Shown here: piece by piece, positions 1-32,000 of the stretch
Position numbering within the stretch: the stretch's first letter is position 1
Layout: the number at the start of each line of letters is the position of its first letter
Source: Candidatus Saccharimonadota bacterium
GTDB lineage: Bacteria; Patescibacteriota; Gracilibacteria; UBA1369; 2-02-FULL-48-14
Length of the DNA stretch: 32,000 nt
Direction of reading: 5' to 3'
Assembly (NCBI GenBank): GCA_016699145.1
Contig: CP064962.1
Coordinates: forward strand, 1,260,001 to 1,292,000
The notes under the pieces: generated by a model
Told to the model about the DNA's origin: nothing
Database searches by the model: none
The model's input: only the letters and a program-made list of their open reading frames with translations
Made by a program: the position numbers and the translations under genes

Positions 1-434
1 TAGCCATAATTTGGATCAGAGGTGCCCTCTCCAACAACATCAAAAACTGCCGCTCCACATACCCTTAAAGGAATTTTATTGACCTGCTTCATGTAAATAT
101 ATTGGCATCTGGCCTCAGCTTCATCTTGTTGATCATTACACTCAGCACTCCCTCCTTCTTCTCGTTGACAGTCATTTGCATCTACTTCAGCTCCGAGAAA
201 GCATGAATTGTAAAAGTTGTTTGCTTGACTCCAAGAATACTGCATTTCTCCTGTATGGGCATCTACAGGACAAACAGTCGCCACATCTTGAATGGCAGTG
301 TCTTCTGAATTTGACCCCTTACATCCTGCTAAAGCAGCCAAAATTGCGCCTCCTTTAAAAAGGTGTGAGGCTAACTTTGCAGAAGCTGAGACCCCTGTAT
401 TTAATGCATTCAAAGCGGATTTAGGAAATTCCAT
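1..434 (-). CDS. putative lipoprotein, partial (3' end runs off the window start)
   Basis: This ORF is absent from the track because it is open to the window edge. My minus-strand translation from the ATG at 434-432 gives MEFPKSALNALNTGVSASAKLASHLFKGGAILAALAGCKGSNSED... This is a signal peptide ending in a lipobox-like L-A-G-C, followed by a Cys-rich acidic region. I saw no stop through position 1. Confidence 0.5.
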   Translation of the reverse strand, partial: MEFPKSALNALNTGVSASAKLASHLFKGGAILAALAGCKGSNSEDTAIQDVATVCPVDAHTGEMQYSWSQANNFYNSCFLGAEVDANDCQREEGGSAECNDQQDEAEARCQYIYMKQVNKIPLRVCGAAVFDVVGEGTSDPNYG

Positions 435-513
435 ATTAGGATAGGTTAAAAGCCATATATACAATACTTTATATATTTAGTCAAATTACAACGGCAGAAA
501 TTTAAAAAAATTC

Positions 514-590
514 TGGTGGGCGATAATGGACTCGAACCATCGACCTCCACAATGTCAATGTGGCGCTCTAACCAGCTGAGCTAACCGCCC
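514..590 (-). tRNA. tRNA-Val (anticodon GAC), CCA encoded
   Basis: The reverse complement folds as GGGCGGT-TA-GCTC-AGCTGGTTA-GAGC-G-CCACA-TTGACAT-TGTGG-AGGTC-GATGG-TTCGAGT-CCATT-ATCGCCC-A-CCA. This is a full cloverleaf with U33 and GAC at positions 34-36. Confidence 0.85.
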
Positions 591-723
591 ACAGAGGTCT
601 TTTCGTGCCCATCAGCAAGCGCTAATGAAGCGCAGCCATACTAGAGACTATCTCAAGAAAAGGCCAGAGTATTTAGGACGGCACTGACTCCGTGCCCATC
701 TTTTCCCTTTTTTGCCTTAGCCT

Positions 724-1923
724 CTACTCAACAATCGAGATCCCGGCAAGTTCACCGGTTTTCACCTGTTCGGCGCTGGACGCTTCCAAGGCTTCTAAAA
801 TCTCTGAAAAACTGAGCTCAGGATCTTGCATGAGCAAACGCGCCACCGCAGCAGTCACAAAGGCCGTTGCTTGAGAAGTGCCACTTTTATAACCGTATTC
901 ATTGCCTGGCAAAGAAGATTTCACGCGATAGCCATAAGCCGCCACATCCACCCAATTGCCATAATTGGAACTGGGCATCTGATGTCCCCCCGCATCCACA
1001 CTGCCCACCGCCAAGCTTTGAGCATAACTGGCAGGGTAAAAGCCCACATCTTTCCCTGAATTGCCAGCAGCGGAAACCACAATGATTCCCTGGTCGTAAG
1101 CCTTAGCGATCAAATTTTCCAAGGCATAAGAAGACGTGCTCAGGCCAAAACTGGCATTCACCACTGTAACGCCGTCTTGCATGGCTTTTGAAAAAGCCTC
1201 CAAAACGTTCGAAAGTTTGCCTCCTTTGCTGTCCACTATCTTATAAGGAACCAGGCTCACCCCTGGCGCATGAGCGGCAATGATGCCCGCAATATGGGTG
1301 CCATGACCCACATCATCCACCATGGTTTCGTCGTCCTTCAAGGTGTTCCACCCTTTTTGTATGGAAACATCTGCAAAAATCTCATGCCCCTCATCCACTC
1401 CACTGTCAATCACCGCCACCACCACTTCATTCAAAGGCTCCGAACTCAAGGCCACTGGCTGCGAAGCCATTGGATTCAGTTCCCACTCATAAACGGGGCT
1501 TTCCAAGCTCACTTCCTGATCCAATTCCACATGAGCAAATTCGGGAATGCTGCGCGCATATTGATCTGCAATTTCAGCTAATTTTTCATCCGAAAGCGGG
1601 TCTTGAGGCTGTAAAAGCAGCAAATGCTCTTCTTCCTTTAAACTGACCACGAGCCCTTTATTGTCCTTTTTTTCTTGCACAGGGATCAAGGCATCCGCCT
1701 TATAAAGCTCTGCAATCAGAGCAGATTCACTTTCTTTATCGATGAGCAAATCCTCCACATTCATCTGATACTGGTAATTGAGCGTGCGCAAAGCTTTGAG
1801 TGAATTCAATTCGAAAAGCTCGCTGCGGGGATGAATTTGAGCATCCAAAAGGGTCAAACCCAGGGCGAGTCCAACGGCTAAAGTGACCGGGATATAAGAG
1901 AGAAGTTGAGAGCGTGAAAGCAT
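724..1923 (-). CDS. subtilisin-like serine peptidase (S8 family) with N-terminal membrane anchor or signal
   Basis: The catalytic triad motifs are VAVIDSGVD (Asp), HGTHIAGIIAA (His) and GTSQATAFVTAA (Ser). The N-terminus is hydrophobic (SYIPVTLAVGLALGLTLL). Confidence 0.85.
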   Translation of the reverse strand: MLSRSQLLSYIPVTLAVGLALGLTLLDAQIHPRSELFELNSLKALRTLNYQYQMNVEDLLIDKESESALIAELYKADALIPVQEKKDNKGLVVSLKEEEHLLLLQPQDPLSDEKLAEIADQYARSIPEFAHVELDQEVSLESPVYEWELNPMASQPVALSSEPLNEVVVAVIDSGVDEGHEIFADVSIQKGWNTLKDDETMVDDVGHGTHIAGIIAAHAPGVSLVPYKIVDSKGGKLSNVLEAFSKAMQDGVTVVNASFGLSTSSYALENLIAKAYDQGIIVVSAAGNSGKDVGFYPASYAQSLAVGSVDAGGHQMPSSNYGNWVDVAAYGYRVKSSLPGNEYGYKSGTSQATAFVTAAVARLLMQDPELSFSEILEALEASSAEQVKTGELAGISIVE

Positions 1924-2048
1924 GGCGTGTGACTAAATTTGGCTAGAGCTTGGCACAATATTTAAAAAAAGACTAGACAAGTTTTTCTGGATTGTATATA
2001 ATGAACACTTATTTGACATACAGTCAAATATCAAAATTACATACGGTT

Positions 2049-2090
2049 GAAGAGGGCTCTTCATGGCGTGGAGGGGGCCCTCTTTTTTTT
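2049..2090 (+). terminator. intrinsic terminator-like hairpin plus T8 tract, in an intergenic region with no upstream + strand gene
   Basis: AAGAGGGC (2050-2057) pairs with GCCCTCTT (2077-2084), and TTTTTTTT runs to 2090. The minus-strand reading has no U tract after the stem, so the element is + strand specific. Confidence 0.45.
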
Positions 2091-2135
2091 GAGTCATATT
2101 TTCGAGATGACCCAGTCAAACTCTCTTGTGCCTCC

Positions 2136-2164
2136 TCGACTTTTACGTTAAACCATGCTATACT
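2136..2164 (+). promoter_or_regulatory. sigma70-like promoter with extended -10 for the 2187 gene
   Basis: The layout is TCGACT-N17-TATACT preceded by TGC (TGCTATACT at 2156-2164). The ATG lies 22 nt downstream. Confidence 0.4.
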
Positions 2165-2186
2165 CAATAAGAAATAAAGTATACTT

Positions 2187-2879
2187 ATGGATGGAGGAGG
2201 ATTCACATACAACGGTTCAGGTTTCGTAGGAAACTTCGGTGGAGGAGGTGCTCAAGACCCTCAGGGGCAGGTTCCGCCTGCGCAGAATCCACCAGCCCAA
2301 AATCCGCCCGCCCAGAATCCGCCGGTTCAAGCAATGCCCGCTTACCCGGACTACGCTCCCCCGGCTCCGCCAAGCTACCCACAAGCCCCTATGGCAAATC
2401 AGGGGGCCGCTGCCGGCGCCACCAGTGCTGCTGCACCTTTAGCAGGAATGGGAGACCCCTACGGAGCTCAAGGGGATGGATCTCAACCCGGCTTTGATCC
2501 CAATTACAGGTTTGCTGAAAAGATGAAGAATTTCACCACCACGGTGAAATTGCCTGCGAATAGCATCAAGGTGGACGAGGCCTACTTCTTAAACCTTTTG
2601 GCAGGTTCCATTTCGCTGACTCGCGATGAAAAGAAAAAAATCGTCGATTCTTTCGATAAACTGCGTCAGGAGCAAGTGGATGAACTCATCCGAATTTTTG
2701 AAGAAGAACGCAGCAAATTCATTGAACTTTCAAGCAAACACGGGGCTCAACTCAAAAAGCTGGAAGATGAACACGCCGCCGATTGGCGCGACATTGAAAT
2801 TTCTTATACCGCTGCAACCAAAAAAGCAGAAGAAGACGCCAAAGCCGAAGCCATTCGCCAACAATTGGGCTTGAACTGA
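2187..2879 (+). CDS. hypothetical protein with a Gly/Pro/Gln-rich disordered N-terminal half and a charged helical C-terminal half
   Basis: 230-aa ORF. It carries three PAQNP repeats encoded by a 15-nt tandem repeat at about 2274-2330. The C-terminal part (LTRDEKKKIVDSFDKLRQEQVDELIRIFEEERSKF) looks coiled-coil-like. I recognise no family. Confidence 0.55.
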   Translation: MDGGGFTYNGSGFVGNFGGGGAQDPQGQVPPAQNPPAQNPPAQNPPVQAMPAYPDYAPPAPPSYPQAPMANQGAAAGATSAAAPLAGMGDPYGAQGDGSQPGFDPNYRFAEKMKNFTTTVKLPANSIKVDEAYFLNLLAGSISLTRDEKKKIVDSFDKLRQEQVDELIRIFEEERSKFIELSSKHGAQLKKLEDEHAADWRDIEISYTAATKKAEEDAKAEAIRQQLGLN

Positions 2880-2894
2880 AGCGTGTGAAGCTCC

Positions 2895-4325
2895 CTAATA
2901 CGCCCTTGCAAAGTACACCATGGTGTCGGTTTCTTTACCTGTAAAAATGCACTTGGCAGGTTTGGCCAACTTCTCTTCTGAGATCACTCGAATCGTGGCT
3001 TTGCTTTGTTCTTGAATCTTTTTTTCGTCCAATTCCGTTCCGGCCCAAGCAGCTTTCACAAAACCTCCTTTTTCGTCGAGGATTTTCACCAGTTCATCCA
3101 GATCAGACGCTTCAAAAATATGAGCGGCCAAATGCGCTTCTGCACGAGCCAGCATTTCCACTTGAATGAGTTCCAGTAAAGAGGGCACCTGCCCAGTCAC
3201 TTCTGTTAGGGGGAAGCTCTTTTTTTCACCCGTGTCGCGTCGCGCCAAGATGCAAGTGCCTGCGGCCAAATCGCGAGGGCCCACCTCAATGCGCAAGGGA
3301 ACCCCTTTCACTTCCCATTCATTGAATTTGAAACCAGGGGTCACGGTGTCGCGAGCATCCAGCTGCACTCGCACCTGAGACTGCTCAAGTTCTTTTTGCA
3401 TTTTTTCAAACACAGAAAGCACGGCTGCACGTTCCTCTTCAGTCTTATAAATCGGAATCAAAACCACTTGATGTGGAGCCACTTTCGGAGGCAGCACAAG
3501 CCCTTTTTCATCGCCATGACACACGATCAAGGTTCCAATGATGCGGGTCGAAAGACCCCAAGAGGTTTGCCAAACATATTGTTTTTCGCCTTTTTCATCT
3601 TGGAATTGAATGTCAAAAGTCTTTGCAAAAGTTTGCCCCAAAAGGTGAGAGGTTCCCGCTTGAATCACTTTTCCATCTCTGGCTAAGGCCTCGGTCGTGA
3701 GCGTGTAATCGGCTCCTGCAAAGGTTTCTTTAGGGGATTTTTTGCCTGTCAAAACCGGCAAAGCCAAAAAATCTTTGTCAAAATTTTGATACATAGTGAG
3801 GGCTCGCAGCACTTCCGCTTCAGCTTCTTCTTTCGTAGCGTGGGCGGTGTGTCCTTCTTGCCACAAAAACTCCGTGGTTCTCAAAAAAGGACGCGTGCGC
3901 ATTTCCCAACGCACCACATTGGCCCATTGGTTGATGCGCAGGGGAAGGTCCCGGTGACTTTGTACCCAACCTGAAAAGGCATCGTACATGATGGTTTCAG
4001 AAGTAGGACGCACAATCAAAGGTTCCGCCAAAAGCTGCCCTCCACCATGAGTCACGACGGCGCATTCGGGCGCAAATCCTTCCAGATGATCTTTCTCTTT
4101 GTTGAGTAAACTTTGAGGGATGAACATCGGAAAGTACATGTTTTGCACTCCCGCCCCTTTGATGAGTCGGTCCAGCTCACGTTGAATGTTTTCCCAAATC
4201 GCATACCCGTAAGGTCGTATGATCATGCAGCCCTTCACTCGACTGTGCTGAGCGAGGTCCGCCAAGTTCACCACATCTTGGTACCATTGAGAGAAATCTT
4301 GAGCCTGAGAAGCGATTTTTGCCAT
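2895..4325 (-). CDS. proS: prolyl-tRNA synthetase, archaeal/eukaryotic-type class II
   Basis: 476 aa. The N-terminus (DFSQWYQDVVNLADLAQHSRVKGCMIIRPYGYAIWENIQ) and overall length are typical of the short ProRS form lacking the INS editing domain. The class II core and the C-terminal YFARAY are also typical. Confidence 0.85.
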   Translation of the reverse strand: MAKIASQAQDFSQWYQDVVNLADLAQHSRVKGCMIIRPYGYAIWENIQRELDRLIKGAGVQNMYFPMFIPQSLLNKEKDHLEGFAPECAVVTHGGGQLLAEPLIVRPTSETIMYDAFSGWVQSHRDLPLRINQWANVVRWEMRTRPFLRTTEFLWQEGHTAHATKEEAEAEVLRALTMYQNFDKDFLALPVLTGKKSPKETFAGADYTLTTEALARDGKVIQAGTSHLLGQTFAKTFDIQFQDEKGEKQYVWQTSWGLSTRIIGTLIVCHGDEKGLVLPPKVAPHQVVLIPIYKTEEERAAVLSVFEKMQKELEQSQVRVQLDARDTVTPGFKFNEWEVKGVPLRIEVGPRDLAAGTCILARRDTGEKKSFPLTEVTGQVPSLLELIQVEMLARAEAHLAAHIFEASDLDELVKILDEKGGFVKAAWAGTELDEKKIQEQSKATIRVISEEKLAKPAKCIFTGKETDTMVYFARAY

Positions 4326-4353
4326 GCAGTAAGGAAAGTGTGCTCAGTCTAGT

Positions 4354-4638
4354 CTACTCAATCTGAACCCCTTCTGACAAGGACTTGATTTTAATATTGT
4401 CGGGCAAGGTGGGAATGGTGGGGGACCACACGGGCCACATTTTGATTTCCACTTGATTCACTTCAGGCAAGTTTTGAATGTAAGCCTCGGCTTCTTCAAT
4501 GGCTTTCCCGGCAATGTGCTCTTTGATTTTTTTAGCAAGTTCCTCTCCTCCTTCCAAATCGGCATCGATTTCATATTCCTCCACACCTTGAATTTGCGCC
4601 GTGATTTTATAACGATTGGCAGCTAAATCAGCCTCCAA
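4354..4638 (-). CDS. hypothetical protein (94 aa, TTG start), possibly the C-terminal part of the upstream 488-aa ORF
   Basis: It overlaps the upstream ORF by 16 nt and lies in the -1 frame relative to it. See the finding on the 4623-4670 frame junction. Confidence 0.4.
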   Translation of the reverse strand: MEADLAANRYKITAQIQGVEEYEIDADLEGGEELAKKIKEHIAGKAIEEAEAYIQNLPEVNQVEIKMWPVWSPTIPTLPDNIKIKSLSEGVQIE

Positions 4639-6089
4639 AGGCTCAAACTGATGGAATCCTTGTCCACAGAAATGAGTTGCTTACCCGGGGTTTCCACAGC
4701 CAAAATCTGCGTTTTTAAAATCTCATAAAGGGCATCGGAATCGTAGGCCACTCCTGAAAGACTCACGGTTCCCGTCACCTCAAACGTTTCTGCTTCCTGA
4801 CCAATGAGCTCGTAAGGTAAAGTGGCGTTCACCGCTCCAAATTGCAAAGCGGAGGCGTCTTCGAGCAGTTTAAGATTCAAACCTTTGGAATTGCCCAAAC
4901 CCAGCACTTCTTTACGCAAATTCGCCAACACTTTTTCTTGAATAGCGGTTTCCAATTGAGCTTGAGCCGCCAAAAGATCTTCCTCCGTCACACGAGCAAT
5001 GATTTCAGAAGTGCCCCCACTCATGGCCGTGCTGCTCTGGGCATAAACTTTTTCACGATTTTCTTCAAGCAAAGCCGGTAAAAAGAAGTCGCTCGGACCG
5101 ATGTTTCCTCTTTCACCCACAGCCAGGCCATTGGCATCCACCGTGTCTGCAACCACATACACCTCCACTTTTCCAGGACTTTCAAGCTTACCTGCAGGGA
5201 CCACTACATCTTCTTGCAATCGGAACACAATCCCTTCCTGAGTTTGGAAACGAGTTTGTTGGATCAAAGGTTGTTCTACATTCCCAACATTGAAAATGGT
5301 CAAATATCCAGCCGCATTGGCCCCTCGATTTTCAATGCCCGTCGCGGCGTGACTCACCGTTTCTTCCACCTCGGTTTCTATGGGGTAAGCCGTCAAACTT
5401 TTGCCATCGTCTTCAGGGGAGGGGTCCAAAGTGACGTTCACTCCTTTGCTCACCACATCAGCAGTGGGTTCAATGATGATGGTGGCTCCAGGTAAAGCGA
5501 CGTAAATCACTACAAAAAACACCAAAGCGCTCGCCAGCAGAAAAGTCACCAACCACTTCTTTTTTCCAGGACTCAAACGGATGGGTTGATGTTCCAGGCG
5601 ATTTTTTTTAATGTCCACCAAATAAGAGCGCAGTGAAAAACCTTTGTCTTTGTGCTTCATGTCTCGCACCACCTCAAAAATGGAGGCTTTTCTTTTGGGT
5701 AAACGGGAGGGTAGGTTTTCCTCCACGTCGTTTTGAGTCGCCGCAATGGGTTTGAGCAAAGCGGAATTGGGGTCTCGCTCTTCTTTTTCTATTGAAATCT
5801 CATTGCCCAAATCCCACTGATCAAACACCTTGAGTTCCGCTTGAAGCGCAAGTTTCATCCCATTGGGATCATTAGTGATGATGGCAATGCTTTTTTCGAT
5901 TTCTTCGAGTTTTTGTTTCAGAATTTTTAAATTCACGACACTTTGCAAAAGCACGGCACGCTTCGGCACTACCAAATAAATTTCTTTGTAAGGCAACTTT
6001 TCAAGTTTGGTGAAAACACCCGTGATTTCTTCGTCGATTTGGACGAAAAGGATCTTTTTTTTGGAAACTTTTTTGATGGAATCACTCAT
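4623..6089 (-). CDS. hypothetical membrane protein (one TM helix, large extracytoplasmic domain)
   Basis: 488-aa ORF immediately downstream of ftsA. The TM segment is WLVTFLLASALVFFVVIYVAL. I recognise no family. Confidence 0.6.
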   Translation of the reverse strand: MSDSIKKVSKKKILFVQIDEEITGVFTKLEKLPYKEIYLVVPKRAVLLQSVVNLKILKQKLEEIEKSIAIITNDPNGMKLALQAELKVFDQWDLGNEISIEKEERDPNSALLKPIAATQNDVEENLPSRLPKRKASIFEVVRDMKHKDKGFSLRSYLVDIKKNRLEHQPIRLSPGKKKWLVTFLLASALVFFVVIYVALPGATIIIEPTADVVSKGVNVTLDPSPEDDGKSLTAYPIETEVEETVSHAATGIENRGANAAGYLTIFNVGNVEQPLIQQTRFQTQEGIVFRLQEDVVVPAGKLESPGKVEVYVVADTVDANGLAVGERGNIGPSDFFLPALLEENREKVYAQSSTAMSGGTSEIIARVTEEDLLAAQAQLETAIQEKVLANLRKEVLGLGNSKGLNLKLLEDASALQFGAVNATLPYELIGQEAETFEVTGTVSLSGVAYDSDALYEILKTQILAVETPGKQLISVDKDSISLSLWRLI

Positions 6090-6112
6090 GGCGTGAGTCG
6101 GCGATTTTGAGG

Positions 6113-7366
6113 TTAAACTTGCATCAAGCGCACCACTTTTTGCAACATTTTGGTCAATATTTTTTCCTCAGTCATGATCTCCATTCCAATGCTGGCCAAC
6201 GCAATGGGAGTGATGTCTTGAGGCGAATCCAAGATCTGTGTCTGATCTTTTATGTGGGACACATGCTTGGGCAAGAGGTATTTGATTTGAGGCTTGCGCG
6301 GAAATTTGAGTTTTTTATACCAATCGGAATTCTCCAGCCCGTCCTTAAGCAAAGGGAGCAGAGATCCACCTCCACAAAGATAGACGGTTGGGGGCAGGGA
6401 ATCAATGTCCAAAAATTCCTGCAAAGAAAAGTAAACCCCCGAAAGCCACACTTCCACATCACTGCCCAAGGCTTTTTCCACAATGCTGTGAGATTGATGT
6501 TCGAGTTGATTGTTTGAGAAAGCGAGTTTCACATCCTCGGCTTCGTCATGAGAAATATTCAAAGCCTGGGCCAGGCGTTTGGTGAAAGAACGGCCTCCAA
6601 TGTTGAACATCTTGGTTCCGATCACACTTCCATCTTGCACAATCGTGAGATCCGTCGTGGCTCCCCCAATGTCCATAAACACGCCGCTGTACCCTTGCAG
6701 TTCAGTGCCGCCCAAAAGACGACCCACTGCATAAGGTTCGGCCATAATAGCTAAAAGCTCTTTGTCCATTTCGGCACAAATCGTCTGTAAGGCTCCAAAA
6801 TGAACCAGCGGGGAAAAGGCATTGAACACGCTCATCATGACTTCACGACCTTGAAAACCGATGGGATTGGACACTTTATAGCCGTCGATGCGCGTGTCCA
6901 CAATAGCGGCATGCACCAGCTTCACATCGATCTCGTTATAACCTGTTTCATAGGCCAGATCGCTGCGCACTTTTTCAAAGGCTTTCCACTGCACTTTGTG
7001 GACAATATTTTTGAGTTCTTCTTGATGAATTTTGGATCCGGGGTCACGTCGCTTATAGGTGATGGTGGAAGTTGCTCCCTTGATGAGTTCCCCGGCAACA
7101 CCAAAGATCATTTGGGTCGGAGTCGCTCCCGCCATCCGTTCGGCTTCGCGCATGGCCAGATGACAGTTTTCAATCACTCCGGCAATGTCTGTAATGGTGC
7201 CGCTTTCCATCTCGCGAGGGTTCTGTTTTTTGATGCCACGCCCCAAAATTTCCACGTCTTTGCCTTGCGCCAAACAAACGAGCGATTTCACATTTTCCGT
7301 CCCAATGTCTAGGACGGTGAACAGGCGTTCGCGTTTTGTGCTGAGTGGGTTCCTTAAGCCAAACAT
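6113..7366 (-). CDS. ftsA: actin-like ATPase, cell division protein FtsA-like (FtsA/PilM family)
   Basis: The motifs are phosphate-1 LDIGTENVKSLV, phosphate-2 FMDIGGATTDLTIV and adenosine YLCGGGSLLP. Confidence 0.7.
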   Translation of the reverse strand: MFGLRNPLSTKRERLFTVLDIGTENVKSLVCLAQGKDVEILGRGIKKQNPREMESGTITDIAGVIENCHLAMREAERMAGATPTQMIFGVAGELIKGATSTITYKRRDPGSKIHQEELKNIVHKVQWKAFEKVRSDLAYETGYNEIDVKLVHAAIVDTRIDGYKVSNPIGFQGREVMMSVFNAFSPLVHFGALQTICAEMDKELLAIMAEPYAVGRLLGGTELQGYSGVFMDIGGATTDLTIVQDGSVIGTKMFNIGGRSFTKRLAQALNISHDEAEDVKLAFSNNQLEHQSHSIVEKALGSDVEVWLSGVYFSLQEFLDIDSLPPTVYLCGGGSLLPLLKDGLENSDWYKKLKFPRKPQIKYLLPKHVSHIKDQTQILDSPQDITPIALASIGMEIMTEEKILTKMLQKVVRLMQV

Positions 7367-7421
7367 GGCGCTAGTGTAACGAAAAAAATCAAAATCAAAG
7401 AATCAGAAAACGCTAAAAGAA

Positions 7422-7449
7422 TTGACAGAAGTGAATAAAATTGTAATAC
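7422..7449 (+). promoter_or_regulatory. sigma70-like promoter for the 7459 gene, giving a near-leaderless geometry
   Basis: The layout is TTGACA (7422-7427)-N16-TAATAC (7444-7449) with TG immediately upstream. The ATG at 7459 lies only 9 nt after the hexamer. Confidence 0.45.
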
Positions 7450-7458
7450 TTTCAAAGT

Positions 7459-8064
7459 ATGGCTGAAAATAGTGACAATCTGGGAATGGGAGATGGGGTT
7501 GAATATACCGGGGACTTACAACCGGATTTTGCTGAAGTCGAAAGGACGGAAAGTGAAAGCAATGGAGATAAACTTACTCTGGGAGCCGATGAAGGAGATT
7601 TAATGAGCGATCTGGAACCACAGCCCGAAGAGGATGCATTCTGGTTCCCAGGATGTAAGCCAAGTGAAATGCCATACGAATGGGGAACTCAGTCAAATGT
7701 AGAAGGAATCATTTTAATTTTTCGAGGAGACATAAAGAGTATAGAAGGAATTCGCCATTTTATAGAGGAAAATGTTTCAGATATAAAGCAAGATGTTCCA
7801 GAAGGAAAAAATGAAAGATGCATTCCAGATGAAAAATGTAAGGTAGAAATTTCAGGGGATGAAATAAGGCTAAGAATTCCCCAAGGTAGATTTGAAGTGG
7901 ATGAAGTCAAAAGAAGGGTAAAAGTACGTTTGCCCAAAAGAGTAGTAAAAGTAGTAGAAACAGCAGATGGAAGGACGGAAATAAAAGACTCTCCATATTT
8001 TTTAGTCAATGGGCACTCCGTCTGGGCCTACAACGCTCGAATCTTCTGGACAAACTCACGCTAG
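7459..8064 (+). CDS. hypothetical protein with an acidic N-terminus
   Basis: 201-aa ORF with its own promoter. The middle section is visibly more AT-rich than neighbouring genes. I recognise no family. Confidence 0.5.
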   Translation: MAENSDNLGMGDGVEYTGDLQPDFAEVERTESESNGDKLTLGADEGDLMSDLEPQPEEDAFWFPGCKPSEMPYEWGTQSNVEGIILIFRGDIKSIEGIRHFIEENVSDIKQDVPEGKNERCIPDEKCKVEISGDEIRLRIPQGRFEVDEVKRRVKVRLPKRVVKVVETADGRTEIKDSPYFLVNGHSVWAYNARIFWTNSR

Positions 8065-8072
8065 AATTTTCT

Positions 8073-8100
8073 TTGAAAAGGCGGCTGTTTTTGCTACAAT
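8073..8100 (+). promoter_or_regulatory. sigma70-like promoter with extended -10 for the BI-1/YccA-family gene
   Basis: The layout is TTGAAA (8073-8078)-N16-TACAAT (8095-8100), preceded by TGC (TGCTACAAT). Confidence 0.45.
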
Positions 8101-8124
8101 GCCCTCATCTTCACCCTCAATCTG

Positions 8125-8795
8125 ATGAACACCAAGGAAGCAAGTCTTACAAGAACCCAATCAAGTACCTTCATTTCTAAAGTGATGTCTCTTTTTGGCC
8201 TTTCTCTTTTGGTTTCAGGTTTGGGAGTCTATGCGGGCATGCATTATGGCATTCAATACTTTTCTGCCAATCCAGCGGCCATTTGGCTGTGTTTTGGAGT
8301 GGAGTTGGTGCTGATTTTCACTTCTCGAATGTGGTCCAAAATCGAACCGCTCAACTATCTACTTTTTGCCGCTTTCACTTTCATCAGTGGAGTGACTTTG
8401 GTACCCCTCATCCTTTCTTTTGCCATCGAATTCCAGGGTATGACCTCATTTACAGCTCCCTATTCTCAGCCACAGCCACTTTTGGAGCCGCCGCTCTCTT
8501 GGGTTACACCACTCAAAAATCGCTCGCCGGATTTTCGGGTTTTCTCTTTATGAGCCTCATTGGACTGCTGGTCGTGAGCATAGGAGGCATCTTCTTTCCT
8601 TGGGGAAACACCACCGAAATGATCGTTTCTGGCTTTGGAGTTTTGCTTTTTGCAGGCTATGCCGCCGTAGACATGAACCGTCTTCGTGACTATCCCGAGG
8701 ATGAGTACATCAATGCAGCCATCGCTCTCTACCTCGACTTTTTCAACCTTTTTATTTACATTCTTCGCTTCACGAGTGCCCTCTCACGCGATTAA
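8125..8795 (+). pseudogene. BAX inhibitor-1/YccA-family membrane protein, reading frame broken near 8436-8450
   Basis: ORF 8125-8553 carries the N-terminal TM helices up to ...LILSFAIEFQG. ORF 8283-8795, in the -1 frame, continues with YDLIYSSLFSATATFGAAALLGYTTQKSLAGFSGFLFMSLIG...YLDFFNLFIYILRF. Joined, they form one typical roughly 220-aa BI-1-family protein. Confidence 0.7.
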
Positions 8796-9252
8796 AATTG
8801 GAAAATTTTACCACGCACAAAACGGTGCGACCGAGCATCACACCTTGAATTATTCAGCGGAAGAGTTTGCAGATCTGAATTTAAAAGGAGGCGTGGAAGT
8901 GGACGCCAGTTTGATCCGTGTAGAAGAAGGAATCATGCTGCTCATCCAGGGGGTAAAAGCCACACAAATCACCCCATGTGCTCAATGTGGAAAATCTTTG
9001 GAAATTCCTTATGAAATGGACTCTTCGGAATGGCTGTTTTATGAATCCAAGCCTTTGATTTACGACGACGAAAACGAAAGTCTTTTCTTTGACAAGCAAG
9101 CCATGGAACTCGATCCCACTGAGCCTGTTCGTCAAGAACTCATCTTGAATGAAAAGATCTTGGCACGCTGCCCCAAAGCTTGTAAGAAATTCAAAGAAGC
9201 CCCGGAACAAGCCCCCAAAGCCCTGGCGGGCCTCAAAGATTTGATCCAGTAA
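8686..9252 (+). CDS. yceD: YceD/DUF177-family protein (the usual partner upstream of rpmF); start codon uncertain
   Basis: It carries a CxxC...CPxxC pattern (PCAQCGKSL ... ARCPKACKKF) and sits directly upstream of L32. The first 35 codons of the tracked ORF overlap the BI-1 gene out of frame. Family-like sequence begins at IKIGKFY (8791). Confidence 0.6.
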   Translation: MTIPRMSTSMQPSLSTSTFSTFLFTFFASRVPSHAIKIGKFYHAQNGATEHHTLNYSAEEFADLNLKGGVEVDASLIRVEEGIMLLIQGVKATQITPCAQCGKSLEIPYEMDSSEWLFYESKPLIYDDENESLFFDKQAMELDPTEPVRQELILNEKILARCPKACKKFKEAPEQAPKALAGLKDLIQ

Positions 9253-9284
9253 ATGGCCCTTCGTTTCCTGGAGAAGAAAAACAC

Positions 9285-9312
9285 TTGCAATCTCATTAGA
9301 ATCCTCTAAAAT
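9285..9312 (+). promoter_or_regulatory. sigma70-like promoter upstream of rpmF
   Basis: The layout is TTGCAA (9285-9290)-N16-TAAAAT (9307-9312). Confidence 0.4.
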
Positions 9313-9353
9313 GCGTTGGCAACGGGTTAGCAAACCCTCCTTAACTTGAGTCT

Positions 9354-9551
9354 ATGGCAAAACATCCAGTACCCAAACAGAAACAGTCCAAAGGACGTTC
9401 CAGTCGACGTTACAAGACTTTTGTGAACAAGGCTCAAAAGAAGCTGATGGGAATGGTACAGGGCAACCGAAACGCTGCTGTTAAGGCTGAAAAGTTGGCA
9501 AAAACCCAAAAGAAGAGCAGCGCAAAAGTCACCACCATCAAGGCCGACTAA
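9354..9551 (+). CDS. rpmF: 50S ribosomal protein L32
   Basis: The N-terminus MAKHPVPKQKQSKGRSSRR matches the L32 signature (AVPKxKxSKxRxxxRR). The size and the position after yceD also fit. Confidence 0.85.
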   Translation: MAKHPVPKQKQSKGRSSRRYKTFVNKAQKKLMGMVQGNRNAAVKAEKLAKTQKKSSAKVTTIKAD

Positions 9552-9583
9552 AGGCTATGTCGTTCATTTAAATTTCTTTCTTC

Positions 9584-10014
9584 ATGGCTTCTCAGCGCCA
9601 TATTCTCCGCAGCATCGTCGTACAGACCGTGTTCGCATGGGAGTTTCACGGTGGAGAGCCCGAAGTCATTTTGGCATACAACTTGGTGAATGGAGCCAAA
9701 GGAATCGAAGACCAAAGCTTCGCCCTGCCGCTTCTTCAAAAGTGCTGCAAAATCAAGCTCAGTTGAAGAAAGCCATTCAAAAATATGCGCCCGAATGGCC
9801 TTGGGAAAAGATTGCGGCCGTGGATCGCGCCATCCTTGAAGTCTCTGTGACAGAATTGCTCTTTGATCCATCAGTGCCTCCCGTAGTGGCCATAAACGAA
9901 GGCATTGAGCTGGCCAAAGAATTTGGAAACGAAAGCTCTTCAAAATTTATTAACGGCGTATTAAGCTCTCTGTATGAAAGCATCAAAAAATCTGAACATG
10001 GCTCCAAAAATTAA
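9584..10014 (+). pseudogene. nusB: transcription antitermination factor NusB, reading frame broken at the A-run 9733-9736
   Basis: ORF 9584-9766 gives MASQRHILRSIVVQTVFAWEF...FALPLLQK. ORF 9637-10014, in the -1 frame, gives VLQNQAQLKKAIQKYAPEWPWEKIAAVDRAILEVSVTELLF...VAINEGIELAKEFG...FINGVLSS. Adding one A to CAAAAG restores a single NusB of normal length. Confidence 0.75.
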
Positions 10015-10699
10015 GAATTTAGACAAACTCCAAGATTTTATTGGAGTGCATTTCCAAAACGAAGATTTGCTGAGTTTGGCGTTTGTGCACAAATCCTACG
10101 TGAACGAACACCCCGACACCAAGGGTTACAATGAACGCCTCGAATTCCTTGGGGACGCAGTTTTGGAGCTCGCCGTCACGGATTTTTTATATCATAATTA
10201 CCCCGAACAACCTGAAGGGCAACTCACCAATTGGCGCAGTGCGCTCGTGAAAGGTAAAAATCTCGCTCGTGTTTCAAGCTCACTCAAACTTGGGGACTAC
10301 CTCTTGCTCAGCCGTGGGGAAGAGCTTTCAGGCGGACGTGAAAAAGACTACATTTTGGCCAACACTATGGAAGCGCTGATTGGAGCCATTTATTTGGACA
10401 AAGGTTTTGAAGTCACCAACCAATTTATTTTGCGCAACATTGTCGTTTTGCTGGATGAAATCATTGCTCAAGGACTCAACATCGATTCCAAATCTCACGT
10501 ACAAGAACTGGCTCAGGAACGCCTGGGCATCACTCCCAGTTATGAATTGCTCAGCGAATCCGGTCCCGACCACGACAAAGTTTTTGAAATGGGCATCTAC
10601 TTAGGCGAAACTTTAGCTGGAAAAGGGGAAGGCCCCTCCAAACAAGAAGCCGAACAGGCCGCCGCCCGCGACGCACTCAAACAAAAAGGGTGGGCTTAG
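9974..10699 (+). CDS. rnc: ribonuclease III
   Basis: It carries the RNase III signature ERLEFLGDAVLELAVTDFLY and a C-terminal dsRBD (GPDHDKVFEMGIYLGE...GEGPSKQEAEQAAA). An alternative start at ATG 9998 would shorten the overlap with nusB. Confidence 0.9.
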   Translation: MKASKNLNMAPKIKNLDKLQDFIGVHFQNEDLLSLAFVHKSYVNEHPDTKGYNERLEFLGDAVLELAVTDFLYHNYPEQPEGQLTNWRSALVKGKNLARVSSSLKLGDYLLLSRGEELSGGREKDYILANTMEALIGAIYLDKGFEVTNQFILRNIVVLLDEIIAQGLNIDSKSHVQELAQERLGITPSYELLSESGPDHDKVFEMGIYLGETLAGKGEGPSKQEAEQAAARDALKQKGWA

Positions 10700-10854
10700 A
10701 TATAGGGTGAGGAGGAAGGCTTGAGCTTGCGTAGCTTTTTTAAGATGGGTCTCGTAGGCCCCGACTTAAAAAAAGCGAGCCATCGCGAAAGTCTGACAAC
10801 GAACAACGATAGTTAGGAAAGGAGAGCACACGAGAGGCGAAGTGCTCCGTGGGT

Positions 10855-10872
10855 AAAAACCATTTGGTTTTT
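10855..10872. terminator. weak AT-rich hairpin between the convergent rnc and methyltransferase genes
   Basis: AAAAACC (10855-10861) pairs with GGTTTTT (10866-10872), flanked by A and T runs on both strands. The stem is short and weak. Confidence 0.25.
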
Positions 10873-10885
10873 CTTTCGTGATTAT

Positions 10886-12379
10886 TTAAGCCATCTTTGG
10901 CACCAACAATTCTGTGCGTTTAGAGCCGATTTTAAGGAGCCCAATGGGGAAGCGGAGCTTTTCCTGTTCATACACGGCTAAGTACATTCCCTTGTCCAAA
11001 TCTTCAAAAGAAACCGTTTGATTTTTCATGGAAGCTTCCAATTGTTCCTTAGTCAATGCTACCAGGTGCTTATTGGCAATGAGGCCCAAAGCAACAGCGC
11101 CTTCATGACTCGGTTTCATATCTTGCTCGGCGTCGGAGCGATCCTTCCCATAAGTTTTAAGTACAGGCAAGCTCAAAGAAAAACCTGGAGGTGGAGCAAA
11201 TGCAGTGAGACTGTTACTGATCAAATACAGGTGGTGTTCCAGCGGAACCCAATCGAATTGTTGACGGAGTGTTTGAGAAGAAATTCCAAATTGGTCTTCT
11301 AAAAAGTGATCGTAGTGAGCACGTTCATGCGCTTTAAGCACTTTGAGTTCGGGCTTTTTGGGGTGAGGGATATTTTTCTTAAAAGGTTTTTTCTCACGTC
11401 GGTTCCATCGCCCTTCTTTAGCATTGGGGACGGAAAAATGTTGAGGAGCAGTTTTAGTGAGTGCAATACAAAAGAAGCCCTTGGTATGGGTTTTATGTGG
11501 CCAAAAGCGTATCCCTTTAAGGCCGGCAATTTGTTCCGGGATCTTAATTTTTCGCGCCTTCAACTCTTTTAACACACTTTCATCGATCTTGGCCTCTGGT
11601 GTTTTTTCTAAAAAATCTTCCACCACGCCATCATTTTCAACAGTATTGAGCGTGCAAGTCGAGTAGAGGAGCCGCCCACCAGGTTTGAGCATGCGAAACG
11701 CATCACGAAGAAGACCAAACTGAAGGCCAGAAAAATGCTTCAACGCTTTTTTATTCCAATATTCCGGCTGACCCTCGCTCGTCACAAAAAGACCCTCACC
11801 GCTACACGACGGATCAAGCAAAATACGATCAAAGCTTTCAGGATAAACTTCGGCCAAACGTCCCGGAGTCAAACGAGTCACATAAGCATTGCTGATGCCC
11901 AACCGACTCAAATTCGACTGCAAGGCCTTGATGCGCCGTGTGTCTAAATCATTGGCCACAAGTACTCCCGCATTGCCGAGTCGCTGCGCAATGTGGGTGC
12001 TTTTCCCACCTGGAGCTGCAGTCAAATCCAAAACGACTTCATCGGGTTGAGGATTCAAAACTTCCACCGCAAACATGGATGCGGCATCTTGCGGATAGGT
12101 GAAACCGGCGTGGTAGGGAAGTTTAAGGGCCCATTCTTGTCCGCTGCCTTTCAGCTCAAGCCCCTCGTTGGAATACGGAGAGTCGTTGACCGCATAGCCC
12201 TGAGATTCAAACCATTTTCTGAGCGTGTTTTTTGAAATGCGGAGCGTGTTCACTCGAATGCTTCGTGCGCTTTCTTCTTTTTTTTCACTGCGACCCACTT
12301 CAATCGAACTAAAAAATTGTTCAGCTTCCTCAGTTCCAAGCAGCTCCCGATAATAATCTTTAAAAAGATCTTTAAGCAT
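10886..12379 (-). CDS. rRNA cytosine-C5 methyltransferase, NOL1/NOP2/Sun (RsmB/RsmF) family
   Basis: The motifs are SAM-binding VLDLTAAPGGKSTHIA, catalytic ILLDPSCSGEG and LLYSTCTL. The long C-terminal extension resembles RsmF/YebU. Confidence 0.8.
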   Translation of the reverse strand: MLKDLFKDYYRELLGTEEAEQFFSSIEVGRSEKKEESARSIRVNTLRISKNTLRKWFESQGYAVNDSPYSNEGLELKGSGQEWALKLPYHAGFTYPQDAASMFAVEVLNPQPDEVVLDLTAAPGGKSTHIAQRLGNAGVLVANDLDTRRIKALQSNLSRLGISNAYVTRLTPGRLAEVYPESFDRILLDPSCSGEGLFVTSEGQPEYWNKKALKHFSGLQFGLLRDAFRMLKPGGRLLYSTCTLNTVENDGVVEDFLEKTPEAKIDESVLKELKARKIKIPEQIAGLKGIRFWPHKTHTKGFFCIALTKTAPQHFSVPNAKEGRWNRREKKPFKKNIPHPKKPELKVLKAHERAHYDHFLEDQFGISSQTLRQQFDWVPLEHHLYLISNSLTAFAPPPGFSLSLPVLKTYGKDRSDAEQDMKPSHEGAVALGLIANKHLVALTKEQLEASMKNQTVSFEDLDKGMYLAVYEQEKLRFPIGLLKIGSKRTELLVPKMA

Positions 12380-12456
12380 GGCGACAGTCTAGAGGCCCTC
12401 CTAAAAAAAGGCCAGAGTGCTTCCTCTTTTTTTGAAACAGCAGTAAGATCAGTGCC

Positions 12457-13269
12457 ATGCAGAAACCCAAAAAACGATCATACTTACGACGTCTCTACGG
12501 AATACTGCACTATACGATCAAACGAAAATGGCAGTGGCATTGTTCAGGCATTTCTTTCGCTGCCCGACAGGAAAAGCACCTTTTGCCAGAACTGATTTTC
12601 AAACATCAAACTCCACTCCGGCGTCCTTTGAAGGGAGTGGATATTTCCATGCAAGAAAATAAGATTACAAATCTAAAAATCGCTCTTAAAAACTTGGATG
12701 GTCTTGTTCTAGAACCCGGTCAACGCTTTTCTTACTGGCGGCAAATTGGAAATCCCACTCGTAAAAAAGGTTATGTAAAGGGAATGCTGCTGCACAATGG
12801 AACCGTTCGCTCCGGAATAGGGGGAGGCCTCTGCCAACTCTCCAATCTTCTCTATTGGATGACGCTGCACACCCCTTTGACGGTGCTGGAACGTTGGCGC
12901 CACAGCTACGATGTCTTCCCCGATGTTCAGCGTAAGCAACCTTTTGGCAGTGGAGCAACCTGTGCGTATCCGAATATTGATCTTCAAATTGGAAACCCAA
13001 CCAAGGAGTGCTTTCAATTGCATTTAACCCTCACCGAAACTCATCTCGTGGGGGAATGGCGCAGTGAAAAAGCTCTCAATGAAGAGTATGAAGTTTTTGA
13101 AAAAGATCACAAAATAGACCATGAATGGTGGGGAGGCTACGTGCGTCGCAACAGCATTTATAGAAAGGTCTTTGACAAAGCCTCTCATGAAGAAAAAGGA
13201 GAGGAATTCATCACTTCGAACGAGGCTTTAATGATGTACAATCCTTTGCTAGAGGGTTCATCCTCTTAA
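12457..13269 (+). CDS. VanW-family protein
   Basis: It carries a GGGLCQLSNLLYW motif and surrounding sequence (YVKGMLLHNGTV..GIGGGLCQ) typical of the VanW domain. Confidence 0.7.
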   Translation: MQKPKKRSYLRRLYGILHYTIKRKWQWHCSGISFAARQEKHLLPELIFKHQTPLRRPLKGVDISMQENKITNLKIALKNLDGLVLEPGQRFSYWRQIGNPTRKKGYVKGMLLHNGTVRSGIGGGLCQLSNLLYWMTLHTPLTVLERWRHSYDVFPDVQRKQPFGSGATCAYPNIDLQIGNPTKECFQLHLTLTETHLVGEWRSEKALNEEYEVFEKDHKIDHEWWGGYVRRNSIYRKVFDKASHEEKGEEFITSNEALMMYNPLLEGSSS

Positions 13270-13276
13270 ATTCCAA

Positions 13277-13642
13277 TCAAAGATCAATCAAAGCATTGTG
13301 CAGAGTCTCCAGGCTAAGGGTCAAACACTTCACACGCGCCGGCCCCAGATTATCAATGCCCAACCATTCGTACAAATCCTGCTTCGTCAGCTCTTTTGAA
13401 TCTGTCCATTTTTTGCCTTTGATTTCTTCAGTCAAAACCGAGGCAGTCGCAATACTGATCGCGCAGCCATCTCCTTCCCACGATGCATCCATCACTTTCC
13501 TGTCCTCCATTTTTAAATACAAACGCACGTGATCGCCACAGGTCGTGTTGACGCCACTGCTCGTCAGAGTGGCAGCTTCCATTTCTCCACGATTCAGCGG
13601 ATTCTTTGCAAGATCGATGATTTGTTCTGCATACAAGTCCAT
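13277..13642 (-). CDS. sufU: SUF-system Fe-S scaffold / sulfur acceptor SufU (NifU/IscU-like)
   Basis: Conserved Cys residues lie in NTTCGDHV, GDGCAIS and RVKC. It is the last gene of the suf cluster. Confidence 0.8.
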   Translation of the reverse strand: MDLYAEQIIDLAKNPLNRGEMEAATLTSSGVNTTCGDHVRLYLKMEDRKVMDASWEGDGCAISIATASVLTEEIKGKKWTDSKELTKQDLYEWLGIDNLGPARVKCLTLSLETLHNALIDL

Positions 13643-13674
13643 GGCCTCAGTCTAGCAGAAAAAGAAGGGTTGCC

Positions 13675-14889
13675 TCAAATTAGCTTAAAAACCTTCGCTA
13701 CCTTTTTAAGCCCTTTCACTAAAGCCTCTACGTCTTTTGTCGTATTGTAAATTCCAAAACTCACTCGTACGGTGGAAACCACACACAGCGTTTTCATCAG
13801 CGGCATGGTGCAGTGGTGACCGGCTCGCACACAAATATTTTCTTCCCCTAAAATGGCAGCAACGTCGTGAGGATGCACACCCTTCATGGTGAAGGAAATA
13901 GAGCCGCGGTGTTGGTCAAAACTTTTAGGGCCATAAACAGTGATGTAGGGCAGTTCGTTGAGTTTTTTGAAACTATATTCTTGCATTTCACGATCATGTT
14001 TCATGAGTGTATTTTTACCAAGCTTCATCATGAATTCCATGGCAGCTCCCATGCCCAAAACTTGGGCCACGCTCGGCGTGCCGGCTTCAAATTTCCAAGG
14101 TAAATCGTTCCATGTGGAAAATTCTTCATGCACTTCCCGAATCATGTCTCCGCCGCCGAGCCATGGGTCCATCTCTTCCAAAATTTCCCGCTTGGCGTAG
14201 AGCACACCAGCTCCGGTGGGTCCATAAATTTTATGGCTGGAAAAAACCAAAAAATCCACATCTAATTTTTGTACATCAATGGGGAAATGAGCAACGAGTT
14301 GAGCCGCATCCACACAAAATTTAGCGCCCACTTTTCGAGCAAGGCGCCCCACAATAGACAAATCATGCACGGTTCCAAGCGTGTTGGAAAGTCCTGTGAT
14401 GCTGATGATTTTAGTTTTCTTGCTCACGAGTTTTTCAAGAGCTTTGTAGTCCAAAGCACCTGTTGAAAGAATAGGACAGAACTTCAATTTTGCACCCACT
14501 TCCTTCGCAATCATCTGCCAAGGTACCAGGTTGGAATGATGCTCCAAAATGCTCAAAACAATTTCATCACCTTTCTTTAAAAACTTTCGTCCCCAACACA
14601 GCGCTACAATGTTCAAAGCCTCCGTAGTGCCGCGTGTGAAAATAACTTCTCCATTTTTCCCCACGTTCAAAAATCTTCGGGCAATGCTACGCACATTTTC
14701 GTAACGGGTCGTGGCTTCTTCCGCCAAGGGATAGAGTCCTCGATGTACGTTCGCATTGTATTCCAAGTAATATTCCTGCTCAGCAAGCAGTGAATCATCC
14801 AGACGTTGCGTGGTGGAGGCACTGTCTAAATACACCAAACGTGGATGATTTTGAAAAATAGGGAAACGCTTTTTTATTTCGATAGACAT
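13675..14889 (-). CDS. sufS: cysteine desulfurase SufS (class V aminotransferase)
   Basis: The PLP-Lys motif is FSSHKIYGPTGAGVLY and the catalytic Cys loop is RAGHHCTMPL. Confidence 0.9.
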   Translation of the reverse strand: MSIEIKKRFPIFQNHPRLVYLDSASTTQRLDDSLLAEQEYYLEYNANVHRGLYPLAEEATTRYENVRSIARRFLNVGKNGEVIFTRGTTEALNIVALCWGRKFLKKGDEIVLSILEHHSNLVPWQMIAKEVGAKLKFCPILSTGALDYKALEKLVSKKTKIISITGLSNTLGTVHDLSIVGRLARKVGAKFCVDAAQLVAHFPIDVQKLDVDFLVFSSHKIYGPTGAGVLYAKREILEEMDPWLGGGDMIREVHEEFSTWNDLPWKFEAGTPSVAQVLGMGAAMEFMMKLGKNTLMKHDREMQEYSFKKLNELPYITVYGPKSFDQHRGSISFTMKGVHPHDVAAILGEENICVRAGHHCTMPLMKTLCVVSTVRVSFGIYNTTKDVEALVKGLKKVAKVFKLI

Positions 14890-15635
14890 TTGAGTATATC
14901 TTTAAAGATTCGTTCCGAAAAAGCAAGGTTGGGGCATTTCTGCAAAGCGTCCCAAAAAAATCCTTCCACCAAAAGTTCTAGACCCTCTTTGAAACTGAGT
15001 CCACGGCTTTGCAAGTAAAATAATTTTTCTTCATCTACTTTTTCAAGCGTGGCGGAGTGAGAAGCCTGCACTTCATTGTGCTGAATTTCAAGCCCCGGCA
15101 CTGCCTCAATTTTAGAGCCCTTGCTGAGCAACAAATTGTGCTCTTCAAGCGTGGCATCTGCGCCGCTGCAACCTGGCTCCATTCGAATGTTTCCAAAAAA
15201 ATGACCATAGGCGCTATCTTTCACCGCACCGCGAGAAATCATGCGGGATCGAGTGTTTTTCCCACGATGAACATGGTCCACACGCAGGTTTTGTGTATCG
15301 CTATTTTGGCCAAAGAAAATCGTCTGACTCATGGCACTGCTTTCATTCCCTTCCAAAATAATTTCGGTTCTATCTTCACTCTCACCAAGTACGTGATGAA
15401 AGTATTCAAGACGAGCACTTTCTTGAAGGGTAAAGTTTTTTTGATCGCGGGAAGGGGAACAGCTCATCCAACGGAGCAAAGCGCCAGGTTTTATGTCTAC
15501 TGAAATAGTTCTTTGGGCTTGTGCCCGGGCACAGAATTCCTCTACCCAAACTTCAGCGCCTTCATCCACCACTAAGTGGATTTTTCCATCAGAGGGAATT
15601 TGAAAAATGTCGTGATTTTTGAGAATTTTTTCCAT
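14874..15635 (-). CDS. sufD: Fe-S cluster assembly protein SufD (short form)
   Basis: It has the SufB/D C-terminal beta-helix signature (PGLEIQHNEVQASHSATLEKVDEEKLFYLQSRGL). It lies between sufB and sufS. Confidence 0.75.
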   Translation of the reverse strand: MEKILKNHDIFQIPSDGKIHLVVDEGAEVWVEEFCARAQAQRTISVDIKPGALLRWMSCSPSRDQKNFTLQESARLEYFHHVLGESEDRTEIILEGNESSAMSQTIFFGQNSDTQNLRVDHVHRGKNTRSRMISRGAVKDSAYGHFFGNIRMEPGCSGADATLEEHNLLLSKGSKIEAVPGLEIQHNEVQASHSATLEKVDEEKLFYLQSRGLSFKEGLELLVEGFFWDALQKCPNLAFSERIFKDILKCLSK

Positions 15636-15638
15636 AAA

Positions 15639-17048
15639 TTAAGCAATAGCTTTTTCCATTTCCATTTCAATGAGACGGTTCATTTCCACGGCATATTCGA
15701 GCGGCAATTCTTTCACAATGGGATCTATGAAACCATTCACAATCATCGCGAGCGCTTCATCTTCGCTGAGCCCGCGACTTTGCAAATAAAAAAGTTGTTC
15801 CTCGCTGATTTTTCCAGTGCTCGCTTCATGACCAATCGACACGTCATCTTCATTAATACGCATGACGGGATAAGTGTCGCTGATGGATTTTTCATCTAAA
15901 ATCAAACTGTCGCAACGCACTTGAGATTTGGTTCCGGTGGCCCCTTTGTTGACCTGCAAAAGTCCACGGTACACGTTGCGTCCACCCCCTTTAGAAATGC
16001 TTTTGGTCAGCACCGTGGAGCTGGTATCTGGAGCAATATGAATGACTTTCGCTCCGGTGTCTTGCACCTGCCCAGCATTCGCAAAGGCAACTCCCAAGTG
16101 GTCAGCTCGTGAGCCACGTCCTTTCAAAATGGAGCAAGGGTAAAGCATGGTTCGTCCGCTGCCCAAATTGCCACCCACCCATTCCATGATTCCATCTTCA
16201 TCCACCACCGCGCGTTTGGTGTTCAAATTGTAAGTGTCTTGGGACCAATTTTCCACGCTGGAATAGCGGAATTTTGCACCCGCCTTCACAAAAATTTCCA
16301 CACAGCCGGCATGTAGGGAAGTGCTGCCATATTTCGGCGCACTGCACCCTTCAATGTAATGTCCTTCAGCGCCTTCTTCAATGATGATGAGCGTGTGCTC
16401 GAACTGCCCCATGCTTTTGGCATTCATGCGAAAATAAGCCTGCAGCGGCGCCGTCACTTTCACGCCTTTTGGAATGTATAAAAAAGTTCCTCCACTCCAC
16501 ACCGCACCGTGCAGCGCCGCAAATTTGTGATCGTGAGACGGAACGAGTTTCATAAAATACTGCTTCACCAAATCGGGATATTTTTGCAGCGCAATGTCCA
16601 TGTCCTCAAAAATCACGCCCAGTTTTTCCCATTCCTCTTTCAATTTGTGATAGGCATTCACGCTGTCATATTGTGCCCCCGTTCCCGCCAATACTTTCCG
16701 CTCCGCTTCCGGAATTCCAAGCCGTTCAAAAGTTTTTTTAATATCATCCGGAACATCTTCCCATTTCGTCGCGTAACCTTTCATGTCGTTGGGCGCCGCA
16801 TAATAAATGATCTCATCAAAATTCACGCCCGAAAGGTCCACACCAAACGTCGGCAACTTCAGTTCATGCCATTTTTTAAGTGATTTCAAACGATGTTCCA
16901 GCATCCACGTAGGCTCATTTTTGTCCTTTGAAATACGTCGAATCAGTGCCTCACTCAGGCCCTTTTGAGCATTCTTCGCATAGCCCTGTGCATTGTGACC
17001 ATCAAAGACGCTGCGGTCGAGATCTTGTAAATAATCCAATGCCGTCAT
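15639..17048 (-). CDS. sufB: Fe-S cluster assembly protein SufB
   Basis: 469 aa with the motifs HYIEGCSAP and VSIGHEASTGKISEEQLFYLQSRGLSEDEA. Confidence 0.9.
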   Translation of the reverse strand: MTALDYLQDLDRSVFDGHNAQGYAKNAQKGLSEALIRRISKDKNEPTWMLEHRLKSLKKWHELKLPTFGVDLSGVNFDEIIYYAAPNDMKGYATKWEDVPDDIKKTFERLGIPEAERKVLAGTGAQYDSVNAYHKLKEEWEKLGVIFEDMDIALQKYPDLVKQYFMKLVPSHDHKFAALHGAVWSGGTFLYIPKGVKVTAPLQAYFRMNAKSMGQFEHTLIIIEEGAEGHYIEGCSAPKYGSTSLHAGCVEIFVKAGAKFRYSSVENWSQDTYNLNTKRAVVDEDGIMEWVGGNLGSGRTMLYPCSILKGRGSRADHLGVAFANAGQVQDTGAKVIHIAPDTSSTVLTKSISKGGGRNVYRGLLQVNKGATGTKSQVRCDSLILDEKSISDTYPVMRINEDDVSIGHEASTGKISEEQLFYLQSRGLSEDEALAMIVNGFIDPIVKELPLEYAVEMNRLIEMEMEKAIA

Positions 17049-17830
17049 TTCACAATTTTTAGGGGATTCTTTTCATTAAGAATCTTGCGCACATAATCAT
17101 ACCCTTCTTCTTCGAGTTTTGCAGCCAATTCCTTGCCCCCGCTCAGCACGATTTTCCCATCCATCATGATGTGTACGTGGTCTGGCTTCAAATCCTTGAG
17201 CATGCGTTCATAATGCGTGACCATGAGCAAACTTTGCTCCGGTTTTTTTGCCGATAAAATCGCTTCACAAATCGTTCGCAGCGCATCGATGTCGAGGCCA
17301 CTGTCCGTCTCATCCAATATCGCCAATTTCGGTTCCAATAATGCCATTTGCAGAATTTCTGCCTTCTTTTTTTCACCGCCCGAAAACCCTTCATTCACGT
17401 TTCGATTCATAAAGGCGCGCCCCAAGCCCACCAAGTCCATTTTTTCTTGGAGCAATTTTTTAAAGTTGTAAAGAGGCACCGGCTTAAATTTTTTATTTCG
17501 TGCTTTATTCACGGCATTGTAGGAAGCCCGCAAAAAAGAAACCAAATTCACCCCCGGAATTTCTTTAGGATATTGAAAAGCCAAAAAAAGGCCTGCCGCC
17601 GCTCGTGCACTCGGATCCATTTTCAGAAGGTCCTTGTCATTTAATTTCACTTTTCCTTTTGTCACTTTGTACTTAGGATGCCCCATCAAAGTGGCCGACA
17701 AAGTGCTTTTCCCAGACCCATTCGGTCCCATTATTGCATGCACTTCTCCCGCCTTTATCTGAAGCGAAAGCCCATGCACGATTTCCTTATCCGGCGCCGA
17801 AATGAACAGATTTTGAATGTCGAGAAGCAT
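17045..17830 (-). CDS. sufC: Fe-S cluster assembly ATPase SufC
   Basis: The motifs are Walker A GPNGSGKST, ABC signature FSGGEKKK and Walker B LAILDETDSGLD. Confidence 0.9.
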   Translation of the reverse strand: MLLDIQNLFISAPDKEIVHGLSLQIKAGEVHAIMGPNGSGKSTLSATLMGHPKYKVTKGKVKLNDKDLLKMDPSARAAAGLFLAFQYPKEIPGVNLVSFLRASYNAVNKARNKKFKPVPLYNFKKLLQEKMDLVGLGRAFMNRNVNEGFSGGEKKKAEILQMALLEPKLAILDETDSGLDIDALRTICEAILSAKKPEQSLLMVTHYERMLKDLKPDHVHIMMDGKIVLSGGKELAAKLEEEGYDYVRKILNEKNPLKIVK

Positions 17831-17839
17831 TGTGCCAAC

Positions 17840-17868
17840 AGATTACAGGTTAAAGCCCTAGGAAGCAA
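17840..17868 (-). promoter_or_regulatory. sigma70-like promoter of the suf operon, near-leaderless
   Basis: On the minus strand the layout is TTGCTT (17868-17863)-N17-TAATCT (17845-17840), with TG directly upstream. The sufC ATG (17830) lies 9 nt after the hexamer. Confidence 0.4.
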
Positions 17869-17899
17869 CCATCTTTCCTCTTGAAAAATACAACAGAAC

Positions 17900-18217
17900 A
17901 TGCTTTACTCAACTCTAAATAAGTTTATATATATGGGAATAAGACAAAACGGGCCATTTGCGAATAAGCCAGGTGTTCATTCTTCAAAAGAAAGAAGGGT
18001 TACCCCAGCAGAGGAATTGCTCGCGATGTTAAGACGTGGTGAAAAACCCCTGGAAAACGTGTCTGAAAAAGTGAGGTGTGCGGTCAATGACATTCTCCAA
18101 AAACTATTGGGTAGTGAAGATTCTGAGAGCGCAGCTTGGTGGCTCCAGGTCCTAAATGAGAAACTCAAACCCTTGCTTCTGGACCTTGATCCTCTCGAGC
18201 AAGGAAATTTCCAGTAA
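17900..18217 (+). CDS. hypothetical protein
   Basis: 105-aa ORF between the suf promoter and tRNA-Met. I recognise no family. Confidence 0.35.
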   Translation: MLYSTLNKFIYMGIRQNGPFANKPGVHSSKERRVTPAEELLAMLRRGEKPLENVSEKVRCAVNDILQKLLGSEDSESAAWWLQVLNEKLKPLLLDLDPLEQGNFQ

Positions 18218-18303
18218 AAAGTAAAAGTAAAAAAGGTCAGTAGGCGTTGCCTTAGCTTTGTTTTCAAATTAAACTAACCGAGCTCCCTGTCCTTTTACAT
18301 GTC

Positions 18304-18379
18304 GGGCCCGTAGCTCAGTGGTTAGAGCAGGAGGCTCATAACTTCTTGGTCGCTGGTTCAAGTCCAGCCGGGCCCACCA
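18304..18379 (+). tRNA. tRNA with CAT anticodon (elongator Met or lysidine-modified Ile2; not initiator-like), CCA encoded
   Basis: It folds as GGGCCCG-TA-GCTC-AGTGGTTA-GAGC-A-GGAGG-CTCATAA-CTTCT-TGGTC-GCTGG-TTCAAGT-CCAGC-CGGGCCC-A-CCA. The G1-C72 pair and the absence of three G-C pairs in the anticodon stem argue against an initiator. Confidence 0.85.
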
Positions 18380-19941
18380 TTATGGATAATCGGACTCTTG
18401 CACGCAGACGCAAAGGGTTCTTTTAACCTTATAGAAGTGACCTCCTTGCCCTTCACCAAAAGGTGCAATATGGAATTTCTCAAAATCTGGTCTTTTACCG
18501 CGGGTGTAGCGAATTTTAGGCTAAGAGAAAGGGTTTTTAGGAGGTTCAATAAATTTTTGTAGTCCAAGGGCTGGTCGCTCATCGATGCCTCCATGTCCTG
18601 AACGCGCGACTTGCAGGAGGCGATGAGGTTCTCAAGCCTCTTACGAGTGTCGAGGTACACTTTCTCCTCATGTTGATCCAATTGCTTCCTACGGGGAAGG
18701 ACCTCGGCTATGAGTCCATCCAGGGTGTCCTCATGCTCTTGTAGCTTGCGCTTCAATGCCGGAAGCTCCCTCGCCATCAGAGCGGTTTTTTCTCGCCGTG
18801 CCTCCTTATAGGCTTCTACATAGGCGTCGTAATCCTCTTCGCCTAGAGTGCTGAATTGGTCGAACACGGCCGCAGCCGCATCGATGATCGTCTTTGCACG
18901 AATGGTGCCAGTGTTCTCGCAGCCGAGCTTCTTTTTGTTTTGGCACCAGAACCTTAGATAGTAACCACTGTTCCCTTTGCTGATACCGCTTGTCATCGGC
19001 ATCTTGCAGCCGGCGCAAACCACTAAGCCTCGGAAGGGAATGTCATGCACATGGGCGCGTTTCTCAACGCTATTGCCCATGCCTTGTACCAAAAGCCACT
19101 CGCCCTCCTCGATCATAGGTATGAAGTCGTAGATTTGTGTTAGGTCAATCTCACGGCCGCCTTGTTCTAAGAAACCGAAATAGAACCGATCCCGGAACAT
19201 ATTTGATAACTTCTGATTGGTCATCGTTTGGGCTGCATTACCCTTTGCCTTCTCACCCTTTTTAATGATTCGACGGTAACCGTTTGCGTTTAAGTGATCG
19301 GTGATTTCAAGAAGAGATTTCCCATTGAGCCGCATCTCCCATGCGCTTTGTACCAACTCAAAAAGGTTAGGCCCGTAACCGGAGGGCGTCTCATCCGGCT
19401 CATAAAGTCCGGTCAATTCGTTGCGCGTATAGCCGGGTTTGAATTGCCCAGCGGACCTACCGAGGTCAAGGGCGCGATCTAGGCCACGGCTCACGTCGGC
19501 TCCTAGCTTGTCGCTGTATTGCTTGGCGAGTACAAAGGCAATGCCCAACCCCATTTTCCCGTTGTAATCGTTAACAAAAGAATGAGACGCAAACCGTAGG
19601 TCTACTAACAGCTTGCAATCGAGCAGATCAATGATTTCCCCGGCCTCTTTCATATTCCGCGCCAGGCGATCAGGATGCCATGCAATCAAGCCGTCCACCT
19701 CTCGCCGACGGATCTTTTTTATGAGTTCATCAAATTTAGGTCTGTTGCCGGAGTACCGAGCCGACCGACTGTCTTCGATTATGTCCTCCTTCGCAACATT
19801 GATATCCATGCGTTGGGCAATCTCCAAGCACTCGGCGAGTTGGTCCTCAATTGAGCGCACCTGTTTTTTAGGGTCATCCGTAGATTTACGGATATAAATG
19901 CAGTAGCGCTTAGCTCGAATTTCTATTGCGTCGTTCTCCAT
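18358..19941 (-). CDS. large serine recombinase (integrase)
   Basis: The N-terminal resolvase-type catalytic domain reads YCIYIRKSTDDPKKQVRSIEDQ...DSRSA...RPKFDELIKKI..VDGLIAWHPDRLARN. It is followed by a recombinase domain, a zinc ribbon (CAGCKMPMT...WCQNKKKLGC) and a coiled-coil tail. The last 7 codons and the TGA stop lie inside the tRNA. Confidence 0.85.
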   Translation of the reverse strand: MENDAIEIRAKRYCIYIRKSTDDPKKQVRSIEDQLAECLEIAQRMDINVAKEDIIEDSRSARYSGNRPKFDELIKKIRRREVDGLIAWHPDRLARNMKEAGEIIDLLDCKLLVDLRFASHSFVNDYNGKMGLGIAFVLAKQYSDKLGADVSRGLDRALDLGRSAGQFKPGYTRNELTGLYEPDETPSGYGPNLFELVQSAWEMRLNGKSLLEITDHLNANGYRRIIKKGEKAKGNAAQTMTNQKLSNMFRDRFYFGFLEQGGREIDLTQIYDFIPMIEEGEWLLVQGMGNSVEKRAHVHDIPFRGLVVCAGCKMPMTSGISKGNSGYYLRFWCQNKKKLGCENTGTIRAKTIIDAAAAVFDQFSTLGEEDYDAYVEAYKEARREKTALMARELPALKRKLQEHEDTLDGLIAEVLPRRKQLDQHEEKVYLDTRKRLENLIASCKSRVQDMEASMSDQPLDYKNLLNLLKTLSLSLKFATPAVKDQILRNSILHLLVKGKEVTSIRLKEPFASACKSPIIHNGGPGWT

Positions 19942-20423
19942 GTTTCGGGGTGAGGGTTGAATCTCATTAGTTGTTCCTTGGCCTGTTCGGACAACGGGCG
20001 GGGGTCCTTTATTTCCGGGGCTGGCGGAGGTCTTACTGCCGTAGGCGCGAATTCTAGAGGCTGCATACGTTCGAGCAGCTTTAAGGCCATTTGCGGGTCT
20101 TTTTTTGCGTGCTCGATCACTACTTTACGGAGGGCCATGTTAACTTCAAGGCGTAAGCGCTCTTTCCGCTCTCGAATCTCCGGCTGTTTTTCAATGAGCC
20201 GATAGTAGGCGGAGGGTGAAATTCCAGCATAGAGCGCGGCGTCTTTATCACTAAGGCAGTGTGCGAATGCTTCGTCGAGTTTCGAGAGCACCAGCTTCTC
20301 ATTCTTGCCATCAAAAAGAGGTCGGCCGCACTTGCAAAGCGACTTTAATTTCTTGCACCGCCTACAACTTGGAATAGTCGTTACCATACCTGTAAATTGT
20401 ATCTGAAAAATAGCAATTTTCAT
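19923..20423 (-). CDS. zinc-ribbon plus helix-turn-helix DNA-binding protein (resembles the phage small-terminase / transposase N-terminal HTH); possible regulator or directionality factor
   Basis: It reads CRRC..CKCGRP, then LSKLDEAFAHCLSDKDAALYAGISPSAYYRLIEKQPEIRERKERL. It overlaps the integrase start by 19 nt. The likely true start is M13 (ATG 20387). Confidence 0.45.
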   Translation of the reverse strand: MKIAIFQIQFTGMVTTIPSCRRCKKLKSLCKCGRPLFDGKNEKLVLSKLDEAFAHCLSDKDAALYAGISPSAYYRLIEKQPEIRERKERLRLEVNMALRKVVIEHAKKDPQMALKLLERMQPLEFAPTAVRPPPAPEIKDPRPLSEQAKEQLMRFNPHPETWRTTQ

Positions 20424-20494
20424 ATGGAAAAATTGGCTCCGGTATCCATTTTTTAGTATGCCACAACGATGGTCGCTACAAAGACTCTATAGCT

Positions 20495-21211
20495 TTAGTT
20501 CGGTAAGTAAACCTTAAACTTTGTATTCTCAATCGGGAGTTTCTTTTTCGCCTCTTTCAGCAAATCATCGAACATTCGCCCCCACTTTTCGTAATGATTT
20601 CTTAAAAAATTATGCGTTACATAAATGTTGAGCGAGGGGATAGAGTTTGAAGGCAGTTCGCCACCCACAACAACGGCTGATGCAGCGAGGCAAAACATCT
20701 TAGGGTCATTCCCCGTACAACCAGGATTTAGCAATGCCATTAGGGAAGTGATTTGTGTAGAAAGGTTATCGGGAGTTTTCCACTTATGACCATCTTTAAT
20801 AGGGTCGACGTAAGCTAAGTGTGCCGCGACTTTATCACGAAAGTCTCTTGTTCTTTGTTGGCCAATTCTCTGTAAGTCTAATCTATTTTCATCTTCTGCA
20901 ATATCCGGGTCCACATAGAAACGTAACCGTGTGACAAGTTGCATATAACTTTTTTTAATCAACCCTTCCAATAGGCCTACCTGATTAGCATAAGCGAGAG
21001 TTCTTGTTGTATTCCTTACGAAGAATGCGTTGTCCTGCAGCGCTTCGTCAGCATCAGTGTAGCGAGCAGCATCCTCTAAGAACTCTTGATTAATCCACTC
21101 CAGCCCATCGATCAACTGCTCAATTGCCGTAACTTCATGGAAGTCTGGTAGCCGATCTATAAAACCCTCATTGTACTCTATGAGAATGGTGCCCTCCTTT
21201 ATGAACTGCAT
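20495..21211 (-). CDS. hypothetical protein with a HEPN-like R-x5-H motif (candidate RNase effector)
   Basis: 238 aa, predicted mostly helical by eye. The motif FRDKVAAHLAY resembles the R[ND]K.(A)AH form of the HEPN Rx4-6H active site. There is no other support. Confidence 0.35.
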   Translation of the reverse strand: MQFIKEGTILIEYNEGFIDRLPDFHEVTAIEQLIDGLEWINQEFLEDAARYTDADEALQDNAFFVRNTTRTLAYANQVGLLEGLIKKSYMQLVTRLRFYVDPDIAEDENRLDLQRIGQQRTRDFRDKVAAHLAYVDPIKDGHKWKTPDNLSTQITSLMALLNPGCTGNDPKMFCLAASAVVVGGELPSNSIPSLNIYVTHNFLRNHYEKWGRMFDDLLKEAKKKLPIENTKFKVYLPN

Positions 21212-21255
21212 AAAAAATTTAGAGCTTCGACAATAGAATCCTCTACGCGCAAAGT

Positions 21256-21567
21256 CTACAGATTTTTGATGCTGCTTGTGATCCAGTCTTGAACTTTATA
21301 TGCGTAAGCGGTCGGGAGTTCCGCGGACCCAAGTTCTGCACCGGCCCCCATGACTTTAATGAACGATTTTGTAAAGGTGCTCTTAACAACACTCACCGTC
21401 TTCACTTCGCTCCTCGGGACACGGAACAGAACGGCACCTAGGAAGCTCCTAAATTCTAAATAGGTGTCGTCTAGCGTTAGCTTGCCGAGGACGCCGGAGA
21501 GGCCGATTTTGTACGTTTCCATGAGGGAAGGGGTTATGCGCAAAGAGGGTAGGCGGGCGTACCCCAC
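21256..21567 (-). CDS. small beta-rich hypothetical protein (bacterial PH/GRAM-like by pattern); start is either GTG 21567 or ATG 21522
   Basis: 103-aa ORF (88 aa from M16). The pattern GKLTLDDTYLEFRS...VPRSEVKTVSV resembles bPH-type domains. This is weak. Confidence 0.4.
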   Translation of the reverse strand: MGYARLPSLRITPSLMETYKIGLSGVLGKLTLDDTYLEFRSFLGAVLFRVPRSEVKTVSVVKSTFTKSFIKVMGAGAELGSAELPTAYAYKVQDWITSSIKNL

Positions 21568-21678
21568 ATACCGTCGGTCACGAAGACCTGCGATAGCGGA
21601 CCCAACCTACCCATGGCTACGCGCTATCGCGCTCATGGGCAAAGTGGGCCTTCGTGCAAAACGATATATGGGGTACGC
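21557..21678 (-). ncRNA. structured RNA element (three nested stems plus a possible pseudoknot), either cis-regulatory or a stand-alone ncRNA
   Basis: P1 pairs 21557-21570 with 21665-21678 (14 positions, 1 mismatch). P2 pairs 21579-21588 with 21647-21656 (10 positions, 1 mismatch). P3 pairs 21590-21598 with 21622-21630 (9 bp, perfect). Loop CCCATG (21610-21615) is complementary to CATGGG (21634-21639). Both mismatches are A-C or C-A on the + strand but G-U on the minus strand. No U tract follows, so it is not a terminator. Confidence 0.45.
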
Positions 21679-21721
21679 GAAAACAGTACCTCATTCAGTA
21701 GAATATTTCAATCGCACCAAT

Positions 21722-23110
21722 CTAAATGATCTTCACTGTTAGGGTGTCCATGGCTGCTACCCTCATATTCGTTTCATCTACTAAATAGCAGGTTACGAAG
21801 TGACTCCCCAGGTATTCCGTTGTTTCTGGATTGTTCCTTGTATGTCCTCTTGTGATTTCACCGCGAAGGGAATGAGCCGCTAAAGCCTGTTCGCCCGTGT
21901 TCCTGACTTTCCAGTAGAGCGTGTACCTTTCTTTGCTGTAACCCGTGCGTACCTCAAATGAGATCTTTCTTTTGTCCTTGCCACGGGTAAGGCCTTTCTG
22001 TAGTGGAAGAGACTCTGACAACCACCCTCCTGCGAAACCATCTTTCGGTTCTACCTTACCGTCGATCCTAAACTTGCTTTTGTCTCTGATTGTATTTGCA
22101 TCAATGTGAAGAGAATAGGCCTCGATCATCTCTTCGCCGGCTATAAATCGATTCAGCAAATTCAAGACCTCGTCTGAAGATGACTCTGGCTTTATTGCAT
22201 TTAACAGAACAAGACCACTCATCGCTCCGATCTTAATCACGCTTTTCTCTTCTGGCGTTAGGTCCGTTACGTACTCATCGGTGTGTCGTATTCCGTGCTC
22301 CGCTGTTTGTGCGCGGTCTAAGAAATAGGGCTCACGGAGGTAATCTTCTATGTGTATGAGCGCTGTCTTGATCGTAGTTGTAATGTTGAAACTTGGATTC
22401 CTATCCACAAGCTCTTTTACGATTTGCTCAATGTGAAAAGACTTTAGTTTGAACTCCACTCCGCCAAACTTTTCAGAACTTTTATAGGCTCGAGCCCATT
22501 TTTTTAATAACTTCGTCGCTTTCCGAAATACCTTAGAACGAGAATTTGTTATTTTAGCGGCCTCTCGGTAGCCCTTGGGATCTGTTTTGATCCAAACCAT
22601 GACCTTGTCGGCGGGCATTTCAGCATAAAACTTTTCCCGTTTGCGTCTACTCATAAGCCCTACCTCTGGGATTTCGTAAAAGGGTTCATCAAATTCATTT
22701 CTTTCGGGAAGCTCCCGTGCGGGTACCACATCGATTGAAAAATCACCCTCTCTTTCAGGAAACTCTATTACTATCGAATGCGACTGCGCGCTGATTTCGA
22801 CGGGCTCACTCAACTTTCTGTACTCGTCACGAAGGTTATCAGCCAAATCTTCTAGGACATTGTTCACGGAGATCTGTTCCGCAAGGAGAGCTTTTTTCAG
22901 CGTCTCCGGCATTACCCAGATCACGTCCAAGTCGTTCACAGGCTTTGTCGAAGTGAACCTAGCGTAAGACCCACTCTTAAAAGTACGTCCCTCGAGCATT
23001 GATTTTAACCGTTTATATTCAGCCTCTATGACATCGCGGTCTTCTTCGAGAGGAGTGCAGGAGGCATGTATAAATGATGATACAGTCGCTTCTAAATCAA
23101 CTTCATTCAT
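21722..23110 (-). CDS. SMODS/CD-NTase-like nucleotidyltransferase with an AGS-C-like C-terminal domain
   Basis: The Pol-beta NTase motif is G-S-x11-D-x-D (KSGSYARFTSTKPVNDLDVIW) and the third acidic strand is FSIDVVPA. The helical segment TDPKGYREAAKITNSRSKVFRKATKLLKKWA is as seen in CD-NTase/OAS-fold enzymes. The C-terminal roughly 110 aa (YTLYWKVRNTGEQALAAHSLRGEI...HFVTCYLVD) matches my memory of the AGS-C sensor domain. Confidence 0.6.
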   Translation of the reverse strand: MNEVDLEATVSSFIHASCTPLEEDRDVIEAEYKRLKSMLEGRTFKSGSYARFTSTKPVNDLDVIWVMPETLKKALLAEQISVNNVLEDLADNLRDEYRKLSEPVEISAQSHSIVIEFPEREGDFSIDVVPARELPERNEFDEPFYEIPEVGLMSRRKREKFYAEMPADKVMVWIKTDPKGYREAAKITNSRSKVFRKATKLLKKWARAYKSSEKFGGVEFKLKSFHIEQIVKELVDRNPSFNITTTIKTALIHIEDYLREPYFLDRAQTAEHGIRHTDEYVTDLTPEEKSVIKIGAMSGLVLLNAIKPESSSDEVLNLLNRFIAGEEMIEAYSLHIDANTIRDKSKFRIDGKVEPKDGFAGGWLSESLPLQKGLTRGKDKRKISFEVRTGYSKERYTLYWKVRNTGEQALAAHSLRGEITRGHTRNNPETTEYLGSHFVTCYLVDETNMRVAAMDTLTVKII

Positions 23111-23708
23111 AACTCGTGGTGATCATGGATACGATTACGTCATTTAATAGCCTCCCTCGCATATTGGTGACCGTTACATTCCTTTTTCTATTGATCGCAT
23201 CCCACATGGCATCCGGTATACGTTGTCCACCTTCCGTGGGGGCATATACAACTAAGGCGTCCTTGTCTCTCTGTTGGTCTAGAATGCGTTGGAAGTCTGC
23301 TGCTTGCCAATCCCTAAAGTCGACTACATAGAGTGTGCTTCCTTGGCCCCTCCCAATATCACCTGGATGAGTAATTTCTATGATGTTTTTTTCTTTAATC
23401 AAGGTCGTGTCAACCAACAAACTTTTGAGGCTCCCAATGTTTGCGTGACTGGCAAAAATAGAAATCTTACGCTTACCCATAGCGTTGCCGAATCTTATAA
23501 ATGCTGGCTTAACGCCCTTGCACCACAGCACTGCCCTGTAGATCACTGTCACGATGACGATGGCGGTGCTCACGTATCCGAGAACGTTCAAGATTTGAAG
23601 TATGACATCCATTCCGTAAATGTTTTTAGGGGAGAGGCCACTCCGTTTCAATCCGAAGCAGTCTTCGCACATATACACGAAGTTCAGGTCTATGTCCACG
23701 CATAGCAC
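23103..23708 (-). CDS. membrane-anchored protein with a cytosolic flavodoxin/REC-like (Rossmannoid) domain
   Basis: It has one long hydrophobic helix (VILQILNVLGYVSTAIVIVTVIYRAVLW). This is followed by alternating beta/alpha elements (KISIFAS, LYVVDF, ALVVYAP, NVTVTN). Its stop overlaps the NTase start as ATGAATGA. The tracked start is GTG. ATG M33 is an alternative. Confidence 0.45.
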   Translation of the reverse strand: MLCVDIDLNFVYMCEDCFGLKRSGLSPKNIYGMDVILQILNVLGYVSTAIVIVTVIYRAVLWCKGVKPAFIRFGNAMGKRKISIFASHANIGSLKSLLVDTTLIKEKNIIEITHPGDIGRGQGSTLYVVDFRDWQAADFQRILDQQRDKDALVVYAPTEGGQRIPDAMWDAINRKRNVTVTNMRGRLLNDVIVSMITTSYE

Positions 23709-23760
23709 ACCTTTGGACTAGACTCCCGCTAGAGATCAATCCCACCCAAGCTATACTGTT

Positions 23761-23964
23761 TTACTCCTCTGTGAACTTCACCCAGCGGCCACTTATATCT
23801 GTAAAGCCCTCGGCGTTCTTAGCATTGAGTGGATCCGTGGTGTCGACGCGAGAGGCGGCCTGGACGACGCTGAACAGCGTGTGCCCGACTGTGACGCCCT
23901 TCTTCTTCCGGTTGGGCTGGAGCCTTCCAAATTTTGCTTGAACGTCGATAGGTTTCTGCGACAT
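23761..23964 (-). CDS. small hypothetical protein (67 aa)
   Basis: It is the more protein-like of two overlapping frames in a locally GC-rich patch. I recognise no family. Confidence 0.3.
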   Translation of the reverse strand: MSQKPIDVQAKFGRLQPNRKKKGVTVGHTLFSVVQAASRVDTTDPLNAKNAEGFTDISGRWVKFTEE

Positions 23965-24126
23965 GGGGTAGCGGGGAAGTTTCCTCTAGTATAACGCATA
24001 ATCGTTGTAGTGCGTTAGGTTTCTTTCGCGCCGCGTCGTGGCAATGGTTCTACAAATCGATGCCAGCTCCCTAGGCAGAGGGTGAAGTTGAAGTGCCTCC
24101 AAAAAAAGTGCAATATTAATGGCATT

Positions 24127-24180
24127 AGGCCCACCAAAAAAATTACAAAAAGTACGAAAAGTTTGCTAGATAATAGCCTT
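24127..24180 (+). repeat. junction repeat copy R1 (contains the tRNA-terminus-like GGCCCACCA)
   Basis: AGGCCCACC-AAAAAAATTACAAAAAGTACGAAAAG-TTTGCTAGATAATAGCCTT aligns to R2. Over 24141-24180, 32 of 40 positions match 25451-25497, with one 9-nt and one 2-nt indel. Confidence 0.6.
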
Positions 24181-25353
24181 CGCCACACTCTTCTTTGTTT
24201 CATCACTACTAGAATAAAGGGGGAGAGAATCGAAAACTTCAGACGGTTTTTGACCTTTTGAAAGTTCCCTCTCAATCCATCGGCGCAGGCTTTCGTAAGA
24301 CTCATATAAGTCATTAAAATCAGCATTGCGATTGGCATCGGAGACATGATAATTCACACCCCAGAGAGGTAGACTCTTGGTATACGTAGAAGCAAAGTAG
24401 GATAAGATGAATCCATCTGCAATATGGCCCAAAAGCGTCCGTAAGTCACGTAGAACTTGTCCTAACTTTTGTGAAAAACTTTCGCCCTCTCTTTTGGAAA
24501 ATAAAGCTTGAATTGCAAAGTCTCTAGAACTTTTCTCGTCGTAGCCAAGTAGTAAACCCAGAGCATGCATGCGATTTGCATCCTCTCTCTCAAGTTCAGG
24601 GCTTGTTTGCTCTACGAAAAAGTTTACAACTTGTTCAGGCGGAGATTCTTCTGTGAATCCAAATGAAGCAAAAAGAGAAGCATGCTTACGAAGGCAGTTG
24701 CGAACAGTGACGGGATTGTAAAAAAGAAAAATTTGTTTTGCTTCCGTTAGGTAAGGGTCTTTGATTTCTTTAACAAAAAAATGATCAGGGTCTTTTGCCA
24801 TAATTTTTCGCAACTGAGGCTCTAGCTCCTCTTGAGGTACATCAAGTCCACATGAATAAAATGCCACTGGTTTTAAGCCAGCTAATACGGGTGTGACAAA
24901 AGGGATCTCTCCACAAAGGGCTTCAGCTGCGAATCGATGCTCACTTGTAGCTTCTGGGGCCAAGTAAGGCCTTACATTTTCTCGTATCACAGCATCCTTT
25001 CTTTGGATTCGGTGGTCTCCTTTATAAGCTTTCCTTGGGACAAGCAAAACACTGTCTCCTTCGTGGCTCAATTCTGCGCAGTCTTCAATTTCTATTAACC
25101 CAGCAGAATATAAATTTTTTACACGCCATTTTATTAGAGGTTCATTTGAACCTGGGAGCGTATTATAACTTCCATCCAAATAGGGTAAAACCGCCCAAAT
25201 AGCTTCTTGATCAAAGTCGATTACAAGAACGGGTGGATCTGAAGAAACAAGTTCACATTTGAGAGCTTGGGCTTGCCATCTTAAAACATCAAGAAGCTGG
25301 GTGAACTTAGGATTTTCTTTTTGTGTTATTGATTCTGTTGCGGTGTCGTTCAT
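24166..25353 (-). CDS. hypothetical protein (395 aa), no recognisable domain
   Basis: Long AT-rich ORF with a strong promoter of its own. It is divergent from the methyltransferase gene. Confidence 0.6.
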   Translation of the reverse strand: MNDTATESITQKENPKFTQLLDVLRWQAQALKCELVSSDPPVLVIDFDQEAIWAVLPYLDGSYNTLPGSNEPLIKWRVKNLYSAGLIEIEDCAELSHEGDSVLLVPRKAYKGDHRIQRKDAVIRENVRPYLAPEATSEHRFAAEALCGEIPFVTPVLAGLKPVAFYSCGLDVPQEELEPQLRKIMAKDPDHFFVKEIKDPYLTEAKQIFLFYNPVTVRNCLRKHASLFASFGFTEESPPEQVVNFFVEQTSPELEREDANRMHALGLLLGYDEKSSRDFAIQALFSKREGESFSQKLGQVLRDLRTLLGHIADGFILSYFASTYTKSLPLWGVNYHVSDANRNADFNDLYESYESLRRWIERELSKGQKPSEVFDSLPLYSSSDETKKSVAKAII

Positions 25354-25375
25354 GAGTCATTAAATTCTTCTCTTA

Positions 25376-25404
25376 ATTATACCAGTTATCTAAACTATTC
25401 TCAA
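25376..25404 (-). promoter_or_regulatory. strong sigma70-like promoter with extended -10 for the 395-aa gene
   Basis: On the minus strand the layout is TTGAGA (25404-25399)-N17-TATAAT (25381-25376), preceded by TGG (TGGTATAAT). Confidence 0.5.
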
Positions 25405-25417
25405 TCGAGTAACCACT

Positions 25418-25497
25418 AAAAAATAAGTCGAGGGACCAGTGTAACTAAAAAAGTGCAGAAAGTACAAAAAGTTGAGAAAGTTTGCTACAATCGCCTT
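25418..25497 (+). repeat. junction repeat copy R2
   Basis: AAAAAATAAGTCGAGGGACCAGTGTAACTAAAAAAGTGCAGA (25418-25459) matches R3 at 34 of 42 columns with one gap. Its 3' part matches R1 and ends in TTTGCTACAAT, which is an extended -10. Confidence 0.6.
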
Positions 25498-26154
25498 ATG
25501 AATTTTGATAAATCCTGGATTCAGCTTTCGTACGAATCTCCTCAAATTGAGGTTGATGATCAGACGAATGTTCAATTCCCCATTGAGCTCCCCAAATACT
25601 TCATCGAAAAATTAACGAAGCCAGGAGATACCGTCTTCGACCCTTTTGCAGGATTCGGCACGACTTTACTGGCTGCGCAAGAATTAGGACGCATTGGAGT
25701 GGGAGTGGAGTATGAAGAAAAACGTGCCGACCATGTTCAAACTCAAATTAAAGAGCCTTCACACGTAATTCATGGAGATTCACGCGAACTTGATAAAATG
25801 GATCTACCTCAATTTGACCTGTGTTTCACCTCTCCGCCGTACATGCGTTCTTTTGACGAAGAAAATCCGCTCAGCAACTACCACGAATCAGGCAACTACG
25901 AAAATTACCTCAAAGGCATCAACGAGATTTTTCAGCAAATAAAAGGACGGATGAAACCAGGTACCTACGTGCTTGTTGAAGCCGAAAACACCTACGAACC
26001 AGGAGTCCCTATGACTCCTCTAGTCTGGGATTTGGGGCGTGAACTTTCCAAAATCTTTTTTCTTGAGCGAGAAATGATCTGCTGTTTCAAAGAAGGTGAC
26101 TTGAAAACGAGGAAGGTCAACCATAGTACGATCTTGGTTTTCAAGAATATTTAA
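25498..26154 (+). CDS. small SAM-dependent amino-methyltransferase (N4/N6 type); DNA versus RNA target unresolved
   Basis: The motifs are FPIELPKYFIEKLTKPGDTVFDPFAGFGTTLLAAQELGRIGVGVE (SAM-binding, N6_N4_Mtase-like) followed by the catalytic FTSPPY. I prefer ATG 25498 over the tracked GTG 25453 because TGCTACAAT (25483-25491) ends 6 nt upstream of it. Confidence 0.7.
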   Translation: MNFDKSWIQLSYESPQIEVDDQTNVQFPIELPKYFIEKLTKPGDTVFDPFAGFGTTLLAAQELGRIGVGVEYEEKRADHVQTQIKEPSHVIHGDSRELDKMDLPQFDLCFTSPPYMRSFDEENPLSNYHESGNYENYLKGINEIFQQIKGRMKPGTYVLVEAENTYEPGVPMTPLVWDLGRELSKIFFLEREMICCFKEGDLKTRKVNHSTILVFKNI

Positions 26155-26167
26155 TACAAAAACGACC

Positions 26168-26208
26168 AGAAAATAAATCGAAGGAACAGTGTGACCAAAA
26201 AGTTCAGA
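26168..26208 (+). repeat. junction repeat copy R3 (the most degenerate)
   Basis: AGAAAATAAATCGAAGGAACAGTGTGACCAAAAAGTTCAGA lies directly after the methyltransferase stop. It matches R2 at 34 of 42 columns. Confidence 0.55.
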
Positions 26209-26378
26209 CGCTTGTTATTTGAGTGTGAAGCTAGCAAAATACAGGCATGAAAACGAAACGAGCGGTGATGCCAAGTAAACAAACTCTTGATCGAGTCGTA
26301 AGTGCTTCATCTACTGTCATTCGATACAATCGGCAGCATTTTCTTGCAAATGCTTTTGGCTCGTGCGAGCATGACTTT

Positions 26379-27254
26379 ATGAAAAAACGAAATAGAATTA
26401 TCTTATTGTTTTTGGGAGCACTAGTGCTAATTGGTTTTGGGCTGTTAGTCACAAATAAAATCACCATACAAAGGACTGTCGTCGAAAACTGTGGAACTAT
26501 TCAAGAAGACGAATTTTATGATGACTGGCTTGGCTGTACGATTGATTTAGCTGTGGAAAAAGGGGATGCAAAGTATTGCCAATCTACTTCTATTTTCTCT
26601 CCTTTCCCTGGAATGTGCATGTCTGGTTTTGCTAAAAAAGCCACCTCTGCGGAGATGTGTGAAACCATTTTCAAGCCTCGCCAAAAGACAGATTGCTTAG
26701 AGCGTTTCCACGAAGAAGGAGATTTATTTATCAGAATTCATGAGCAAGATTCTGACTGGAATAGTGAATTACAGGTCGGAAAAATGGAAAATAAAGAAAT
26801 TCACTGGCTAAACATGAGTGAAAAACCCAGTGAGCAGTCCATTTTAAGTGCAGAATTTGTGAATTTGGAAGGATTTGCTAATCCGTTCATTGAAGTCTAC
26901 GGAAAAACTCATATGGGAAATGGAAATCTCTATTTATATGAAATTGAAGGAGACAATTTGATACGCCGCCTCAGCCTGCCCGCTTATGATATCCATCACG
27001 AATATGATTCAAGTGAAGAAAACGCGGAAAAGTATGGATATTCCATCTGTAGTGAGGTTTTTAAAAATGGGCAATTGAGTTCCAAGTATGAAGATGTGAA
27101 CAACGATGGGATTTCAGATCTCACTTTGCAAGGCAGCATTGAGGTTTGGTGCGAAATTGATGCCAACGGTAAGACAGCAGAAATTTTAGTGAATTCAAGT
27201 GCAGTGGTTCAGCACTTTGTTTGGGATCCGATGAGCAAGATATTTTTGAATTAA
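26379..27254 (+). CDS. membrane-anchored or secreted hypothetical protein with a DxNxDG calcium-binding-like motif
   Basis: I prefer the start MKKRNRIILLFLGALVLIGFGLLVTNK (signal anchor) at 26379. The tracked ORF opens at 26247. It has a Cys-rich N-terminal part and the motif EDVNNDGISDL near the C-terminus. Confidence 0.55.
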   Translation: MKKRNRIILLFLGALVLIGFGLLVTNKITIQRTVVENCGTIQEDEFYDDWLGCTIDLAVEKGDAKYCQSTSIFSPFPGMCMSGFAKKATSAEMCETIFKPRQKTDCLERFHEEGDLFIRIHEQDSDWNSELQVGKMENKEIHWLNMSEKPSEQSILSAEFVNLEGFANPFIEVYGKTHMGNGNLYLYEIEGDNLIRRLSLPAYDIHHEYDSSEENAEKYGYSICSEVFKNGQLSSKYEDVNNDGISDLTLQGSIEVWCEIDANGKTAEILVNSSAVVQHFVWDPMSKIFLN

Positions 27255-27399
27255 ATGAAGGGTAAAATTGGTAAACGAACTTAAAAACAAATCAAAAACC
27301 TGTCTGTCCCTCTTTAGAAATAGGAAACGAAAGGGGCTTTTGTAAAGTTCTCAATAGGAAAATCCACTGTTAAACTTCAAAGGTTGTTTTCGATAGTTC

Positions 27400-30300
27400 A
27401 TGTATAGAACAGCCATTTTTATACTTTGCTTACTCGTTTTCTCGGCGGCTTTTTTTGCGTACACGCCAAAAGCATTGGCCGCCAACGGAGACCTCATCAT
27501 CACGGTCACAGATCAATTGGGGAATCCTCTCACGGGCACCAGCGTAACCGTCAATTGCAACGGCTTAGCGCTTTCTTTGGCCGATGGCTTGGATGGAGAT
27601 TTAACGGACAATGGAACCATTCGAATCCTTTCATTGACACTAGTGACTGCAAGTTGCTTGACGAATGGCGAAGCAATCACACAGTTGGATGTGTCTAAAG
27701 ATGCTTATGTAACCACAGCCGCAAGCGGAGATTTAATATGGAATTCTGGATCGGAAAACAACAATTCAGTCGCTCTCAATTTTTCTCACAAAGTCACGGG
27801 TCAAACGGAATTGGGAGCTAGCCTCACAGGAGCGACCGTCACCGTAGGAGGAATCACTTGCATAGAAAATGCGGGCACTTATTACTGCCCTACGCCTCTT
27901 GCCAGTGACGGTGGAAGTAATGATGTCATCGTCACAAAAGATGGTTACGTCACACATTTGTCCAGCTCCACCAACCGTGCGACGAATGCAACAGCACAAG
28001 CAACCTACACTTCCAGCAACGCCTTCGCTTACAAAATCACCAGCATCACAACGGAGGTGTTTTCCACGAACATCACGGGAAGCGTCAGCACATTCACCGT
28101 AGGAGACAACAGTGGACAAGACAATTGCACCCTAAATGGAGGTTCGTGGTATTGCCCTGTTTTGCTAGCGAACAGCAATGCTGAGCCAAGCGGAACCGCT
28201 ACCTTGGATGGTTACGTAAGTGAGGCCCTGGATTTGACCGGCAGTGACATACGAATAAGCAACACAGATGCACAAATTTCAACGACTTTAAGCGGAATAA
28301 AATATGCTCACAAAGTCACCGGCCAAACGGAACTTGGGGGAAGTATCACAGGGGCCACGGTCACAGTTGGAGGTACGAGCTGTGTAGAAAACAGCGGAGT
28401 TTACTATTGTCCAACTCCTTTGGCCAGCGACGGTGGAAGTAATGATGTCATCGTCACAAAAGATGGTTACGTTACACATTTGTCCAACTCCACCAACCGT
28501 GCAACGAACGCAACGGCACAAGCGACCTACACGTCCAGCAATTTATTCTCGCATAAAGTCACGGGTCAAACGGAATTGGGAGCTAGCCTCACAGGAGCGA
28601 CCGTAACAGTGGGTGGAACCAGTTGCATGGAAAACAGTGGGGTTTACTATTGCGCGACAATATTGGCCAGTGACGGTGGGACCAACGACGTGATCATTAC
28701 GAAAGATGGCTACGTGACCTACACCACGAATTCAACAAATCGCACAACAAATGCAACCGCTCAAGCGACCTACACATCCAGCAATTTATTCTCGCATAAA
28801 GTGGCCGGGCAGACGGAACTTGGGGGAAGCATCACAGGGGCAACTGTTACAGTTGGAGGAACGAGCTGCGCAGAAAACAGCGGAGTTTACTATTGTGCAA
28901 CTCCTTTGGCCAGTGACGGTGGAAGCAACGACGTGATCATTACGAAAGATGGTTACGTGACCTACACCACGAATTCAACAAATCGCGCAACAAATGCAAC
29001 CGCTCAAGCCACCTACACCTCCGGCAATTTATTCTCACATAAAGTCACCGGGCAGACGGAATTAGGAGGCAGCCTGACGGGAGCAACCGTCACGGTGGGC
29101 GGAACAAGCTGTACGGAAAGTTCTGGCACATACTACTGCGCTACTCTTCTAGCTAGCGATGGCGGAAGCAATGACGTCATCGTGACGAAAGACGGTTACG
29201 TAACTCAGTTAGCCAATTCCACCAACCGTGCAACGAACGCAACGGCACAAGCGACCTACACTTCCAGCAACGCCTTCGCCTACAAAATTACGAGCATCAC
29301 AACAGAAGTCCTATCCACGAACATCACGGGAAGCATCGGCACATTCACCGTAGGAGACGGCAGTGGACAAGACAGCTGCACGCTGAATGGAGGTTCCTGG
29401 TACTGCCCCGTACTGCTCACGAATAGTAATTTGGAACCAACCGGAACCGCTACCTTGGATGGTTACGTAAGTGAGGCCCTGGATTTGACCGGCAGTGACA
29501 TACGAATAAGCAACACAGATGCACAAATTTCAACGACTCTAGCTGGAATAAAATATGCTCACAAAGTCATCGGTCAAACGGAGCTGAATGGAAGCTTAAC
29601 GACTGCGACAGTAACAGTCGGAGGGACGTCCTGCAGCGAATCGAGTGGAGTTTACTATTGCGCCACACCACTGGCTTCAGACGGCGGAGTCAGTGACGTA
29701 GTTGTTACTAAAGATGGTTATGTGACTTACACCGCCAATTCTACAAATCGTACAACAAATGCAACTGTACAAGCCACCTATACTTCTTCCAATCCATTCA
29801 GTTACAAAATCACTACAATAAGCACAGAAGCTCTTTCTGCCAATATCACAGCTAGCGCCATAAGTCTGACCGTTGGAGATGGAACAGGGCAGAGCACCTG
29901 CACACTGAACGGAGGCTCGTGGTACTGCCCCGTTCTTCTAGCCAACAGCGACGCAGAGCCAACCGGTACAGTCACTTTAGATGGCTATGTTTCAGAGGCC
30001 ATAGACCTCACTGGAACTGGTACAAGAAGTGGAGGGACCGATGCCCAAATCAGCACTACAATAGCAGCTGTTAAATATGCTCATAAAGTCACGGGACAGA
30101 CAGAACTCAGTGGAAGCTTAACGACTGCGACAGTAACAGTCGGAGGGACGTCCTGCAGCGAATCGAGTGGAGTTTACTATTGCGCCACACCACTGGCTTC
30201 AGATGGCGGAGTCAGTGACCTAATTGTGACCAAAGATGGCTATGTGACTTACACCGCTAACTCTACCAATCGTGCGACGAATTCAACCGCTCAGGCAACG

Positions 30301-31488
30301 TATACTTCCAGCAACGCCTTCGCCTACAAAATTACGAGCATCACAACAGAAGTCCTATCCACGAACATCACGGGAAGCATCAGCACATTCACTGCAGGAG
30401 ACAGCAGTGGACAAGACAACTGCACCCTAAATGGAGGCTCATGGTACTGCCCCGTACTGCTCACGAATAGTAATTTGGAACCAACCGGAACCGCTACCTT
30501 GGATGGTTACGTAAGTGAGGCCCTGGATTTGACCGGCAGTGACATACGAATAAGCAACACAGATGCACAAATTTCAACGACTTTAAGCGGAATAAAATAT
30601 GCTCACAAAGTCACCGGCCAGACGGAATTGGGGGGCGGCCTCACCGCAGCAACTGTAACGGTGGGAGGCACGACTTGCACAGAAAATTCTGGCACCTACT
30701 ATTGCGCAACTCTCTTAGCGGACGACGGCGGTACAAACGACGTCATTGTCATAAAGGATGACTACCTTACTCACACCGAAAATTCGACCAATCGCAGCAC
30801 AAATGCCACGGTCCAAGCCCTTTATGAAATCACTTTATATTCATCTGAAGAAGAACCCGAAGAAGAGCCCGAAGATGAACCCGAGGATGAACCCGAGGAT
30901 GAACCCGAAGAACTTGAGCAAACCTCTCTCATTCAATTTCGATATTGCTACTTCGCCGATATCTCTTCTCATTGGGCAGAGCCCTACATTCTGGACTTGT
31001 GCGCGCGAAGCATAATGGACTCAAGTGAACCCTTTTTTAATCCCGATGAATTCATCACACGAGCTGAAATGGCTCAAATCACATGGATGAGTTTTGGCGA
31101 TCCCACAGCCGAAATCACCCTAGCTTCAGAATTGAAAACTTTTGAAGATGTGGCTCCCAACGATTGGTTCAGTGACTATGTGAATGGAGCTCGAACCATG
31201 GGTGCAATAGAAGGATATGCCGATGGAACCTTCCGTCCCAACCAACCACTCAACCGAGCCGAATGCATGAAAATCGTACTTTCAGCTTTGTCCTTAAGTG
31301 GAGAAATTTCCGAAGTGCCTTTTTCAGATGTGGATCAATCCGCGTGGTACGCTCCTTATATCGACTGGGCTTATCAAAACAACATCATTGATGGGAAAAA
31401 CGAAAATACTTTTGCTCCTCAAGATTTCATTACTCGTGCAGAAGTAACAAAAATAATCTCAAACATGCTCGATTATGCAAATCGTTAG
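27400..31488 (+). CDS. SLH-anchored repetitive surface (S-layer-like) protein
   Basis: It has a signal peptide (MYRTAIFILCLLVFSAAFFAYTPKALA) followed by 8 A-type and 4 B-type Ig/PEGA-like modules. An acidic (EEEPEEEPEDEPEDEPEDEPEE) linker follows. The three C-terminal SLH domains read FADISSHWAEPYI..., FEDVAPNDWFSDYV... and FSDVDQSAWYAPYI... Confidence 0.8.
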   Translation: MYRTAIFILCLLVFSAAFFAYTPKALAANGDLIITVTDQLGNPLTGTSVTVNCNGLALSLADGLDGDLTDNGTIRILSLTLVTASCLTNGEAITQLDVSKDAYVTTAASGDLIWNSGSENNNSVALNFSHKVTGQTELGASLTGATVTVGGITCIENAGTYYCPTPLASDGGSNDVIVTKDGYVTHLSSSTNRATNATAQATYTSSNAFAYKITSITTEVFSTNITGSVSTFTVGDNSGQDNCTLNGGSWYCPVLLANSNAEPSGTATLDGYVSEALDLTGSDIRISNTDAQISTTLSGIKYAHKVTGQTELGGSITGATVTVGGTSCVENSGVYYCPTPLASDGGSNDVIVTKDGYVTHLSNSTNRATNATAQATYTSSNLFSHKVTGQTELGASLTGATVTVGGTSCMENSGVYYCATILASDGGTNDVIITKDGYVTYTTNSTNRTTNATAQATYTSSNLFSHKVAGQTELGGSITGATVTVGGTSCAENSGVYYCATPLASDGGSNDVIITKDGYVTYTTNSTNRATNATAQATYTSGNLFSHKVTGQTELGGSLTGATVTVGGTSCTESSGTYYCATLLASDGGSNDVIVTKDGYVTQLANSTNRATNATAQATYTSSNAFAYKITSITTEVLSTNITGSIGTFTVGDGSGQDSCTLNGGSWYCPVLLTNSNLEPTGTATLDGYVSEALDLTGSDIRISNTDAQISTTLAGIKYAHKVIGQTELNGSLTTATVTVGGTSCSESSGVYYCATPLASDGGVSDVVVTKDGYVTYTANSTNRTTNATVQATYTSSNPFSYKITTISTEALSANITASAISLTVGDGTGQSTCTLNGGSWYCPVLLANSDAEPTGTVTLDGYVSEAIDLTGTGTRSGGTDAQISTTIAAVKYAHKVTGQTELSGSLTTATVTVGGTSCSESSGVYYCATPLASDGGVSDLIVTKDGYVTYTANSTNRATNSTAQATYTSSNAFAYKITSITTEVLSTNITGSISTFTAGDSSGQDNCTLNGGSWYCPVLLTNSNLEPTGTATLDGYVSEALDLTGSDIRISNTDAQISTTLSGIKYAHKVTGQTELGGGLTAATVTVGGTTCTENSGTYYCATLLADDGGTNDVIVIKDDYLTHTENSTNRSTNATVQALYEITLYSSEEEPEEEPEDEPEDEPEDEPEELEQTSLIQFRYCYFADISSHWAEPYILDLCARSIMDSSEPFFNPDEFITRAEMAQITWMSFGDPTAEITLASELKTFEDVAPNDWFSDYVNGARTMGAIEGYADGTFRPNQPLNRAECMKIVLSALSLSGEISEVPFSDVDQSAWYAPYIDWAYQNNIIDGKNENTFAPQDFITRAEVTKIISNMLDYANR
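27787..30846 (+). repeat. in-frame tandem module array: A = 243 nt, A+B = 522 nt
   Basis: The module starts (HKV codons) lie at 27787, 28309, 28552, 28795, 29038, 29560, 30082 and 30604. The order is AB-A-A-A-AB-AB-AB-A. A 97-nt block is identical in three B copies (28191-28287, 29442-29538, 30487-30583). Confidence 0.85.
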
Positions 31489-31568
31489 CTGCTAAAGACC
31501 TTCTCAAAAAACTTGTGTTCTTTCTTGAAAATTGATAAAAAGAAGGTCAAGTTTTTACCTGTTCGTCC

Positions 31569-32000
31569 GTGTCTTTACTGGAACAATTCATCCAAACTCC
31601 GGCTCCTTTTTTCACCCTCAACGGGGATGGCTTACCCATGGGTGAGGCTGGCAATTATCGTAAAAAAATTCCAGATGAAGATTTCACAAAAAAGCATGAT
31701 CCTCTCGTGCCCATCAAGGATGAACTTTTAACGCGACCCATGTATTTCAATCTGAAAATGACGGAGGAAGAATGCATGCATTTTCGCGTGCCAGCATTGG
31801 CTCATTGCATAAAATTTGATCGAGCTCTTCAAAAACTCGTTGCTTGGAAAATTCGTGTGTGCGATGCGTACCGTCCCATGGAAGTGCAACGCCAAGGTTT
31901 TTGCTGGGGAATGAGGGAGTTGCTCACACGCAGTGGAGAAGGGGCTTACGAACGATTTTTAATTCTTTTACAAGAAGCCGTTACTTGTGGAGTGGACAAT
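31569..32000 (+). CDS. D-Ala-D-Ala dipeptidase-like (VanX/DdpX, M15 family) protein, partial (runs off the window end)
   Basis: This ORF is absent from the track. My translation in frame 3 from GTG 31569 gives VSLLEQFIQTPAPFFTLNGDG...FRVPALAHCIKFDRALQKLVAWKIRVCDAYRPMEVQRQGF... The I/V-x-DAYRP-x-x-VQ segment is VanX-like. The frame stays open to position 32000. Confidence 0.5.
   Translation, partial: MSLLEQFIQTPAPFFTLNGDGLPMGEAGNYRKKIPDEDFTKKHDPLVPIKDELLTRPMYFNLKMTEEECMHFRVPALAHCIKFDRALQKLVAWKIRVCDAYRPMEVQRQGFCWGMRELLTRSGEGAYERFLILLQEAVTCGVDN

Follow-up and report, generated by a model that had tools for sequence, protein, structure and literature searches.

Transmembrane (TM) proteins (1TM, 2TM and others) are the commonest effector class of CBASS (PMC12480259). 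A Type I CBASS with a TM effector, in the classification of Millman et al. 2020 that PADLOC and DefenseFinder use, consists of just two genes, which encode a CD-NTase with an intact GS...DxD motif and an AGS-C tail and, in an overlapping frame, a small membrane partner; Cap2/Cap3 and HORMA/TRIP13 genes are not part of it. The Type I entry described from a Lactococcus plasmid is such a pair of a TM effector, there of the SLATT kind, and an NTase/AGS-C protein (PMC11381338). HEPN proteins are recognized by a conserved Rx4-6H in which a polar residue follows the R, and the AbiU2 type (Pfam PF18734; Anantharaman et al. 2013) was reported from R-M clusters in the HEPN survey (PMC3710099). HEPN-MNT pairs (type VII toxin-antitoxin) combine a HEPN-motif protein with a minimal NTase of about 130 aa in one neighbourhood. 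The anti-phage hotspots of P2 prophages and P4 satellites, as outlined in PMC9122126, have an integrase-bearing conserved backbone with slots for interchangeable, unrelated defence genes.

We analyzed a stretch of 32,000 nucleotides (the window) from a CPR bacterium, a Candidatus Peregrinibacteria genome, in which an island of about 8-9 kb lies beside tRNA-Met. Four ORFs, all on the minus strand, are found between positions 20495 and 23708. This interval very probably holds three functionally independent units side by side: a Type I CBASS, a promoter and RNA leader with a PH-fold gene, and a stand-alone AbiU2-like HEPN gene.

The effector and the cyclase match PADLOC CBASS models strongly, so the description of the locus as unmatched in an earlier note was wrong. 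The effector gene (23103..23612, minus strand) gave a nearly full-length match to PADLOC PDLC00664 'Effector 1TM' (E=3.5e-50, profile positions 12-172 of 174) and a further match (E=5e-5) to Mem_04, which may be a diverged CARF. The protein has an N-terminal TM helix and a cytosolic Rossmann-like domain, possibly CARF-like. Thus, the TM-Rossmannoid character assigned to it earlier stands, and its length of 201 aa probably does not. The longest ORF extends to 23708, but the true start is most likely M33 (ATG at 23612, giving 169 aa), because more than 200 of its more than 220 relatives measure 164-175 aa.

The second gene (21722..23110, minus strand) encodes a CD-NTase of 462 aa, a SMODS nucleotidyltransferase with a C-terminal AGS-C region. 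It aligned end to end, over 1-447, with the PADLOC cyclase model PDLC00785 (E=2.6e-81) and matched Pfam SMODS (1.8e-7, above the cut-off) and AGS_C (4.5e-19). Reading the translation, we find the active site intact (G47-S48-x11-D60-x-D62), and the nearest solved sequences are the CD-NTases 6p8u/6p82 and the E. coli MS115-1 CdnC (6p80). These matches agree with the NTase motifs and AGS-C tail described earlier, and they place the protein among signalling-type CD-NTases. The previously noticed overlap of the effector stop with the cyclase start is also there and spans 8 nt (ATGAATGA).

Based on these matches, the effector and cyclase are an ordinary two-gene Type I CBASS, an already named system, since a locus that matches both the cyclase and the 1TM effector model of PADLOC is by definition of that type. 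As in that type, the ORFs from 18.3 to 26.2 kb gave no Pfam or PADLOC match to Cap2/Cap3 (E1/E2/JAB), HORMA/TRIP13 or other ancillary genes. Every examined relative of the effector adjoins a SMODS cyclase. These relatives come from 11 loci (L009-L014 and L016-L019) that represent five independent genomic contexts, and those of L018/L019 are paired with a 475-aa SMODS+AGS_C cyclase. The hairpin, the PH protein and the HEPN protein described below are all missing from these effector-cyclase loci. The pair differs from the Lactococcus plasmid example in its effector, which belongs to the '1TM' family instead of SLATT, and in its CPR host. It also lacks the LexA-like S24 repressor that usually lies upstream of its CPR relatives. 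The two genes (23612-21722) are probably translationally coupled. By analogy with described CBASS, phage infection would activate the cyclase to make a cyclic oligonucleotide, which the Rossmann-like domain of the effector would bind. The nucleotide-bound effector would then damage the membrane and abort the infection.

The surroundings of the pair fit the earlier view of the locus as cargo of a serine-integrase island. At one island end, a tRNA search placed tRNA-Met at 18304-18379 (plus strand), adjoining a large serine recombinase of 527 aa (18358-19941, minus strand; Pfam Resolvase, Recombinase and Zn_ribbon_recom) and a Zn-ribbon/HTH-like protein of 166 aa (19923-20423, minus strand). A sister island, L001, occupies the same tRNA-Met/suf-operon site and likewise carries the serine integrase, the hairpin and the small ORF. 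The end from 18304 to 20423 is 89% identical to it in nucleotides and 95% in amino acids. Beyond the CBASS genes, a backbone ORF of 67 aa (23761-23964, minus strand) and an orphan N6/N4 DNA methyltransferase (25453-26154, plus strand; Pfam N6_N4_Mtase) are common to both islands (79% amino-acid and 81% nucleotide identity). A 395-aa gene between them (24166-25353, minus strand) is specific to the window and missing from L001.

Performing blastn between the two islands, we find that the common backbone has 81-89% identity and that the alignment breaks at the CBASS pair (21683-23733) and at the HEPN gene (20339-21281). The CBASS slot of L001 holds an unrelated 278/296-aa gene and a DUF6941 gene, and its HEPN slot holds an unrelated 270-aa SEC-C-motif gene. 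The CBASS and HEPN genes would thus be cargo in two slots flanking the hairpin/PH unit, which is probably part of the island backbone and a transcription unit of its own. Compared with the P2/P4 hotspots as outlined, this island shares the integrase-bearing backbone and the exchangeable slots. It differs from that outline in its large serine recombinase at tRNA-Met, its CPR host, its small size of about 8-9 kb, its lack of recognizable phage or satellite genes, and a structured RNA unit that forms one slot boundary.

The earlier note had combined all five elements into one module. This would be a novel system resembling CBASS or HEPN-NTase, and the RNA and/or the HEPN protein would mediate the effect of whatever the NTase produces or modifies. 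The elements do all point the same way on one strand with short gaps between them, all lie within the mobile island, and the RNA as well as the HEPN motif was confirmed. However, the parts fail to co-occur elsewhere, so the five-part module does not hold in the contexts sampled, only 4-5 per family. The effector and cyclase already make up a complete named system that recurs without the rest, the outcome that had been set beforehand as refuting the module. The hairpin and PH ORF are kept in L001 and L002 without a CBASS or HEPN gene, the hairpin is kept in L015 without the PH ORF, and the HEPN relatives do not adjoin an NTase in any of four contexts. Between the cyclase and the RNA lies a promoter-like site, and homology breaks off exactly at the borders of the parts. 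We consider a single system highly improbable, and nothing supports an action of the RNA or the HEPN protein downstream of the NTase. Local functional cross-talk may exist among the three independent units, whose adjacency is seen in one genome.

The middle unit begins with the promoter-like site TTGAAA-17 nt-TACTGT (21683..21711, minus strand), whose end lies 4 nt upstream of the hairpin. The same -35/17-nt/-10 arrangement was present in 4/4 hairpin copies, ending 4-6 nt before the hairpin (TTGAGG/TAGGCT in L001, TTGAAG/TAGGTT in L015 and TTCACT/TATGAT in L002). The 5' flank has otherwise diverged, and its sole conserved clusters are TTGA and (G)TA...T. The match to the promoter consensus is weak (7-9/12, below the threshold of a generic scanner), and conserved position is the main support for a tentative promoter call.

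An inverted-repeat search and folding defined the next element, the 122-nt nested-stem RNA of the earlier note, as a nested inverted repeat at 21557..21678 (minus strand). Its first helix, P1 (19 bp), is followed by an internal loop, by P2 (7 bp) and by a three-way junction from which P3, a long helix, and the short P4 extend. Its folding energy was below that of every shuffle (z = -3.7). The sense strand, with 8 G.U pairs, folded at -73.4 kcal/mol vs -58.2 kcal/mol for the antisense. The apical region of P3 and the P4 region are complementary. The hairpin is known from two lineages, which achieve this complementarity with different sequences (GCGAUAGCG/CGCUAUCGC vs GAAUUGG/CCAAUUC). Four copies share the four-helix topology. 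The L001 copy is 95% identical to that of the window, while the adjacent ORF is just 76% identical. The L015 copy is 90% identical, has unrelated flanks and heads a different gene. The divergent L002 copy has the same fold topology and was the top match of covariance model R1 in its contig (E=0.009). Formal covariation among the three close copies was not significant (one double change; 161/500 shuffles scored as high), and the structural case rests on the single divergent copy, the folding energies and the strand asymmetry.

Performing Rfam searches, we obtained two tRNAs as the only gathering-score matches in the window, and at E<=10 the region 21450-21760 returned only noise (mir-425, 17 bits vs a cut-off of 60). 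In the metagenome collection, a perfectly conserved 26-mer of the hairpin matched only one contig; the genome and viral collections gave no match. Between the hairpin and the start codon lies a pyrimidine-rich tail (21523..21556, minus strand) that is conserved along with the hairpin. In the window, L001 and L015 this conservation runs up to CATGG(A/C)AAC. Beyond it, L015 is no longer conserved and has another ORF. Two known classes were rejected. RYYYAAC/GTTRRRY boxes of an integron attC site are absent from both element ends on either strand, and the recombinase is a serine recombinase, with no IntI tyrosine recombinase. A ToxIN-like type III toxin-antitoxin would call for direct or tandem repeats, which are missing from 21557-21721, and for a ToxN-like protein downstream, where a PH-like one is found.

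We interpret the unit most likely as a portable promoter with a structured 5' leader. Transcription of the unit (21711-21256) would begin from the promoter-like site at the foot of the four-helix RNA, which would then form the 5' leader of the mRNA for the 88-aa PH-fold protein. Promoter, leader and start codon would travel as a cassette of about 155-185 nt, which in L015 heads an unrelated gene. The leader would most likely work in cis and affect either the stability of the mRNA or the start of translation.

ERIC and Correia/NEMIS elements are transcribed intergenic imperfect palindromes, and bacterial mRNAs may carry 5' stabilizer stem-loops. Like them, the hairpin is an intergenic imperfect palindrome of about 120 nt, apparently cotranscribed with the downstream gene and highly conserved across different flanks. 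Unlike them, it is apparently low-copy, comes with a promoter-like site of its own and is joined to the start codon by a conserved tail; it also folds into a branched four-helix structure with complementary loops instead of a simple hairpin.

This likeness raises the question of whether the hairpin works mainly as DNA, either as a mobile or recombinogenic palindrome (MITE-, ERIC- or Correia-like) or as a cassette boundary that promotes cargo exchange. The higher conservation of the hairpin than of the adjacent ORF, across unrelated flanks, would suit such a function, as would its long terminal inverted arms and the breakpoints at its edges with variable cargo on both sides. Nevertheless, it is present in a single copy in the 32-kb window, its 26-mer is as rare as described above, no target-site duplication was seen around it, and attC boxes and a tyrosine recombinase are lacking. 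The conservation is also asymmetric, with about 35 nt on the 3' side up to the start codon and the promoter-like 5' flank. The copies also fold in a strand-specific way: they have 4-8 G.U pairs, and the sense strand is favoured by 5-16 kcal/mol. A mainly DNA-level function is therefore unlikely.

Alternatively, the RNA, with or without the PH-like protein, could regulate or insulate the defence cargo upstream, as a processing or termination signal or as an infection-responsive switch; it would then be a generic accessory of the cargo slot and not specific to CBASS. The hairpin does lie directly 3' of a candidate defence gene (the cyclase in the window, a DUF6941 or DUF3892 gene in L001 and L015), and the P3/P4 complementarity would permit kissing loops or alternative folds. 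However, the upstream gene in L002 is divergent, on the opposite strand, and a U-tract terminator was not found 3' of the hairpin. There is no sign of ligand-pocket-like junction strands, because the three-way junction is fully stacked, and the known copies number four. We regard an upstream-acting element as quite unlikely. The portable promoter and leader could be taken one step further. As a speculative and rather unlikely proposal, the promoter, the four-helix RNA, the pyrimidine-rich tail and the start codon would form a new portable structured-RNA class in CPR mobile islands, with the PH-fold protein as its usual partner. Such a class would give signal-responsive control of expression through the P3/P4 loops or would mark the junctions where defence cargo is exchanged.

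The small ORF behind the leader (21256..21522, minus strand) differs from its L001 homologue by 37 synonymous vs 12 non-synonymous codon changes, distributed 12/3/47 over the three codon positions. By this pattern, it is a real gene under purifying selection. Of the 88-103-aa range given earlier, the 88-aa version is the gene as judged from sequence: its ATG and the start METYKIGLSG are common to all three homologues, and the GTG extension of the 103-aa version enters the hairpin. Only these three members were found in a search of 5.8 billion proteins. The beta-rich character noted earlier agrees with an AF2 model (pLDDT 89.8) of seven strands (E2-E70) and a C-terminal helix (71-86). In Foldseek against the PDB, the top matches were all PH/PTB/GRAM folds (probability ~1.0), as were most of the top 50 (TM 0.5-0.65). 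The likeness to PH domains is at the fold level only, because the protein has no match to Pfam bPH.

The last gene (20495..21211, minus strand) encodes a protein of 238 aa and is the single-gene cargo of the second variable slot. The R-x5-H reported for it is borne out: R125 and H131, the catalytic candidates, are the sole invariant columns among 51 members of a family of about 88 clusters. They lie within F-R-[ND]-K-V-x-A-H (FRDKVAAH in the window), where N or D is the polar residue that follows R in HEPN motifs. The window protein itself matched no Pfam, PADLOC or NCBIfam model, and no solved or confidently matched fold was found for it. Among its relatives, 14 of 51 match Pfam HEPN_AbiU2 below threshold (best 26.6 bits vs the cut-off of 26.8) over the motif region (profile positions ~100-147), consistent with a HEPN-like protein. 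In the AF2 model (pLDDT 95.1), R125 ends a helix and H131 lies in the next loop.

A HEPN-MNT system was rejected. The window does bring a HEPN-motif protein and a nucleotidyltransferase into one neighbourhood, but the latter is the 462-aa CD-NTase, which is already paired with an effector. About 0.5 kb with the promoter, the RNA and another gene separates the two, and an adjacent, co-inherited minimal NTase is missing. No cyclase or NTase lies near the HEPN relatives in four independent contexts.

The 238-aa protein is best described, from its motif and profile matches, as a member of a sister family bordering on AbiU2. It shares with AbiU2-type proteins the invariant motif with N or D after R, the stand-alone gene, a length near 235 aa, R-M or defence neighbourhoods and possibly, going by the AF2 model, the position of the motif at a helix end and loop start, and it is set apart by the sub-threshold scores of its relatives. 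We predict a metal-independent RNase (21211-20495) that would serve as a single-gene abortive-infection or toxin-type defence. Consistent with the reported context of AbiU2, one relative (L004) sits within an R-M cluster.

All four minus-strand ORFs of the region lie exactly where the earlier note had placed them, the stop codon of the effector gene overlaps the start codon of the cyclase gene (ATGAATGA) as proposed there, and the 122-nt nested-stem RNA corresponds to a nested inverted repeat at 21557-21678 (-) that folds better than 200 of 200 shuffled sequences (z = -3.7). The observation behind the note is therefore real. The note had further read the two proteins, the RNA, a small protein and a HEPN-like protein as one unmatched module, a proposal that was to fall if the locus matched a named system or if the parts never co-occurred. 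We found both. The first two genes match PADLOC CBASS models, and a tblastn matrix across all 19 fetched loci showed no co-occurrence of the five parts: the effector co-occurs with the cyclase only, the small ORF with the hairpin only, and the HEPN family is found alone. One of the other hairpin loci, L002, carries the small ORF with a divergent hairpin and neither CBASS nor HEPN genes. The idea of a new CBASS or HEPN hybrid with an RNA component thus does not hold, and no new signalling architecture need be invoked. We conclude that the region consists of three independent units, namely a CBASS, a solo HEPN gene of the AbiU2-like kind, and a transcription unit of the island backbone whose structured leader is unclassified. 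What interest the locus retains, which we rate as low to moderate, rests on the RNA and not on the proposed module.

The 462-aa protein (21722..23110, -) matches the PADLOC oligonucleotide-cyclase model PDLC00785 from end to end (E = 2.6e-81) as well as Pfam SMODS and AGS_C, and the closest solved sequences are the CD-NTases 6p8u and 6p82 and E. coli MS115-1 CdnC. For the protein encoded upstream (23103..23612, -; identical to NCBI entry IPG41_07000), the PADLOC match is to 'Effector 1TM' of CBASS (E = 3.5e-50). There is a second, weak match to a membrane protein suspected by its authors to be a diverged CARF, and a search of PDB sequences found no relative of the effector. Because nearly all of its more than 220 relatives measure 164-175 aa, the true start of the effector is probably M33, giving 169 aa. 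Many of these relatives come from Patescibacteria, across which the family is common; others are hosted by Ktedonobacteraceae, Vicinamibacterales and Sulfuricellaceae. A SMODS cyclase lies directly beside the effector in five independent contexts (effector loci L009-L014 and L016-L019), and the partner in L018 and L019 is a 475-aa SMODS+AGS_C cyclase of the same architecture as that of the window. Searching with Pfam and PADLOC, we found no Cap2/3 or HORMA/TRIP13 genes near the window pair.

Transmembrane proteins, '1TM' among them, are the most abundant class of CBASS effectors (PMC12480259), and the pairing of a TM effector with an NTase/AGS-C protein is already on record as Type I CBASS (PMC11381338). 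Judged by these sequence matches, the two genes are a Type I CBASS, that is, a defence system of known kind, here with a new member from the CPR, and a clean example in Peregrinibacteria. Patescibacteria are thought to have small defence repertoires. By analogy, infection would activate the cyclase, the cyclic nucleotide made by the cyclase would bind the cytosolic domain of the effector, and the effector would then damage the membrane, with the infection being aborted.

A LexA-like repressor (LexA_DNA_bind + Peptidase_S24) sits immediately 5′ of the effector in L009, L010, L013, L014, L016, L018 and L019. Such a repressor is present almost always in the CPR and other relatives of the CBASS pair; the window pair is without one. 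Its presence suggests that the CBASS of these relatives may be under DNA-damage-responsive control, much as with CapH/CapP.

The 238-aa protein (20495..21211, -) is identical to NCBI entry IPG41_06985 on a 1.34-Mb contig, to which the entries for the effector and the 88-aa protein also belong. Performing an exhaustive profile search, we find a family of 88 clusters of proteins of about 235 aa, in which R125 and H131 of the motif F-R-[ND]-K-V-x-A-H are the sole invariant residues (51-sequence alignment). Pfam HEPN_AbiU2 matches 14 of the 51 members over the motif region, all below threshold, the best of them scoring 26.6 bits where the cut-off is 26.8. A survey of HEPN proteins places Rx4-6H at a helix end and in the following loop, the R being followed by a polar residue (PMC3710099). 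In the AF2 model (pLDDT 95.1), R125 ends a helix and H131 lies in the next loop. We read the protein as a putative stand-alone AbiU2-like HEPN RNase carried as single-gene cargo. It was also considered as a CBASS component or as part of a HEPN-MNT pair, and both roles were rejected because no NTase lies near its relatives in four independent contexts. One relative is found inside an MmeI/Eco57I-type R-M cluster, beside AbiEii. The family of about 88 clusters is uncatalogued, being missed by Pfam, NCBIfam and PADLOC.

The CBASS pair and the HEPN gene occupy two cargo slots of a small serine-integrase island at tRNA-Met, as comparison with the sister island L001 makes clear. L001 lies at the same site, a tRNA-Met beside the suf operon, and its serine integrase is 95% identical in amino acids to that of the window. 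The two islands also share a 155/166-aa gene, a 67/74-aa gene and an orphan N6/N4 DNA methyltransferase (window 25453-26154, +; L001:3942-4634; 81% nucleotide identity), beside which neither island has a recognisable restriction enzyme. In blastn, the backbone blocks are kept at 81-89% identity, and their interruptions coincide precisely with the CBASS pair (window 21683-23733) and the 238-aa gene (window 20339-21281), the swapped cargo. The CBASS slot of L001 (L001:5081-6366) holds a 278/296-aa gene with a faint HamA/DUF1837 hint (E = 0.006) and a DUF6941 gene, and the HEPN slot (L001:6836-7648) a gene for a 270-aa protein with a SEC-C-like Cys motif at its N-terminus. No library recognised these genes; by their position, they are candidate defence genes. 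A 395-aa gene (window 24166-25353, -), flanked by the 67-aa backbone ORF and the methyltransferase and absent from L001, may be a third cargo gene. The only clue to its nature is a weak hit (E = 0.009) to NACHT N-terminal helical domain 6.

One end of the island is the tRNA-Met (18304-18379), beyond which lies the suf operon. The serine integrase ORF and the tRNA-Met lie on opposite strands with their 3′ ends overlapping (window 18358-18379), and likewise in L001; the integration site must therefore be inside the tRNA gene or directly at it. The other end falls between the methyltransferase (end 26154) and an SLH-domain protein (27400-31488, +) of 1362 aa with three C-terminal SLH domains, in a region of strong AT skew. 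The latter is probably a host S-layer or cell-surface protein and marks the island end.

The third unit comprises the hairpin and the small ORF (21256..21522, -). The 88-aa product is identical to NCBI entry IPG41_06990, and a search of 5.8 billion proteins returned only two non-self relatives, both on readable contigs. Of the codon changes between this ORF and that of L001, 37 are synonymous and 12 non-synonymous, and the differences at the three codon positions number 12/3/47, a pattern by which it is a real gene. The predicted fold has seven strands and a C-terminal helix (pLDDT 89.8), and the structures that match it best are PH, PTB and GRAM domains. Peptide-pattern scans of genome, metagenome and viral collections found no further copies.

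Between the window and L001, the hairpin has 6 differences in 122 positions and is 95% identical, against 76% for the adjacent ORF, in which 47 of 86 third positions are changed. A covariance model (R1) built from these two copies missed L002 with default filters. With the filters off, its single best match in L002 was the hairpin site (E = 0.009; next best 0.88). The L002 hairpin, only about half identical in sequence, folds independently into the same topology, in which P1 leads through an internal loop to a P2 of 7 bp and on to a junction bearing a long P3 and a short P4. Its P2 reads CACAGAG/CUCUGUG in place of CACGAAG/CUUCGUG, a difference of two compensatory pairs. A MAFFT/RNAalifold alignment including L002 was out of structural register and unusable for pair counts, and the formal count across the three close copies was not significant, these copies varying too little. 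Each of the two known lineages has, in different sequences, a P3 apex complementary to its P4 region (GCGAUAGCG/CGCUAUCGC, window 21589-21646; GAAUUGG/CCAAUUC, L002:3860-3915), and this could permit kissing loops or folds that exclude one another. Where the window, L001 and the metagenome copy L015 differ, the substitutions fall almost entirely in the 5′ half. Positions 71-120 of the 3′ half (positions 71-122, window 21557-21608) are identical in all three, the sole change there being G121->A in L015, which suggests a sequence-specific constraint besides pairing. No Rfam family matched the hairpin.

We read the hairpin as a putative portable promoter and structured 5′ leader acting in cis. In every copy, a -35/17-nt/-10 arrangement, weak in its match, ends 4-6 nt upstream of where the hairpin begins, and these promoter-like elements are the only conserved clusters of the 5′ flank in the three close copies. 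The main rival reading, a recombinogenic or mobile palindrome acting at the DNA level, has to be weighed against the strand specificity of the fold: in 4/4 copies, the sense strand folds better than the antisense strand by 5-16 kcal/mol, with 4-8 G.U pairs. Membership tests did not support an integron attC, a type III TA or a riboswitch-like pocket. A 151-aa gene call in L001 that runs through the hairpin was not accepted as coding: stops interrupt this stretch in the window, the ATG and a METYK start are common to all three homologues, and the extension is the palindrome read through. An antisense Arg-rich ORF across the hairpin, which is uninterrupted in the window as well as in L001 and L015, was rejected for its mostly non-synonymous substitutions and inconsistent start positions. 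Start-codon sequestering by CCAUGAG of P3, possible in the window through pairing with the start region, was dropped as a reading for its lack of conservation in L001.

The putative leader, strongly conserved, also moves between genes. A hairpin 26-mer found the fourth copy on metagenome contig L015, and scans with this 26-mer and an 18-mer gave nothing beyond that one contig. This copy is 90-92% identical across ~150 nt with unrelated flanks on both sides. Downstream, an unrelated 173-aa gene has its ATG in the same place (CATGG[A/C]AAC). In order (L015:346-2383), a divergent XRE-HTH and M78/ImmA-IrrE peptidase pair is followed by a DUF3892 gene, the hairpin unit and the 173-aa ORF, which is TM- or lipoprotein-like; a layout in which a DUF3892 operon faces a pair of the CapH/CapP kind has been described (bioRxiv 10.1101/2022.04.27.489752). 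After the 173-aa ORF come a Cas4-like PD-(D/E)XK nuclease and an HsdS fragment.

Follow-up and report, generated by a model that had tools for sequence, protein, structure and literature searches.

A conserved structured RNA with two competing loop pairings heads the PH-fold protein operon of integrative islands in Peregrinibacteria and Peribacteria

In the 32,000-nt stretch of DNA analyzed here (the window), a 122-nt segment that can fold into three nested helices lies between a CBASS nucleotidyltransferase (NTase) operon and a short gene, which raises the question of whether this is a genuine RNA and, if so, which of its neighbors it serves. The first-pass annotation of this DNA proposed that the RNA senses the product of the NTase, is a substrate or primer of that enzyme, or acts as an antitoxin for a 238-aa 'HEPN-like' protein. 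We find that the 122-nt segment folds as a genuine structured RNA that had not been described before, and that the CBASS operon just happens to be the cargo in the upstream slot of the window; the element travels instead with the gene on its other side, which encodes an 88-aa PH-fold protein (Table 1). To our knowledge, structured regulatory RNAs are almost unexplored in bacteria of the Candidate Phyla Radiation (CPR), which resist culture.

The sequences and coordinates that the first-pass annotation gave for helices P1, P2, and P3, for the CCCATG and CATGGG hexamers, and for the promoter-like TTGAAA and TACTGT boxes are all exact, and P1 is longer than first given, extending to 19 bp. The annotation placed the RNA on the gene (minus) strand on account of two stem mismatches that turn into G-U pairs when read in this direction; all imperfect pairs of P1 and P2 are indeed G-U on the minus strand, but there are four such positions rather than two, each of them C-A or A-C on the plus strand. 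Folding energies agree with this strand assignment. A 146-nt stretch that covers the element folds at -76.6 kcal/mol on the minus strand (z = -6.7, with none of 200 shuffles as good) and at -61.7 kcal/mol on the plus strand (z = -4.0). The element is also the most stable 140-nt fold of the window on either strand (-74.5, against a mean of -30.8 and a standard deviation of 7.1), and the gene strand is favored over the opposite strand by 5-15 kcal/mol in the five elements compared, those of the window and of loci L081, L082, L084, and L085 (see below).

Table 1. The structured element, its promoter-like boxes, and the gene that follows, in 5' to 3' order on the gene strand (positions are those of the window)
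Feature	Sequence	Position	Strand	Remarks
-35-like hexamer	TTGAAA	21706..21711	-	17 nt from the -10-like box; consensus match only
-10-like hexamer	TACTGT	21683..21688	-	ends 4 nt before P1
P1, 5' strand	GCGUACCCCAUAUAUCGUU	21660..21678	-	19-bp helix, three G-U pairs; predicted 5' end of the RNA
P2, 5' strand	CACGAAGGCC	21647..21656	-	10-bp helix, one G-U pair
Region X	CACUUUGCCCAUGAGC	21631..21646	-	internal competitor; pairs with L3 in the minimum-energy fold; contains CCCAUG
P3, 5' strand	GCGAUAGCG	21622..21630	-	9-bp helix
Loop L3	CGUAGCCAUGGGUAGGUUGGGUC	21599..21621	-	23 nt; 19-23 nt in all lineages
L3 segment	GGGUAGGU	21605..21612	-	complementary to the 3' tail
P3, 3' strand	CGCUAUCGC	21590..21598	-	
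P2, 3' strand	GGUCUUCGUG	21579..21588	-	
P1, 3' strand	GACGGUAUGUGGGGUACGC	21557..21575	-	
Tail segment	GCCUACCC	21547..21554	-	pairs with L3 as pseudoknot or alternative helix
UCUUUG and spacer		21523..21546	-	G-poor, C/U-rich up to the start codon
PH-fold protein gene		21256..21522	-	88 aa; NCBI IPG41_06990; the gene with which the leader travels

The element is present in six loci, namely, the window and the related loci L081, L082, L083, L084, and L085, which fall into four sequence lineages of Peregrinibacteria/Peribacteria, so that the comparison spans six sequences from one candidate phylum. Between the window and L081, there is not a single substitution in the 76 nt of P1-P3 compared with 12 in the other 84 nt (Fisher p = 4e-4). 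In the more distant lineages, the helices are retained in different sequence: P1 is a 13-18 bp helix in L082, L083, and L084/L085, the P2 equivalents are 6-9 bp long and occupy the same place, and the P3 equivalents are CUAGACGGU/ACUGUCUAG in L084, AGACCGU/ACGGUCU in L083, and GAAUUGG/CCAAUUC in L082, with a GU to CG covariation from L084 to L083. P1, P2, and the helix between L3 and the tail are wholly canonical in each lineage, with two or three pair types at most positions. The conservation of the three helices that the annotation had described is thus borne out by many compensatory changes across the four lineages. Covariance model R1, built from the window and L081 sequences only, locates the L082 element at the correct place and on the correct strand, with the same P1, P2, and P3. 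The cross-lineage alignment is manual and fitted to the helices of each lineage; MAFFT did not align the lineages structurally and re-aligned the N-padded manual alignment, so the cross-lineage pair tables were scripted. The formal pair counter was applied to L083, L084, and L085 only, and the shuffle controls for these three sequences (57 of 500) are not significant by themselves.

With the exception of the GGG:CCC core of the L3:tail pairing, the UUUG motif, and a partial CGUAGC, nothing is shared in sequence across the lineages; the junctions differ, in a small set of sequences. In so few sequences, this poor conservation of junction and loop nucleotides argues tentatively against a small-molecule aptamer. 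Searches of Rfam, which the annotation had called for, yielded no family that matches the element: with Rfam 15 at the gathering threshold, the window returned two tRNAs only and L083 its tmRNA only, and for the elements of the window, L082, and L084, scans by E-value gave chance-level hits of at most 18 bits, compared with gathering scores of 33-100. The element is a compact, well-delimited RNA motif that has no Rfam relative and in which structure is conserved where little sequence is shared.

In all six loci, the element heads the operon of the PH-fold protein. It precedes homologs of the 88-aa protein in L081 (86% identity), L082 (69%), and L084/L085 (39%), and in L083, it heads a two-gene operon in which the PH-fold gene comes second, after a 129-aa lipoprotein-like ORF. 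The AF2 model of the 88-aa protein (pLDDT 93.8) consists of seven strands and a C-terminal helix, and its top PDB matches are PH/PTB domains. The annotation regarded GUG 21567, within P1, as the start of a 103-aa ORF that P1 would occlude; this ORF exists mechanically, but the real start is AUG 21522, which gives the NCBI-annotated protein, and the homologs likewise begin with METYK. Because the real AUG lies 35 nt 3' of P1, occlusion of the start codon by P1 is not supported. A further, 9-codon ORF within the element (AUGAGC...UAG) is not preserved in L081 and was dropped. The PH-fold gene has no Shine-Dalgarno sequence in front of it, but this is not unusual, as the same holds for most genes of the window.

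Upstream of the element, the window and L081 carry different cargo, with homology resuming 5 nt before P1, and the upstream gene is divergent in L082, L083, L084, and L085 (in L085, its orientation was read from the near-identical upstream sequence); outside the window, the element adjoins DUF6941, HTH, or recombinase genes instead of CBASS. None of the five other element loci contains a CD-NTase. Conversely, a comparison of the element with 80 loci that encode cyclase homologs using blastn and nhmmer gave nothing above chance, and covariance model R1 run on all 80 found no match; in the 60 loci with readable downstream sequence, no similar sequence or conserved structure follows the cyclase. 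In the closest of the cyclase loci (49% identity), the downstream sequence folds at just -19.5 kcal/mol. The strong folds found downstream of cyclases, namely, a tRNA on the other strand (L034), ordinary hairpins (L031), and GC-rich coding DNA, are all unrelated. The 238-aa protein fares no better as a partner: unrelated proteins take its place in L081 and L084, the element lacks the tandem repeats of type III antitoxins, and the downstream protein is PH/PTB-like rather than of the ToxN-type fold. For the 238-aa protein itself, which is a putative HEPN protein, Pfam, PADLOC, PHROG, and NCBIfam gave no match, the AF2 model is too poor for use (pLDDT 42), and an RDKVAAH motif, to be compared with the Rx4-6H motif of HEPN proteins, is kept in the single homolog. 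Adjacency, in this window only, is what speaks for a role of the RNA as sensor, substrate, or primer of the NTase or as antitoxin for the 238-aa protein, and we consider such a role extremely improbable. The phage-encoded structured cabRNA, which activates the CBASS cyclase CdnE and acts in trans, offers a parallel in that it, too, brings a structured RNA together with a CD-NTase; unlike cabRNA, however, the element is encoded by the island, is missing from other CBASS loci, and is present in islands without CBASS. Appealing as it was, the link from the RNA to a CBASS cyclase is wrong, and these results correct it.

Loop L3 contains a G-rich segment that, in every lineage, begins 58-70 nt into the element, that is, in mid-element position, and, in a feature that the annotation did not note, is complementary over 8-11 bp to a C-rich tail just 3' of P1. 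The window and L084 loops both open with CGUAGC. Complementary runs of 7, 8, 10, 11, and 11 nt were observed, and shuffled tails matched them in 628, 147, 11, 0, and 0 of 5000 trials, respectively; the duplex energies are -19 to -22 kcal/mol. In L081, the L3 segment reads GGGCAGGU, and the compensating change is present in the tail, ACCUGCCC, such that a U-A pair is replaced by C-G and a U-G pair by U-A. The CCTACCC sequence of the tail occurs nowhere else on the gene strand of the island. In all lineages, the tail segment is immediately followed by UUUG and a C/U-rich spacer, and the distance from the tail segment to the AUG is 24-40 nt, so that direct occlusion of initiation is not obvious.

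The same part of L3 has a second partner inside the element: in the window, L081, and L082, this is region X, and in L083 and L084/L085, L3 supplies its own 3' half. The two pairings are mutually exclusive, and compensatory substitutions keep both. From L084 to L083, a U to C change at alignment column 66 is accompanied by A to G changes at both of its partners, one in the tail (column 128) and one in the apical helix (column 71); covariation of one nucleotide with two alternative partners is a rare signature. Of the 12 substitutions that separate the window from L081, four fall in region X, and the L081 minimum-energy structure still has the X:L3 hairpin; which of these substitutions preserve or add pairs was judged by eye. 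By rough energy estimates, the tail-free and tail-bound conformers are similar in all lineages. The H-type pseudoknot that the annotation had proposed between the CCCATG and CATGGG hexamers is real as complementarity but belongs, in the minimum-energy fold, to the longer X:L3 helix, and covariation favors the 3' tail, not CCCAUG, as the pseudoknot partner of the loop. The more general suggestion, a regulator-like position before the downstream ORF combined with a pseudoknot or alternative pairing, is upheld.

The annotation also noted a promoter-like element that would place the transcription start at the base of P1, and the same layout recurs in all six loci. A TAnnnT box ends 4-6 nt before the first G of P1 in each of the six, and hexamers comparable to TTGAAA are found at the same position in the five related loci. 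The -10-like boxes read TATAAT in L084 and L085, TATGAT in L082, where the box also passes a formal promoter scan, and TAATAT in L083. The boxes of the window and L081 are weak, with three of six matches in the -10 hexamer, and at these two loci, the RNA may come mainly from read-through of the upstream cargo. The placement of the boxes puts the predicted transcription start on the first base of P1.

Our preferred reading, held with middling confidence, is that the element is a two-state cis-regulatory leader of the PH-fold protein operon in integrative islands. It would make up the structured 5' end of the PH-fold protein mRNA, and this module of RNA plus gene would belong to the conserved backbone of an island family of Peregrinibacteria/Peribacteria. 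P1 and P2 would clamp a domain of ~120 nt, in which the P3 hairpin bears L3, and because L3 can pair through its G-rich stretch with only one of its two partners at a time, the leader could adopt two states: a tail-free one, with the long C/U-rich, G-poor stretch before the AUG single-stranded, and a tail-bound one, with this stretch pulled into the pseudoknot against the folded domain. The switch would set the expression level of the downstream operon, via either premature termination or ribosome access; as a first guess at the trigger, we suspect that the PH-fold protein acts on its own leader. Whereas the fold, its strand, its conservation with covariation, its placement relative to the promoter-like boxes and the gene, and the two complementarities of the loop are directly observed, the start of transcription, the switching, its output, and its trigger are inferred. 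If the switching is real, it would show how bacteria with minimal genomes regulate mobile defense modules.

Several other readings of the element have to be weighed against the two-state leader. The leader might contain an immunity-type RNA in the manner of C4 of phage P1 and CI of P4, that is, a small RNA of ~120 nt, cut or terminated from the leader and acting in cis or in trans, in which L3 would be antisense to the tail and would shut off the downstream genes of the island, including the TerS-like and recombinase genes. Such an RNA would be well served by the layout of an exposed loop and a downstream target, conserved with compensatory changes, by the long P1/P2 clamp, which would make the RNA resistant to nucleases, by a target sequence that is unique to the tail within the islands, and by the location of the module in a mobile element, adjoining recombinase genes. 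It would, however, leave without a role the internal competitor pairing that is kept by covariation; moreover, the target lies outside any ribosome-binding region, no processing signal is recognizable, the element shows no similarity to Rfam C4 or any other family, and no downstream recombinase is seen in L082 or L084 (the L082 contig ends ~400 nt past the gene). We regard an immunity RNA as unlikely. A static 5' domain appears quite unlikely as well. Here, the helices would serve as a clamp against 5'-end-dependent decay or as an RNase III site, and the L3:tail pairing would do no more than compact the domain as a tertiary pseudoknot, with no switching. A plain stabilizer needs no P3, no 20-nt loop, and no conserved tail complement, but P1 starts at the predicted +1 and, with 13-19 bp to which P2 is added, is longer and more stable than a ligand-responsive P1 would be, which would suit such a domain. 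The lack of conserved junction nucleotides across the lineages and a pseudoknotted form that is about as stable as the alternative, or more so, also fit the static domain, but covariation keeps the competing internal helix too, and X still pairs with L3 in L081 despite four substitutions.

Alternatively, the palindrome could function at the DNA level or as a selfish element, that is, as a REP or MITE, an attC-like site, a recombination or origin hairpin at the edge of the cargo slot, or the terminator of the upstream genes. It is long and imperfect, single-stranded DNA also tolerates G-T pairs, and P1 begins 5 nt after the point at which the window and L081 islands become homologous again, which is the edge of a variable slot. 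The repeat check, however, detected a single copy of the element in the 32-kb window and one per related locus, always before the PH-fold operon, and a pattern of the two P1 arms was absent from 185,579 species genomes (a collection that does not include the source genome). The only GTTRRRY core in the element lies in L3 (21600-21606), with neither GTTRRRY nor RYYYAAC cores at the ends, and the island has a serine recombinase and no integron integrase. The annotation had already rejected a terminator for want of a U tract, and we concur: what follows, 10 nt after P1, is only UCUUUG, a U run short for an intrinsic terminator, a terminator scan found no terminator-like site at the element, and, given the divergent upstream gene in four loci, no co-directional cargo gene ends there, so that the element is not the terminator of an upstream operon. 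The tail complement, furthermore, is not part of the palindrome and shows covariation with the loop. We consider a DNA-level function very unlikely.

The two-state leader can be compared with several known classes of leader RNA. The C4 immunity RNAs of phages P1 and P7 and the CI RNA of P4 are folded RNAs embedded in leaders, in which a loop pairs downstream to control mobile-element genes; the element resembles them as a folded RNA in the operon leader of a mobile element, with a loop complementary to a site shortly downstream, a resemblance of function only. The C4 model produced no match in any Rfam scan of the element, which has no recognized RNase P-type processing features and, unlike these RNAs, a target off the ribosome-binding site, a competing internal loop partner, and a CPR host. 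The rpsO/S15 leader of Escherichia coli and the leader pseudoknot of T4 gene 32 are translational operators with an equilibrium between hairpin and pseudoknot. As in these operators, the loop can pair with a downstream strand, and the operon's own small protein is the natural candidate effector, with the PH-fold protein being a putative binder only; in contrast to them, the element is larger (P1-P2-P3, ~120 nt), and its pseudoknot strand is not at the initiation site but 24-40 nt away from the AUG. In the SAM-II, preQ1-II, c-di-GMP-II, and ZTP riboswitches, the 3' tail forms a pseudoknot with a loop. The element shares with them the 5' UTR location, the closing P1, a pseudoknot between loop and tail, and pairings that exclude one another and connect the fold with the gene downstream, but it has no Rfam match, its P1 is far longer than a switching helix, and the variable junctions and loops of these few sequences argue against a conserved ligand pocket. 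Finally, 5'-terminal stabilizers, such as the ompA leader, are simple hairpins; the element is similar to these in that a helix starts at or beside the predicted first transcribed nucleotide and differs in the presence of the P3 loop, the tail complement, and the competing helix.

The islands that carry the element encode a large serine recombinase, are seated at tRNA-Met or tmRNA genes, and contain exchangeable defense cargo. In the window, the operon downstream of the leader runs from the PH-fold gene through the next cargo gene and a TerS-like gene to the recombinase; the position directly behind the PH-fold gene is taken by a different gene in each locus, with no detectable homology. A possible trans target before a 67-aa gene (CCGCUACCCC) has no counterpart in L081 and was set aside. 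A tblastn search of phages with the 88-aa protein gave no match, and searches of viral contigs with the PH-fold alignment, the recombinase, and three RNA patterns produced either nothing or 32 chance matches that R1 rejected. It is conceivable, but speculative and rather improbable, that the leader is the master switch of an undescribed CPR family of integrative defense islands and, in response to a protein or signal, decides whether the PH-fold protein, the defense cargo, the TerS-like protein, and the serine recombinase are expressed; defense or excision would then be coupled to a cue, for example, phage infection, and the loop-tail pseudoknot opposed by an internal tail mimic would represent a new class of RNA. 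The cargo of the islands includes, apart from CBASS in the window, an ABC-3C-like system and a GHKL-ATPase/methylase pair elsewhere, and because the element marks the conserved backbone of these defense-shuttling islands, it is a possible handle for finding further islands and new cargo.

Directly upstream of the gene for an 88-aa PH-fold protein, the minus strand of the window carries an element of about 120 nt that forms three nested helices (P1, P2 and P3) and is a conserved, strand-specific RNA structure heading the PH-fold operon in a family of CPR integrative islands. On re-checking, the helix sequences and coordinates of the first-pass annotation were all exact, and pairing in P1 continues further, to 19 bp (21557-21575 / 21660-21678). 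The claim of strand-specific G-U pairs stands, in that C-A and A-C mismatches on the plus strand become G-U pairs on the minus strand, and the extended P1 and P2 together contain four such positions. Folded as RNA, a 146-nt stretch of the minus strand reaches -76.6 kcal/mol (z = -6.7; equalled by 0 of 200 shuffles), compared with -61.7 kcal/mol (z = -4.0) for the plus strand, and in a scan of both strands of the whole window, the element is the most stable 140-nt fold (-74.5 versus a mean of -30.8, s.d. 7.1). The second most stable fold (2241-2500, minus strand; -61 kcal/mol per 140 nt; 64-67% G+C) lies inside a 230-aa ORF (2187-2879) and is probably a composition effect. As noted in the first pass, no terminator-like U tract is found at the element. 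Nor is there a tandem repeat, and no Rfam family matches it in the window or in L082, L083 and L084, three of the five other Peregrinibacteria/Peribacteria loci (L081-L085) that carry the element.

The surrounding island (18304-26200) is integrated at tRNA-Met and carries a type I CBASS; all genes around the element lie on the minus strand.

The element and neighboring genes of the island, listed 5' to 3'
Feature	Coordinates	Strand	Remarks
395-aa ORF	24166-25353	-	upstream; no counterpart in L081
67-aa ORF		-	upstream, after the 395-aa ORF
1-TM CBASS effector	23103-23708	-	PADLOC E = 3.5e-50
CD-NTase, SMODS and AGS-C (C-terminal) domains	21722-23110	-	PADLOC cyclase model E = 3e-81
Element	21557-21678	-	between CD-NTase and 88-aa ORF
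88-aa ORF, PH-fold protein	21256-21522	-	directly downstream of element
238-aa ORF	20495-21211	-	after 88-aa ORF
166-aa small-terminase-subunit-like (TerS-like) protein	19923-20423	-	phage small-terminase PHROG, E = 4e-11
527-aa large serine recombinase		-	gene end overlaps 3' end of tRNA-Met (18304-18379)

The two CBASS genes (21722-23708) overlap by 8 nt, and the closest cyclase homologue among 5.8 billion proteins is only 50% identical. The 238-aa protein is all-helical and contains a conserved Rx5H motif (RDKVAAH). A single homologue turned up in the entire protein collection, Pfam, PADLOC, PHROGs and NCBIfam gave no family match, and the AF2 model is unusable (pLDDT 42); the gene may encode a HEPN-like defence protein and occupy a second cargo slot. 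The TerS-like gene, conserved in L081, lies directly upstream of the recombinase gene and overlaps it, and its product could be a directionality factor or a sign of a satellite-like lifestyle.

The PH-fold protein starts at AUG 21522, as annotated by NCBI, and not at GUG 21567, the ORF start proposed initially. It has two close homologues, in L081 (86% identity) and L082 (69%). L081 is an island of the same type, adjoining the same suf genes and the same recombinase, in which a 278-aa protein and DUF6941 replace CBASS as the upstream cargo and the gene after the PH-fold gene also differs from that in the window. Nucleotide homology between the two is patchy, covering the methylase, the 67/74-aa gene, the element with the small gene, and the TerS-like gene with the recombinase; it picks up again 5 nt before P1, and the two elements are near-identical. 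The backbone common to both islands comprises the methylase, the 67-aa gene, the leader with the PH-fold gene, the TerS-like gene and the recombinase, with different cargo in two slots. In L082, an element of quite different sequence and the same architecture precedes the PH-fold gene, the other flanking gene being divergent. Scanning species genomes with a small PH-fold family alignment yielded three Peribacteria loci: L084 and L085 (39% identity) have a further variant of the element, likewise preceded by a divergent gene, and in L083 the element heads a two-gene operon (a 129-aa lipoprotein-like ORF, then the PH-fold gene) and faces a divergent serine recombinase abutting the tmRNA gene. 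Given that the upstream gene is divergent in four loci, the element cannot be a terminator there and must begin a transcription unit. Its presence across these loci makes the RNA a backbone feature of serine-recombinase islands, the cargo of which varies (CBASS in the window, GHKL ATPase and Dcm methylase in L083).

The related island in L083 (70-1982 and 3407-6240) sits at the tmRNA gene, the 3' part of which the recombinase overlaps, and its cargo, a GHKL (HATPase_c_3)-SUKH protein and a C5 cytosine methylase, is convergent on the PH-fold operon. In L084 (3663-6246), the PH-fold gene is followed by a 197-aa ORF, an 80-aa ORF weakly matching MC6, a middle component of ABC-3C systems (E = 0.006, short of the Pfam cut-off), and a long ORF that continues beyond the end of the locus; judging from this match and a reading of the unscanned long ORF, the cargo is probably an ABC-3C-like (ABC-three-component) conflict system. 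The AF2 model of the PH-fold protein, built on a 20-sequence alignment (pLDDT 93.8), has seven strands and then a C-terminal helix, a predicted fold for which PH/PTB domains are the best PDB matches. Two members of this small family (26 representatives among 1.84 billion at E <= 1e-3) weakly match bacterial PH-domain Pfam models.

In the five elements tested (window, L081, L082, L084 and L085), the gene strand gives the more stable fold, by 5.5-15 kcal/mol. The 76 nt that make up P1, P2 and P3 are unchanged between the window and L081, against 12 substitutions in the other 84 nt (Fisher p = 4e-4). P1 measures 13-19 bp in the different lineages, in some cases interrupted by a bulge or a small internal loop, and P2 6-10 bp; both consist of canonical pairs throughout, and most positions show two or three different pair types. 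Because the underlying alignment is manual and fitted to each lineage's own helices, what counts in this comparison is that the helices occur at corresponding places in every lineage independently. P3 (7-9 bp) closes a 19-23-nt loop, L3, in all lineages, with one G-U to C-G change between L084 and L083, and the loop start CGUAGC is common to the window and L084. A covariance model (R1) built from the window and L081 alone, with P1, P2 and P3, recovers the L082 element in its correct place and orientation (18 bits, E about 0.03 in 68 kb), aligning GAAUUGG/CCAAUUC as P3.

Loop L3 has two conserved, mutually exclusive partners. One of these, missed in the first pass, is a C-rich tail beginning 0-6 nt after P1, which is complementary to the G-rich part of L3 in all lineages. 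The perfect runs are 7, 8, 10, 11 and 11 nt, lengths that shuffled tails reach in 628, 147, 11, 0 and 0 cases per 5000, respectively, and the duplex energies are -19 to -22 kcal/mol. Two compensatory changes, each U-A to C-G (window versus L081; L084 versus L083, column pair 66:128), are independent events that keep this pairing. After the tail, all lineages have UUUG and then a G-poor, C/U-rich spacer to the AUG.

Promoter-like boxes and complementary L3 and tail segments by locus
Locus	-35-like	Spacer (nt)	-10-like	L3 segment	Tail segment
Window	TTGAAA	17	TACTGT	GGGUAGGU	GCCUACCC
L081	TTGAGG	17	TAGGCT	GGGCAGGU	ACCUGCCC
L082	TTCACT	17	TATGAT	GGGCCGAUAG	CUAUCGGCCC
L083	TGTACA	17	TAATAT	AGCGGGCAUUC	GGAUGCCCGCU
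L084/85	TTGTGT	19	TATAAT	AGCGGGUAUCC	GGAUACCCGCU

The same L3 stretch pairs internally with region X, between P2 and P3, in the window, L081 and L082, and with the 3' half of L3 in L083 and L084/85; these internal helices exclude the tail pairing and, in the window and L082, P3 too. The complementarity of CCCAUG and CAUGGG, initially taken for a pseudoknot, is genuine and falls within the long X:L3 hairpin of the minimum-energy fold, but the covarying pseudoknot partner is instead the tail. Between L083 and L084, U to C at column 66 is matched by A to G in both alternative partners, at columns 71 (internal helix) and 128 (tail). The L081 minimum-energy structure keeps the X:L3 hairpin despite four substitutions in X that, judged by eye, preserve existing pairs, turn them into wobbles or add new ones. 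In every lineage, the two states come out close in rough energy; for the window, the values are -77.1 for the unknotted fold and -72.2 plus a -13.4 duplex for the P3 form, pseudoknot penalty not included. With three sequences, a shuffle control was not significant (57/500), and in slid controls pairing fell from 97% to 28-38%. The pattern is that expected of a two-state leader and, with few sequences, is suggestive.

Each of the six loci has a TAnnnT hexamer that stops 4-6 nt short of the first G of P1 and, 17-19 nt farther upstream, a -35-like hexamer; these boxes are consensus matches, not mapped transcription starts, and the L082 site also passes a formal promoter scan. By its position, the promoter guessed initially is supported, although the window's own boxes are weak. 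We infer that transcription begins at P1 and that the leader alternates between two states, tail-free and tail-bound (pseudoknotted), a choice that would set downstream gene expression. Premature termination might be the output, given the UUUG after the tail helix and the length and C-rich, G-poor makeup of the free tail with the spacer; Rho prefers such stretches. Alternatively, the switch might act on ribosome access, most genes of this genome having no Shine-Dalgarno sequence. Junction nucleotides are poorly conserved, which speaks against a metabolite pocket, and the PH-fold protein, always linked to the element, is the most economical candidate effector.

The initial headline, an RNA partner of the CBASS nucleotidyltransferase, drew on the position of the element in the window and is wrong. 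In 80 metagenomic loci encoding cyclase homologues, neither a sequence resembling the element nor a covariance model match was found, and about 60 of these with enough downstream DNA have no conserved fold 3' of the cyclase; at the nearest cyclase locus (49% identity), the downstream fold reaches only -19.5 kcal/mol. We give next to no credence to the NTase and HEPN-like roles. After a distant cyclase homologue (32% identity; L008, 4561-4750), there is a multi-hairpin region (-78 kcal/mol over 190 nt) of sequence unrelated to the element.

A small RNA of the immunity type that targets its own tail, likened to P1 C4 or P4 CI, is an unlikely reading; beyond the tail, L3 has no other such complement on the gene strand of the islands. 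A static 5' stabiliser or processing domain seems to us rather improbable. DNA-level or selfish-element readings are very improbable; no second copy occurs within the 32-kb window. A leader toggling between two states, which we prefer, belongs to a well-known general kind, structured leaders with alternative pairings; its particular architecture and setting are new, and nothing like this RNA is described in the titles and abstracts listed by a full-text literature search. The finding is genuine and merits further work.

Most of the 11 window genes whose starts were inspected, sufB and sufC included, have no recognisable Shine-Dalgarno sequence within 35 nt, and the organism seems to initiate translation largely without one. 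At 27780-30900, the window also contains diverged direct repeats of 243 and 522 nt in a large array (7-8 copies, 63-83% identity); short GAAGAAGA(N)CCC repeats come next, and the whole is presumably the gene for a giant repetitive surface protein.
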